A stretch of DNA of 64,000 nucleotides from Podarcis vaucheri (taxonomy: Eukaryota): the NCBI GenBank assembly GCA_965113315.1, contig OZ220364.1, one strand, 5' to 3'. Positions 1 to 64,000 of this stretch are shown one piece after another. The notes beneath the pieces are model-generated. The model had not been told where the DNA came from. It did not search any database and saw only the letters and a program-made list of their open reading frames with translations. The first letter of the stretch is position 1; every line of letters starts with the position of its first letter. The translations under genes were made by a program, and so were the position numbers.

Positions 1-1669
1 TACTAGCAAAGCTGAGACTACAGTACCTAACCATCAGTAGACTGGAACCAGATGGATACTGGTACAAATGAGAGCAAGACCTGCCTAAATATATACATAT
101 ATATTGGAACTCTGCTATGGATAGTGGCTAAAATATGACAATAGAGTCCCTACATTTTTGTCTCTCTCTTTTTCTTTAGTATTTACTGAAAATTCACTGA
201 AAATTATTTTGTTAAATTTAGGACTTGCAATAATTTATATTCAGAAAAAGTCAGACTAAATAAACCAGTGGTATATGAAGTGGTGATGCTTTTGGTGTGC
301 TGGGAAACAATCCTAGCAGTATGTCAGTATTTGGCTCTTATGTGCATCCTTTCAAATAATTTAAAATATTGCAAGTATTAGGCTGTGAACTTATGCCTAC
401 TCATTTGGAAGTAGGTACTATAAATGGCAGAGGGACTCTGTTCAACAGAGATGTGTTTGGGATTGGCATGTTTTGAGCATCTTGACTGCAGGAAGGCGGT
501 TGCAGTTAATATTATTTTTAGTTTCACTTTTTTTTCTTTTGTAAAGGTAAAGATCAGTTGAATAAATATTTGTCTGTTTTCCTGCCTTGTTTTCGTCATG
601 TTGCTTCAAGTACTTTATAAGCCTCTTGTGTGACAATACGATCTCCTTTTACACACGCCAACTTTCAGTTGAGCTTACTTAAAAACATTATGTTTAAGAC
701 TGGGATTGACAGTACTATGACCTGCAGTATGCACCTATGTATGTATGATTGGCAGTATATCCCATTGGGTTTGGTGGGACTTCCTACTGACGTACGGCCA
801 CAAGTTTCTACAAGTTTGCTGGGGGGGGGGGCTGTAGCCCTCGGCTTTCAGTAGGGCTGAGAGAGAGTCCTGCCTGGAATCTTGGAGAGCTGCTTCCAAT
901 CTGTCTGAGCTGGACCATTGGTCTGATCCCATATAAAGCAGCTTCTGGTGTTCCTACTTGAGAGTAAGTTTCATTTCTGAAAATGGGACTTCTAAGCAGA
1001 TCTGTCTCAAGATTGCACTATAAATGTAGTTTGCACTATAAACTTTTTTTTACTTTAGAAATAAAACTGGATTGCATTTGGAGGATGAGAGCAGGCTTTG
1101 GATTGTGTTGCTGTCTTGCTCCCTACCCCCTCTTTCTATTGCTTACAGCCCCCAGAGGCCAAGTGTCTAGCTGTATAGTCATGGGACTCTACATACTCAT
1201 CTCTTACAATAGCCAAGTCGGGAAACAATTGCTTTCCATTAGGTCGGTAAACTTGTTTGGGTTTTGTTGAGCGTACAATCAGCACTGTCTGATATTGAAC
1301 TTACAATGGGCAGGCCAGTTTCTTAGACAGCTGATGCCTGAGATAGCTGTGTGTGTTTGTGGGTTTCTATTCAGCAGTAGTTTAGATGAAACAATGCTTT
1401 CAGTGTATGAAGGAAGAATTCTAGTAGAATTCTAGGTAGTTGTGAGGAAACGGTCCCAAGTCTTGGTGGTAGAAAATGTACCTGAAGTGACTTTCCCACA
1501 GAAAGAGAAAAATGATTGGGTGAAACCCATGGTACATCTCAGGCCGAATGCAATATCTTGCTAGATTCAGACATTTTTCTTGACAAATGGGGGGTGTCTC
1601 CAGGAAGCGTACAAGCAGGGCAAGAAGGGAATAGTCTCTCCCCATCGGTTGTTCCCATCAATAACTGGT

Positions 1670-2035
1670 GTGCTGCCTGTTCCAGATGAAGTCTTCATTT
1701 TGTTTTCATGACTGGCAGCTGTCACCAGACAATCACTTCCTGAATTTGCCTGATTTCCTATCTTGGCCGGTAGCCATTCTTGTGGAAGCAAGGTCCTGGT
1801 TATGTTATAAAATAAGAGAGCAATTTATCCTTCTCCACTCCATGCATAACCTCTATAATACGTCTCTGGCAATCTTCCCCATCTCCCAAAGAAAACACCT
1901 TAAACATACTGCTGTACCTGCCTACTTGGGAGTGAGCCCCATTCAACTCAATGGGACTTCCTTCTCCATCCTGGAGAAACTTGCTCCAGTTTCTTAATCA
2001 TTTTGGTTACCTTTTTCTGTACCTTTTCAAGCTCT
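1670..2035 (-). mobile_element. Old CR1 LINE fragment
   Basis: tcattttggttacctttttctgtaccttttcaagctc and aatttatccttctcc...cataacctctat match the reverse complement of CR1 ORF2 3' sequence. Confidence 0.55.
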
Positions 2036-4328
2036 ATGGTACTTGTTTTGCAGATAGCACTGTAAACAAAACAAAAAGGACAAACTTTTTCCCTCTTGTA
2101 AAAAGGGTTTCAAACAGTTGCTTTTCAACAAGGATCAAAGTAAGTTTTGCCATGAAAGAATGTAAATGCTGCTATTTAGCAATAAGAATCTTATTCCAGA
2201 CAAAGAAAGAAAATTACTAGTGTGAGTTCTAAGAACAAAGGGGAATGCCTGTCAATGAAAATCACAGCATTCTCTCTCCTTAGCCTGCTACAAATGTAAC
2301 TAGACAGTTTAACTTAATCCCACAGGAGATGTGAGCGGTTCTCTCCCTTTCCACAATAAATAATGGGAGTTGAAAACAAAATGGTATCCGAAATAGAATT
2401 GGCAAATGTGCATCTGCGTGAAATGAAAACAAGCTCGGGCGGCTCAGTTCATAAAGATGCTGGGCCTCATCTTGGAAACAGAAACTGGATCCTGCTGCTG
2501 TGCGGAGATGCAGACATACACGTGCAAGCCTGCCTAAGATGTGTTCAGGGCATTCCAAGCTAAGAATGCGGCTTCTCACCTGTTACAGTGGGTAGCAGCG
2601 TTTGGACTGGGACCAAAAGCTGCTTCACTATCCCCTTGCTAATGCACATCTACAAATGACAGCACCAATCACTAGCTAGTTATAGGAGCTCTGCTCATGC
2701 AGTCATTGGTGCTGGATGGTGCAGGTTTTCATGCTCCAGAACCTTTTGCTGTTACTGTGGAGCTAGTCTACATTTAGACCGGCTTCTGTGTATTAGGGTA
2801 ACTGCATGCAAGCAAAGGTGCTGGCTTGGGCATACCTGAAATGCTAGAATTTCCTGAAGGGTAGTGTCTGGTTTTAAAGAGAACGTTTTTAATATTTTCT
2901 AATAACTGGGAGGGAAATATAGTACCAGTTCCTAAACGCAGAAAAGGGGGAAGGATCCAGCTTTGCAATGTTTTGTTAAGTTTTACGAGTCAAAATTAAA
3001 TGGAAAACTTGCTATCACAGGTGACCCTTAAAGAGAGGAACATTTTGCTTAAAAGTGCAAAGGATATAATGGTAACAGTTGCTAATTTTAGTGGATATCA
3101 GGACATTGGTAGTTTAGAAATGAAAACTACAGAAGAAATAAGCCTCAATGAAGCAGTAAAACTTTTTATAGCTTGTTAAAGTGCTACCAGTTCATTTTTA
3201 TTTTGATTGATCCTTGGTATGTGTCTCTTTAACTACAAGGAGAGTGTTTCAGGGTCATATATTTAATATTTGGTCCATTACTGAGTGGTTCACAGGCCCC
3301 TCTCACACCAGGCCAAAAATTCACACAGTGAAAATGCTGGCAAAATATAGCACTAACAACAACAAATTATGATCTAAAGGAACTAGCATGCAGTTGTTTT
3401 AGTTCACTGGTAATGTTAATATAGGAAAAAAATAAGGCTGCAATCCTAACAAGGGACAGCGGGATTGACAGCTAATGGACTGGACTGTTCATGGGAGTTT
3501 ATTTTGCTAGCATAGAAAACTGGAACAGTAATATGAGCAAGAGAACCGCTTGCTTTAGAAATATAGGAGCATTGTCCTCATTACACCTAGTGTAAAGAAA
3601 GAAAAGGAAAACAAGGAAAGGGGAAACTTACATTAAAAAACAAGCTACAAAAAGAGATAATGAAGGTCTCATTACCTGTACATTTTACTGAGCAGGATTC
3701 AATGTTGGTCTGATTGATGGGACAGAAGTACAGGCATGAGCACACAAATAGATGAAAATACAGAGGTTTCTTAGAGCACCCTTGTATGTTATGTGGAAAT
3801 ATCACTTGCACTTTCTGCTTCACCACTTCCACATAATATGTGACATTGGCCTTAAAACATTGCTAACTACTGAAACCTTCAACAGCAGGACCGGATAGAG
3901 CAGAGTCTAGTTCTTCTTTGTGGGATCTGTGCCATACTGCTTTTCAAAATTTCTGGCACAGCAGAAGCCCAATACTTACTGGTTTAAACAGTATATTGTT
4001 TCTTTTGGAATATTACTTGTTTCCTTTTTAAAAAGAATTTTTAAAGTGTTTTTTAAAAAAACACATTTAAGCACAAGATATGCATTTAGCCCTATGCAAG
4101 AGGATGATTTTAACAGTTGCAGATATCTGTTAGCGGCTTTGATAAAGTGCTTTGATCATACTACTCCTAGTCAGAAGAAGTAGACTGATGTTAGGCTTAT
4201 TGACTTGAGCATCTCTGTTTCTTATTGCTCATTTGGGAATTGGGCATATTTTAACACCTCTTTGGACATGCAAACTAAGAGAAACAATGACTCGCTTGTT
4301 TCTTATTTAGGTAAGCCACAGAAATAAG

Positions 4329-4574
4329 AGGTAAGGTAAAGGTAAAGGGACCCCTGACCGTTAGGTCCAATGGCGGACAACTCTGGGGATGAGGTACTGC
4401 TCATCTCGCTTTAGTGGCTGAGGGAGCCGGCATACAGCTTTTGGGTCATGTGGCTAGCATGACTAAGCCGCTTCTGGCGAACCAGAAAGGCCGTTTACCT
4501 TCCCGCCGGAGCAGTACCTATTTATCTACTTGCACTTGACGTGCTTTCGAACTGCTAGGTTGGACGAGCAGGGA
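4329..4574 (-). mobile_element. Sauria SINE, 5'-truncated
   Basis: (AAAGGT)n tail followed by a body matching the reverse complement of ~30240-30494. Confidence 0.9.
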
Positions 4575-7500
4575 TGGTAGGCTAACCCAAATGCCTTTTG
4601 TAGCACAAAAGAAATGCCCTAGAGATTAAGAAGCAACAGAAAATTTATGTGTTGATCTGTCCTCCTTGCAAACCTCCAAGTGGGAAATGGATTGCCAACT
4701 CGTAGAATGTCTATAACTGTAGCCATAAAAACTGAAATCAATTTGCTGTTCTATCCGTTGGAATATTAGTTATTAATGCCCAAAAGATTAGAAGTAAAAT
4801 TGCAAGGTAACATGTAGCTGTACATGGGTTTTTATCATGGACTTTAGTGTTATTTTGTATTTATATTGGATTGGATTGGGTTTTCTTCAAAAGTCAGAAG
4901 CAAACTCTTGCATACCAGTTACATTCAGCTGCTACCAAATTCATTAACTGTTTCCATGAGTCTGAAGATCTTGCAGATTTTATCCTACCTTATAAGTGCT
5001 TCAAGGCTCATCTAGTCCAACCCCCTGGTTAATAAACATTCTGATGTGGCAACCGTAACTTAGGTTTAAGGTGCCATTTGGGGCCTAGCTTACTAACACT
5101 GCTCTTTGTTCCTCGGCAGCTGTGATGTTCTTTGTTGCTTGTGACATTACCTCCTTTCGCATCTGTATCACCAGTATTCACTTCTCTTGATCTTATTTCA
5201 TATAGCTTGTTTTCAGCCTTTCCAAATATGTTTAGATGTGATGGTGAGGCGCTTAACCAGTGCTGAACAGGTTTGGTTCAGGGCTTAAATGAGCCTGAAG
5301 ACTCTGTGGCTATAGAGAGATAAGCTTTAAGTCAGAGCATTGTCCCATCACCACTAGAAAGCTTCTACCTGAGAGACGGTTGCAGTGCCTCTGGTTTTAG
5401 TTTGTTTCAGTATACATATGTGTAAGTGCTGAAGATCAGGGCTGGTCTTCAAGGCATTTTGTGGCCTGAGTCAAAGGACAAGATGGTGTGACCCCCCACC
5501 ACCATTACATACAGAGCCAATTGGACTCCCAATTGCACATTACTCTCAACGTTAAGGATGGGTCAGTGTGCTGCTCTGCACCTGAGGGCAGCAGGCTCGC
5601 TTTGGGGGGACACAGGACAGACTGTATGGCACAGACAACTCTATCCTCCAACAGAGGCAAACTACAGTGGGACTTAAAAATGGTGGGTGGGGCTGCTCCT
5701 GCTACTGTCTCCCTACCCCCAGGATTTGCCAACTGTGGCAGTTACCTCACTCTGCCTAATGTTAGTGCCAGTCTTGCCGGAGATTCCCAAGGTGAAGGAA
5801 AGGGACAACTGAGCTGGCAATTAAGATGGGTGGAGTTCATGAGAAAGGCAACACTGAATCTGGTTTCTGGCCGGGATTCTGCGAACAGAAACACTTGGGG
5901 AAACCCGTAAATAAAGTGGTCAGTTGATCTACATGAATCAATACCAGCCCTGTAGCACAGGTGGCTTACGGAGCAGGATGCAGGAACAGAGGAAGAGCAC
6001 ATGGGCGGATGAGAAGTAGTAGCTGGGGCTGACAGATTATTCCAATGGGGTAAGCTATATATTGATGCCTGCAGATTGATTGGGCACCACTCACTTTTCT
6101 AACAGGGGTACTTCTATTTAATTAAAATTCTAAATAGATTCTCACTTTCCCTTCTTTTCCCGAAATGAGATTACTGTGCATTACCCATGTTTAGTGAAGG
6201 GTGTATTATTTCTTGTCAGGGTTTCCTGTAAACATATGTAGGAGGTTGGGATTAATTCTGTAATCCTTCTTTTCTGCTCCCCTTCATATGCCTCCCTCTG
6301 GAGCGCTGTTCGAAACTGTCAAGGGTCCTGTTCTGCTAAACCACCAAAGAGTAAGTACTTCAGTTATAATAATGTTTCTCGGGAAGATCAAGGGCATGCA
6401 AATCTAGTTTGGCAGCACAGTCCTAAATAGGTTTACTCAGGAGGAAGTCGCACTGAGTTTTACAGGTATTACTCCCTGGTAAGGGTATTTGGGATTGTAA
6501 CCTGAATGCTTTTATCTCAGCATACATTATAACAGGATCACTTACATAGAAGATTTGTTTCAGTCTTAGCAGGACTATCTGTCAGCAGCAAACGGTGTCT
6601 GTGTGTTAGCTGGTATCCGGACATCTGAAGACATTTCCCCTCAATAGTCACACTGCAATGTATAATTTCATCACTAGGAAACTTTTGTTCTTAGCCCGGA
6701 GGGGACAAGGGAGCTCACCCACACTGGTGTTTAATGTGGATTTGAAGCTGCTTGTGTCCCTTTTTTACTTTCTATGTTTCTGCGCTGTCCACATGGTATA
6801 ACCCTCCCTCAACTGGCAGCCACAATTCCTCCCCGCACCACAGAATATTTGCAGATAATCTGAGGGAAGACAGTCAAATATACCCACTGTTTTATTTATT
6901 AGATTTATATATCACCCTTCATCAAAAGATATCAAGATGGTTTACAATATAAAAGCACAAACAGTATTTACCATATTAAATAATTTTACACCTTTATGAT
7001 ATTTACACGTGCCTTTCCCCTGAAGAATGGATATTTAAACAATACTTCTTTTTGATTTCTAGGATTTTAAACTTGTAATATTTTCAGATTGCTTTTCTGA
7101 TGGATTTGGGGGCGGGGTAGAAAGAAGGTGGCAGTATTTTACTTTGCTATGTTGCTTCTAACCATGTTTGCACTTGAGGTAGGCACAAGGTACATTTGTT
7201 CTCTTTGCCACCTCAACCCCCATAATCTCTTTCCCTCTAATAACAAACTTGGATGGTTGAGTGCTAACAAGATTTGTGGTTGCATGAATACCTGAGGTAT
7301 GTTAGAAGTACAAAACATTTTTAAAAAAAAATCCAAAGGGGAACCAAAACAAGAATCCTAAAATGGACCTATGATGAGCATGCTCAGTGACCTCAAGAAG
7401 TCACCAACTGGAAAGTGGGGGGAAACAAACAAACATGAGAATGGGGAGAGAAGGGCATTGACTTGTTTGAGGCTTTTACAGTATCTTAGAGGAAGCCATG

Positions 7501-9194
7501 AATGGAGCACTCGTGTTCTGGAAGATGAGGGCTCATTACAGCATTTGGTGGAAGTCTCCCTTGTCTGTTATACCGCTAAGTGTCTGCCCATGTTTCAAAA
7601 CAGAGTTTGACCTTCAATAATAGCTGCAGTGTATATATGATAGGTTTAATCCAGCAGCTTTGAAGCTCTGTCTACCCTTACCAGGACCTCTCCTTGAAAG
7701 AGATGTAAGAGACAGAGCGATGCTTATTGCAAAAACCAGTGTGGAATGTATCATCATCAAAAGCTAATTTCCCCCCTCAAAATCAACTATAAATCATAAA
7801 AGTATATCCTTTTTTAAATGGTACAAATCACTTTAAAACCAAATTGAGGTATCTCGTCAGTAGGTAGGTCTGCCTTTTAGGTGGTTATAAACCTTAAAGG
7901 TCAGACATGTTGAAACTTTGATCAGATTAAACTATTCTCCTTTCTATGGCAATATAATTAAGTTGACACCTGAGGGAGTTTTCTGAACATTGTTGCATCT
8001 TGCAGCAGGTCGGTAATATACAGCAGCCAAAAGGCTTGAAGAAGCACTTCTATGTTTCTTAATTTTGGAACTGGGTGTGTTAGCTACGGAAATGAGCTGG
8101 GGTTTCCCATAGGTATTTGCAGGCCAGACTTGCTCAGCCTCAGTCAACACAAGGACTCCCTTTGGCTTGAACAGGCTGAGGTCAGAGACATCCAGTTTTA
8201 TGGGTTTAAAATAAACATTTATGATGGAAGGGCAGATTCTGGCTATGTGTAAGCCATCTTGGGTTCTGTGGGTTTGTGTATTAAGCAAAGGGAAAGTTAA
8301 TGCCTTCCTTAATACCAAGTGGAAAGCTTGTTCGTGTTCTCTCTCTCCCTCCCTCCCTCCCCCCCTCTCCCTCCCTCCCAGTTGTGTGTTAAAATGCCCA
8401 CTTTTCCTCTCTGTTATGTGAAATAGCTACATGTCTTCTTTTTTAAGAGTACATGTTAGAGAACCAGTATCTAGACTGACTTCCCAAAACAGGGTTCATG
8501 CACAGAAAAATTGATGCAAGCTCCTTCAGACATGGCTGAGTGCAAATGGATACATCTTTCATCTTCAGTGCATCTCCACTTCTACTGCCGCATACGGAGT
8601 GTCCCTTACTGTGTTAGAAGAACAGTTATCCATATAATCCATTGGGTAGTTGGTCTCCTCAGGCGCAAGCTAGAAGCAGCATTAATTGTGTGAACACACA
8701 CATGTCAGTAGCAGCTGCCAGAAGGGTTGGGAGGCCTGCACAGCATCCAGATTGTTAGGGGGTGGAAGGGACTTTAGCCCTTTCCGCCTTTGCCATGGTC
8801 CCAACCAACATCACTCATCTGCCCAAAATTTCATTTGGAAGGAAGTCACCATGGGCACCTATGGAGGCTGCCCACCCAATGCCTATAGCATTTTTTGGGG
8901 GGGAGGGGGAGACATTTTTGTAGTGACCACTGCAAGAGTGGACAGGTTTAAACTCTCCTTTCTCACTCCCCGTGTTCTGATGCTGCAGTTGCTATTTACA
9001 TAACAAAAACTTGCACATTTATATTCATATGACTCTCACCTAGTTTAGCCTTGGATCTTCCAGTTCTGGATGCTTTGTCCCTTTACACTTTCCACCAGCC
9101 TAACATTTCAAAGTGTTCTCACTGAGGTATTGATGACGTTAAGCATGTTTACTTCAATGGAACTTGCTTTTCTGAGAAAGCAAGATCTGGACTT

Positions 9195-9336
9195 GTCTCC
9201 ATGAAGTGTGTCTGGCTATTAACCAGAAGGTTAGTGATTCAATACCGCCCAGGGACAGCTGTGGGCAGGATTGCTGCATAGCAGGGGGTTGGACTAGATG
9301 ACCCTTGGGTCCCTTCCAACTCTAGGGTTCTATGAT
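9195..9336 (+). mobile_element. tRNA-Asn(GTT)-derived SINE with CR1 3' tail
   Basis: ggctattaaccagaaggttagtgattcaataccgcccagggac resembles the tRNA-Asn 3' two-thirds; then gcagggggttggactagatgaccc...cccttccaactc...ttctatga. Confidence 0.72.
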
Positions 9337-9829
9337 ATCCCACCCACTATTTGGAAAAAAAGAGCACCAGCTGGCCTTTTAAACCTAGTCGTACTGCTGG
9401 TTCTTCTCAAATCGTGTTGCATCGGTTTCTAAAAATGACCTGTATAATATGTGCGGGGGGGTGGGTATCCAAACAAATAAAAGGGAAATATTTTTACATT
9501 TGTTTCCTGTTAATTTGATTGGGAACACTATTCACATTAATAAGAAAACCTTGCTTTTGCAAACCAGCCTTTTGTGCAGCTTCCATACAACTACAGAACT
9601 GGTATAACCCTTTATTACACTGTAGCCCCATATAGCCAAGTGCCCTGTAGAATATTTAAAGCATTTATATAATGGTAAAATTGGATATAATTATCATCCT
9701 TACAAGGGTTACCATGACATGAATCTGTGGATGATACAAAATGAATGTGGATGATAGTGAGCACTGGATAATTAAAGTCTGGGAAATGGTGCTCTTATTG
9801 CTTTTTCTTTCCTTTTTTTGCCATCTCTG

Positions 9830-9967
9830 TACACTGAGTATCCTTAAGCAAGTTACTTTCTCTCAGCCTCAGTTCTGCATCTGTAAAATAAGAATAGTAA
9901 GGATTAAAAATGGCTCATAGGATGCTGTGCAGATGGATGTGATAAAGGCTACAAAGCATTTTGCATA
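9830..9967 (+). mobile_element. Old MIR/CORE SINE
   Basis: gcaagttactttctctcagcctcagttctgcatctgtaaaat is a CORE-domain-like sequence. Confidence 0.6.
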
Positions 9968-10525
9968 TGGAGTACTATAGGTGTGAGTCATAATTCTGTT
10001 ACTCTTGGTCAATTAAGCACATTATGCATCAAAGAGTCTAGCTATGTATCTCCAGTCAAGATATTTGAATATGCAGTAGTCCCATTTCCCTGCTTTTTTC
10101 CTTATGGTATATTTTGTTTCTTAACCACATTTCTGTCCCATACTATTCTGCCAAGTGCAGAGTGCAGGGTGCTATAGCCATCTATCACACTGCTTATCAC
10201 ACTGCTTTTCCTGAATCCTTTTTATTTTGAGGGGCATTCATGATTATAAGACAGGTCATAATCTTTCTCAGTATCACACCCGGTATAACCTCCTTTGTTT
10301 CAGCCAAGCCACATTTTAACATCATGCAAAGCCATGGTTTAGCATTAAATGCACAAGCTTGTGCATTCCTTCCCCCTGATCCCTCTATCTTCCCATGCTT
10401 CTGAGATGAGGAGTGTGGGATCTTTTGCTTCCATTTTTAAGTTATCCACAGTTTGCTCTGTCGTGTGGACTGGAATTGTGATGAACATTAATTACGCTTA
10501 GTTTTCAATAAGCCAGCTTCAGAAA

Positions 10526-10738
10526 GGCCTCTCCTCCTTCCGGAGGGGAGGTGTTGTGGACGGGAGACAATTCCCGCGTCATGCAGGGGGCATTACGCCC
10601 CCTGCCCCATCCACATGGCTGGCGCGCCATGCCCCCAGTTGAGCACCCAATCAGGCAGCTTGGTGGGGGCGTGGTTTGCTGCTCAAGACGCAGCTGCGCC
10701 AGCCATTCAGCCCATTTGCTCACCCTCTCGTTGCGAGT
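10526..10738. mobile_element. Unclassified 213-bp CpG-rich insertion
   Basis: Perfect 12-bp direct repeat CAGCTTCAGAAA at 10514-10525 and 10739-10750; sharp GC/CpG contrast with the flanks; no TIR or tail. Confidence 0.7.
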
Positions 10739-12345
10739 CAGCTTCAGAAACTATGGTTTGTTTGAAAAGTTAGTATTTATAACTACTTGTTGCAGTTGAC
10801 ATCATGAGAAAATACGGTTAAGTTAAAGCTTCAGCAGCTGTTGATAGAGTGTGCAAGCCAAAAGCTTTTTGCTACTCCTTCCTGCCTTGTGCATGTACAG
10901 TGCTGCCAAACCCTGGTGTTGGTGTAACATAGCTTTCCCCTACCTAATGTCCTCCAGCTATTTTGAGCTACAGCTCTCATCGGACATAGCCAACATGGTT
11001 AATGGTTAGGGATGATGAGAGTTGTAGCCCAAAACATTTCGTGGGGCATAACTTGGGAAGCTGTTCTTGTGTGACATGGCCACCATGTCTCAAAAGATCA
11101 GTTTATTTTGTATTTGATGTCATTTCTCTTTTAATCTTTCCTTCCTCTAAGGAGGTCAGGGAGTATGAGCCCATTTTACACCCCCACCCATTTTACCCTC
11201 ACAGCAACCCAGTGATGTGGGATGTGACTGGCCCAAGATTATCCAGTGAGCTTTGTGTCCAATCAACGCAAGGGTGTTTAGGTGTGTGTATGCACAAGAT
11301 CTACAATACCCACCAGAGAAAGAGTGTGCACTTGATTGTATTGGGCATGGTCATGTCACTGAAAATTCTCATGCGGCCGTGACAAACTTGATCTCGTTCA
11401 CCTTTGGCGAACTCAAGAAGAGAGACGTTAATTTTCTACAGTTCTGTTTTATGTACGCATATGTGCCTTGGTGGTTTTGTTTCTGCTTCAGAAGAAACAT
11501 CGTGTTTGGTGCGCCTGCCATGAGCTACATTAACTTGAGTGTATTGGAGAGGCATCAGTTAGGATGAAACACTGAATCACAGAATCTCATAATTGCAGGG
11601 TGGAATCTCCAAGATCTCCTCATCCACTGCCCTGGGTTGAAGATACACACTCCTAAAAATACCACTAATAGAGCCAATTTCTTTATTATGGTCTGCCAGC
11701 CTATACAGTATGAAAATGAATAAAAAGTATGTGTGAAAGTCCTTGTGTATTATGTTTTTCATGATACATCCTTTGTATAAAATATACCATCCATAGCTGC
11801 TGTGTTTTTTATTAATTTGTGTTCATTTTAACTGATGCTAAATCACTAACTATATGAGTTTCTGAATGCAGTTTTAGGCTTGTTTGTTGAAACAGTACAA
11901 AATCAGCTGTTTAGTTTTTCTTTCATAAAAAAGACAAACCAAAACCCACAAGGCTTATCCACGTTACAGATTAGCATCCTAGAAACTCTCACTTTGAAGA
12001 ACAAAGTGATTTCTGAGCTAAATGAGTACACAGTGCATCTGCGAAATGGCAACCATTTTTCTTCAGCTTTTAATAACCCTAGCTTGAAAAGAACTGAATA
12101 AGGCATTTTAAAGGTTGGGCGGGAAGAAAAGTTCTTTAAAATAACATTGCTCCAAGCTGAAGTTCTTGACTTGTTATATTTTACATAGGAATTGTTTTTT
12201 TTAAAAAACTGCTTTTGTTTTTTTAGCAGGCAGTTTTCAATTATTTTGCTCAAATGAGGGCAGAACTAACATTTAAGGCATTATGCAGCTTAGGACCAGG
12301 TGTACGATGTGTTGTCATTGCGCTTTATCCCTCATAGTCTCTGTA

Positions 12346-12815
12346 AGGCTTAATTTGCACTATACATTTAAAGCAGCATTCTGCCACTTTAAATAGTTAC
12401 AGCTGCCCCAAAGAATCCTGGGAAATGCAGTTTGTTAAGGGTACCAAGAGGTATTAGGAGACCTTTATTTCCCCCCACAGAGCTGTAACGCCCAGAGTTA
12501 TTTAACAGTCAATCTCTCTTCCTAGTGAACTCTGGGCATTGTAGCTCTATGATGGGAATTGGGATCTCCTAACCACTTTCAGCACCCTTAACTACAGTTT
12601 CCAGGAATTTAGGGGGTGAAGCCATGACCGTTTAAAGCAGGCAAACTCGGCCCTCCCGATGTTTTTGGGACTACAACTCCCAGCATCCCTGACCACTGGT
12701 CTGTTAGCTAGGGATGATGGGAGATGTAGTCCCAAAATATCTGGAGGGCCATGTTTGCTTATGCCTAGTTTAAAGTCATTTGGTACTGCTTTAAAGGTAT
12801 AGTGCAGATGGAGGC
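12346..12815. mobile_element. Older palindromic MITE (partial relative at ~52500-52710)
   Basis: tgcactatacatttaaagcag at the left is inverted as ctgctttaaaggtatagtgca at the right. Confidence 0.65.
12638..12767. mobile_element. ~130-bp palindromic hAT MITE (in an older MITE)
   Basis: TSD GTTTAAAG at 12630-12637 and 12768-12775. Confidence 0.88.
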
Positions 12816-12869
12816 ATACATTGTTGCATTCTGCAATAGAGCTTCCTCAAGTTGCAAGGACATCAGCAA

Positions 12870-13155
12870 CCCACTTCGCAGTAACCTGGGGGCAGGGCTT
12901 TCAGTGGGGCTGCCCCTGTCACGCAGAACACCGTCCTTGTTAAGATATGACAGGCAAACACGATCTGTACTTTCTGGAATCAAGTGAAGACAAATTTTGT
13001 TTTGACAAGCTTTTCCAGATGGATGACGGTCTCTGCCTTGGATTTAAATCTATCTTTAGTTGTTCCTGTACCATGTTTAAAACATTTTTTAGCTGTTTGG
13101 TGGTATGTTTGTAAATCACCTTGAGACACATGAAAGACAAGTAATTAATCAAACC
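12870..13155 (+). mobile_element. Old L2-like 3' end
   Basis: gggcagggctttcagtggggctgcccc resembles the 3' region of the L2 at ~56030-56090; ends in an AT-rich tail. Confidence 0.5.
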
Positions 13156-13834
13156 TAGAATGTTTCAAGGGACACACAACTGACACCACTCTGTGCTTCT
13201 CCCTCCCCGCTCTTTCCCATTAAAGAATGGGGGAGCTCAGTGTGTTATGTTATGTCATTGCACTGTGTATGGGTTCTCCCATCACGCAATGATGTGGGAG
13301 AATCAAAACACAAAGTGCATTGACTTCGTTTCACTTCTTCTAAAGAAAAATGGCTTCAGGAGGAACATGCTTTAAGCAGAGGAGCAGTGGGATGCGGAAC
13401 GGTGCTTTTCTCTTGCCCCAATACTTATCTGCTACAAATTGCCATTTCCAATTTGCCATCCCTTGTGCATTCACGCGCACACAGTGTGCTTCCAAATACA
13501 AGCAAAAATGTGTTTGGGTGAGAGAGGCCTTTGCATGGGAGTTAATTTGGATGAAGAAAACTCCTTGTGGAGAAGAAATTGTGCACCCATCTCTTCCCAT
13601 CACTTCTCTGTTCAAAGATGGACCCCCTTGAAAGCCGCATTTCTTCAGAGAAAGTGTCCACTGGGCTGCAGTAGGTGCATTTGCATTAGGTGAAATTTTA
13701 GCATTGATAAAAAGATTGCTTATAAATTTGTAAACTTTAATAAGTTTGCAAAAGTATGGAATTAATGAAGACATTCGTACAGAATCATAGCTATGTTATA
13801 ACATTACATTTTAAGCAAAGTCAGAGCAGTTTGA

Positions 13835-15750
13835 AGCTCTTTTGGATGCAAACTTATCAATTATATCTTTAAACTCAACAAGCAACAGTTTATCATTTTC
13901 TGTGCAGAGAAAGCTTAGATCAGACAACCAATCTTGGGACATTATAGACCATAGATCATTCTTTATCCTTTTTAGTCTAGAAAACTATCTGTCGCCAGTA
14001 CAGTTTGTAATCGTTAAACATAGGAACCATCTGAAAATTGTTTCCACATTTGGGAAAAGCTGTCTGAATTTTCTCTTGGAATATTATTTGATACATATCT
14101 TGGTGGCTGAATTTTTCTTTTTCAGGGTGACCTTATTTGACTACAGGTAGAAGGGCAAGAGTTAATCAATTAGACTAAGGTCAACATCCTTTGGATACTC
14201 CTGCATCAACATCTTGACGCCATTGTGAATCTGTTCCTTCGTAGCTTGCAGGTTGACCAAAAATGAAAAATTGCCAGCTACACTCCTATACACTGTTTCT
14301 GCTCTGTCTAGGTTGGCTTCAAGAACATCCATGGCAGGGATAAATTAATTTATCCTAAATTTGTCTCTTGGAGAAAGTTTATCTAAGGCTTCGGGTACTG
14401 TCCCATCGTTGTTTTGTTTTTGTTTTTACTTTCTGCTGCTTCTTGATAGATTTGTGCTCTACATGCAGTAGAGTGCATTTTTCTTGTTCAGCTTCATCAA
14501 AACTAGCCTGAGCATTTGATACGAACTGCAGTAGTGAGCTGTAAATATTTGCACATGTGCTCAGTGAAATTTGTATACTGTGGATTGCCTTGCTAACTGT
14601 AGCAAATGTTTCCAAAGGTGAAGCATGAAAATGAATTCAGATTCTTCCATTTTTTTCAGAGGTTTGTCAGTTTGGCATCTAGAGTATCCTTTTTCAGTTT
14701 CATCATAGTAAATATGATTGAGGGCTTCAACAATGTAAGCACAAGTCAGCTGTGGTTTGTCTAACTAGATTTAGGGAATGTCCAGTACAGTGGTACCTCG
14801 GGTTACAGACGCTTCAGGTTACAGACTCCACTAACCCAGAAATATTACCTCAGGTTAAGAACTTTGCTTCAGGATGAGAACAGAAATCACGCGGCAGCGG
14901 CACGGCGGCAGTGGGAGGCCCCATTAGCTAAAGTGATGCTTCAGGTTAAGAACAGTTTCAGGTTAAGAACGGACCTCTGGAACGAATTAAGTTCTTAACC
15001 CAAGGTACACGGAATGAACTTTGCATACTTGTTCCTTTCCACAGTTTTTTTGTTCATCACTGTTATACTTTCCAGCCATATGAGTGTCCTCTGCATTTAC
15101 TTAAATTCATTTCAAGTTCATTGAACTCATTCAGTATCAGTTCAGCCATGCTTCCACCAGTGTGATCTTTCAGCTCAAAAAACTCAGGAACCATTTAACT
15201 GGTAATTCATCACTAGGAGAAATGTATCTAACAAGGAAAGAAAGATGATCAACATAGGAAACATCAAGGATTGAATTGACTGATAAACTAAAATAACCTG
15301 CCTGCTTGATGTTGCTCAGTATTGCTTCTCGAACTGTATTAGCCATCAGCTGGATAACCTCTTCACATATGGTTTTGGATAAGTTCGATGGCTGATCAAG
15401 AGTCTTTACTCATATACTGCTTTATGTGTGTACATAGGAAGGGATCTGATTTGGCAATTAATTCAAGCAATCCAAGAAAGTTACCGTTGTTTGGTAAACC
15501 AAATGTTTCATCAACTCCCCTAAATGCCAAGCCACATTGTACCAAAAGGGAAATCACTGCAATAACTCACTGAAGTACAAGCCCCCAGTAATCCTTCTCT
15601 GCTTTGATTTTGTCTCTGGGTTTTGATCTGAGCATTTCTTGTTAAGTATGTTGGCATAAAGTTCATATGATTTTTAGAGTTTCCATGGGTTTTAACAAGA
15701 TAAGCATGAATGCCAGTCATTGAATCCAGTAGAAGCTAGAGCTGTAATTG
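13835..15750 (-). pseudogene. Fossil hAT (Tip100/ZMYM1-like) transposase
   Basis: Minus-strand peptides in the expected order: CGLAFRG, NGNFLGLLELIA (DUF4371-like), LSKTICEEVIQLM, GYFSLSV, FIPC/TGHSLNLV (CxxH), QRWD, FPNVETIF...FSRLKRIKN (hATC dimerisation); many stops and frameshifts. Confidence 0.85.
14788..15006 (+). mobile_element. Tc1/mariner-pogo (Tigger-like) MITE
   Basis: TA-CAGTGGTACCTCGGGTTA start; right TIR eroded; same family as 57680, 57998 and 63391. Confidence 0.88.
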
Positions 15751-15751
15751 A

Positions 15752-16915
15752 AGTAGTTGCTGAACACGCCTGAAGGATGAGGACCATTTGGATCCCTTCC
15801 AATCGGGATTCTGGCCTCATCATGAGACTGAAACTGCCTTGGTTGCGCTAGTCGATGATCTCTGGTAGGCTAGGGACAAATTTGAAAGCTGTTTCTTAGT
15901 TCTTCTGGAACTCTCAGTGAACTTTGATACCATCAATCATGACATCCTTCTGGACCGTCTAGAGCAGGCTTCCTCAAACTCGGCCCTCCAGATGTTTTGA
16001 GACTACAATTCCCATCATCCCTGACCACTGGTCCTGTTAGCTAGGGATCATGGAAGTTGTAAACCAAAAACATCTGGAGGGCTGAGGTTGAGGAAGCCTG
16101 GTCCAGAGGAGCTGGGGGCACTGTTATATGGTGATTCCGCTCCTTCCTCCTGGGCTGTGTTCAGAAAGTGGTGGTGGGGGATGAGTGTTCAGACCCTTGG
16201 GCTCTCACTTGTGGGGTGCCTCAGGGTTCCGTCCTCTCCCCCATGCTTTTTAATATCTATATGAAGCCGCTGGGAGAGATCATTGGGGGGGGGGGTTGGC
16301 TGGGTGTTCATCAGTATGCAGATGACACCCAGCTCTACCTCTCTTTTAAATCAGAACCAGTGAAGGTGGTGAAGGTCCTGTGTGAGTGCCTGGAGGTGGT
16401 TGGAGGATGGATGGTGGTTAACAGATTGAGGTTGAATCCTGACAAGACAGAAGCACTGTTTTGGGGGGATGGGGCGTGTGTGGGGGACTCCCTGGTCCTG
16501 AATGGGGCAACTGGGCCCCTGAAGGACCAGGTGCGCAGCCTGGGAGTCATTTTGGACTCACAGCTGTCCATGGAGGCACAGGTCAATTCTGTGTCCAGGG
16601 CAGCTGTCTACTAGCTCCATCTATCTGGTACGCAGGCTGAGATCCTACCTGCCAGCAGACTGCCTCACCAGAGTGGTGCATGCTCTGGTTATCTCCCACT
16701 TGGACTACTGTAACGCGCTCTACGTGGGGCTTACCTTTGAAGGTGACCCCAAAACTTCTTCTAATCCAGAATGTGGCAGCCAGACTGGTGACTGGGAGTG
16801 GCCACTGAGACCATATAACACTGGTCCTGAAAGACCTACATTGGCTCCCAGTACATTTCTGAGCACAATTCAAAGTGTTGGTGCTGACCTTTAAAGCCCT
16901 ACACGGCCTTGGTCA
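15752..16915 (+). mobile_element. L2-clade LINE RT fragment (degraded)
   Basis: LDPFQSGF, GVPQGSVLSPMLFNIYM, HQYADDTQLY, LNPDKTE, LHWLPV motifs, with frameshifts. Confidence 0.9.
15965..16100. mobile_element. ~136-bp palindromic hAT MITE (in L2)
   Basis: TIR CAGGCTTCCTCAA; TSD GTCTAGAG/GTCCAGAG. Confidence 0.9.
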
Positions 16916-17124
16916 CTTTCTCCAGTAATTTCTGTACTGTACTTGTGGTGGTAGTAACTGACAACAGTTCTCCTTGAAGTTCGGGGGGGGGCTGCATTCG
17001 GTATATAAGCTGGTTGTTTTTCAGTTTCCTCAGACTGCTCAGTGTAGTCTAACTGATTTTCGTCTGTTTGCAAACATGAATATTCTGTATCTGAGGGCCG
17101 TTTCTGCCTGCTGTACGAAGCCAT
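16915..17124 (-). pseudogene. Possible 5' part of the same hAT transposase, displaced by the L2 insertion
   Basis: ATG-initiated MASYSRQKRPSDTEY... lies just beyond the L2 on the same strand; resemblance to hAT N-termini is weak. Confidence 0.35.
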
Positions 17125-18405
17125 TTTGATGTGTTTGACTTCAAATGATTATTTCCTTCTGTTCCTTTTGTCACCTTTGTTTACTAGCACCACTTTCATA
17201 TTGCTTACTCATTATTATTTTCACAAAACAACAAAATTAAATATTATTGTGATTCACAGTGATGTAAAAGAATCCTCACTTGTTCTCAAACACCTGCTGT
17301 AGTGGTGGGCAGTGATCTGAATACTTGTATTGCTTCATAGCTGACTTTATCATTTGACTCTAGGTAGCTTTAAAGTCTCCACGAACTTTACTAAACAGTA
17401 AATATGCATTTGAGTAATTGTTTTACAGCCATAGACTCATACATCATGTGTTTAATGGCACTAAGCAATTGGGCCCAGATAGTAAAATCTGCCTGCCTGT
17501 TTGTTTGTTTTTAGAATAGCAAGAGGCTGCAGGCTGCTCAGCCTGAATGTAAATCCAGCATTGCTAATGATCAATGGGAGTTGTAGTCCAAAAGATCTAG
17601 CAGCACCAAGCTGAGGAAGGCTAAGATAGGGTGACTTGCATTACGTAACACAGAAAACATATAAATTGGCTTGATGTGCAAAAACGAATCAAGACAGTAG
17701 AGATCTTGGTTATTTCTGCCAACTCCTGCTTTGCAGGCATGAAAATGAGTAGCAGCCTCTTCAACTTTGGTACTTTAGTCTGAGGTACTCACAGTTTGCC
17801 ACTTGGAAAGTGTAAAAAGTCTGTTATGAACAGAGTAGGTATTTTTTTAAAAAAGTAGCTCAAGCTGAGTGTCTTATGCTGATTTTCTGTGGAATGGCAT
17901 AAATTAATGTAAGAAAACAATAACCTTATTCTTAGTGGATGATTGCTAGAACAGAGCAGAGAACCAGATGCTGGTATCCAAATAAATAAACTATCCTACA
18001 AGTGTAAGACATGAAAACAGTGATTGTGATCCAGTCACAGTCCAAATTTAAGCACAACTTCCACTGATGTCAATGGGGACGTTAGGCTTGTGCTTAACAA
18101 TGCAATCCTAAATGAAACTATTCAGAATTAAGTTCCACTGAACTCAGTGGAAATTACTCTCAGGTAAGTGGGCATAGCGTTGCAACCTAGTCTCATGCAT
18201 TTCAGTAAGAAGGTGCTTAACTGCAGATGGACTGCCATGCACAGTGTTTCCAGGTCAGAGGGATGGAGACTGACAAAATAGTTCAAAGAGAAGAAAGGAA
18301 ATGCCCTATAGATCACCAAAGATATGAGGGCATAATAATATCGTAACTCTCCTTTCAATGACACTAGATTCAGGTAGGTAGCCGTGTTGGTCTGACACAG
18401 TCGAA

Positions 18406-18480
<75 letters not shown>
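18406..18480. repeat. Compound (TA)n(TG)n(TA)n microsatellite
   Basis: Seen directly; (TA)n continues at 19592-19613. Confidence 0.97.
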
Positions 18481-18484
<4 letters not shown>

Positions 18485-18529
18485 GGTTTTGGTGTCTTCG
18501 GGTGTCTTCCCGTGTAAGAGTCGGGGTGT

Positions 18530-18575
18530 CTGGGCGACGTTTCGACGAGGTCTCACTCGTCATCTTCAGGCTGGT
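18530..18575 (-). ncRNA. Minimal hammerhead ribozyme motif in the Penelope pLTR (inverted copy)
   Basis: Reverse complement of gcgacgtttcgacgaggtctcactcgtcatcttcaggc; same core as 19467-19512. Confidence 0.7.
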
Positions 18576-19466
18576 GCTTTCGGCTTCTTGTTACTGGAAC
18601 AGAGCAGAGTCTGGTGTTTGAGTTCCTATAAATACTGTTGAGGGGTGTGGTGTATAGCCTCCAACGTTCTGGGCAGAGAGGAAGTTCCTAGATTAGTGTG
18701 CCTTTTCTTCTTTTGTTCCTTAATTACTTGAGGGATATCTTGGGTGATTACATGAGTGATATTCTGAATACCACTGGGTGGGTCATTAAGTGTAGATTAG
18801 TTGCTAAAGCTTTCGTGTCTTGACCTCTTGAGCTTGTGAAGAGTTTTTCTGAGAAGATGGCTGTGCTGCATTTAGTTGTGCTCTGGCTTGGCTTCGTGTA
18901 TAGGGGCGAGCTGTGGTTTTGTGCCTTGTGCCAGCCAGATCTGTGTAGGGATTGCAGGGGGGTGCAGCATCCGGAGGTGCCACTATAGTTTGGCTACTGG
19001 ATGGAGTCTGTAATATGTCTGTGGAGAGGGTCTGGGTTTGGGTCTGGTGTGGTTGATTGGTGACGACGTTCTGTGTGCCTCTGGTTCTGGTGTCGGTTTT
19101 TGTGGGGAGGGCTAATTTCCAGATGTCTGGCAGGCGGGACGTGTCGTCACGCTTGTTCATGTTGTTCACAATGCAGCACAGCCATCTTCTCAGAAAAACT
19201 CTTCACAAGCTCAAGAGGTCAAGACACGAAAGCTTTAGCAACTAATCTACACTTAATGACCCACCCAGTGGTATTCAGAATATCACTCATGTAATCACCC
19301 AAGATATCCCTCAAGTAATTAAGGAACAAAAGAAGAAAAGGCACACTAATCTAGGAACTTCCTCTCTGCCCAGAACGTTGGAGGCTATACACCACACCCC
19401 TCAACAGTATTTATAGGAACTCAAACACCAGACTCTGCTCTGTTCCAGTAACAAGAAGCCGAAAGC

Positions 19467-19512
19467 ACCAGCCTGAAGATGACGAGTGAGACCTCGTCGA
19501 AACGTCGCACAG
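19467..19512 (+). ncRNA. Minimal hammerhead ribozyme motif in the Penelope pLTR
   Basis: GC-CUGAAGA-U-GACGAG-ugagac-CUCGUC-GAA-ACGU-C-GC: 6-bp stem II and palindromic ACGU stem III, but only 2 obvious bp in stem I. Confidence 0.7.
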
Positions 19513-22500
19513 ACACCCCGACTCTTACACGGGAAGACACCCGAAGACACCAAAACCTGCATTCCTGTACCCGTGAAAATCTACAAAAGCAAATATATAT
19601 ATATATATATATATTGTCCAGTAGCACCTTAGAGACCAACTAAGTTTGTTCTTGGTATAAGCTTTTGTGTGCATGCATAAGAAAAAACCTAGTTGGTCTC
19701 TAAGGTGCTACTGGACAATCTTTCAATGACAATTAGACATTTACAGAAACTTTTTCAGACTTTGTATCTTGTTGCTCTGTTGATGGAAGTCAAGCTGAAG
19801 AAAATAAAGATTAAGAAATATTTAACTCCAAAACCGAAGAAGTAATATAAAGGAAAAGGGAGAAAATGGAGCCTTTTTATTTTGTTAAAGCTTTCTCTTA
19901 TATGCAGCAAAATTGTACCAGGACTGCACCATATGAAACACATTATAAATGCTCTTGTAAAATCTACATCATTCTACCACATGAAAGGGCTGCTCCTAAA
20001 AATAGCCATTCAGAGAGTATGCAAGTTAGTTGTAATTTCAGCGATCATGAAATCTCTGTGTAGCCATTCACCAACCAAGAATTTTGCATGTTGAATATGC
20101 CTAGCAACAGCAGCCTTGCCAATTCTCCCTCCCCCATCATCCATCCCATAAAGACCCTGAGACACACTCCAGCATCCTTCCTCACTGCTGATTTTTATTT
20201 CCTGTACCTGACTGCATTGAATAGGGAAATGCCGATGCTGTTTGAAAACTCTGCCAACAGCATCACTGCCAACCACTTAAAAAGTACCATCATGTGTTCT
20301 TTTCCGTTGCATACTTGTTTTTCTTCATTCCTCAAATCAAAATATTTTCTTCTTAACGTTTTCTCCTTGAGCAGTTAATTAAATATTTCAGCTTTTACAT
20401 GGTGGTGAAAAATCTTTTTTGCATTCTTGCCCTTTAGAAGTGGCACCCAACAAATTTTCAGGAAGTGAAGGCCATACATAAGAGTGGAGGCAAAAGGCCA
20501 TTTTATCATGTGGAGGCTACTACTAGCAAATTCACTCTGGGCTTCATGCAGCCATGTAGAAGCCAGTAATTTAACATCTGGAGATGTGGTGAACTTTACC
20601 ACATTCCCATTACTCCCCATTTCTGATTGGCTTCCCCTTTCGCATGGTAACATTTCCCTTGCCATGTGGTTGGCTTCCACAGATGTCTTGCTCTCCACCT
20701 ACAATTACATAAATTCAGTGATCTTTAAATATTCTCCCAGCTACACTTATCTATCACTAGATCCCATTCAGCCAAGGGCTTCCTCTAAACGATCCAACCA
20801 CTTGAGTGGGGCCAAGGCAGCTCTGGAGTCAGGAGTGGGCTCCTTGTTGCAATGTGGGCATTGGTGGTTACCCTACAAATCACTTATGCTGGCCTTGATA
20901 ACGTTTTCAAAATAAACTTTTTATGAACTCTCAGAACGCCACAGGCATGCTGGACGAGGCATGTCCATGTATCACTTGGGATGTCAGAGACATTATCCCA
21001 TAGCTGACTGTGGAACTCATGCAGCCACACCCCGCATAGCACTTAATAGTTCAACTGATGCTGTCAAAATGTAACTTCCCTGCAACAGTAGTACTTATGT
21101 GAAGGAAGATGTCTTGTTTCCCCACAAATAATTGATGTCACACTCTGGGCCAGCCCGCCAGTTAGGCGAGATGTGGCAATTGCCTCAGGACAGCAGGCTC
21201 CGGACAGTAGGGGGGGGCAGCAACTCTGACTTCCAACGAGTTTTTTGCTGCCACCGCTGCACCACCTGCTGCCCACCCCCATGCACCAGTTGCTGTGCAC
21301 CTACCACACACCTGTCTCCTCCTCTGCTGTGTGCCTTCTGCCCCATGCCTGCCACTGCCCTCTCCTCTTCTGCCTCCTTTTACCTCCCAGGTGGGTGTGC
21401 AGTGGTAGAGGAAGAGATGGAGGGGTGGTGTTTTATGTTTTGCCTCTAGTGGCAAAATGTCCTGGGCCATCCCTGTGTAAACTGATCACTTGGGAAAGGC
21501 GTAACAGCCTATCGGCCGCACACAACCATGGTTCTTGATAGATGTCCTCTCACAAGGTCTTATATCCTTGAGGCATAATGGTGGGTGTTTCTGTGTTGTT
21601 GTTGTTTAAAAAAACAACCTTTGAAATTGCAAGTTCTGATTTAAGACAGAGAAATAGTTGGATCCCAAAAGAAAAACACAAAAGTAGAATAAAACATCCA
21701 TTTGCTTAAGTGAAAATACTTTTTGAAATGAATTTGTGTTTGGGACGATGGCACCTGAAAGGAAACTTGGCAGATACCTAATGAAATAATAGGATTCCCA
21801 GAGAAAGCTACATTGTATTTTAATAGCAGGCATAAATATCATTAACTCCAGTGTTTCGTTTCAATTCAGATGGAACTGCGGTGCAGAAGGTATTGGGGAA
21901 ATGTAGCATTAAGTGATTTCCTGTTGCTGTTTTTATCCCCTTTCCAAGTTAGTTTTTTCATTTAAATCTTTGTGGCATGTTAAGCTCCAGAGCTCTCTTC
22001 AAACTGTTCCATTGTACTAATATTTCAATCAAGCTGCTGAATTCGATTGCCATAAAATGACATCATAGAAATGTGCTCACTGTTGCTTTTTCATAAGCTC
22101 CTTAAGAGACTAGTGGAAAATCAAAGCATAAACATAATATACATTTAATATCTGTCGAGATCATTTATGCTTTAAATACAGCCAGCAGAGTTTCAAATGT
22201 ACATCCTTACCTGAGATTTGTAATTACTGATGTGACTGAATCTACAGACGCATTCAGATATGAGAGTAACTGGGGTGTCTAACCTACGAACCTCCCAATC
22301 TTGTTGGACTACAATTCCCATCAGCTTTGGTGATTAATAAAGTTGTAGTCAGGATCATCTGAAGAGCCACAGGTTAGCCAGTTGCAAAGGAATTCAGTGG
22401 ACGTTTCTTCTTTTGCTGTGCTTTTGGTCCTCTCTGTTTAGAGTGGCTAAGTGAAAAAGAGGACAGGGCTTCTGTACTTTGAGTAGTTGTGTACAAGCTA

Positions 22501-23700
22501 TACCTGCTGAAATCCCCTCTTCTATACAACTATTCAAGGTGCAGGAGCCTTGTGTCCCCGTCCCCCCCCCCCCGTGTTTTGCACTGAAGCTGTTGCCAGG
22601 CTTTCAGTACACAGAGGGCCAGCCCAATACATGTTGGCACCTGAAGTGAACCACAAAATGGTGCCCCCTCCCCACCAGGGAGGAAGTGGTGAATGAAGAT
22701 CTACATCAGGAACAATAGGAATAAAGATCTGTAGCCCCTGTGGATCCTGCCACCCAAAGCGGTTGCCTCACCTTGCCTCATGAGTGGACTAGCCCTGAGT
22801 ACAATGCTATCCTATTGTACAGTGCTGAGTGGCCCTGATCCTGCCTCACCTTGTTCTCTACAAGTCTTGCTATTACTGGAGAAAGGAGTGTTTTAACCAT
22901 CCCAGTAGGTAGGCAAATCTCCACCTGTCCCATCAGAAGAGGTGAGGCAGCTACCTCAGGGAGTTGTTTTGGGGTGTAATGAAAGGGCAGCTGATGGTTA
23001 TTTTCACACTTTTGCTCTCAGTGTAAAGGACGAGAGGTTTTTCTGGACTTTTTTGCCTGCTTGTTTGGCTTTGGAATACTACACTTTGACATGCAGGGAG
23101 TAGGATGGGGAAAGAGAATGACAACATTTGCTAAGGCAGCAAAATGTTTTGGGTTGGTCCTATGTCCAGTCCCACTTAGAGGCAGTAAAATTCCCAAAGA
23201 TGAAGGAAAGAAAGACAAAAAAGTCAAACTCCAGTCCACATTCTACCGACTTCTGTCTCCTGTTATAATCAAGTCCAAAGGTAAAGCAGAGAGGTTCCTT
23301 GTCTTCGTATTAAGTGATGAATGCTCAGTTCCAGACACTTGTGGATGAAGCTGATAATTTAAGCCAGGGGTGGTGAACTTTTACCACTTTAAATTTTTAA
23401 AATATTTTTATTGAACGTTAGGAGATAAATAACACTGGTAAATCACAAAGTAATATTACAGCACACTTTTAATGCCTTTTGACATGCTTTATTTTTTTTT
23501 TTTGGGGGGGGAGCTTTTAAATGAGATGACAAGTCACCTAGCCTTGAAAGGCAGGATATAAATGTTTGAGAAAGCTTTCCAGTCATGGAAAGGAACATGA
23601 GCAGAGCCATCAACCCCATTACCATCTCAAAATGGGAGGATTCAGGGAGGAGCTAGATGCACAAATGTGTCCCAAATACTATTATGTACTTTTAGATCTA

Positions 23701-23903
23701 CAGTCATGCCTCGGGTTACAGACGCTTCGGGTTGCGCGATTTCGGGTTGTGCACCGCGCCGAACCTGGAAGTACCAGAACGGGTTACTTCCAGGTTTCGG
23801 CGCTTGCGCATGCGTGCGCAGATGCACTGTTGTGGGTTGCAAATGCTGCAGGTTGCAAATGTGCTTCCCACACAGATCACGTTCGCAACCCGAGCGTCCA
23901 CTG
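23701..23903. mobile_element. Tigger-like palindromic MITE (second family)
   Basis: TA-CAGT...ACTG-TA; internal hairpin gaacctggaagta...tacttccaggtttc. Confidence 0.82.
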
Positions 23904-25439
23904 TATATGTGCATCTAAAAAAGTTTCAGAGGTAAAAGCACTTTTTAAAACAAAAATGTAAATGTGATTATTAAATGTGCTGAGCTCAATTAGTGATGCC
24001 ATCACTATAATTAAGAGGTTCTGCACTTTTAAACAGTCGCAGGACTCGCAGAAATTCAGTTTGCAGAGCCAGGAAGATCAGCACCTAAGGCATTCCTGCC
24101 TGTCACTCCGTGCTAAGAGGGAAAGTGCCTCTGCCAAGTTGGGGGCAGGGCGGGGTAAGGACAGGCTCTCAATTTGCTGAAAGCCAATTCTAGTTGAAAT
24201 GGAAACATTTTCAAAGGAAGACTCTGCCATCTCCCTCTCTCACAAGATTCCGCTTTTAATATGTCACAGTATTTGATTCCCTCCAACTCCTAAATAAGAA
24301 CAGTACAAATATGGGAGCTGGATTTGAAGACTGCTGACACACCATTCCAGAAAAAAATGGTACAATATAAATAAAGCATTATTGTGAGTAATAGTATTAT
24401 TCCCATGGCAAACTTTCCTTTGCTTGTTTCTCAGCCCGTAACTTGCTGGTGAGGGAAGACACTAGGAAGACACACATGTTGTTTAATTCCAATCCCTTGT
24501 TGTACAGAAGAGAGGTGTTTATCTTGGAACCTTTTATTTCAAATTAAAACAGTAATCCCTGCCTGGGAAACAGTTTGCTAACAATAGCTAGCAGGCAGTC
24601 TGTCAACTCCTAGCTTGATGGGGAGAGGAAGAGAGAGAGAGTCGGAAGCAAAGGGAAATTCTTTCAAGGGCCTGTTCCCAAGTGCGCGTGGCACTGAAAG
24701 GTTTGTATGCTGGGAATGTTAACAGCTCCCTATCCTTGCAATGCTGGATTCTGAAGACACGAAGAAACCGGGAACTATTTGGCTGCGATAGGGTTCCTTA
24801 TTAGCACACCCATTTGAAAACATCAACGCTGTCAGTCATGCATGTGTGTTTGGCTTTGAAGTCCTCGTTCTGTACACAGGGGCCTGGGCATGCCAAGCTC
24901 CCAAGCTCCACATGTTAGTTCTCCCAATCTGTGCATGACTTGACAGCTCTCCTGTCCTCACACTTTGCTGATTCCTCTTGTGGGCCTACAGAAGCAAATG
25001 GAACCCTCTTGCTTCTTTATTGTCCTTTCCTTGTCTCTAATGCCACTCAGGCCTGACTTGAATGTCAGGGGCATAAATTTGTTTTGCAACTAAATAAAAA
25101 TGTAGCTGTTATTTTCCTCTGCCGTCTCCCTTGTTGGTCTCTCTCTTCTCTTTTTTGAGGAATGTTTCAGAACATCCTGGATGCAATTATACCCTCAAAT
25201 TACTGTTTACATTAAGCCGGTTGCTGTAAGGGGAGGCACCAGTAAAGTCCCAGAATTTACGGGAAGGAGGAGTATTGCAAAATGCAGATTTGTTCTGAAG
25301 CTCTTTCGGTCATATAGGAGTTGGTGGCAGGGGCTGAGGGAGTAGTTTCCTGTCAACATGATATCCTTCCCAGGCACAAACATTAGAAAGGAGCTTCTTA
25401 CTAAGGTTGCCAGATCTTTTCTAGCAGGACTTCTGACTT

Positions 25440-25650
25440 TGTTTATTAATTGCATTTATATTCCACCTTTTCTTCCAAGGAGCTCAAGGAGGCACAAACA
25501 GCTCCCCCCCACACACACACCTCCTTTAATCCCCATAAGAATCCTGTGAGGTAGGTTAGGTTGAGAGGCAGTCACTAGCCCCTGGTCACCCAGTGAGATT
25601 CAAGGCTGAGTGGGAATTTGAACCTCGACTTCCCAACGCTCTGAACCATT
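25440..25650 (-). mobile_element. tRNA-derived CORE/MIR-like SINE
   Basis: cctgtgaggtaggttagg...ggtcacccagtgag...ggaatttgaacc; reverse complement resembles 35922-36250. Confidence 0.7.
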
Positions 25651-28600
25651 TCCCTCCAGCATGCAAATGTTAAAAGGCATTGAAAGAAGTTGGCAGCTCT
25701 GCAGCTTCTAGATGTGCAGGATTGTCTTCCATTGCATGTTGTCTTTATGTGTGCATAATAAGGAGGTGGGTCATGGCTGTGAGATTGCTGAATGAGCCAT
25801 CATGCCAGAAAACGGCAAAGCCTAGGCAGGAGTTCAGAGGCCCTGTTCCCTTCACCTTCTCTCAAGACCTGTGCAGATTTTCCCACAGATCTTTAGCTTG
25901 AAGGAGCATGAAGAACCCCTTTCTGTGGCTGCCATCCCACTCCCTCCCTCTCTTCCCAAGCAGGGTGGTAACCCTCTTGCAGTTGATTTCTGTCGCGCTT
26001 AGGAGCCCTGCCATGGGAGGGGAAGATCTGGCTCATTATCATGTTGCCAGCAGCTGGGTTTGGGGACAGAACTAATTGTGTGGAAGCAAATGCAGTCAGC
26101 TTTTATTAAACTGGTTTGCAGATTACTTTTAAGTTGGTAATTTGTGTGTATGAATGAGGGTTGCATGTGTGCCTGTACTTTCTCCTTGGTAAGGAAGCGA
26201 ATGTCTTCTACTTCAGCAAAATTATTTTCATCCAATGCAGGAGTGACTAACCTGTGGCCCTCCAGATCTTATGGGGGGACTCCAACTCTCAGTGGTCAGT
26301 CCCAACAACAACTGGAGAGCCACAGGTTAGCCATCCCCGATTTAACCTGTGCAGTTTAGCAATTCAAACCAGCAGCCCAGGTGCTTAGAAAGTTGAGGTG
26401 ATTTTAATCTGTTTTATTTTAACTTTTGTATGTTTGAAAGTATGGTTGCGAATTTTTATTGATTTTACTGTTTTATCTTTTGTAAACCGCTTTGAGGCTT
26501 TTTTTGAAACTATTAGACAGTGTATAAATCTTAAGAAATAAAAAAAACTAACTAACTAACCATATAGAACTTGGAGCTGCAAGTTTCTCTTCAAGTGTAT
26601 GTCCCAGTGCTAGCATTCATTTCAGAGATACATTCAAGCAGAGAATGAGAAACCTATATATTGCCAAAGAACTGTGTCCTTCCTGCAGCCTTCCCCAACC
26701 TGGTGCCCTCTAGGTATTTTGGACTACAGTTCAGTCCCAGCCAGCATTGCCAATGGTATACTGTATCTCAGACCACACTTTCTTCCAGTCACCTTTGAGC
26801 TTCTGTTACTCTCAACAGCACCTGTTCCTTTTTACTGAACTGTAATTGTCAAGCTTGAACTCTTTCCCTCCCCCTGAAAAAAAAACACATCTTTTACTGT
26901 AGACCTGTAACATTCTTAATAATGGAACTGCTAGCTTGGATTTGTCAACACTTAAAATCAAAAGTCTCGTGGGAATGCTGTGTCCAATAAATGTCTGAAC
27001 TGGACAGCACACACTCCCCAGAGGCATAGCAGGAGTGACTCCTGTGCTGCTTGGTCTGTGAGAGAGAGGTGGGTTCCTCTTCAGAAACAGAATCTACATA
27101 AATATAAATAATCATCAAGTTTCTGTCTGTTTTTTTGCCAGTGCAGGATCTCATGGCCCTGGAGTCATGTGCTTGCAAGATAAAAGCAGGGGGACATAGA
27201 GAACTGTTTGCTTAGGAAGGAAGGCTAGGGCTGGATCTGGGGTCCCAGACACAGTTGCTGAAATAGTAGAGGAGTTTTCCACAAGGTAGCCTAGACAAGG
27301 AGGTGAGCAGGGTAGTTATTGCACCAGCAATTGAGAGTTCATTTAGGAGACTTTGCAATCCCATCTTTCCTAGTGCAGTAGTGGTAGTGCCAATCCTGGA
27401 AGCACTTACATCAGAGTCTTGTTGTCAGGAGCAGAAGCTGGTGAAGGAAGGTCATGTGCTGCCATTCAGCTCTCTGCCTTGTAATTGTTCTTCTGCTGGG
27501 GATTGCTGTCTTCGTTCCTGGGAATGAGGTGGTGATTGTAGAGAAGAGCAGAATCCCATGGCTTAGCAAGAACCCAGGCAAGAGGTGTACACTCAGTTCT
27601 CTTGATTCATCAGGGTCCAGCTGTCTCAGGAAGAGCCAATTCTTCTTGGTTCCACCTTGGATTTTATTCCACCAGGATTTTATTTTTATTTTAAGAATAA
27701 AAGTATTAACCCCATTAAGAACAAAGTGGTTTTGGGATTGCTTTCACAGGCTGCAACTCTGCTAGGACTTAAGCTGTTCCAAGTGTTCAGCTGTGTCCAG
27801 GTCTGGAACCTGAGGTCTTTTTGGAGGCTAGAGGAGCAATACTCTTTCCCCTCACCCCAGCAGATTTCCATATTGTAGGCGACCTTAAAGATCCATTGGA
27901 TTCAACCATTCTTGCCCCAGGACAGAAGGAGAGGAGCTGCTGAGCCAGGTAGCTGTTTCAAAACTGCTACCCAACTAGCTGCATATGAAGCTACTCTGGA
28001 GGTGCAGGAAGTGCATTGTATACACCTGCCTGTAAGCCAGAAAGGGGCGGAGCCTCAAGATCCTTAATAAAGTCACAGTCTGAACTACTGCATTGTAGAA
28101 GGATCTGCTCCACGCTCCAGCCTTCCTGAACCAGGAAAGTGAGCAGCTACTTAAATCCCCTTGGAAACCTGCCTGATCACATAGCTTTGTTTCCCTCACA
28201 TACAGTTTGAAAGAGATAAAAAGTGAGCAGTGCTTGGGAGTACTATGTCTTAACTATAATACATCACAGCATATTGCATGTAATAAAATCTGGTACCCAT
28301 TGGAGGACTGAGCTATCTTCATATATGATGGTTCATATATGTATATATGCTAGCTGGCTGTCTTGTTTCTCTAATCATGATCCACCTTGTACCCAGCCAT
28401 CACTGGTTGAACCAGCAGATCTTCTGTAAGCATGGAGATCATAGCCATACCTTCAGCAGAGAGTATTCTTTGATAACTTAAACCTGTATGCACATCTCTC
28501 AGTATCTCATCACTTGATGACATGCAGTTGAAGGTGTGGACTCACGCCACTGAAAATTGTTGTGCTTCGTTTGAAGTGAAATTCAAGGTATGTCTGCGTT

Positions 28601-30133
28601 AATTTGTCATGTCTCATCCACACATTCTCACCACCACTGAGTGATAGAACCCAGTGAACCGAATGATATGAATGTGCAAACCAAACCCTAGTAGTTCCAA
28701 CACTGCATTTCTTCATGTGATTCCATACATAGGGACTGTCAGAAGGATTTGCATGGCAGAATAAAGCATCAGTCCTTGTCAGGCAGATGTTGGGCAGAAG
28801 ATGTATGGGTTTGCAAATATGCATGTATTTATCTAATCATACATATTCGTTACGTATGCCATTAATTTGATATAAAGGCATGTGTAATCATTTCAGAACC
28901 ATTGAAAATTCATGGCTACCATTTTAACCTAGGTATGAGTCATTAACTTACTCTTATCTTTCCATATTATTTTTGGAGGGGAATTTAGCAGTTGGAGCTA
29001 AGGATGAATTTGTCACATTTGAATGAAGAAAACCAATATTGCCTGTCATACACCAGATTTTACAATGGCTTTCTTCTGCTTTCCGTCTACAAGTGTCACA
29101 TTCACGACTGAATACAGCACTTTTAGCCTCACTTTGTGAGGAGGTAACCATGGGTTTTACCAATAGTAATTATCATTATGAGCCATTATGTCATATTAAT
29201 CTTTCCAAATTAAATACATAGTTAATTAGCAAATGCTTGAACTCTTCTTAATCTCATGATCATGGGTGGCTGGTGAGTTTGTTTTGTTTTTGTTACTTTT
29301 TTGCCAAGTTTGCATGTGCTCTGCTGGCTTTGTGTTTTTAATTACAAATGCGATACTTAATGCCAGCTCACTTGCCTATGCTAGTAGTCGGCAAATTAAA
29401 ACTTTGGACCTGGTTCGATGGGCGGGTTTCAGTTTAGAAATTTAAAGTTTCTGTCAGACCATTGTTAATGCAGTGTTTGCATTTGGGCTGAAGTGGATAA
29501 TCTCTCTTTTTGTCATTTCCCCTTCTCATGCTCTTCTCAAAGTGCACCCTTCTCTTGATGTGCTTAAGAAGCAGTCTCCCCTTAGAGATTCAGTGGCCAC
29601 CTTCAGTGATGTGTTTCTGCCACTAATTCAAGCCATTTTTGCATTTCCATGCATTTCCGACCTTTGATCAACCAGATTGTTCTTGGCCTAATGTATGATA
29701 TGTGTACGTACAATTCCCATTATAGCTGGCCATTCGCCATGCTTGCTGAGGCTGGTGGGAATTGTAGTTCAACAACATCTGGAGGGCAAAAGGTTCCCCA
29801 AACTTAAGGAAACATTTGACTTCCTGTGGGAGGAAAGAAAATGGTGAAGCTCAGACATATGGTGGCAGTGTACCCATTTGTGTAGACTTGAGCCTGTCCC
29901 AATGACATTGGGAAGGGAACAGGAGCAGGGACACCATGTGAGTGAGGGGAGTTGAACACTTCCCAACATATCTCACCACAATCTGTCCCCAAACTTCTTT
30001 TCCCAGTCCAGTACCAATAGTGGCTCTCTCTAGGAGGAGGTGGGTAGTAGTTGTGGTGAGGCTACAGCTGCCTTGGCTTTTAAAATTGGCACCCTGCTAT
30101 GCGCTTCATTTTATGCACTATTATGGCTGGCAT

Positions 30134-30494
30134 AGAGGGATGCGGGTGGCGCTGTGGGTTAAACCACAGGGCCTAGGAATTGCCGATCAGAAAGTCGGCA
30201 GTTCGAATCCCCGCGACAGGGTGAGCTCCCGTTGCTCCGTCCCTGCTCCTGGCAACCTAGCAGTTTGAAAGCACCTAAAAGTGCTAGTAGATAAATAGGT
30301 ACCGCTCCAGCGGGAAGGTAAACAGCGTTTCTGTGTGCTGCTCTGGTTGGCCAGAAGCGGCTTAGTCATGCTGGCCACATGACCCAGAAGCTGTACACCG
30401 GCTCCCTCAGCCAAAAAAGCGAGATGAGCGCCACAACCCCAGAGTTGGTCACGACTGGACCTAATGGTCAGGGGTCCCTTTACCTTTACCTTTA
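30134..30494 (+). mobile_element. Sauria SINE (lacertid POM type), full length
   Basis: tRNA-like head with A box (gtggcgctgtgg) and B box (gttcgaatcc); (ACCTTT)n tail; 12-bp TSD TATGGCTGGCAT at 30122-30133 and 30495-30506. Confidence 0.93.
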
Positions 30495-31043
30495 TATGGC
30501 TGGCATGAGTTTAAATGAATGGGTCTCCTACTGTATTCTGAGGCTTGATAGGGCTGCGGAAGTGCAGTTTTCAGAAGGAAAGCATCTCTGTGGAGAACTC
30601 TTAATGTACACTTGTTGTGAGCTTTCTTGCTTAAAGCCAATTTCTCATGAGCCTCTTTGCACATAGCAGCCAGCATTTCCATCCCTTCGATGGTGAGATA
30701 TGCCATTTGGCTAAACAAGCATGGCTTCCTAACTCTGGCAAGGCAGATTGTTAAAAAAGAAGTACCTATAGAAGAAACACACAATAGGTAAGTAGATCAT
30801 GGAGATAAGCTGCTCTGCTGCTGTGCATAGCAAGTTGCTCCCGGGAGATCTTTACACAGTCTGCGTAGAACACTAGCTAAAGCGTATTTCCCCCTGATTT
30901 AAAAACAATGGAAGACGCAAAGTTCCACTGCAGATGAAAAAAAACCTGGAGTATGTTTTAATTCATATTTGTTCTAAGTATCAAAGAGCATGTTGTTGAA
31001 TACATTGTACCACCCTTCCGTTTTATAACAAAACACCTCATTG

Positions 31044-31243
31044 NNNNNNNNNNNNNNNNNNNNNNNNNNNNNNNNNNNNNNNNNNNNNNNNNNNNNNNNN
31101 NNNNNNNNNNNNNNNNNNNNNNNNNNNNNNNNNNNNNNNNNNNNNNNNNNNNNNNNNNNNNNNNNNNNNNNNNNNNNNNNNNNNNNNNNNNNNNNNNNNN
31201 NNNNNNNNNNNNNNNNNNNNNNNNNNNNNNNNNNNNNNNNNNN
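31044..31243. other. Assembly gap (200 N)
   Basis: Run of N. Confidence 1.
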
Positions 31244-31741
31244 TGTATGTATTTCTAAACATATTTTATCCTAAAATACACAAGTTCAACACATTCTGAT
31301 GCATTTTTATTAGCTGAAGTGTTTATCAGAAGATGTTGAGAAGTGAGGCAACCAAAGGAGGATGTTCTGAGCCATATGTTAGCCCAGGAGGTGTGAATTA
31401 GGTTAGTGCCCAAGCAAAATTCCCCTCCACATGTACAATCCCTCTGTATCTCAAGCAGATGACGGTGATCATCCTACCGCCTGGGAACCATAGTCAAAGG
31501 TTCAAGTGGTATAAAATAAACATAACTCTGCAGTATGGATTGGGGACCTGACTCTTTCCTAAGTTCCTAGGTGTTACAAAACACTTTGGACTTTGTTGAG
31601 TCCAGTGTGGGCCTGTGTGGAGGGATCTTCATATAGGGTAGAAGAGGGCCCTATCCCACCTTGCAGTGCATGTTTTGGGCACCCGACACACTGGGTTGTG
31701 AGGGAGGAAAGGGAGACCCATGTGCACCTCCTCATATCTCC

Positions 31742-31888
31742 TTCAGCTCAGTCAGTAGAGCATGAGACTCCTAATCTCAGGGTTGTGAGTTCAAGTCCCA
31801 CATTGGGCAAAAATAAATAAATCATGCATTGCAGGGGATTGAACTAGATGAGCTCATGGTCCCTTCCAACTCCATGATTCTATGATTA
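31742..31888 (+). mobile_element. tRNA-Lys(CTT)-derived SINE with CR1 3' tail
   Basis: agctcagtcagtagagcatgagactcctaatctcagggttgtgagttcaagtcccacattgggc closely follows vertebrate tRNA-Lys(CTT); then gcattgcagggg...gtcccttccaactccatgattctatgatt. Confidence 0.85.
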
Positions 31889-34800
31889 TGCAAGCTCGGA
31901 TTTAGCGTTCCTTGACTGAATCAAGGCCAGGGGGGCTGGACAGGGATATGAGAGGCATGCATAGGTCTAACGTGCTAAGGGCCAGTTTGTGCATGAGGGG
32001 GTGGAAAGCCACCTCTTTCATGCCATATGGGGATCCCTCCAGACACAGGCACTGTGCCCACCATGAACCAGATTGAGCCATGTTACTGGCCCAGAGCCAA
32101 CATTTTAAATGGACTTTTCACATTTTGTATCTTGCCTTTCCTCCAGGTCACTTAGGTACTTCTGCTGTCTGGGCTAAAACCAGAATGCCACAGATCTGTG
32201 TGCTGCTATTGTCTGCTGGGGCACCATAAGAGTATATATCATACTCATATGTTGTATGATAACATAATACAACAACAGGTGTCAATAGAATTACAGTCCA
32301 GTTCTATCTGTGTTTGCTACTCAGAAACTGCAGAGAGTCTTCGGACAACTTAAACCACAGAATAGCTGTGTTTGCTTGTACTGCAGCAAAAAGAACCGAG
32401 ATCATCAGGTGCATGAAACACAACCACCGTAAGCAGTGGCATCAGAGGGAAATGAAATGCGAAAAGTACCAATAGTGACAACTCAAACAAGATTCTTTGG
32501 CAATTGTTACCCAGAATGAAGTACAATCAAGTTCAATAGTGCTTACTCTTAGGGAAGCGCTGATAGGATTGTATCCATAGATTCTACTCTCAGGGTAGAC
32601 AATGTGGTATAATTTGGATGATGTTGGACTCCAAATCCCATCATCCTTGACCATTGGCTATGTTAGTTGGGGTTGAGGGGAGTCAGAATCCAACAACATT
32701 TGGAGGACACCACATTGGTCTTCCCAGGTGATGCACAATTTCCAGTTCCCAAATGATGCATAATTCCCAGTTCACAGAGTTAAATAAGAGTTGATGCCTT
32801 CACCGAGCCATCAACTTGTTAAGCCTCAAACTCTTGCCTAGAGATCCACACCCTGTTCCTTTTGCCAAATCTTCATGGACATCCTCCTATGACAAACGTA
32901 CAACTCAGCCCAACATTTAGAAGTCTCTGACTTAACATACTGAAAGCCATCAGAGTGGCTATGATCAAACCAAATGAAAGACTTTAAAGACTCATTGCTT
33001 GAAGTGAGAGAGTGTTTAACTTTGGCTGGGTCACTCTGGTTGAGGTTTCTACCATCTGTGCCATTTAAAAGGAAAAAGGAAATGTGCATGATTTTTTTGA
33101 ATTGCATCAAAATAATCAAATTGAAGCCATCTTCTTCTGAGAAATTAAAAAAGCCTTAAAAACACCAGATAACAAATAAACAAATTTTCTCTGCTGTTAC
33201 TGAAAAGCTAATAGCGGAAATCTTAACTGTGGGTTAAAATGCACTTGTGGAATCATTTTTGGAAAAGTCCTTACAGTCAGAATATACTTGGGTGAAGTAC
33301 TTGAAACCCTGTATCAGTTGTGGCCATTTCACACATTGGTTAGGGGCAATGTCAGTTTTATTAACCTGCTGCATTCTGTGCTTGTTCTTTTAGTTCCTTT
33401 TTTCCATTAACGTTGAACTGCAATCTGTCTGTAATCTATCCACACCCTGTCAGTTACAAGGGTATGGGAAAGTTTGCATCAAAAGGTGCTTGTGCTGCCG
33501 TTCTAATTAAAACATACATCATGAAGATGCTGTTCTCTCTTTGCTCTAAATTATGGACAGGAAATGCACAGTTAAGGTTTTAAACTGTCATCTTCCCACA
33601 TGTTAGTCAACCTGCTAGCTTTTCTCTGCTATAAATCCCCTGTAACCACTTTGACTTTACAGTCTAGGATGTACAGCCATCATTCAGATTGTAAGTAATT
33701 AATATGCCCAACTCGTTAAAACTACAACTCCAGGCTTTTAAGTTTGCAGATATGCCCTTTGTTCTGCATGTTTTGATTGCTCTCAAGAAATGATTGGGAA
33801 GAAATCCCTAAATGTTCTCAGAGCAAGACTCGCCTACTCCACAATTTTGCAGTTTTGAGCCATGGTCATATGACATTTCAATAGGAGATGAGCTGTCCTA
33901 TGCGAAGCACTGCTGCACATTCTACTTTTTAGGGCTGTTCCCAGGTACCTGCTAAGGCCACCAGGGAGCCCACTGTTGACCCTAGAGCTTCCTGGCAAAT
34001 AAATCGACAGCTTTCTCAAAAAGCTTGCTTTTCAGAAGTACCATTAGGACTTAATCCTAGGTCAGTGTCTAGGATTGCAAGCTAAAGCTGTAATTCTAAG
34101 CACACTTACAAGGGAGTAAGCCCTGTGGCTCAGTGGGGCTTACTTCTGATCAAACATTACTCTGAATAAATATGTTGGGGGTTTTCATGCTAACAGTCTA
34201 TTTCCACACACGTACACAAACAGTGTGTGTGCGCACGCGCGCATGCACACACACACACTTTGTTCTCCTCATAGGGCTTAGAACATATAGCAGTTCTATA
34301 CTTGTTTAAGTGTCATGGCTTCCCCCAGAGAATCCTGGGAATTGGACTGGGAGGACAGTTTGAGAGCTCTAGCTGCTCTAGACATAACTGCAAGTCCTAC
34401 AGTTATCTGGGACAAGGAAATAGCAAAACTCCAGTCCTGTGCACATTTTCTAGCAAGTGAGCCCTGTCCAATGCACTGAGGCTTTTTTGTAAACATACCT
34501 AGGATTGAGTTGCATCATTGGGGTGTTCCAAGTCAACATAGGCTGAGTAATGAAACCTGCAATGGGTTGGCATTCAATATATTGTTGTATGCTCATACCT
34601 CGCAGAAAAAAGTAGTGGAGAAGCCAGAAAGTTCTCTCAGTGGCGGCCAACCATGAAAGTTGCTTTTGGGGAAGTACAGCTACAAACCCTGTGTTTGTAG
34701 GGCTTATGTGGAGTCAGGCCAGTGATCCATTAGCTAAGGATTGTCTACTCTGACTGGCAGCATCTCTCCAAGGGGACTTTCCCAGCCCTGCTTTGAGTTA

Positions 34801-34927
34801 CCTGGGATTGAACCAGGGAGCTGCTCCCCTGCAATTATAATAACTCTCACTATTGGCTTCTGGTGTAGGGGGGTTTAGGTTCCCTTACTGAAGGTCAATA
34901 ATAAGGAAGCCTAAACTCCCCCTACAG

Positions 34928-35042
34928 CAGTGATGTCCAAACTTTTTTCAAAGAGGGCCAGATTTGATGAAGTGAAGAGCCATGGGGCTGGATTAAACTG
35001 ACCAGTGGGCCGGATTAAGCCCCCGAAATGGTCTTTGGCCTG
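34928..35042. mobile_element. Short hAT MITE
   Basis: CAG...CTG ends; perfect 8-bp TSD CCCTACAG. Confidence 0.75.
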
Positions 35043-35921
35043 CCCTACAGTGATGGGGGCACTTATTTCCAGCTGTTTGATCCTTTCTTCCTGAAATGGC
35101 AGCTTCTTCAAAGCTGAGTTTTGGCAGTGGTGTGTGGACCCTGATTGACAGCTTTGCACACTACTCAGTATAAGTAATAACCTTGACAGCTAGGAGGCTA
35201 GAAACAATTTTCTCAGAATGAACCTGAACCTTCAAACCTAGTTCTGACGAGAGGAAAGTCTTCAGGAAATTATGTATCTGCAGGATGAAGTTGTCCCATT
35301 TCAAATGGTGCTGTCCCATGCAGCAGAACTCTACATCAAGTATCATATTGTCACATGCCTTAAGCAAATTTACTTGTAGTGAAGTGGGGCTCTACACCTG
35401 TCAATCCCAAAAGATCAAGCCTCCTGAGATTCAAGTGGTGCGCTGCTTCAGGCTAGATGCAGTAATACACCATGCTACCTAGAGTGTTGCCATATCTCCT
35501 CTCAAGCAAGTTTACACAACAAAACCTTTAGAAGAAATTAATTTGGTAGGAGTGGATACGATGTTTATATGTTTATGCGTCATTAGTAAGCTATCTCAAT
35601 CAACTGATGAAATATAGCTGTTTCTGTCTTTTGGCTTTTGCAAACTGGGTTGGTATGGAGATACTAGATTGTATTCAATTAAGTTCTACTCAGAGTAGAA
35701 ATAAATAGAACCCTTAGTCATATTGGTTGATTTCATTGGGTCTACTCTGAGCATTGTAGTGTTACATTGGTCACACAAAATATTTCAGGTTACATCTCAT
35801 TACATTTTCTCTATGCTAACAAGCTCAAATAAGAGAATAAGGTTAAAATGTACAGATTTTTCTTTTCATTTGTTAAAAGGTGGGGATATCTGTTTTTGTG
35901 ACCAACATAACACTCAACCAT

Positions 35922-36250
35922 CCCATGTAGTGTAGTGGTTAGAGCGGGCTTCCTCAAACTCGGCCCTCCAGATGTTTTTGGCCTACAACTCCCATGATCC
36001 CTAGCTAGCAGGACCAGTGGTCAGGGATGATGGGAATTGTAGTCTCAAAACATCTGGAGGGGCGAGGTTGCCTGTGCCTGAGTTAGAGTGTCAGACTAGT
36101 TGCTGGGAGACTAGGGTTCAGAGACCACCCCGCCATGAAACTCACTTCTCAACCTCACAGGGTTGTTGTATGTGTAAAATGGGGAGGGATATGCCACCTT
36201 GAGCTTCTTGGAGGAAAGGTGGGATATAATTATAATAAAATAATAATAAT
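35922..36250 (+). mobile_element. tRNA-derived CORE/MIR-like SINE, interrupted by a hAT MITE
   Basis: gtgtagtggttagag|tgtcagactag...gggttc head; cctcacagggttgttgt core; (AAT)n tail. Confidence 0.7.
35945..36080. mobile_element. ~136-bp palindromic hAT MITE (in SINE)
   Basis: TSD GGTTAGAG/AGTTAGAG; the two ends belong to different TIR variants. Confidence 0.88.
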
Positions 36251-37365
36251 ATGTTTTATTGTCCTAAGCGCATCTGATTTTATCCTTGAAATAAAATTTC
36301 TCCATTTACAAACGAGAAAGCAAAACTATCACTATAATAAAGAGTCATTAATCTATTGTCTATTTCCTTGGAGAGGTCCTGAACTAAGTTTAGAAAAGAA
36401 AAAGAAATTCTGAGTCATCTTGTATGTCACACTTGTGGTTGTTTTGCTCACAAACAAAACACCATTTTGAAAAACTGTGACCAGATAATGAAACTTTGGA
36501 AAACTATCTTTAAAATAATATATTTCATTTTCATATATAATTAAACTATTCTATAAGTTGTAGGTTGACACTTTTATGGCATTACCTAGGAGTAGATGTG
36601 ATCCTATGCCCCAAATTCAGGGATTAAGAACCCAGGTGTGCAATAGCCCTTGGGTTCCGCCTTCCCACCTTCTTCCATGTCTTGTGAACTTAGGGGTGAC
36701 CTGACTTAAGTCTTAGAACTGTGAAGTGCCAAGTTTCATTATCATGAGGATGAAGATTTATTATGGCAATTGAAGATTACTGCACATACAAGCTGTCTCC
36801 CAACTGCTAAATGGCAACTTTCAGACCAGTCCAACTGACCAGTCCCATTGGTTATTGCAGGTCCACTACATAATGCCATATGACTTAGTAATAGCTTCCT
36901 CCTTCCTAAACAGCACCCTGCCATGCCTCCTCTTGTGTAAACATACTGGAGAGGAGGCATGACAACGCAGCAGGTAAAATGGCACGTTACTTTATTCTGG
37001 AGTTAGTTAAATTTATTTAATGTCCTTCATCCAAGGATCATAGGGTAGTTTACAATATAAAAACACAAAATTACATATTTTTCAAATTCACATCAGTGTG
37101 CCACTTGAATCCCAGGGATAGGGGCCGGCTTACTTTGCCACAAATAAATTAACACTGCTGCACCTAAACTTAACAGGGCACAACACCACTTGAAAGGGCA
37201 CATTTTGGTTTGATTTTGTCACTTTGGACCTTTATTAATCTTGTGCTGCACTTTCAAATGCACTGAAAGCATACAGACATGTCATGTCACAACATTCGGA
37301 CCTCTGGCTCTGCTATTGTAGCAGATCCTCTTCCTTAATCTGTCATTTTTGTATGTTGTTGTTGT

Positions 37366-40300
37366 TTAGTCGTTTAGTCGTGTCCGACTCTTCGTGACCC
37401 CATGGACCAGAGCACGCCAGGCACTTCTGTCCTCCACTGCCTCCCGCAGTTTGATCAAACTCATGCTAGTGGCTTCAAGAACACCATCCAACCATCTCAT
37501 TCTCTGTCGTCCCCTTCTCCTTGTGCCCTCCATCTTTCCCAACATCAGGGTCTTTTCCAGGGAGTCCTCTCTTCTCATGAGGTGGCCAAAGTATTGGAGC
37601 CTCAGCTTCACGATCTGTCCTTCCAGTGAGCACTCAGGGCTGATTTCCTTCAGAATGGAGAGGTTTGATCTTCTTGCAGTCCATGGGACTCTCAAGAGTC
37701 TCCTCCAGCACCATAATTCAAAAGCATCAATTCTTCGGCGATCAGCCTTCTTTATGGTCCAGCTCTCACTTCCATACATCACTACTGGGAAAACCATGGC
37801 TTTTACTATACGGACCTTTGTTGGCAAGGTGATGTCTCTGCTTTTTAAGATGTTGTCTAGGCTTGCCATCGCCTTTCTCCCAAGGAGCAGGCGTCTTTTA
37901 ATTTCGTGACTGCTGTCACCATCTGCACTGATCATGGAGCCCAAGAAAGTAAAATCTCTCACTGCCTCCATTTCTTCCCCATCTATTTGCCAGGAGGTGA
38001 TGGGCCCAGTGGCCATGATCTTCGTTTTTTTGATGTTGAGCTTCAGACCATATTTTGCGCTCTCCTCTTTCACCCTCATTAAAAGGTTCTTTAATTCCTC
38101 CTCACTTTCTGCCATCAAGGTTGTGTCATCTGCATATCTGAGGTTGTTGATATTTCTTCCGGCAATCTTAATTCCGGCTTGGGATTCATCCAGCCCAGCC
38201 TTTCGCATGATGAATTCTGCATATAAGTTAAATAAGCAGGGAGACAATATACAGCCTTGCCGTACTCCTTTCCCAATTTGGAACCAATCAGTTGTTCCAT
38301 ATCCAGTTCTAACTGTAGCTTCTTGTCCCACATAGAGATTTCGCAGGAGACAGATGAGGTGATCAGGCACTCCCATTTCTTTAAGAACTTGCCATAGTTT
38401 GCTGTGGTCAACACAGTCAAAGGCTTTTGCATAGTCAATGAAGCAGAAGTAGATGTCTTTCTGGAACTCTCTAGCTTTCTCCATAATCCAGCGCATGTTT
38501 GCAATTTGGTCTCTGGTTCCTCTGCCCCTTCTAAATCCAGCTTGCACTTCTGGGAGTTCTCGGTCCACATACTGCTTGAGCCTTCCTTGTAGAATTTTAA
38601 GCATAACCTTGCTAGCATGTGAAATGAGTGAAATTGTGCGGTAGTTGGAGCATTCTTTGGCACTGCCTTTCTTTGGGATTGGAATGTAGACTGATCTTCT
38701 CCAATCCTCTGGCCACTGCTGAGTTTTCCAAACTTGCTGGCATATTGAGTGTAGCACCTTAACAGCATCATCTTTTAAAATTTTAAACAGTTCAGCTGGA
38801 ATACCATCACTTCCACTGGCCTTGTTATTTGCAGTGCTTTCTAAGGCCCATTTGACTTCACTCTCCAGGATGTCTGGCTCAAGGTCAGCAACCACACTAC
38901 CTGGGGTGTACGAGACATCCATATCTTTCTGGTATAATTCCTCTGTGTATTCTTGCCACCTCTTCTTGATGTCTTCTGCTTCAGTTAGATCTTTACCACT
39001 TTTGTCCTTTATTATGGTAATCTTTGTACGAAATGTTCCTTTCATATTTCCGATTTTCTTGAACAGATCTCTGGTTCTTCCCATTCTGTTGCTTTCCTCT
39101 ATTTCTTTGCATTGCTCGTTTAAGAAGGCCTTCTTGTCTCTCCTTGCTGTTCTTTGGAAATCTGCATTCAATTTCCTGTATCTTTCACTATCTCCCTCGC
39201 ATTTTGCTTGCCTTCTCTCCCCCGCTATTTGTAAGGCCTCGTTGGACAGCCACTTTGCTTTCTTGCATTTCTTTTTCATTGGGATGGTTTTAGTTGCTGC
39301 CTCCTGTATAATGTTGCGAGCCTCCATCCATAGTTCTTCAGGCACTCTGTCCAGCAAATCTAAATCCTTAAACCTGTTCCTCACTTCCACTGTGTATTCA
39401 TAAGGGATTTGGTTTAGATTGTATCTTACCTGTCCAGTGGTTTTTCCTACTTTCTTCAGTTTAAGCTTGAATTTTGCTATAAGGAGCTGATGATCTGAGC
39501 CACAGTCAGCTCCAGGTCTTGTTTTTGCTGACTGTATAGAGCTTCTCCATCTTTGGCTGCAGAGAATATAATCAATCTGATTTCGATGTTGCCCATCTGG
39601 GGATGTCCATGTGTAGAGTCGTCTCTTGTGTTGTTGGAAAAGCGTGTTTGTGATGACCAGCTTGTTCTCTTGACAGAACTCTATTAGCCTTTGCCCTGCT
39701 TCGTTTTGATCTCCAAGGCCAAACTTGCCAGTTGTTCCTTTTATCTCTTGATTCCCTACTTTAGCATTCCAATCCCCTATAATGAGCAGAACATCCTTCT
39801 TTGGTGTCACTTCGATAAGGTTTTGTAAGTCTTCATAGAACTGGTCAATTTCAGTTTCTTCAGCACCAGTAGTTGGTGCATAAACTTGGATTACTGTGAT
39901 GTTAAAAGGTCTGCCTTGGATTCGTATCGAGATCATTCTATCATTTTTGAGACTGCATCCCAGTACAGCTTTCGCCACTCTTTTGTTGACTATGAGGGCC
40001 ACTCCATTTCTCTTACGGGTTTCTTGCCCACAGTAGTAGATATGGTAGTCATCCGAACTGAATTCGCCCATTCCCGTCCATTTTAGCTCACTGATGCCCA
40101 GGATGTCAATATTTATTCTTGCCATCTCATTTTTGACCACATCCAACTTACCCAGGTTCATGGTTCTTACATTCCAGGTTCCTATGCAATATTTTTCTTT
40201 ACAGCATTGGACTTTCCTTTCGCTTCCATGCATATCCACAACTGAGCGTCCTTTCGGCTTTGGCCCAGCCGCTTCATCAGCTCTGGATCTACTTGTACTT

Positions 40301-40467
40301 GTCCTCCGCTCTTCCCCAGTAGCATGTTGGACACCTTCCGACCTGAGGGGCTCATCTTCCAGTGTCATAACTTTTATATGCCTGTTGTCTTTGTCCATGG
40401 AGTTTTCTTGGCAGGGATACTGGAGTGGCTTGCCGATTCCTACTCCAGGTGGATCACGTTTGGTCAA
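37366..40467 (-). CDS. BovB ORF: AP endonuclease + reverse transcriptase (1033 codons from a TTG; first in-frame ATG at 40398)
   Basis: APE motifs IGTWNVRT, GISELKW, GDWNAKVG, NQIDYIL, GSDHQLL; RT motifs QAGFRRGR, FIDYAKAFD, GVRQGCILSP, LRYADD; BovB-type C-terminus WRALVHGVTKSRTRL; no stops or frameshifts. Confidence 0.95.
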   Translation of the reverse strand: MTKRDPPGVGIGKPLQYPCQENSMDKDNRHIKVMTLEDEPLRSEGVQHATGEERRTSTSRSRADEAAGPKPKGRSVVDMHGSERKVQCCKEKYCIGTWNVRTMNLGKLDVVKNEMARINIDILGISELKWTGMGEFSSDDYHIYYCGQETRKRNGVALIVNKRVAKAVLGCSLKNDRMISIRIQGRPFNITVIQVYAPTTGAEETEIDQFYEDLQNLIEVTPKKDVLLIIGDWNAKVGNQEIKGTTGKFGLGDQNEAGQRLIEFCQENKLVITNTLFQQHKRRLYTWTSPDGQHRNQIDYILCSQRWRSSIQSAKTRPGADCGSDHQLLIAKFKLKLKKVGKTTGQVRYNLNQIPYEYTVEVRNRFKDLDLLDRVPEELWMEARNIIQEAATKTIPMKKKCKKAKWLSNEALQIAGERRQAKCEGDSERYRKLNADFQRTARRDKKAFLNEQCKEIEESNRMGRTRDLFKKIGNMKGTFRTKITIIKDKSGKDLTEAEDIKKRWQEYTEELYQKDMDVSYTPGSVVADLEPDILESEVKWALESTANNKASGSDGIPAELFKILKDDAVKVLHSICQQVWKTQQWPEDWRRSVYIPIPKKGSAKECSNYRTISLISHASKVMLKILQGRLKQYVDRELPEVQAGFRRGRGTRDQIANMRWIMEKAREFQKDIYFCFIDYAKAFDCVDHSKLWQVLKEMGVPDHLICLLRNLYVGQEATVRTGYGTTDWFQIGKGVRQGCILSPCLFNLYAEFIMRKAGLDESQAGIKIAGRNINNLRYADDTTLMAESEEELKNLLMRVKEESAKYGLKLNIKKTKIMATGPITSWQIDGEEMEAVRDFTFLGSMISADGDSSHEIKRRLLLGRKAMASLDNILKSRDITLPTKVRIVKAMVFPVVMYGSESWTIKKADRRRIDAFELWCWRRLLRVPWTARRSNLSILKEISPECSLEGQIVKLRLQYFGHLMRREDSLEKTLMLGKMEGTRRRGRQRMRWLDGVLEATSMSLIKLREAVEDRSAWRALVHGVTKSRTRLND

Positions 40468-40570
40468 AACTCTCCACTATGACCTGTTCATCTTGGGTGC
40501 CCTGCTCGGCGTAGTTCATAGCTTCTCTGAGTTCTTCAAGCCCCTTCGCCACGGCAAGGCAGTGATCCAT
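40454..40570 (-). CDS. Short 38-aa upstream ORF of BovB overlapping the start of the main frame
   Basis: ATG at 40570 to TGA at 40454 reads MDHCLAVAKGLEELREAMNYAEQGTQDEQVIVESFDQT; the main frame is +1 relative to it. Translation is not demonstrated. Confidence 0.45.
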   Translation of the reverse strand: MDHCLAVAKGLEELREAMNYAEQGTQDEQVIVESFDQT

Positions 40571-40732
40571 GAAGGGGTCATTTTTGTATAGAACTCTTTA
40601 AAAAAATATATTCTTGGGCCATAATCCATAGATACACTGCTTATCATGTAGCTGTATTTCTGGATAGTCAACATTCCGAGAGGTTTCAGCACCTTCAGCC
40701 AAGGTTGGCAGTGTCCAAAACCATGACATGAA

Positions 40733-40823
40733 CAGTGCTATCCTGTGCAAATTTACTCAGAGATCAGTCCCACTGAATTAAATGAGACTTATTCCTAGGT
40801 ATGTGGGTATGGGATTGCAGCCT
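40733..40823. repeat. ~90-bp palindromic dispersed repeat (one representative)
   Basis: gtgctatcctgtgcaaatttactcagag...cccactgaattaaatgagactt...gggattgcagcc; relatives near 380, 950, 1910, 6415, 18100, 32510, 34085, 35670, 46345, 59490. Confidence 0.7.
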
Positions 40824-40879
40824 AAAATATCAGAAGACAACTTGATTAGCCCGAATAGCCAGAAACAGAACCATGAGGT

Positions 40880-41356
40880 GACTGGGGGGAGATAAGATAG
40901 CCATCTTCAAATATCTAAAGCAGGCTTCCTCAAACTCAGCCCTCCATATGTTTTTTGCCTACAACTCCCATGATCCCTAGCTAGCAGGACCAGTGGTCAG
41001 GGATGATGAGAATTGTAGTCTCAAGACATCTGGAGGGCCAAGTCTGAGGAAGCCTGATCTCAAGGACTGTCACATGGAAGATGGAACTAGCTTGTTTTCT
41101 CCTGTTCTGGCGGGTGGGATCTGAGCCAATGGAGTCAAGAAACAAAGGAAATTCCGACTAAACACCAGGAAGAATAGTGAGAGCTGTTTAACAGTGGAAC
41201 AGACTCCCTCAGAAGGTTGTGGACTCTCCTTCACTGGAGGCTTTTAAGCAGAGGTTGGATGACTATCTGTCATAGATGCTTTAGTTGAGATTCCTACATT
41301 GCGGGGGTTGGACTAGATGACCCTCGGGGTCTCTTCCATTTCTACATTTCTATGAT
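40880..41356 (+). mobile_element. CR1 LINE 3' fragment, interrupted by a hAT MITE
   Basis: gccatcttcaaatatctaaag...gaggcttttaagcagaggttggatg...ggactagatgaccc...ttctatga (CR1 tail repeat). Confidence 0.85.
40921..41056. mobile_element. ~136-bp palindromic hAT MITE (in CR1)
   Basis: TIR CAGGCTTCCTCA; TSD ATCTAAAG/ATCTCAAG. Confidence 0.9.
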
Positions 41357-41692
41357 AACAGAGAATGCTATGATTCAGCAGGAGATTTCTTTTCAGATAA
41401 ACTTTAACAATTACTAGAACTGGCTGCTCCCAGACTTTGGTACTGCTTTCCTACAGAAGTTCTCTGAGAGATCATTTCATGACAAGCATCACTGATTCAA
41501 TCTCATTTTTTGCCGTGACTCACCACATTTTCTCTCTTAACTGTAGGCCTGGTACCTTTCAAAACATGCTGCGTGTTCCATACTGAATTAGAACACAAAG
41601 TCTCTTGCAATTCTTGAGAGCTGAGGTGTAGTTCTCACCACTATTTCAAACTGCAGGTGGGGCTCTTACACATGCTCACACACAGTCCCATA

Positions 41693-41942
41693 CAGTCGTA
41701 CCTTGTAAGTCGAACGGAATCCGTTCCGGAAGTCCATTCGACTTCCAAAACATTCAGAAACCAAAGCACGGCTTCTGATTGGCTGCAGGAAGCTCCTGCA
41801 GCCAATCGGAAGCTGCGGAAGCCCCGTCAGATGTTCAGCTTCCAAAAATAGTTCGCAAACTGGAACAGTCACTTCCGAGTTTGTGGCGTTCAGGAGCCAA
41901 AACGTTTAAGAACTAAGTTGTTAGAAAACCAAGGTATAACTG
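41693..41942. mobile_element. Tigger-like MITE (third family)
   Basis: TA-CAGTCGTACCTTG...CAAGGTATAACTG-TA; internal palindrome gattggctgcagga..tcctgcagccaatc. Confidence 0.85.
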
Positions 41943-42089
41943 TATACACATAGATAGCTACATTGTGAGAAAGAAAGCTAAGCTAGAATGCTTCTATCTG
42001 AGGAAACTTTTTCTATGTGTGACGGCTTTTATTTCTAAATTAAAAAATTCCTTCCAGTAGCACCTTAAAGACCAACTAAGTTAGTTCTT

Positions 42090-42129
42090 GGTATGAGCTT
42101 TCGTGTGCATGCACACTTCTTCAGATACC
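42090..42129 (-). ncRNA. Minimal type I hammerhead ribozyme motif (fully paired copy)
   Basis: Reverse complement is GGUAUCUGAAGAAGUGUGCAUGCACACGAAAGCUCAUACC. Confidence 0.82.
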
Positions 42130-42149
42130 TGTGCATGCACACTTCTTCA

Positions 42150-42189
42150 GGTATCTGAAGAAATGTGCATGCACACGAAAGCTCATACC
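42150..42189 (+). ncRNA. Minimal type I hammerhead ribozyme motif
   Basis: GGUAU-CUGAAGA-A-(A/G)UGUGCAUGCACAC-GAA-AGCU-C-AUACC: 5-bp stem I, CUGANGA and GAAA cores, loopless palindromic stem III; predicted cut after C42184. Confidence 0.8.
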
Positions 42190-43564
42190 AAGAACTAACT
42201 TAGTTGGTCTTTAAGGTGCTACTGGAAGGAATTTTTTTATTTTGACTATGGCAGACCAACACGGCTACCTATCTGTGGCTTTTATTTCTGTACACAGAAG
42301 CATTCCTTCCTATGAGCCTCCACCTGCATTCTGAAGTGCTCCCCAGCTGGAGGCTTATCACCTTGTTGAGATCTAGCCCTGGGGGCAATTCAGGTGTTCT
42401 CCCTGAGAGCTTAAGCTTTGTGCAGTTTGATTCATTTTGTATTCTTGGAACTGTGAGGGTTCTGAATTCTGTTGAACCACATACATCGTTATGGTTAGGT
42501 CGTACCAGAGGCAAATGTTTGCCACAATGCATTGCAAACACTCACTTTGGTTTGTGGACACTTATAAATTACCTCAGATTGTCACAATACAGTGCCATAC
42601 TGTGAGGTTTTCTTCTAGATCACTACATCTATTTTTGGCACAGTAAAAAACCTTGACATTTGAATATCACTGGCTGAAAACACTGGCTTGCCCATATTCA
42701 GTATGCATCTTTCAGGTAAACAGTCATGTTCAGTCTTTGAAAAAAGGTTCTCTGGCTATCTGAACTAGAGACTTTTCCAGTTTGGAAATTCCCTGAGTCT
42801 TTCAGATACACCGCGAAACAGCGATTGCTCTCAAGCTTTTCTGTTTTGTTTTCTGTATTGTTGTCTGTCTGGGTCTTTCCACCACATAAGCATAATTAGC
42901 TCATGAGGATTCTCTGTCTGTGTTACAAGCTGCAAGTACAGACTAGGGGTGGAATCTGACTGGAGCCCCTGTGCCTACGGAGGCGTTTCTGATCTAGGGA
43001 ATCCCTCTATTAATAGGACGGGTAGGCAGTCCATTTTTGAAAATCTCCCCATGCAGCCTCTCACACCACCTTCCACCTAGTTCTGAAGACCCCCCCCCAA
43101 ACACTCTGGAGCTGATTTCGGAAGGGAACACTAATGGCTGTAGAAGGAAGAGGGAACTGTCTTCCCTCTGCTTCCATTAACAGAGGCATCCACTGAATAT
43201 AAAGTCCTTCTGTTAGCTCAAGGGCACCAACTCTTTTCACTATCTGCTCAAACTCTGCTGCCTGTCTTTTCCCTAGTCTGCTCCTGAGGTTCCTTGAGCC
43301 TCCCACACTCACCTTAATAGCTAACCTTGATACTTTCTAACCTTCTCTTTCTTCAGTTTCTGTGGACTGAGTTTCAACCATCACCTATATGTTGGACTAA
43401 GAGTTTCTCATTCTTAGAAGCATTGTGTTCATTTTATAATCCAGGCAAGGCTTACTCGTCTCACAGATCTGGCGAAGGCATATCTTTAGTTTGCTGTTCC
43501 TGGTCTGGCTGAAGTCATCAATACATCACAGCTTCCCAACAGTCAACAAGGTTGACTGGATACG

Positions 43565-43814
43565 CAGGGGTCAGCAAACTTTTTCAGCAGGGGGCCAGTC
43601 CGATGTCCCTCAGACCTTGTGGGGGGCCAGACTATATTTTGTGGGGGGAAATGAACCAATTCCTATGCCCCACAAATAACCCAGAGATGCATTTTAAATA
43701 AAAGCACACATTCTACTCATGTAAAAGCACACTGATTCCCGGACCATCCGCGGGCTGGATTTAGAAGGTGATTGGGCCAGATCCGACCCCCGAGCCTTAG
43801 TTTGCCTACCCATG
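43565..43814 (+). mobile_element. Non-autonomous hAT-Charlie element (~250 bp)
   Basis: caggggtcagcaaactttt...gtttgcctacccatg; homologous to the reverse complement of 52736-52986; TSD decayed. Confidence 0.82.
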
Positions 43815-43958
43815 GGCTAGAAGGTTGCTAGTCATGGTTGCTAATAGCATCCATGAAAGTAAACCATGATGTGGTGCTAGTACTGATATCATTTAGAATG
43901 TTAAATAGATTTTGCCATCCGGACCTGGGAGTATACAGTGCTTTCATAATAAAAAGTA

Positions 43959-44127
43959 CCGTATTTTTTGCACCATAACACTCACTTTTTTCCTCCTAAA
44001 AAGTAAGGGGAAATGTCTGTGCGTGTTATGGAGGGAATGCCTACGGGTGGCATGCCTACAGATTTTCCTCCTCTAAAAACTACGTGCGTGTTATGGTCGG
44101 GTGCGTGTTATAGAGCGAAAAATACGG
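43959..44127. mobile_element. 169-bp deletion derivative of the 58201-59001 family
   Basis: Both ends near-identical to 58201-59001; TA TSD. Confidence 0.9.
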
Positions 44128-44635
44128 TAATTTCATACAAGATTCCTAGACTTGGGATGTAGTTTGAGTCACTGCATGGCTTTATGGTTGACTCATTGCA
44201 CAGTTCCTGTATACTGTGCCACTGCAAAGCTTATTGTTGCATTACAGGAAATTGGATGAAGTGGCAAACTGGCTGTATGGGTTTGCAGTCATTAAAACCA
44301 TTTCACCAAATACCAAAATCTCCATGGACTCAATTAAACAGGAGCGGAAATCAAATTCTGAATGTTGAATTGAATTGCATTTTGAAAATGAAATTTTGCT
44401 TCAAATTTTTTTGGAAACCCTTCTCTCTCTTTTTCAGTAAAAAAAAAGGTCCAAGTCAATTTTAAATACACTTCAAAATTACAATGTTTTATAGTGTAAT
44501 CTTGAGTTCAATAAGACTTATTCCCAGGTTAGTGTGTGTAGGAATGCAGTCTTAAATTTGTTGGCATTTCTTCATTTGTTTTGACAGGCATCAGATATAG
44601 ACCATGACCTGGTAACTGTCAAATATCTTAACATG

Positions 44636-45010
44636 TTTGTTTGTTTGTTTGTTTGTTTGTTTGTTTGGAATGCATAGCTTTCTTTTCACTAGACATCTCA
44701 AAGCAGCTTCCATAAAGCACAAAACACATGATATAATAAAATTAAAATAATAGTTTAAAACATTAGAAAATAGAAACTTTTACAATAGCCTTGCTAGTGC
44801 AAAGCCCTCCTGAAATAAAACCATTTTAACCTGGCCTCTGAAATTTAGCCAGACTGTGCCTGCCTGCTTTCTAATGGCAGTGAGTTCTGTAGAACTGAGC
44901 CTCCTATACTGAAGACCCAACTCTTCATAGGCATGAGCTATGTGTCTGGTCTGTGGAAGGGGGAGCACTAATGGTACTTCCCCTGATGACCTCAGTGATC
45001 AGCTTGAGAC
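44636..45010 (-). mobile_element. Old L2-like 3' end with (AAAC)n tail
   Basis: (GTTT)n at 44636-44666 followed by degenerate L2-type 3' sequence. Confidence 0.45.
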
Positions 45011-45559
45011 ATCTAGGGAAATTGTATATAAATTGTCGATTTCTGTCAACTGACAACCACCAAACACTAAAATCAAATATAGTTAAATGTCAGATAATAT
45101 TGGAATTGTTGGTGAATATTTGAAGATGATCCTGTGAATGCTGAATATCAATACTGGTGGGAGCGGGGTAGTTGTTTACTTAATTTCACCCCTCCATTCA
45201 GTCCTCACCTTCAACCTGCCAATTTAGTCCTGTGAATTGGCTCTTGGCCCAAAGTGATTCAGTATCATGTATCATGTCATACTTTCTTTCTTCACTATTA
45301 ATTGTATGGCAGATATGTAAATTAAAAGATGTTAACATAACTTGTTGATGTGTGTGCTATATAATGATTTATTAGGCCTCACATCCTACACATTCTTGTA
45401 CAACGAGCGTCCTTCACTTCTGCTGCCTGACAGGCTTGTCTTTGACATCATGCTTGTTGACTGCCAGCCTACAATCCTAACTCATTTTAAAATCCCTGTT
45501 TCAGTGTAGCTGATACGGTCTCAGCGGGATTTCTACTGTATATCAAACGAAGTGTTAGT

Positions 45560-46066
45560 GGTATCTGAAGAACTATGCATGCACATGAAAGCTTATACCC
45601 AGAACAAACTTAAAAGGTAAAGGTTAAGGACCCCTGACAGTTAAGTCCAGTCGCAAACGACTCTGGGTTGCGGCGCTCATCTCGCTTTACTGACCGAGGG
45701 AGAGGACGTTTTGTCCGCAAACAGTTTTTCCGGCCTGCATGACTAAACTGCTTCTGGCGAAACCAGAGCAGTGCATGGAAATGCCATTTACCTTCCCTCC
45801 GGAGCGGTACCTATTTATCTACTTGCACTTTGACGTGCTTTTGAACTGCTACGTTGGCAGAAGCTGGGACCAAGGAACGGGAGCTCGCCCCATCTCAGGG
45901 ATTCAAACCGCCGACCTTCCGATCGGCAAGCCCTGGCTCAGTGGTTTAGACCACAGTGCCGCCCACGTGCCTTAGAACAAACCTAGTTGGTCTCTAAGGT
46001 GCTACTGGACAATTTTTTTTTTATTTCGACTGTGTCAGACCAACACAGCTACCTACCTGAATCTAG
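45560..46066 (+). mobile_element. Copy of the short hammerhead/Penelope-like family, split by a Sauria SINE
   Basis: ggtatctgaagaactatgcatgcacatgaaagcttatacc (45560-45599, degenerate stem II); resumes at 45974 with ...gttggtctctaaggtgctactgga...gaccaacacagctacctacctgaatctag. Confidence 0.78.
45613..45973 (-). mobile_element. Sauria SINE, full length, inserted in the hammerhead element
   Basis: aaaggtaaagg tail; reverse complement similar to 30134-30494; TSD AGAACAAAC(T/C)TA at 45601-45612 and 45974-45985. Confidence 0.9.
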
Positions 46067-49000
46067 AGTGGTGATACATTTACTCATTTGGCACAAAAGT
46101 TGGTCTTTGGTCTATTACACGCACTGTGTGATTAGAAACCACTCCTGGGACCCCGATTTTAAACAAGACTGCAGCATGTGAGGAAGGAAAGTTGAATCTT
46201 TCCCACCTCAGATCACTACACTTTTAGTAAACAAAAAACCTTCCACTGGTGGCAGTCAGAGCTTTTCCCCTAAGGCTAATTGCTGTGGGAAGGGGCAATT
46301 TTTGTCAAAGACCTGTTGAGATCCATGGAAGTGCACATACAGCCAGTGTTATGCATGTATGCTCAGGTGTAAACCCACTGAGTTCAATTGGGTTTACTCG
46401 GAAGTAAATATGCATAGGATTGCTTGGTTAGTCACAGCCATCTTTAATTCCATTTATTTCTATGGGATTTGGTTGTAACCAACCTGAATGGATTGTAACC
46501 ATTCGGTATAACACAAAAGTGGTTTGGGAAGACTCTGTTCCCTCCTGGTGTCTTTGTAAACCTTCCCTTATTTCCATGCAGTTGGGCAATCTCAGTTAAG
46601 ATGAAGCTCTGTTTCTGAAAGAGCATGTTTGATAAACAGGATGGGGAATTTAAAGTGGTTTGGCCAGGTCTTTTTTATTTTTTGTTAATCTAGTGTCTTC
46701 TATGAAAATGGAAATCCTTTCCTTTTTAAAAAAATAACCAGAATAAAATAACCACAGATGGTACAGATAGCTCTAATAATTCTGGCCTGTCTACCTCCCT
46801 TGCTTGTGGCAATGTATAGTCATTTGTACCAGCAAAGTAATGATGATGCAGAGACAGCTAGAAACACCTTTTTATATGAAAATTACTTTGCCTGCAAAGA
46901 ATGTTGGTGAGCCAGATTATGTGGTGCAACATTATTATACAGCCGAGTTTTCAGCCTATGCAAATAATTTAGCAACATGCAAATGGTCGTATTTTCTTTT
47001 CTTTCTTCCATTCCTGCTGGTTTAGGGTTGATTTATACAATTTTTTTTAAAAAAAGAAGTTTGTTTACTTTTACTTTTGCCCTTGTTTTTCACACAAACA
47101 AAAGATTTTGTAGAAGGGCACACCCATGGTAACATGTCAAATCACCATATCCTGAAAGGCACTCATTGCCTCTCAGAGGCTTTTCTCACCTTAAAAAAGA
47201 AAATTTTTCTTTTTCATCTAACATGATTGATGATATATCTAAAAAATATGTAATGGAAAGTATTCTATTGGAAATATATTTGATTAAATATGTTTTCAGA
47301 TGGCTTTGTAAATCAACCTTTGTTTGCCTTTGGAAAGGACAAAACTCTTAAGCTGTAATACAAGTGAAGCCTTTTTCTGCTCTTCCCCAGCCTTTCAAGA
47401 ACTTGCCAAATAGCAAGGGGTTTTGTTTTTGTTTTGCGTGCTGGACTATCAGAAAGGGACTGGAATTTGAGGCAGGAAATTTTATTATTATTATTATTTT
47501 AAGCCTGCTAAAGGCTCTCTTGTTCCAGCAGTTGTGTAGCAGCATCAATCAGTAGATTCATTTGTTGAATCATTTTGTGGCACTCTTGAACAGTGTCTTA
47601 CTGTATACTTAAAAACAGTGTTAACATCACTTGCGGGTTCAGATAACAATGCAGCAAGAAAAACCATAGCTCTGCCAGAGGGCTTATATGCTCAGCTCCT
47701 TAGCCAAACAGATGGTTTGCGCTGTCATTTCTGACAACCTTGATCACTAGTTGGGTAGGGGATGGGCGAGGCTAGAATCACTTCCTCCGTCGCCCAATAA
47801 AAAGTTGGTGTTGTTAAAGGTGATGTGTCTATCAGCTGTTTGACAGTGCAACACCGCCTACGGTACTGGATGAGATTTGTGTGTTTTTCTTGCTGTGTCC
47901 CACGCGATTACTATTTGAGCACGTTGGACCACATCCAGGATGCCAATCTGTGCGCAAAAGCCAGTTTCTATGTACGGATCCCCCTTACTAGATTAACATA
48001 CCTTAACTATAAAAATCTCAGTCTAATTTTATTCAAAGCCGTTTGCTACATAATTAGCTGGAGCAGCAAAAATAGCTACAGCCTGACCCTTTGACGCTCT
48101 CCAAGTGCCCAATGAAATTTGCAGTCTTCTCAGTGGCACAGAAAGGTGGGGTAGAAGAGAAAGAGATTCACTGTTTCCTTTCCAAAAAAGACACACCCCA
48201 GTGGTCATATTGGTCACTCTCCTGTACCATGGCATAATTTAAAATTAAACAAATAGCACGTGAGACCTTCCTAAATCCCTTCCTTAGGTGGAAAAAATAT
48301 ATATTGATAATATAATTTGTATATGTAACTGCCAATCTGACTTTCATCATTAAAAAACTTGGTGAGCAGTGCAAAGGCAGAAAGAGATGATTCACATTCA
48401 AAATACATATCAGAAAACGTTAGCAGCACCAGGCACCATCACCCTGTGCAACATGTGGCAGCTTGGTGTGCGTTGGGTCCTTCCCTCTTGGAGGCTATCC
48501 AGAAAGAGCTGGCAATATGTGCACAGGTGCTTCCCCTGGATGATGCTGACCAAATATTTCAGCACACCTGTTGGTTGGTGTAAACATGAGGCAAGCTGAC
48601 AGCAGGGTGCTTGGGGGTTGACTGCGCATTCTACCTCACTTGGGAAAACCCCTGGGAATACAACGATGGACACATCATTGCATTTCCAAGAGGCGTCTTC
48701 AGTGAGTCAGAGTTGACCCAACTGACCCCGCTTTTTAATCTGTGCATTACACAAGTCTGTGTTCTCCACCCCTCCTGTTACTTGTCGGTTCTCAGAGTGA
48801 AATAAAGCGAGTGTTTCCATGCCCACTGCTTTGGTTTTGCCATAGTTATGTGGCAACTTAAATATAGCTTTTCTTCATTGGACCAGCTAACACATTTCTT
48901 TTTGGGTGGTCACTTACACATGACCAAAACAAAGGATTCTGTCTTAGATAAAATGTTTTAGATACTTTAAAGGTACAGATTCACATTTTAGAAAGAATTA

Positions 49001-49604
49001 CTATACAAATTTACACAGGAATAGAATGCATCTCATCGTATTGGGGAAGACTCTGACCAAGTGAGCTGGGTGCCTGCTTGCTATCCAGGCACTAACTGTT
49101 GATGGGCAACTTCAAGGCCCCTCCTACTCTCCCTTCCTATGGTTCCTTATCTTTACACTGGACTTGGACCGGACAGTTGACATTCAGACAGAGGACTCCT
49201 TCAGTTAGAGGGCTGTCCTCTGCAAAGTAAGGAGCATGACCACCCTAAGTCCTATTTTAATGAGAGAGAAAGAGCATGTAGGGGACTCTTGTACCAACAA
49301 CTACAAGTGAACATCTGCCTTTCAGGCAGCCTGCTAGGATGCGTATTACAGGTAAGAAGAGAACTGCCACTTCACCCTCCCAGAAGCTTCTTGGCTCCCC
49401 TTCCCTCCCTTGCTGGAACAAACAAGGTGATTGCCACACCACTTGTTTTTCCTTTCTTGTTCTTCTCTGGTAGCAGCAGGTGTTCTTGCTGGGGTTTGCC
49501 AGCAAAGCAGCCATTGCCAGTAAGAGCAAAGACAGAGCAGAGAAGACATTTCTTTTCTCTGACAAAGGAAAGTGAATGTTTTCTGTAGCGATGAGTCAGT
49601 AGCA

Positions 49605-49605
<1 letters not shown>

Positions 49606-49640
<35 letters not shown>
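49606..49640. repeat. (CT)n microsatellite
   Basis: Seen directly. Confidence 0.95.
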
Positions 49641-49645
<5 letters not shown>

Positions 49646-51207
49646 GTCCCTGTCTCTGGATTGAAAGGGGACTCTTCGGGGACAGATACCTGTGGTGGCT
49701 GTCAGGCCGCTACCTAAGGCCATAAGAGCTGCAGACTGGGCTCAGCTCTTGGGGTTCTCCAAGTCTGTCAGAACAAGCTATCCCATTTCTGAGAGACAGG
49801 CATTTTGAGAAACAGCCCTCCCACTGTAGCAAAGGCAAAATAACAATGTAATTAGCCAGAAATACTCACGTCCCAGACATGAGAACAGACAGATCATTAG
49901 AAAGGAGTGGCCACAGCAAAATGAGCTTGTAGTGTGTTTTCCAAACTCCCGATAGCTGAGGCATACTTTTTTTCTGAATTAAAATTTGAGGCATGTGTGT
50001 GTGTGCACACTCACGTATGTTTCAAGGAGGGGCAATAACCTAGTGAGAGAGCACACATAGAAGGTCCCAGGTACAAGTCCTGGCATTGCCAGTTCAAAGG
50101 ATTGTGCTAATGCACTGTCTGCAGTTAGCTAGGGCAAAAATATTGGGAGGTAGCTCTGGGTCCTTTTTATCAACATGACCCGGATAGCCTAGGAACAGCA
50201 TGGCTAGTTTGGCAACACAGTTTGGCAACACTGCAGAACTAATTATTTGGGTCAGGGTGTGTGTGCAGATAGACTGACATTCTGTGAATTTACTACATGA
50301 TGTACAATAACTTGGATAATGTTGTTTGAGCCAAAAAAAGGTAAACATCATAGTGCATGTGTGTGCGTGCAGAATTTGAATTTTGCGCAAGTGCAGATAT
50401 ATGCATAATTTAAGAACTGGATTTCAGCCTAGTAGGTAAAGGCTTCAAACCCTGAGTCCCTTACAAGAATATCTGTTGTACCAGATCAGTTGCTATTACA
50501 CCTGAGGAACTTCAGAGTTTCAAAACACATGTTGCAGTGAGTCTGGCTTTAGGTGAAACCAAGCCAAAAGCAACTGACCTTGGCCCTCTTGAACTTGTGC
50601 CATAAGTGGTATATGTGCTTCCATCACACTGCAGCATCTTTCTCTTGTGGATCTCCATGGCAACTCTGCAGGTGGTAGATGGGGGCACATAATCTGCTCC
50701 CAACCCAGCCCCCAAACCATGATTCTCTGCCAAGCAGGGGAAGGCAGTGGCATCAGGATGCGGTCTGCCTCAGGGGGCATAATGCCTTGCACCAGCCCTG
50801 GTGCCAAACCAGATAGATCTTTGCCTATCTAGTTAATGAGGAAGGGAAATCCTGTGCTGAGATATAAGGTTTTCCTTGATCAAATCTAAAACCAGTAGGA
50901 TAATCTGCTTAACTATTCTGAATATATGCAGGACTGCAAAGGAAAACTGTTGGGTGGCTTCCACCGATTTCCCAAAGGGAAAAAAAGTTTTTGTTAGGAT
51001 AATGAGGGGAACATGGTGGATGTGTCAAAACATTGCAAGCCACACATTGTTCTTATATTGCTCCAAAGCAGGAGTTCATTATCCATATCAGTAATAAAAA
51101 AAATCCATTCCTCACTAATCTTGGTGGTATAAACTAAGCAGCAACCTTCCAAGCAAAAGTTCTCTCCCCCCCATGGAAGCAGATGATGTATTTTTCTGTT
51201 TTTAAGA

Positions 51208-51343
51208 CAGGCATAGGCAAACTCGGCCCTCCAGATGTTTTGGGACTACAATTCCCATCATCCATGACCACTGGTCCTGTCAGCTAGGGATGATGGGAGT
51301 TGTAGTCCCAAAACATCTGGAGGGCCGTTTTTGCCTATGCCTG
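51208..51343. mobile_element. ~136-bp palindromic hAT MITE
   Basis: TIR CAGGCATAGGCAAA; 8-bp TSD TTTTAAGA. Confidence 0.9.
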
Positions 51344-51416
51344 TTTTAAGACTTGTTGGGGATTAATAATAAAATGTTGTTATTAATAAAATACTGGCAT
51401 ATTGTTATCGTTCTTA

Positions 51417-51785
51417 TATTGTTGGCATCGAGAGACAATGGAGTATGCCTCCAAGGGTGAAGTCAAACTGCTGCATTAGCAGCATTGTAGTCACCTGGGC
51501 AGTGTGCATGGGGGTCCTGGGCTGCCCAGATGACACAACCCCACTCGCTGCCTCGCTGATGTGGTCCAAAGGAAAGTGAAGGGATACGTTTGGCACCAGC
51601 CTGGCTGCAGGAACTAGAAGGAAAGAGGCGCACAAGGTGCCATCCAACCATCATAGGGAATCCACTCTGGATTTGTGTAGCGTTTACTCCTTAGTCTTTT
51701 CTTCTCCTGCAAGGCAGTGGAGGTTTAGGATCTGAGTTTTCTTTTCCGTAGATGGGCTACCTTCCCAGGTTGACAGTGATGCCCC
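51417..51785 (-). mobile_element. RTE-related non-autonomous retroposon
   Basis: Minus strand ends ...actccattgtctctcgatgccaacaa, resembling RTE-clade 3' termini; no ORF. Confidence 0.55.
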
Positions 51786-52735
51786 TTCTGTTGTGGTTCT
51801 GGTTTACTTCCTTTTTTTGGAGTGCTGCCATCTATCAATAAAGAAATAACTATTTGGAGCTTATTAGGAGCATCTTTAAATTTATATTTAAAGTGGGTGA
51901 AGCTTGAGGCTCTTGGCAAGTGGCCAGTTAGGCCCATCATACTGCAAAGGGTTTTTGCACCACTGATGAAGAAGATAAACCTGTCTCCATTGTTGTGCCT
52001 GTGTTCTGTCTGCCTAAGCTCTGCATCATTTGTATAACTGCTTGAAGGTGTGGACTGAGAAATGCTGTTTTGGTTACTGGGCTTGTGGCTGGTAGCTTTG
52101 TACGTAGAGTTGCACATTAAGGCATACACCCATGGAATCTGTTAATGTGTCTTGTTTGGATACCTCCTAATTCCTAGGGCATTAAATGGTGAAGCATCAA
52201 GATCCAGGATGAAGATAAGATAATTAACTTTAATCTGAGCTCCTGCCTGAGGTGGGAATGCGTTAGGTGCTCAGTCTGTCTGCTTCCATTTATATTTAAC
52301 CTGGTGTTTTTTTTAAAAAAAGTATTTCTTCTTTTTTAAAAAAATAAGCTTAAATGGGACTCTTCAAAACTCGGGACAGCAGACACACGTTAGGAAAAAG
52401 TTACCAAGTTTTCATCATTATCCATAGAACTTGTCAGCCATTGCTTGCTCACATTTCCACAGTTGTATTGAATTAAGCAAATGGCATTATGCCACAATCC
52501 AAAGGCCATAACTGCAGTATATATTTAAAGCAGTATCATTCCTCTTTGAACAGCCACAGCTTCCTCCAGTGAATCAAGGGGAGTGTAGAGCATTAAGGGT
52601 GATAACAGTTGTAAGGAGACCCCCTTATTCCCTTCACAGAGCTACAGTTACCAGTCATTTAACTATATATCCTCCTTCTCAAGGAACGCTTGAGAATGGT
52701 AGCTTGATGAGGCAATTTTGAGGTACTGTGTAGCA

Positions 52736-52986
52736 CAGGGCTAGGCAACCTAAGGCCAGTGGGCTGGATGCGGCCCAATCGCCTTCTCAATCCAGCCCGC
52801 GGACGGTCCGGGAATCAGCGTGTTTTTACATGAGTAGAATGTGTCCTTTTATTTAAAGTGCATCTCTGGGTTATTTGTGGGGCATAGGAATTTGTTCATA
52901 TTTTTTTTCCGAAATATAGTCCGGCCCCCCACACGGTCTGAGGGACGGTGGACCGGCCCACGGCTGAAAAAGGTTTCTGACCCCTG
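52736..52986 (-). mobile_element. Non-autonomous hAT-Charlie element (~250 bp)
   Basis: CAGGG termini; perfect TSD GTGTAGCA; inverted relative at 43565-43814. Confidence 0.88.
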
Positions 52987-53469
52987 GTGTAGCACATGTG
53001 TTTTCCTCCATGTTTCCACCTGCAAAAAAAAATGTTGTGTTAATTTAGATTTCTGTTCATATGCATGTTTATGTTTTTCTTTTCTTGTATTATCTGTTTT
53101 GTCAGTACTTAATTGAAAACCTCAATAAGTGGTGTTGTTTTTGAAGTGAAGACTGAAGAATATTCCCTAACATTCAGATACTTACTCATCTTTACAGAAA
53201 TAGGTTGCTTGGCTGATTTTGCTTTAATTGGCAAACAGGTTGGCAGAGTACAGCTTCTTTTTGGCAGGGGGAGTTCACCACTGCTACCCTCTTAAGGATC
53301 CCACTGAATTAGGCTGTGCTCCCAAGGCTGCAGTCTGGCTCAGCCACCTTTGGTACCTCCAGTTATTCAACTTCCAAGATGGCAAGGTCTTTAAATTATT
53401 TCTGCTCATACAGTTATCGTTTGCCATGAAATTTCCCTTTAGCTGGGATTCTAGAGATAGGGATAGTGG

Positions 53470-53637
53470 CAGTGGCGTAGCGTGGGTTGTCAGCACCCGG
53501 GGCAAGGCAAGTAATTTGCGCCCCCTAACCCGTGGATTTGCGCCCCCTAACCCATGGATTTGTGCCCCCTAACCCTAACCCCCAGGTGTTGCGCCCAGTG
53601 CGGCTGGCCCCCCCTGCACCCCCACGCTACGCCACTG
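53470..53637. mobile_element. GC-rich hAT MITE with internal CCCTAA-containing repeats
   Basis: 17-bp perfect TIR CAGTGGCGTAGCGTGGG; perfect TSD GATAGTGG. Confidence 0.9.
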
Positions 53638-55717
53638 GATAGTGGTCTTGCATCTGCAAATTCTGTGTGCTTAAAGTAGTGTAAACTGCTGTGGCTGAAA
53701 TGATGCCATATATCAGATTGCCTTTTTAATGCTAAAAAAAACCATGCATGCTATACAGGAAAACTTGAAATTCCTACTGTGCTGGAATGACTGTTTAAGT
53801 TCCTCAGAAATATTGCAACACTTGAGAGGATTAGTTTCGTTAAACATGATAGGCTTGATAAATGGAGTATGTGTGTGTATTTGAAATGAATCCAGTTTAC
53901 TTTAGTGTTTATCCTTTTGTCATCATTCCTCTTACTCTGGAGAAAAGCCCTTGCTCATTGTTAGATTGAAGTCAGTAGTAAAAATCTCATTTGGATTTCT
54001 TGGGTTGGGGCCCAGGAGGATGAAGAATTTCTCCTGGCAGAAGTTCTCCAGCTTTTGTGAGCACCACTGGCTCTGTAGGTTGGACAGCATAGCTTATAAT
54101 ATTTTTGAATTAAGACTAAGCATATTTGTTTTAGTAGGACTCAGCTAACATGAGGACATCACTAAACCAGTGTGTCCAGGTTTTGTGTGTGTTTACACCT
54201 CTATACCATATTTTAAACGTTAATAAAAATCTGTATTATTTGCAAGGCAGCATCTGATCAGGTTGTCCAAGCAATGGCAGGAGTTGTAATCCCACACTGA
54301 TATGTGCCGCATGCAGAACTGTCATCACACACAAAGTATTTCCTGGGCAATTTTTCCCTGTATATGTGGGCTTCTATTTTTTTGCAAAGCAGCAACCTGG
54401 TCCATTGAGGGGTGTAGCACAAAGGGAGACTCTGGAAGAGCCCCTTCCTTGCACAACTGCCTTGCAGAGTAGGACAGTTGCGTCTTTTGCCTGGCAGTCA
54501 ACTCCACCACTTTCATCTGAACTTACATCTCTCTCCAGGCAGGAAGAGACCTCTGGATGCTCATGTAAATACTAGATCCCAGAATCCTGAACCAATACAC
54601 CCTGGGTTTTCCAGTTGATTCCTTTCCATTCTCTTTGAGGTTAAACCGAGTACCCAACTCCTTCTATCCATCCCAGAGATCAGAAGAGTTTGCTTTTCTC
54701 TGACCCCCCATATCCTATACCCAGTAGAGTGTCTCTGCAGATTTAGGCATTTAGAGAATTACAAAGATCCCTGAGGTTGGCAAACATCTTAATAACCAAA
54801 ATTATATTAGTTTTTATTAAGAACAGTTTGACGGTACTATCCCAATAATGTTGTGCCATGTGATTATTCCAAATGTGTCGGTCAGCTCTCTAAGCTATAG
54901 ATAAGTTAATTATTACCTCTGTTAACAAGCTAATCATGGGAAGGCAAGAGTATATTTATTATGATAAACTAGCGTGTGGTAATGTGAGAAGGGAAGTCTC
55001 TTCTTTTTCTGCAGTGTTCTGCATTGATCTTGGATTTTCCATAGATGTGGATTACTCAGTATTACAATTAAAAGCTTTTTAAAAAACAGAAGAGGAGCAA
55101 CACCAAGCCTCTCTATGCAGCTCCCTGCCATGCCGCCATCCAGTTAGTATTACAACCAGTTAGATTGTTACGAGCCATTCTGTCCAACTATTCTGTCCCA
55201 TGTGTTTTGTCATTGCTTGGCCACTAATTAATGGGCAGTCAGTGGAGCAGATCACCTTGATTGTTTGCGCAGTCAGCTCATACACTCCTGTGGGATGCTA
55301 GGTGGCGAAAGAATTCCATCACCTGGCCTCATTGGGGTGTGGGAGACAAGGAACTGAAAGTAACAGATTTCTTTTTCTTCTCTTCCTTTTAGTTTCAGAG
55401 CGAGGTTGCAGAGCCTATAAAAATGTTTCTGTTAAGAAGTAGCTTTTGGCTTTCTATGGTACTACTGTTGCTTTGGGGCAGATATTGCTGTAGATCTAAC
55501 ACCGCCTGCTTGCGAGTTCTTGTTCCTGTTTCCCTGTCATACCTGTACATTTATTTGTAAATAAGCGGCTTACAGTTGAGGACAAAGGAACCTGTTGCTC
55601 TCCATTTCTCATTTTTTCAGTCTTCACCAAATTTTCACATCAGGTTGTGTGGGGAGCGGGATTAGGTTTTTGTTAATTTCTCCTTGAGATGCATATTTTG
55701 CAAGCAAATTCTCCCAA

Positions 55718-55893
55718 NNNNNNNNNNNNNNNNNNNNNNNNNNNNNNNNNNNNNNNNNNNNNNNNNNNNNNNNNNNNNNNNNNNNNNNNNNNNNNNNNNN
55801 NNNNNNNNNNNNNNNNNNNNNNNNNNNNNNNNNNNNNNNNNNNNNNNNNNNNNNNNNNNNNNNNNNNNNNNNNNNNNNNNNNNNNNNNNNNNN
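55718..55893. other. Assembly gap (176 N)
   Basis: Run of N. Confidence 1.
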
Positions 55894-56720
55894 CTGGGCC
55901 TCCCCAGCCACTCTGGGCGGCTTCCATAGAAACCAAAGATACACTAAAATATCACACGTTAAAAACTTCCCTGAACAGGGCTGCCTTAAGATGTCTTCTG
56001 AATGTCAGGTAGTTGTTTATCACTTTGACATCTCGTGGGAGGGCGTTCCACAGGGCGGGCGCCACTACCGAGAAGGCCCTCTGCCTGGTTCCCTGTAGCT
56101 TTGCTTCTCACAATGAGGGAACTGTCAGAAGGCCCTCGGCGCTGGACCTCAGCGTCCGGGCAGAACGATGGGGGTGGAGACGCTCCTTCAGGTATACTGG
56201 ACCGAGGCCGTTTAGGGCTTTAAAGGTCAGCACCAACACTTTGAATTGTGCTCGGAAACGTACTGGGAGCCAATGTAGGTCTTTCAAGACCGGTGTTATA
56301 TGGTCTCGGTGGCCGCCCCCAGTCACCAGTCTAGCTGCCGCATTCTGGATTAGTTGTAGTTTCCGAGTCACCTTCAAAGGTAGCCCCACGTAGAGCGCAT
56401 TGCAGTAGTCCAAGCGGGAGATAACCAGAGCATGCACCACTCTGGCGAGACAGTCTGCAGGCAGATAGGGTCTCAGTCTACGTACCAGATGGAGCTGGTA
56501 AACAGCTGCCCTGGACACAGATTTGACCTGTGCCTCCATGGACAGCTGTGAGTCCAAAATGACTCCCAGGCTGCGCACCTGGTCCTTCAGGGGCACAGTT
56601 ACCCCATTCAGGACCAGGGAATCCTCCACACCTGCCCACCTTTCTGTCTTGTCAGGATTCAACCTCAATCTGTTAGCCGCCATCCATCCTCCAACCGCCT
56701 CCAGGCACTCACACAGGCAC
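55894..56720 (-). mobile_element. L2-clade LINE 3' fragment (same family as 15752-16915)
   Basis: ORF 56108-56683: NRLRLNPDKTE...SRLDYCNALY...LHWLPV; runs into the assembly gap. Confidence 0.9.
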
Positions 56721-57679
56721 TCATATGTTGTTTTTATATGTTGTTTTCATTAATGTGCGCATTTTATGCACACTAATGTAAACTTTTCCATATACTTCAT
56801 TTGGTTGGAGAACAGCATCAGAAAATTCAGAGAAGTGCAAGTTCAAAAGGATAACTGTGTTTGGCTGTGTTGAGGAGTATGAGTTAAAAGCAAACCAGAC
56901 CAAATTTCTCTTCCATCCTTAATTACTACAATGACACCTCAAATCTTCAACTCTTTTCCTCTCCAAAAGAAAGCTCATTCCTTACATTCTTGCCTAAATC
57001 TCATAGCTCACTAGTCAGCCATGCTGTAAATAGTTTTATTACTAACAATAGTATGGTGGTAGTAGTATTAATAAAAACTAGTATCCTCTTAGCTTCAGTT
57101 GCCCAGTAATAGTGATCAGTCGCAGGTTTAATGTTGGGACAGCAAAGTAAAAATTGCAAAGGTATTTGCTTATTTTAAAGTGCTGTCTAAATGACTGATG
57201 AGTTATTCAGTAACTAGTGCTGCATTTGAATATGTATGGTATCAGAAGTTATATATTAGCCCTTGATTCCAACTTGGAGAGGTACGTGGCAGTGGTAATT
57301 CCCTGTGGGACTTACTATGAAATACACAGAACTTTAAAAGGTGTGTATTGGCAAGGCTTTCAAACAAGGGATTTTGGAAATGAAGTGAAGATGGGTGGAG
57401 TAGGTGCATTTCTTGTGCATAATTGATGCTTTATGTGAGCTCAGTTTCATTGTTCAGCATTTCTCCAGTCAATTACTTTAATAAAATGAGCATGTCCCAA
57501 ATTCAGGTTCAGACTTAAGGTCCACAGTGCCTGGGACATTGTCAGCACTAAATCACTATCATGCTTGCTTAAATGAGTTAATTTCCTAGTGAGTAATGCA
57601 TAACTACATCTTCAGTGGAGTGGGTTTATTATGCACCAAACCACCAAAAATAAGTGCATGTATTCAAAAACTGAGAATA

Positions 57680-57921
57680 CAGTGGTACCTCGGGTTAAGA
57701 ACTTAATTCGTTCTGGAGGTCCGTTCTTAACCTGAAACTGTTCTTAACCTGAGGTACCACTTTAGCTAATGGGGCCTCCCACTGCTGCTGCGCCGCCAGA
57801 GCACGATTTCTGTTCTCATCCTGAAGCAAAGTTCTTAACCCAAGGTAATATTTCTGTGTTAGTGGAGTCTGTAACCTGAAGCGTCTGTAACCTGAAGTGT
57901 CTGTAAGCTGAGGTACCACTG
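57680..57921 (-). mobile_element. Tigger-like MITE
   Basis: TA TSD; TIR CAGTGGTACCTC. Confidence 0.9.
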
Positions 57922-57997
57922 TACAGAGTTAAAATAGTAGTAGCATGTAAATGAGTGCTTAACTTAATTTTTAACTGTATGTGTGTGTATATATATA

Positions 57998-59027
57998 CAG
58001 TGGTACCTCAAGTTACATATGCTTCAGGTTACAGACTCCGCTAATCCAGAAATAGTGCTTCAGGTTAAGAACTAGTGCTTCAGGATGAGAACAGAAATTG
58101 TGCTCTGGCGGTGCGGCGGCAGCAGGAGGTCCCATTAGTTAAAGTGGTGCTTCAGGTTAAGAACAGTTTCATGTTAAGTACAGGCCTCCAGAACGAATTA
58201 CCGTATTTTTTGCACCATAACACTCACTTTTTTCCTCCTAGAAAGTAAGGGGAAATGTCTGTGCGTGTTATGGAGTGGATGCCTGCGGGTGGCGGAGGGG
58301 ATCTGCTGCAGTCGTGAGCAGAGGATCCATGGTTCCCCTTCCTTCCCTCCTCCGTGGCTCGCTTTGAAACAGCAAAGCGGGAGAAGAGCCGCGGAGTGGG
58401 GAGGAGAGAGGGACAGGGAGCCTGCTTCTTTAAAGGAGCAAAGCGGGAGAGGAGAGGAGCCTTCTCCCCTTATACCCCTCTTCTTCATTATTAACAGCAT
58501 CCTTCTCCACCCACCCCACACGTTCTTCTTCTCCCCTTAAACCCCTCTTCTGCATTATTAGCGGCATCCTTCTCCACACACCCCACGCGTGTTCCTTGTC
58601 CCTTGAGTGCTTTTCCTTCCTTCCCCAATTAAAACGTGGTTACAAAGCATGGATCCACATGGATCCTCAGGATTTTTGCACTGGGTCACCCCAAATTCAC
58701 CATCAGATCACATAGCATGTCCATGGCTACATCTTGCACCAAAAAAATTACGCACCCACTGTTGCCTGGGGCCGCAGTGGTGCAAAAACATGGTTACAAA
58801 GCATGGATCCACATGGATCCTCCGGATTTTTGCATTGGGCTACTCCAAACTCACTGTCAGATCACATGTCTGTGGCCACAGCATGAACCACAAAAATCAT
58901 ATATCCACTGTTTCGTTTAGAATATTTTTTTTCTTGTTTTCCTCCTCTAAAAACTACGTGCGTGTTATGGTCTGGTGCGTGTTATAGAGCGAAAAATACG
59001 GTAAGTACTTAACCTGAGGTACCACTG
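57998..59027 (+). mobile_element. Tigger-like MITE split by a nested element
   Basis: 57998-58200 and 59004-59027 rejoin to the family consensus (gaacgaatTA|agtacttaacc). Confidence 0.88.
58201..59001. mobile_element. Non-autonomous pogo/Tc2-like element (801 bp)
   Basis: TIR CCGTATTTTT(T/C)GC; TA TSD; internal ~75-bp duplication (58637-58712 and 58791-58867). Confidence 0.88.
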
Positions 59028-59051
59028 TATATTCATTATTACTTGCCCTTA

Positions 59052-59105
59052 CATGGGTCTCCCATCCAAGCTGCTGATCAGGTCTGTACCTGCTTAGCTT
59101 TAGCA
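59052..59105 (-). mobile_element. 5S rRNA-derived fragment (SINE3-like head or pseudogene)
   Basis: Reverse complement aagctaagcaggtacagacctgatcagcagcttggatgggagacc aligns with the 5S internal control region AAGCTAAGCAGGGTCGGGCCTGGTTAGTACTTGGATGGGAGACC. Confidence 0.65.
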
Positions 59106-61508
59106 GAATTGCTATACTAGTTCCCGAAAGCTAAAATAGCCTGGGCAAGTGAGTAGAGGCTTCCATCTTTTCTCAAACAAAATGAGTTGATGGCAAAAGT
59201 GTGGAGAGCAAATATTATCAGGGTATGTCAGGATAGGAAGACCAGAACTCAGAGTTTTTAAACCTTTTATGAGACACGGTCCTCATTTTCGCCCACATGG
59301 CATGTTTGGGGGTGGGTGGGGTGTGTAAGGAGAAAGTACATGAAGTCAAGAAGTTTATTTGCACCGCACACCCTAAGCCACACCTTAGCTTAGCATGAGC
59401 TCCTCTCCAGGAGTCTGCCCTGCAGCTTTACATGGTCTCCCTAGGCCAAGATTTGGCTTAGCATGTCATCTGAACTAGGCCAATATAAATGCACAGTCCT
59501 GCAGTTCTATACTCACCCTGTAGTAAGCCCCATTGAACTCAATAGGGAATACGTCTCAGTAGACGTGTATAAGATTGACCTGTTTGTCTTGTTGATTGCC
59601 AAGTCAGGGGACAGTGGTTTCCAATGAAGAGAGATTCATATTTTATTGAACTGCTATATGTTGTGTCTTGCTACCTGCTTACATGTGTGGTTATCCCCTT
59701 GAGTTGTTTTTGTTTCGTTTTGGGTGCCTTTTCATAGCCCGTTTCCCCCATTGCATTAACTGCATTTCATGAAAAAAAAGTGTTTAACAAAACTCAGTAA
59801 ATACAATGTTTTGTTTTTAATGTGGGCAAGAATCAAGCCTGTTTCCTTTTTAATGGCCCTTCTTCAAGGCATTTCCTTAGGAAGAAAGGGAGCTGGGGAA
59901 TGGGGAACCTCCATTCAACCTTTAGGTGCTGCTGTGGCAGCATTCCAGACACAAGGGTCCACAGTAAATTAAACTCCCATGGATCCTGACAACCTTGCTA
60001 CATTTGCCATGGATCCTTGCACCAGGATGCTGATGGAGGTTCCCAGGCAAGCTTCTCTATTGCACAGCCTTGTCATTTTTTTTTGCTTTCCTTCACGAAC
60101 TGGGATAAAATGGATTTTGTCCACGTGCAGTATCTAATTTCTTTTTTGAGAACAGTTTCATCCATGTTTCATTTTTAATTGTTGTATACCACTGTGACAT
60201 CTTGTAATGTTCGGCTGTATGTATTCCAAATAAATGGATAAATTAAATAATAGCTTAGCATTGTTCATATAGCATTCGTCTCAGCCTTTCTTTCAACATC
60301 CATGTAGAATAGAACAGTTTCGCTACTCCCATATTGTAGATTAGAAGGACAGAGCCTAGTGGCTTGTCTAAGGCTAAGTGGTGGCCTTAGTGGGCATATT
60401 CACTGAAATACAATTTGAACAGAGGACTTCTTTGCTCACATTCTTAAGCCTTTTTGCACTGCACCAGCTCCTATATAGCTACCCCACTACTTCAATATCA
60501 TTATCCTGCGCGTATTACGGTATATAGCAGGCAGGCATCTTTCTATGCTATAAAATGTGTGCATTTAGAGCTGTCTTGACAGAAATGTGTTTAGCCTGCA
60601 AACCAAGAAAAATAATATGCATTTGCATTTAAATCCTGCATCTCATTATAAGAGAAAATCTGTGTCCACTATGCTGATGTGTGTTATTTGGTAATCCAGA
60701 TTCTATCTTTAGAATGAGAAAAATCTGTCTACTTTTCCGATAAACACAGCTTCTAAAGTCAAGTTTGTAGTTGATCACAGGCCCAACCATAGGAACTGAA
60801 CGCCTACACTCCTAAAATCAGTTCTTGTTAGGGTTGTTAGGGTTTTGTTTTGTGTTTTTTCATCTGTTTCTTCACTAATCTAATTTTAAAATCTGTTTCC
60901 TTGCTGTACACAGAAGGCATACTTTTATTTCCCTGCAGGTACCACTTTCTTTTAAAATGGGAATTCAAACAGTTTACTAAGGTTGCCTTACAAATACTAC
61001 TAATGTTATTAACCCCCCTGGCGTGTGACTACATAAACAAGCACAATAGTATCTGCCAAGAGTAGTAGCAAAAGCCACTGTGCATGAGAGGGAATTTGTC
61101 TTGCCAAAGATGGCATACAAATATTGGTTATGGTTTTCAGAACTCAGATAGCTTGTTTACTACAGTATTTACTTCCCTGTGATATTGAAAGCATGATTCC
61201 TGCTGCTTGAACTCTATAGTTTGGTTCAACTCTTAATCCTTGAGCAGGAGCCACCTGTAATGACAAATTATGGCTTGTGCAAACAAGTAATTGAGGGTGA
61301 AATTGGAGTGTCCAAAGGGAAGAAGCAGCCTGAGGTTCAGTCACAGATAAACTATGGTGTTTTTTTGCTGAGCTGGGCTGTTGAGCTTGAGCCAATGAGT
61401 TGACTGGGCGTGCAGGTGCTCCTGGGGTGCTCCTGCAAAACAGAATGCAGTCCGAAACATAATACAAAGGCATCCCTGCTTTGAATAAATGCCAGCCTTT
61501 GCTTAGGC

Positions 61509-61646
61509 CAGTGATGGCCAAACTTGGCCCTCCAGCTGTTTTTGGGGACTACAGCTCCCATCATCCCTAGCTAACAGAACCAGTGGTCAGAGATGATGGG
61601 AATTGTAGTCCCAAAACAGCTGGAGGGCAAGGTTTGGCCATCACTG
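61509..61646. mobile_element. ~138-bp palindromic hAT MITE
   Basis: TIR CAGTGATGGCCAAAC; TSD GCTTAGGC. Confidence 0.9.
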
Positions 61647-61784
61647 GCTTAGGCCAACCTTTGTCAACCTGGAATCCAGTGGCTGTGCTTAGCTGGGGCT
61701 GATGGGAGTTATAGTAAAAATAAAATAAAATTGGAGGGCACCAGATGTCTGAAGTCAGGCATAGATCTTTCAGTCAATGCATAG

Positions 61785-61845
61785 ATCATAGATTGAATCA
61801 TAGAACTGTAGAGTTGGAAGGATCTAATCTAAACCCCCTGCAATG
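61785..61845 (-). mobile_element. CR1 3'-terminal fragment
   Basis: atcatagaactgtagagttggaagg...aaccccctgcaatgc is the reverse complement of the CR1 tail. Confidence 0.6.
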
Positions 61846-63191
61846 CTTGTTAGCCAGGCTCCTGACAATTTCTTCACTACCTTTGTGTAATCCAACATCC
61901 TTACTAGAAGTGAAAGCATGCAAGAACAAGACAGCTCTTTGCATCTCTTATTGCTACAAGGCATCTACAGTAGAGCCAGGGCATAGTATCCCATGAGGTT
62001 AACATGTGAGCCTCCAAAATAAGGTAATATGTAAGAAAATTCAAAAAGTCAAGTAGTGAGACTGGATTAATTAGGAACCTTGTCTAATCCATATAATATT
62101 GGCACTTGCTTTTCGCTGCAGGAATTCTTTATTAACATATGCATAAGTTTATGTTTTACTCTATCCTGCTGCTGTCTTGACAGTTAGGTTAAATGGTGCT
62201 GAATACACTTTAGAAAGAAGAAGAATTCAAATCTCTTTTTTCCCCTAATCTGAAAAAGCATTGCATACAAGAGAGGCAGAATTCATTCAATTTCCTGTTA
62301 ATTTCCTTGGTTGTCTAATTTTATGTAAATCCACAGAGCACAAGTTTTAATTCAGCCACTCTCATCAAGAGACCAGAGACAGACACAGAATAGGGGTTGG
62401 GGTGGGGATAAAATTTACCATTTGGGGGAGGGGGGCTTTAAAAAGAATTCAGCAGCAGGAGAAATTTTACATTTTAATTGAAAGTGTTTGTTTTTCTCCA
62501 CACAATAAACCTTACTTTCAACAGGAAAGAGGGGGAAGGGTATTAGATAGTGAAAGGAACTAATTCTGCATCTCAGGAAAATGACAATTTCTTCCAGGCA
62601 GACCTATAGTATCATCTGGGATTAGTAATGGTGGCATTCTTTGTCAACATGTCATCCTTGAAAGTGAGGAACAAGGGGAGCGGCTATCATTTTCCCTGCT
62701 GCAGGGTGTCAGCAAAAGATTCATTTGACTCTAAAGGGGATTATCCCTTCTTCTGTCCCCTGGAGAGACAAGAGAGTTTATTACAGAAGCTGAGGAAAAG
62801 GGGGTTAGCACAGATTAGTATTATATTATTGGCAGGGCAATGATGTATGTTACATACAAAAAAATTGCAAGATGTCTCTACCCCCCCCTTCTTATTTCTG
62901 ACAGAGTCCTCATCACTCTGTCCTCCTAGCTGTATCATCAGAATGCAGGACGTCACATGAAAATAGTGGTTGATGTGACTCTGGATTCTGTGGCCAAGGA
63001 CACTCTGATTCTTCATCATGCCTGAACTACAAACTGGAATGCAGCAAAACTGAGAAAACCTTTAAGTGTGAAGCAGACTGAGGCCCAGCCAGAGTTTAGG
63101 ACATGACTGCAGTCCTTCCCACTCCACTTAGCACCCCTAAACTCCACCTGCCTCGCTGGGGACAGTAAGGGGGTGGTTCCAGAAGGCAGAA

Positions 63192-63215
63192 ACACACACA
63201 CACACACACACACAC
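63192..63215. repeat. (CA)n microsatellite
   Basis: Seen directly. Confidence 0.95.
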
Positions 63216-63390
63216 TGTGTTTTGTTGCTGATTGTCTTCAAAAGGAAAGACAGGGAAGTTGGAATATACTTGATAAGGCACTAAGGACTCAGCTATACAG
63301 CTGCAAATGTAACATTTTAAGTGTGTTTTAAGTGCATTATACAAATGTGACACTAGGTGGTGCTGATGAGCTAATGACAAGTTCCATATA

Positions 63391-63619
63391 CAGTTGTACC
63401 TCGGGTTACAGACGCTTCAGGTTACAGACTCCACTAACCCAGAAATAGTACCTCAGGTTAAGAACTTTGCTTCAGGATGAGAACAGAAATCGTGCTCTGG
63501 CAGCGCGGCGGCGGCAGCGGGAGGCCCCATTAGCTAAAGTGGTGCTTCAGGTTAAGAACAGTTTCAGATTAAGAACAGACCTGGAGAACGAATTAAGTTC
63601 TTAACCCGAGGTACCACTG
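63391..63619 (+). mobile_element. Tigger-like MITE
   Basis: TA TSD; TIR CAGT(T/G)GTACCTCGGGTTA. Confidence 0.9.
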
Positions 63620-64000
63620 TATACTTTACAACTTTTTTTAAAAAAAAATCATTTTCCACAGCATTTTTTAGATCTATGTAGATTCAGCCTGAGAGAGACG
63701 GGAGGCAGAAGAGACACACGTATACTATCGGTGGTGGGATGGAACACATACACAGTGAAAATAGTTTGTTACAGATCCTGCATGGCACATATTAGTACAG
63801 TATGCTCAACCAGTATCCAGCTGTGTATTCACCCCCCTCTGATGTTAGCTTATGTAAGGGGCTGTGTCTAGTAGTCTCTTAGCGTTGAGCATCTTTGGAA
63901 GCTGAGCTGCCCTTAACGTTATCCACTGGAAATCGTACACACCCAAGCCTTGAAGAGAAAAAATGTTCCACTGCTATACTTTTATCATAGGTAATACTAG

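What the first reader, a model, noticed from the sequence alone, without database searches (positions are those of the whole stretch)
42037..42276. ORF-less ~125-nt hammerhead-ribozyme retroelement family, inserted as fold-back hairpins
Seen: three loci in 64 kb (18364/19612, 42037, 45560) share a unit made only of a 40-nt hammerhead (GGUAU CUGAAGA A GUGUGCAUGCACAC GAA AGCU C AUACC) and an ~85-nt tail ending ...gaccaacacggctacct. All three complete ribozyme copies begin at the same GGTAT (42129 minus, 42150 plus, 45560 plus). Two loci are head-to-head inversions bounded by 12-13-bp TSDs. Established: Penelope-like elements carry minimal type I hammerheads in their pseudo-LTRs and leave inverted, 5'-truncated copies. 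Inference: the fixed 5' boundary and high local density suggest a discrete non-autonomous 'mini-PLE' or retrozyme-like unit mobilised in trans, rather than random truncation. That would put a large number of candidate self-cleaving motifs in lizard introns.
Basis: partly seen in the sequence, partly recalled or inferred. Interest (0 to 1): 0.82.

Follow-up and report, generated by a model that had tools for sequence, protein, structure and literature searches.

The report
Penelope retroelement end with hammerhead
The 240-base insert is a mirror-image insertion of the end piece of a very abundant lizard Penelope-like retrotransposon that carries a minimal hammerhead ribozyme motif: a real but already described kind of structure, not a separate 125-base element.

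Summary
Window 42037-42276 is one insertion inside a perfect 13-bp target duplication. It has an inverted arm, a 20-nt filler and a direct arm, and each arm carries a 40-nt minimal type I hammerhead motif. Two more loci of the same family lie in the window, at 18364-19719 and 45560-46066.

The motif has the hallmarks published for Penelope-like element (PLE) minimal hammerheads. The layout of target duplication, 5' truncation and adjacent inverted copy is textbook PLE. The distance from the ribozyme core to the 3' end is 121 nt, which falls in the range I derive for the green-anole element PAc, 117-124 nt.

Public reads do not support a discrete unit starting at GGTAT:
- Transcribed copies continue upstream with a conserved 30 nt.
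- DNA contigs share 14 of those nt.
- The 15 best-supported of 159 reported joints are all arm-to-arm joints with different end points.
- One core position, G12, is changed in 16-21% of the DNA depth.
- No read ends pile up at the cleavage site.
- In the fold-back RNA the ribozyme cannot fold.

RNA reads show strand-specific A>G changes that fit A-to-I editing. Whether the family has its own coding partner stays open. Earlier notes of this scan describe an abundant Penelope-type hammerhead module elsewhere in this genome; I did not check that it is the same one.

The parts
42024..42036 (.). Left copy of the 13-bp target-site duplication GGCTTTTATTTCT
   Evidence: Read directly. Identical to 42277-42289 and directly abuts the insert.
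42037..42129 (-). Inverted arm of locus 2, covering unit positions about 93-96 down to 1. Its outer end lies in the T-rich linker. It contains the best-preserved hammerhead copy.
   Evidence: blastn: 96.9% identity over 96 nt to the direct arm. Read consensus agrees with this arm.
42090..42129 (-). Minimal type I hammerhead motif. Helix I is GGUAU/AUACC. Core box CUGAAGA. Extra A before helix II. Helix II is GUGUGCAUGCACAC, with G10.1-C11.1. Then GAAA, the palindrome AGCU as rudimentary helix III, and C17. The predicted cut lies between 42095 and 42094.
   Evidence: Exact pattern match. The only hit to my strict descriptor, against 0 in 200 simulated windows. The monomer MFE structure is the hammerhead fold at -11.8 kcal/mol. 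Its features match those listed in PMC4209133.
42130..42149 (-). 20-nt filler at the inversion junction, an exact second inverted copy of unit positions 7-26
   Evidence: Read directly; 20/20 identity to the reverse complement of unit positions 7-26. Interpreted as a template jump (inference).
42150..42276 (+). Direct arm of locus 2. Hammerhead at 42150-42189, with the predicted cut between 42184 and 42185. Small stem-loop region, then T-rich linker at about 42231-42243. AC-rich 3' end GACCAACACGGCTACC at 42254-42269. The insert ends at 42276.
   Evidence: The 3' end lies 121 nt after core position C3 (42155). For PAc I derive 117-124 nt from the cDNA start sites and the consensus sequence.
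42277..42289 (.). Right copy of the 13-bp target-site duplication
   Evidence: A contig of run X1 crosses the tail/flank junction (42253-42360) with 0 differences (table 8).
18364..18408 (-). Locus 1, 3' tail of the same family (...GACCAACACGGCTACCTACCTGAATCTAG). It is separated from its body by a microsatellite and a nested element.
   Evidence: blastn: unit positions 89-126, 89.5% identity.
19617..19719 (-). Locus 1 body. The direct arm holds unit positions 17-77 (19677-19617) and the inverted arm unit positions 41-77 (19679-19715). The ribozyme is truncated. A 12-bp target duplication CTTTCAATGACA lies at 18352-18363 and 19720-19731.
   Evidence: Inverted repeat I2: 41 nt, 95% complementary.
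45560..45612 (+). Locus 3, unit positions 1-53 with a decayed hammerhead (helix II and C11.1 changed, U17)
   Evidence: blastn: 88.7% identity. Fails my strict descriptor.
45974..46066 (+). Locus 3, unit positions 42-126 plus the longer 3' end ...CCTGAATCTAG. It resumes after a SINE insertion (45613-45973) flanked by an 11/12 duplication of unit positions 42-53.

Best explanation
Each of the three loci is an ordinary insertion of the 3'-terminal module of a very abundant Penelope-like retroelement (PLE) family of this lizard lineage.

The module runs from a minimal type I hammerhead to an AC-rich site about 120 nt downstream. At that site the PLE reverse transcriptase starts cDNA synthesis on the element RNA, after its GIY-YIG endonuclease has cut an AT-rich target. 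The start site and the endonuclease step are inferred by analogy with the anole element PAc.

Reverse transcription towards the RNA 5' end often stops early. A second cDNA primed from the other target strand, or a template switch, adds an inverted 5'-truncated copy. The result is a fold-back inside one target-site duplication (inferred mechanism; the structure itself is shown).

The GGTAT start seen in this window is not the family's edge, because the family sequence goes on upstream.

The hammerhead is a relic of the element's own RNA biology. It is of the kind that needs two sense copies, or the element's protein, to cut. In fold-back copies it is locked in a hairpin of roughly 95 bp, which more probably serves as a substrate for A-to-I editing than as a ribozyme.
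For: [quoted passage not shown] These are the features listed for PLE minimal hammerheads in PMC4209133.
- **Insertion layout.** Exact 13- and 12-bp target duplications and adjacent inverted 5'-truncated copies. PMC8557442 describes this as typical of PLEs.
- **Spacing.** C3 to the insert end is 121 nt in locus 2, and the end is AC-rich (GACCAACAC). For PAc I derive 117-124 nt from C3 to the cDNA start, using the reported start sites at +111-118 of the ORF, in an AC-rich stem-loop, and the position of C3 in the consensus, where GACAACAC lies near that site.
- **Heterogeneous 3' ends.** Locus 2 differs from loci 1 and 3.
- **Family-wide data.** 11125 and 6872 contigs were laid. A conserved upstream extension ATAGAAGGATCTGGCAACTTCTGTTTCAGT precedes GGTAT, with 314+241 reads at one arm and 71+42 reads of the exact reverse complement at the other. 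The 15 joints shown, of 159 reported, have arm end points spread over the unit. Both RNA strands are covered about equally, which fits read-through transcription.
- **Folding.** The insertion RNA folds into one hairpin (-165 and -175 kcal/mol). The probability of the hammerhead helices is 0.
- **A second PLE.** A nested PAc-like PLE with the same overall layout lies inside locus 1.
Against: - No PLE reverse transcriptase or GIY-YIG ORF carrying this module is in the window, and none could be searched for elsewhere. Membership rests on motif, layout and spacing, not on a linked coding element.
- In the DNA contigs only the first 14 nt of the upstream extension are shared. Beyond that the consensus is AT-rich with agreement 0.4. 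That could mean many genomic copies do end near there.
- The segment between ribozyme and 3' end has a stop codon in locus 2 (TAA at unit positions 47-49), whereas in PAc this segment is the start of the ORF.
- Both arms of locus 2 end at unit position 1. Locus 3 ends within about 9 nt of it. A local hot spot is therefore not excluded.
- Rfam's hammerhead models give no hit even at E<=10.
- The read evidence comes from other individuals and partly from other species (organisms A and G).
Confidence: 0.78

Rival explanations
1. The module is a discrete, short, non-coding, non-autonomous PLE derivative (SINE-like, about 125-160 nt with its own 5' end). It is copied in trans by a PLE reverse transcriptase that recognises the region around the internal initiation site. 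This is the reader's 'mini-PLE', allowing that the true start lies a little upstream of GGTAT.
For: - Very high abundance.
- The DNA-contig consensus upstream of GGTAT holds for 14 nt only, then becomes AT-rich like target DNA.
- There is a stop codon in the ribozyme-to-tail segment of locus 2, and no PLE ORF in the window.
- Both arms of locus 2 end exactly at unit position 1.
- In vitro, PAc needs only RNA around the initiation site, not the full pLTR.
- Non-autonomous PLE derivatives are documented in other taxa.
Against: - Two thirds of the RNA reads that reach unit position 1 (314 of a depth of about 476) continue into one conserved sequence of at least 30 nt.
- The fold-back junction positions that were shown are scattered.
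- Locus 1 is truncated at positions 17 and 41, and locus 3 seems to extend upstream.
- In loci 1 and 3 the frame from the ATG in the helix II loop stays open to the 3' end. This is weak, since such a run of about 35 codons is expected by chance in 10-20% of cases.
Confidence: 0.17
2. It is a non-LTR retrozyme: tandem hammerhead units transcribed, self-cleaved and circularised into small circular RNAs that serve as retrotransposition templates.
For: It has a type I hammerhead with a palindromic rudimentary helix III of the kind that works in tandem dimers. Vertebrate retrozymes are related to PLE pLTRs.
Against: - No head-to-tail copies occur at any of the three loci.
- Among the RNA reads, the only joint in the 15 rows shown is a 4-read skip (42121>42174), and none of those 15 is a back-joint. 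No pile of read ends lies at the cut site.
- Retrozymes carry canonical hammerheads with loop-loop contacts, whereas this one is the minimal PLE type.
Confidence: 0.03
3. The fold-back is a host-used hairpin, such as a microRNA or siRNA precursor or a regulatory intronic ribozyme, and is kept by selection.
For: It is a near-perfect hairpin of about 95 bp with very low free energy. At relaxed thresholds it scores against hairpin microRNA models (MIR1222 69.5 bits, gathering score 90). RNA reads cover the family on both strands.
Against: - All Rfam hits are below gathering score and go to unrelated plant or animal hairpin models, which is a generic hairpin effect.
- The flanks of this locus have zero RNA depth in the two runs laid.
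- The structure is explained fully by the insertion mechanism.
- Thousands of copies have different junctions.
Confidence: 0.02

Closest known systems
Minimal hammerhead ribozymes (min-HHR) of Penelope-like elements (Cervera & de la Pena 2014, PMC4209133)
   Same: - Type I topology, CUGANGA/GAAA core, an extra unpaired base 5' of helix II, and G10.1-C11.1.
- Short helix I (5 bp) and long helix II.
- Helix III reduced to a 4-nt palindrome, which implies action as a dimer.
- Massive genomic copy number, mostly as single motifs.
- Pairs on opposite strands 100-700 bp apart are reported there too.
   Different: This helix II is a perfect 14-nt palindrome, so two RNAs can also pair through helix II (dimer -40.6 against 2 x -11.8 kcal/mol). 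That paper names turtle and snakes but not lizards. Cleavage of this variant has not been tested.
PAc / Poseidon_Ac of Anolis carolinensis (Frangieh et al. 2024, PMC11167929)
   Same: - A hammerhead lies about 120 nt upstream of the point where inserted copies end.
- The initiation region is AC-rich.
- Targets are AT-rich.
- Both target strands can prime cDNA.
- No RNA-seq read ends were found at the ribozyme cut.
   Different: - It is a different sequence family, with no alignable similarity beyond the core boxes and GAC(C)AACAC.
- In PAc the ORF starts inside the ribozyme and runs through this segment. Here the consensus has no ATG at that place, and locus 2 has a stop.
- The inverted arms here start in the T-rich linker, not at the initiation site.
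- A closer PAc relative does lie in the window, nested at 18441-19601.
Generic PLE insertion architecture (Craig et al. 2021, PMC8557442)
   Same: A high degree of 5' truncation, an inverted 5'-truncated copy immediately upstream, target duplications, heterogeneous ends or 'tail', and a microsatellite or AT-rich target preference.
   Different: These copies are extremely short (125-240 bp) and lack any pLTR-ORF body. The 3' ends of locus 2 and of loci 1 and 3 differ by about 6 nt, not by the 30-40-bp tail.
Metazoan non-LTR retrozymes (Cervera & de la Pena 2020, PMC7229834; Li et al. 2026, bioRxiv 10.64898/2026.07.22.740005)
   Same: Small, non-coding, hammerhead-bearing and PLE-related. Proposed to be mobilised by PLE enzymes.
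   Different: Retrozymes are head-to-tail tandem repeats with canonical hammerheads, expressed as circular RNAs. Here there are only single or inverted copies, a minimal hammerhead and no circular junction among the joints shown.

Membership tests
PLE-type minimal hammerhead (min-HHR) | Catalytic boxes C3-U4-G5-A6-N7-G8-A9 and G12-A13-A14, and H17 at the cleavage site | tested here: met
   CUGAAGA ... GAAA ... C17 at 42090-42129 (-). The direct-arm copy keeps the boxes but has G10.1>A.
PLE-type minimal hammerhead (min-HHR) | [quoted passage not shown] | tested here: met
   A13 bulge, G-C closing pair, AGCU, a 5-bp helix I, and a helix II of 5-7 bp from a 14-nt palindrome.
PLE-type minimal hammerhead (min-HHR) | Covariation or compensatory changes that preserve the helices across family members | tested here: inconclusive
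   Read summaries give only single-site frequencies. The frequent changes in the motif are CpG decay (C11.1>U at 13-17%, G12>A at 16-21%) and C17>U. No pairwise information was available.
PLE-type minimal hammerhead (min-HHR) | Self-cleavage, as a dimer or protein-assisted | not testable with these tools
   Indirect only. Table 6 lists no pile of RNA-seq read ends at 42184/85 or 42094/95; its single entry is at 42156. Random-fragment RNA-seq is a weak assay for this.
Rfam hammerhead families (searched against all 4227 Rfam families) | Score at or above gathering threshold against a hammerhead covariance model | tested here: not met
   No hammerhead hit at gathering score in the window, nor at E<=10 on 41950-42350 or 42145-42200. 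My reading, not tested, is that a motif without a helix III hairpin would fit those models poorly.
Penelope-like element insertion | Target-site duplication with an adjacent inverted 5'-truncated copy | tested here: met
   13-bp and 12-bp exact duplications. Inverted arms cover unit positions 1-96 and 41-77.
Penelope-like element insertion | 3' end at an internal AC-rich initiation site about 111-118 nt into the unit that follows the hammerhead (PAc) | tested here: met
   121 nt from C3 to the insert end, with GACCAACACGGCTACC at the end, against my PAc figure of 117-124 nt. This is a similarity of layout, not an alignment.
Penelope-like element insertion | Linked ORF with a telomerase-like RT and a GIY-YIG endonuclease in full-length copies of the same family | not tested
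Discrete non-autonomous short element (SINE-like 'mini-PLE') | A fixed 5' end shared by most copies, with unrelated flanks beyond it | tested here: not met
   A conserved extension of 30 nt in RNA and 14 nt in DNA contigs lies upstream of GGTAT. Fold-back junctions are scattered over unit positions 2-104.
Non-LTR retrozyme | Head-to-tail tandem units and circular RNA junctions | tested here: not met
   No direct tandem copies in the window. None of the 15 joints shown is a back-joint, and the only RNA joint among them has 4 reads.

The most novel reading that the evidence does not exclude
The hammerhead-to-initiation-site module is a natural minimal template. Any transcript whose 5' end or exon start lies at the module start would be enough for the PLE enzyme to make 'solo module' copies. 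The module start lies just after the splice-acceptor-like CTTCTGTTTCAG that precedes (T)GGTAT in the read consensus. The enzyme would copy such a transcript by internal initiation about 120 nt downstream. This would explain a real hot spot of 5' ends at or near GGTAT and part of the very high copy number. It would also link to the exon-trapping events that earlier notes report at the start of an abundant hammerhead module in this genome; I did not check that it is the same module.
Probability: 0.15. Interest if true: 0.55.

Novelty: new member of a known kind. Interest (0 to 1): 0.27.

Why it matters
As it stands this is an annotation point. Short hammerhead-bearing fold-backs in lizard introns are truncated Penelope-like insertions, and should not be counted as a new element class or as active intronic ribozymes.

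Two things give it modest value:
- A second, far more abundant family shows the same spacing of about 120 nt between hammerhead and insert end as PAc. That supports internal initiation of reverse transcription as a general PLE feature.
- These inserts create thousands of near-perfect RNA hairpins that appear to be A-to-I edited. That would make PLE fold-backs a major source of editing substrates, and possibly of double-stranded RNA load, in squamates.

Tried and rejected
- **Rfam** at gathering score and at E<=10 on the locus and on the single direct motif. There was no hammerhead hit; only generic hairpin microRNA and snoRNA models scored, all below threshold. I treat these as hairpin artefacts.
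- **Longer copy in the window.** I searched the window for the read-derived upstream extension and for the variant tail, to find a longer copy. None was found at up to 3 mismatches.
- **Upstream extension as an old inverted arm of the unit.** Rejected: the local alignment scores are no better than shuffles, with fractions 0.32 and 0.62.
- **Locus 2 filler as homologous to the upstream extension.** The gapped alignment is weak. The exact 20/20 match to the inverted unit positions 7-26 is the better reading.
- **Target duplication for locus 3.** Only 6-nt matches turned up, so it is unresolved.
- **Energy of the classical double-hammerhead dimer.** The structure is not nested, so ViennaRNA returned an invalid energy. 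I draw no conclusion from it.
- **ORF reading of the module.** The frame from the ATG in the helix II loop is open in loci 1 and 3 and closed in locus 2. It is too short to be significant.
- **Earlier findings.** Look-ups by sequence, by the combined words hammerhead/Penelope/GIY-YIG/reverse transcriptase, and by Neptune/hammerhead/tail gave nothing or only partial matches.
- **Autonomous partner.** A search was not possible. The contig collections are viral, metagenomic or prokaryotic, and the PAc protein is available only as printed text, which may not be typed into a search.
Full report
**1. What is in the sequence**

The stretch 42037-42276 is a single 240-bp insert bounded by a perfect 13-bp direct duplication, GGCTTTTATTTCT, at 42024-36 and 42277-89. 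It has three parts:
- an inverted arm at 42037-42129, which is unit positions about 96 down to 1;
- a 20-nt filler at 42130-42149, which is an exact second inverted copy of unit positions 7-26;
- a direct arm at 42150-42276.

The arms are 96.9% identical over 96 nt. The 40-nt hammerhead-like string occurs exactly at 42090-42129 (-) and with one mismatch at 42150-42189 (+). It gave no matches in 100 shuffles.

- Locus 1 (18364-19719, minus strand) has a 12-bp duplication, CTTTCAATGACA. Its direct arm starts at unit position 17 and its inverted arm covers unit positions 41-77. Its T-rich linker is now a (TA)n/(TG)n microsatellite into which another element has inserted.
- Locus 3 (45560-46066) is a direct copy split by a SINE at 45613-45973.

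The corrections are that locus 1 has no complete ribozyme, and that only the copy at 42090-42129 is intact by my strict descriptor.

**2. The ribozyme motif**

The motif reads GGUAU-CUGAAGA-A-GUGUGCAUGCACAC-GAAA-GCU-C/AUACC. It has:
- both catalytic boxes;
- an extra base between positions 9 and 10.1;
- a G10.1-C11.1 pair;
- a palindromic AGCU in place of helix III;
- C17;
- a 5-bp helix I.

These are the features Cervera and de la Pena list as recurrent in the minimal hammerheads of Penelope-like elements (PMC4209133). That paper also notes pairs of such motifs on opposite strands 100-700 bp apart, and attributes most single motifs to truncated PLEs.

My descriptor with these features finds one hit in the window and none in 200 simulated windows. 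The isolated 45-nt RNA folds into the hammerhead secondary structure as its minimum-energy state, at -11.8 kcal/mol. Rfam's covariance models do not detect it at any threshold tried. My reading, which I did not test, is that a motif without a helix III hairpin fits those models poorly. Even so, no curated model supports the call.

**3. Relation to the published anole element**

Frangieh et al. 2024 (PMC11167929) showed the following for PAc, a Poseidon-type PLE of Anolis carolinensis:
- The hammerhead sits at the pLTR-ORF junction.
- The enzyme starts cDNA synthesis internally, 111-118 nt into the ORF, in an AC-rich stem-loop.
- Genomic copies end at these sites.
- Both target strands are cut and extended.
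- The ribozyme cuts only with protein present.
- RNA-seq shows no ends at the cut.

In the PAc consensus I place core position C3 six nt before the ATG. The cDNA start then lies 117-124 nt after C3, near the sequence GACAACAC. In locus 2 the insert ends 121 nt after C3 (42155 to 42276), just after GACCAACACGGCTACC. That segment is the extreme 3' end of what a PLE enzyme copies.

The sequences themselves are not alignable, so this is a different family with the same layout. A true PAc relative is nested in locus 1 at 18441-19601:
- arms of 432 nt, 96% complementary;
- a hammerhead, CUGAAGA-U-GACGAG...CUCGUC-GAAA-CGUC, with the ATG inside it at 19479-81;
- a 32-nt extension present on one arm only (19561-19592), which is the published 'tail'.

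**4. Family-wide test of the fixed 5' boundary**

I laid two raw RNA-seq runs (X23 and X24, organism G) and Logan contigs of two low-coverage DNA runs (X1, organism A; X11, organism G) on 41960-42360 at 85% likeness. The results are as follows.

(a) The family is very abundant. 11125 and 6872 contigs were laid. The summed depth is in the millions on the unit against 20-56 on the flanks. The tool warns that summed depth is not a copy number.

(b) The family does not stop at GGTAT.
- At 42128, 314 and 241 RNA reads run on into ACTGAAACAGAAGTTGCCAGATCCTTCTAT, with agreement 0.79 and 0.72.
- At 42151, 71 and 42 reads carry its exact reverse complement before the direct arm.
- The family sequence is therefore ...ATAGAAGGATCTGGCAACTTCTGTTTCAGT-GGTAT...
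- DNA contigs (73 and 61) share the first 14 of these nt. After that their consensus is AT-rich, with agreement 0.4.

(c) 159 joints were reported. The 15 shown all connect the inverted arm to the direct arm at different positions. In unit coordinates the inverted arms end at 65, 54, 54, 44, 38, 37, 28, 13, 11, 9, 7, 5, 5, 5 and 2. The direct arms start at 47, 19, 63, 46, 20, 17, 16, 104, 15, 25, 22, 47, 56, 71 and 83. Fold-backs with arbitrary truncation points are thus a property of the family.

(d) Frequent variant sites are no rarer in the 40-nt motif than elsewhere.
- In the motif: positions 2, 27, 28 and 35. In the remaining 86 nt: about six sites.
- Positions 27-28 form a CpG. C11.1>U reaches 13-17% and the catalytic G12>A reaches 16-21% of DNA depth, which is ordinary decay.

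(e) Table 6 lists a single place where reads pile up (42156). Nothing is listed at the predicted cuts at 42184/85 or 42094/95.

Within the window the coincidence is also weaker than it looked. The two arms of locus 2 are not independent. Locus 1 is truncated at positions 17 and 41. Upstream of its GGTAT, locus 3 has TGTT--AGT against the family's TGTTTCAGT.

**5. How the fold-back arises and what it does**

What is shown: one target duplication encloses two opposed copies, both reaching unit position 1, plus a short repeated inverted piece.

What is inferred, in order:
1. cDNA is primed on the bottom strand at the AC-rich site and runs to the RNA 5' region.
2. A second cDNA is made in the opposite orientation. 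It starts in or next to the T-rich linker: the outer ends of the inverted arms lie at unit position about 96 in locus 2 and 77 in locus 1. It is primed from the other cut strand, or follows a template switch.
3. A jump back over the palindromic helix II produces the 20-nt filler.
4. The ends are then joined.

This matches the finding that PAc extends both strands and the general PLE architecture.

The consequences for the RNA are these. A transcript through locus 2 carries one sense ribozyme and its complement. It folds into one hairpin (-165 kcal/mol for the plus strand, -175 for the minus strand). The probability of arm-arm pairs is about 1, and that of the hammerhead helices is 0. Two free sense monomers would pair strongly, at -40.6 against -23.6 kcal/mol, through the palindromic helix II. 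Inverted copies do not supply two sense motifs. The claim that these loci add many candidate self-cleaving motifs to introns is therefore weak for fold-backs and for decayed single copies.

**6. RNA-only changes**

In both RNA runs many A positions between 42178 and 42214 read G in reads of one orientation only. Examples are 42202 with 129/326 and 161/264, and 42213 with 116/357 and 151/284. T positions (42186, 42196, 42200, 42201) read C mostly or only in the opposite orientation. The DNA contigs of organisms A and G show these changes at well under 1% of depth. By count of variant places, A>G is 10 and 13 in the RNA runs against 2 and 3 in the DNA runs.

This strand-consistent A>G pattern on a sequence that forms long double-stranded RNA is what A-to-I editing looks like. 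It is not proven, because no DNA of the same individuals was available.

**7. What remains open**

- Whether the family has a coding partner. The window has no PLE ORF. I could not search a lizard assembly or use the printed PAc protein as a query.
- Why DNA contigs agree for only 14 nt upstream while RNA reads agree for 30. Either many genomic copies end near -14, or several subfamilies differ upstream and one dominates the RNA.
- A variant in which the sequence after 42238 is replaced by TGTTTTATCCATTCCACTGTTACAGCACAT (76+64 reads, mirrored at 42042). It is unexplained.
- The upstream extension ends in CTTCTGTTTCAG, one nt before GGTAT, which looks like a 3' splice site. Earlier notes of this scan (s1-851430, s1-851426) say host exons are joined to the start, or to a splice acceptor, of an abundant Penelope-type module in this genome. 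I did not test this. If it is the same module, a real hot spot of RNA ends at this point could come from splicing rather than from an element boundary.

**8. Comparison and verdict**

The element works like, and by every testable criterion is, a PLE 3'-end insertion with a min-HHR. It is not a retrozyme:
- there are no tandem units;
- no circular junction is among the joints shown;
- the hammerhead is minimal rather than canonical.

The discrete 'mini-PLE' reading failed its defining test of a fixed 5' end, but it is not excluded in a looser form (about 0.17).

Idea and structure are already in the literature: PMC4209133, PMC8557442, PMC11167929, and for non-autonomous derivatives bioRxiv 10.64898/2026.07.22.740005. 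Earlier notes of this scan describe an abundant Penelope-type hammerhead module elsewhere in this genome (s1-853164, s1-849603), which I take to be the same one without having compared the sequences. I rate the finding a new member of a known kind, of low to moderate interest.

Noticed in passing
window 42178-42214 (family-wide reads laid on the direct arm): Strand-specific A>G changes (reads with first mate on -) and T>C changes (first mate on +) at about 15 positions in two RNA-seq runs, reaching up to about 60% of reads. They are essentially absent from the DNA contigs of two runs. The pattern fits A-to-I editing of the double-stranded RNA formed by Penelope fold-backs.
   Followed up: partly
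window 18441-19601: A second PLE, unrelated in sequence and similar to PAc/Poseidon, is nested in the (TA)n linker of locus 1. It has 432-nt arms that are 96% complementary. Its hammerhead, CUGAAGA-U-GACGAG..CUCGUC-GAAA-CGUC, has an ATG inside it (19479-19481) opening a frame that runs to the 3' end. A 32-nt 'tail' (19561-19592) is present on one arm only.
   Followed up: partly
window 45613-45973: A SINE inserted into locus 3 of the hammerhead family. It is flanked by an 11/12 duplication of unit positions 42-53 (45601-45612 and 45974-45985). Locus 3 therefore predates that SINE insertion.
   Followed up: partly
window 42128 / 42151 (loose ends of reads): The conserved sequence upstream of the module ends in CTTCTGTTTCAG, one nt before GGTAT, so it looks like a 3' splice site. 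Earlier notes of this scan report host exons joined to the start of an abundant hammerhead module elsewhere in the genome.
   Followed up: no
window 42238 and mirrored at 42042: 76+64 RNA reads replace the AC-rich tail after the T-run by TGTTTTATCCATTCCACTGTTACAGCACAT. This is either a subfamily or one highly expressed locus with a different 3' part. The sequence is not present in the window.
   Followed up: partly
window 42277-42360: A 1448-nt contig of run X11 (organism G) matches the right flank starting exactly at 42277, with 2 differences. It continues for 135 nt that do not lie on the insert. This may be an empty site, which would mean the insertion is absent in organism G. A contig of X1 (organism A) crosses the tail/flank junction with 0 differences.
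   Followed up: no
window 31745-31801: A partial tRNA match was the only Rfam hit at gathering score in the window (41 bits, model positions 9-63). It is probably the tRNA-derived head of a SINE.
   Followed up: no
window 37366-40467: A 1033-aa open reading frame on the minus strand.
   Followed up: no
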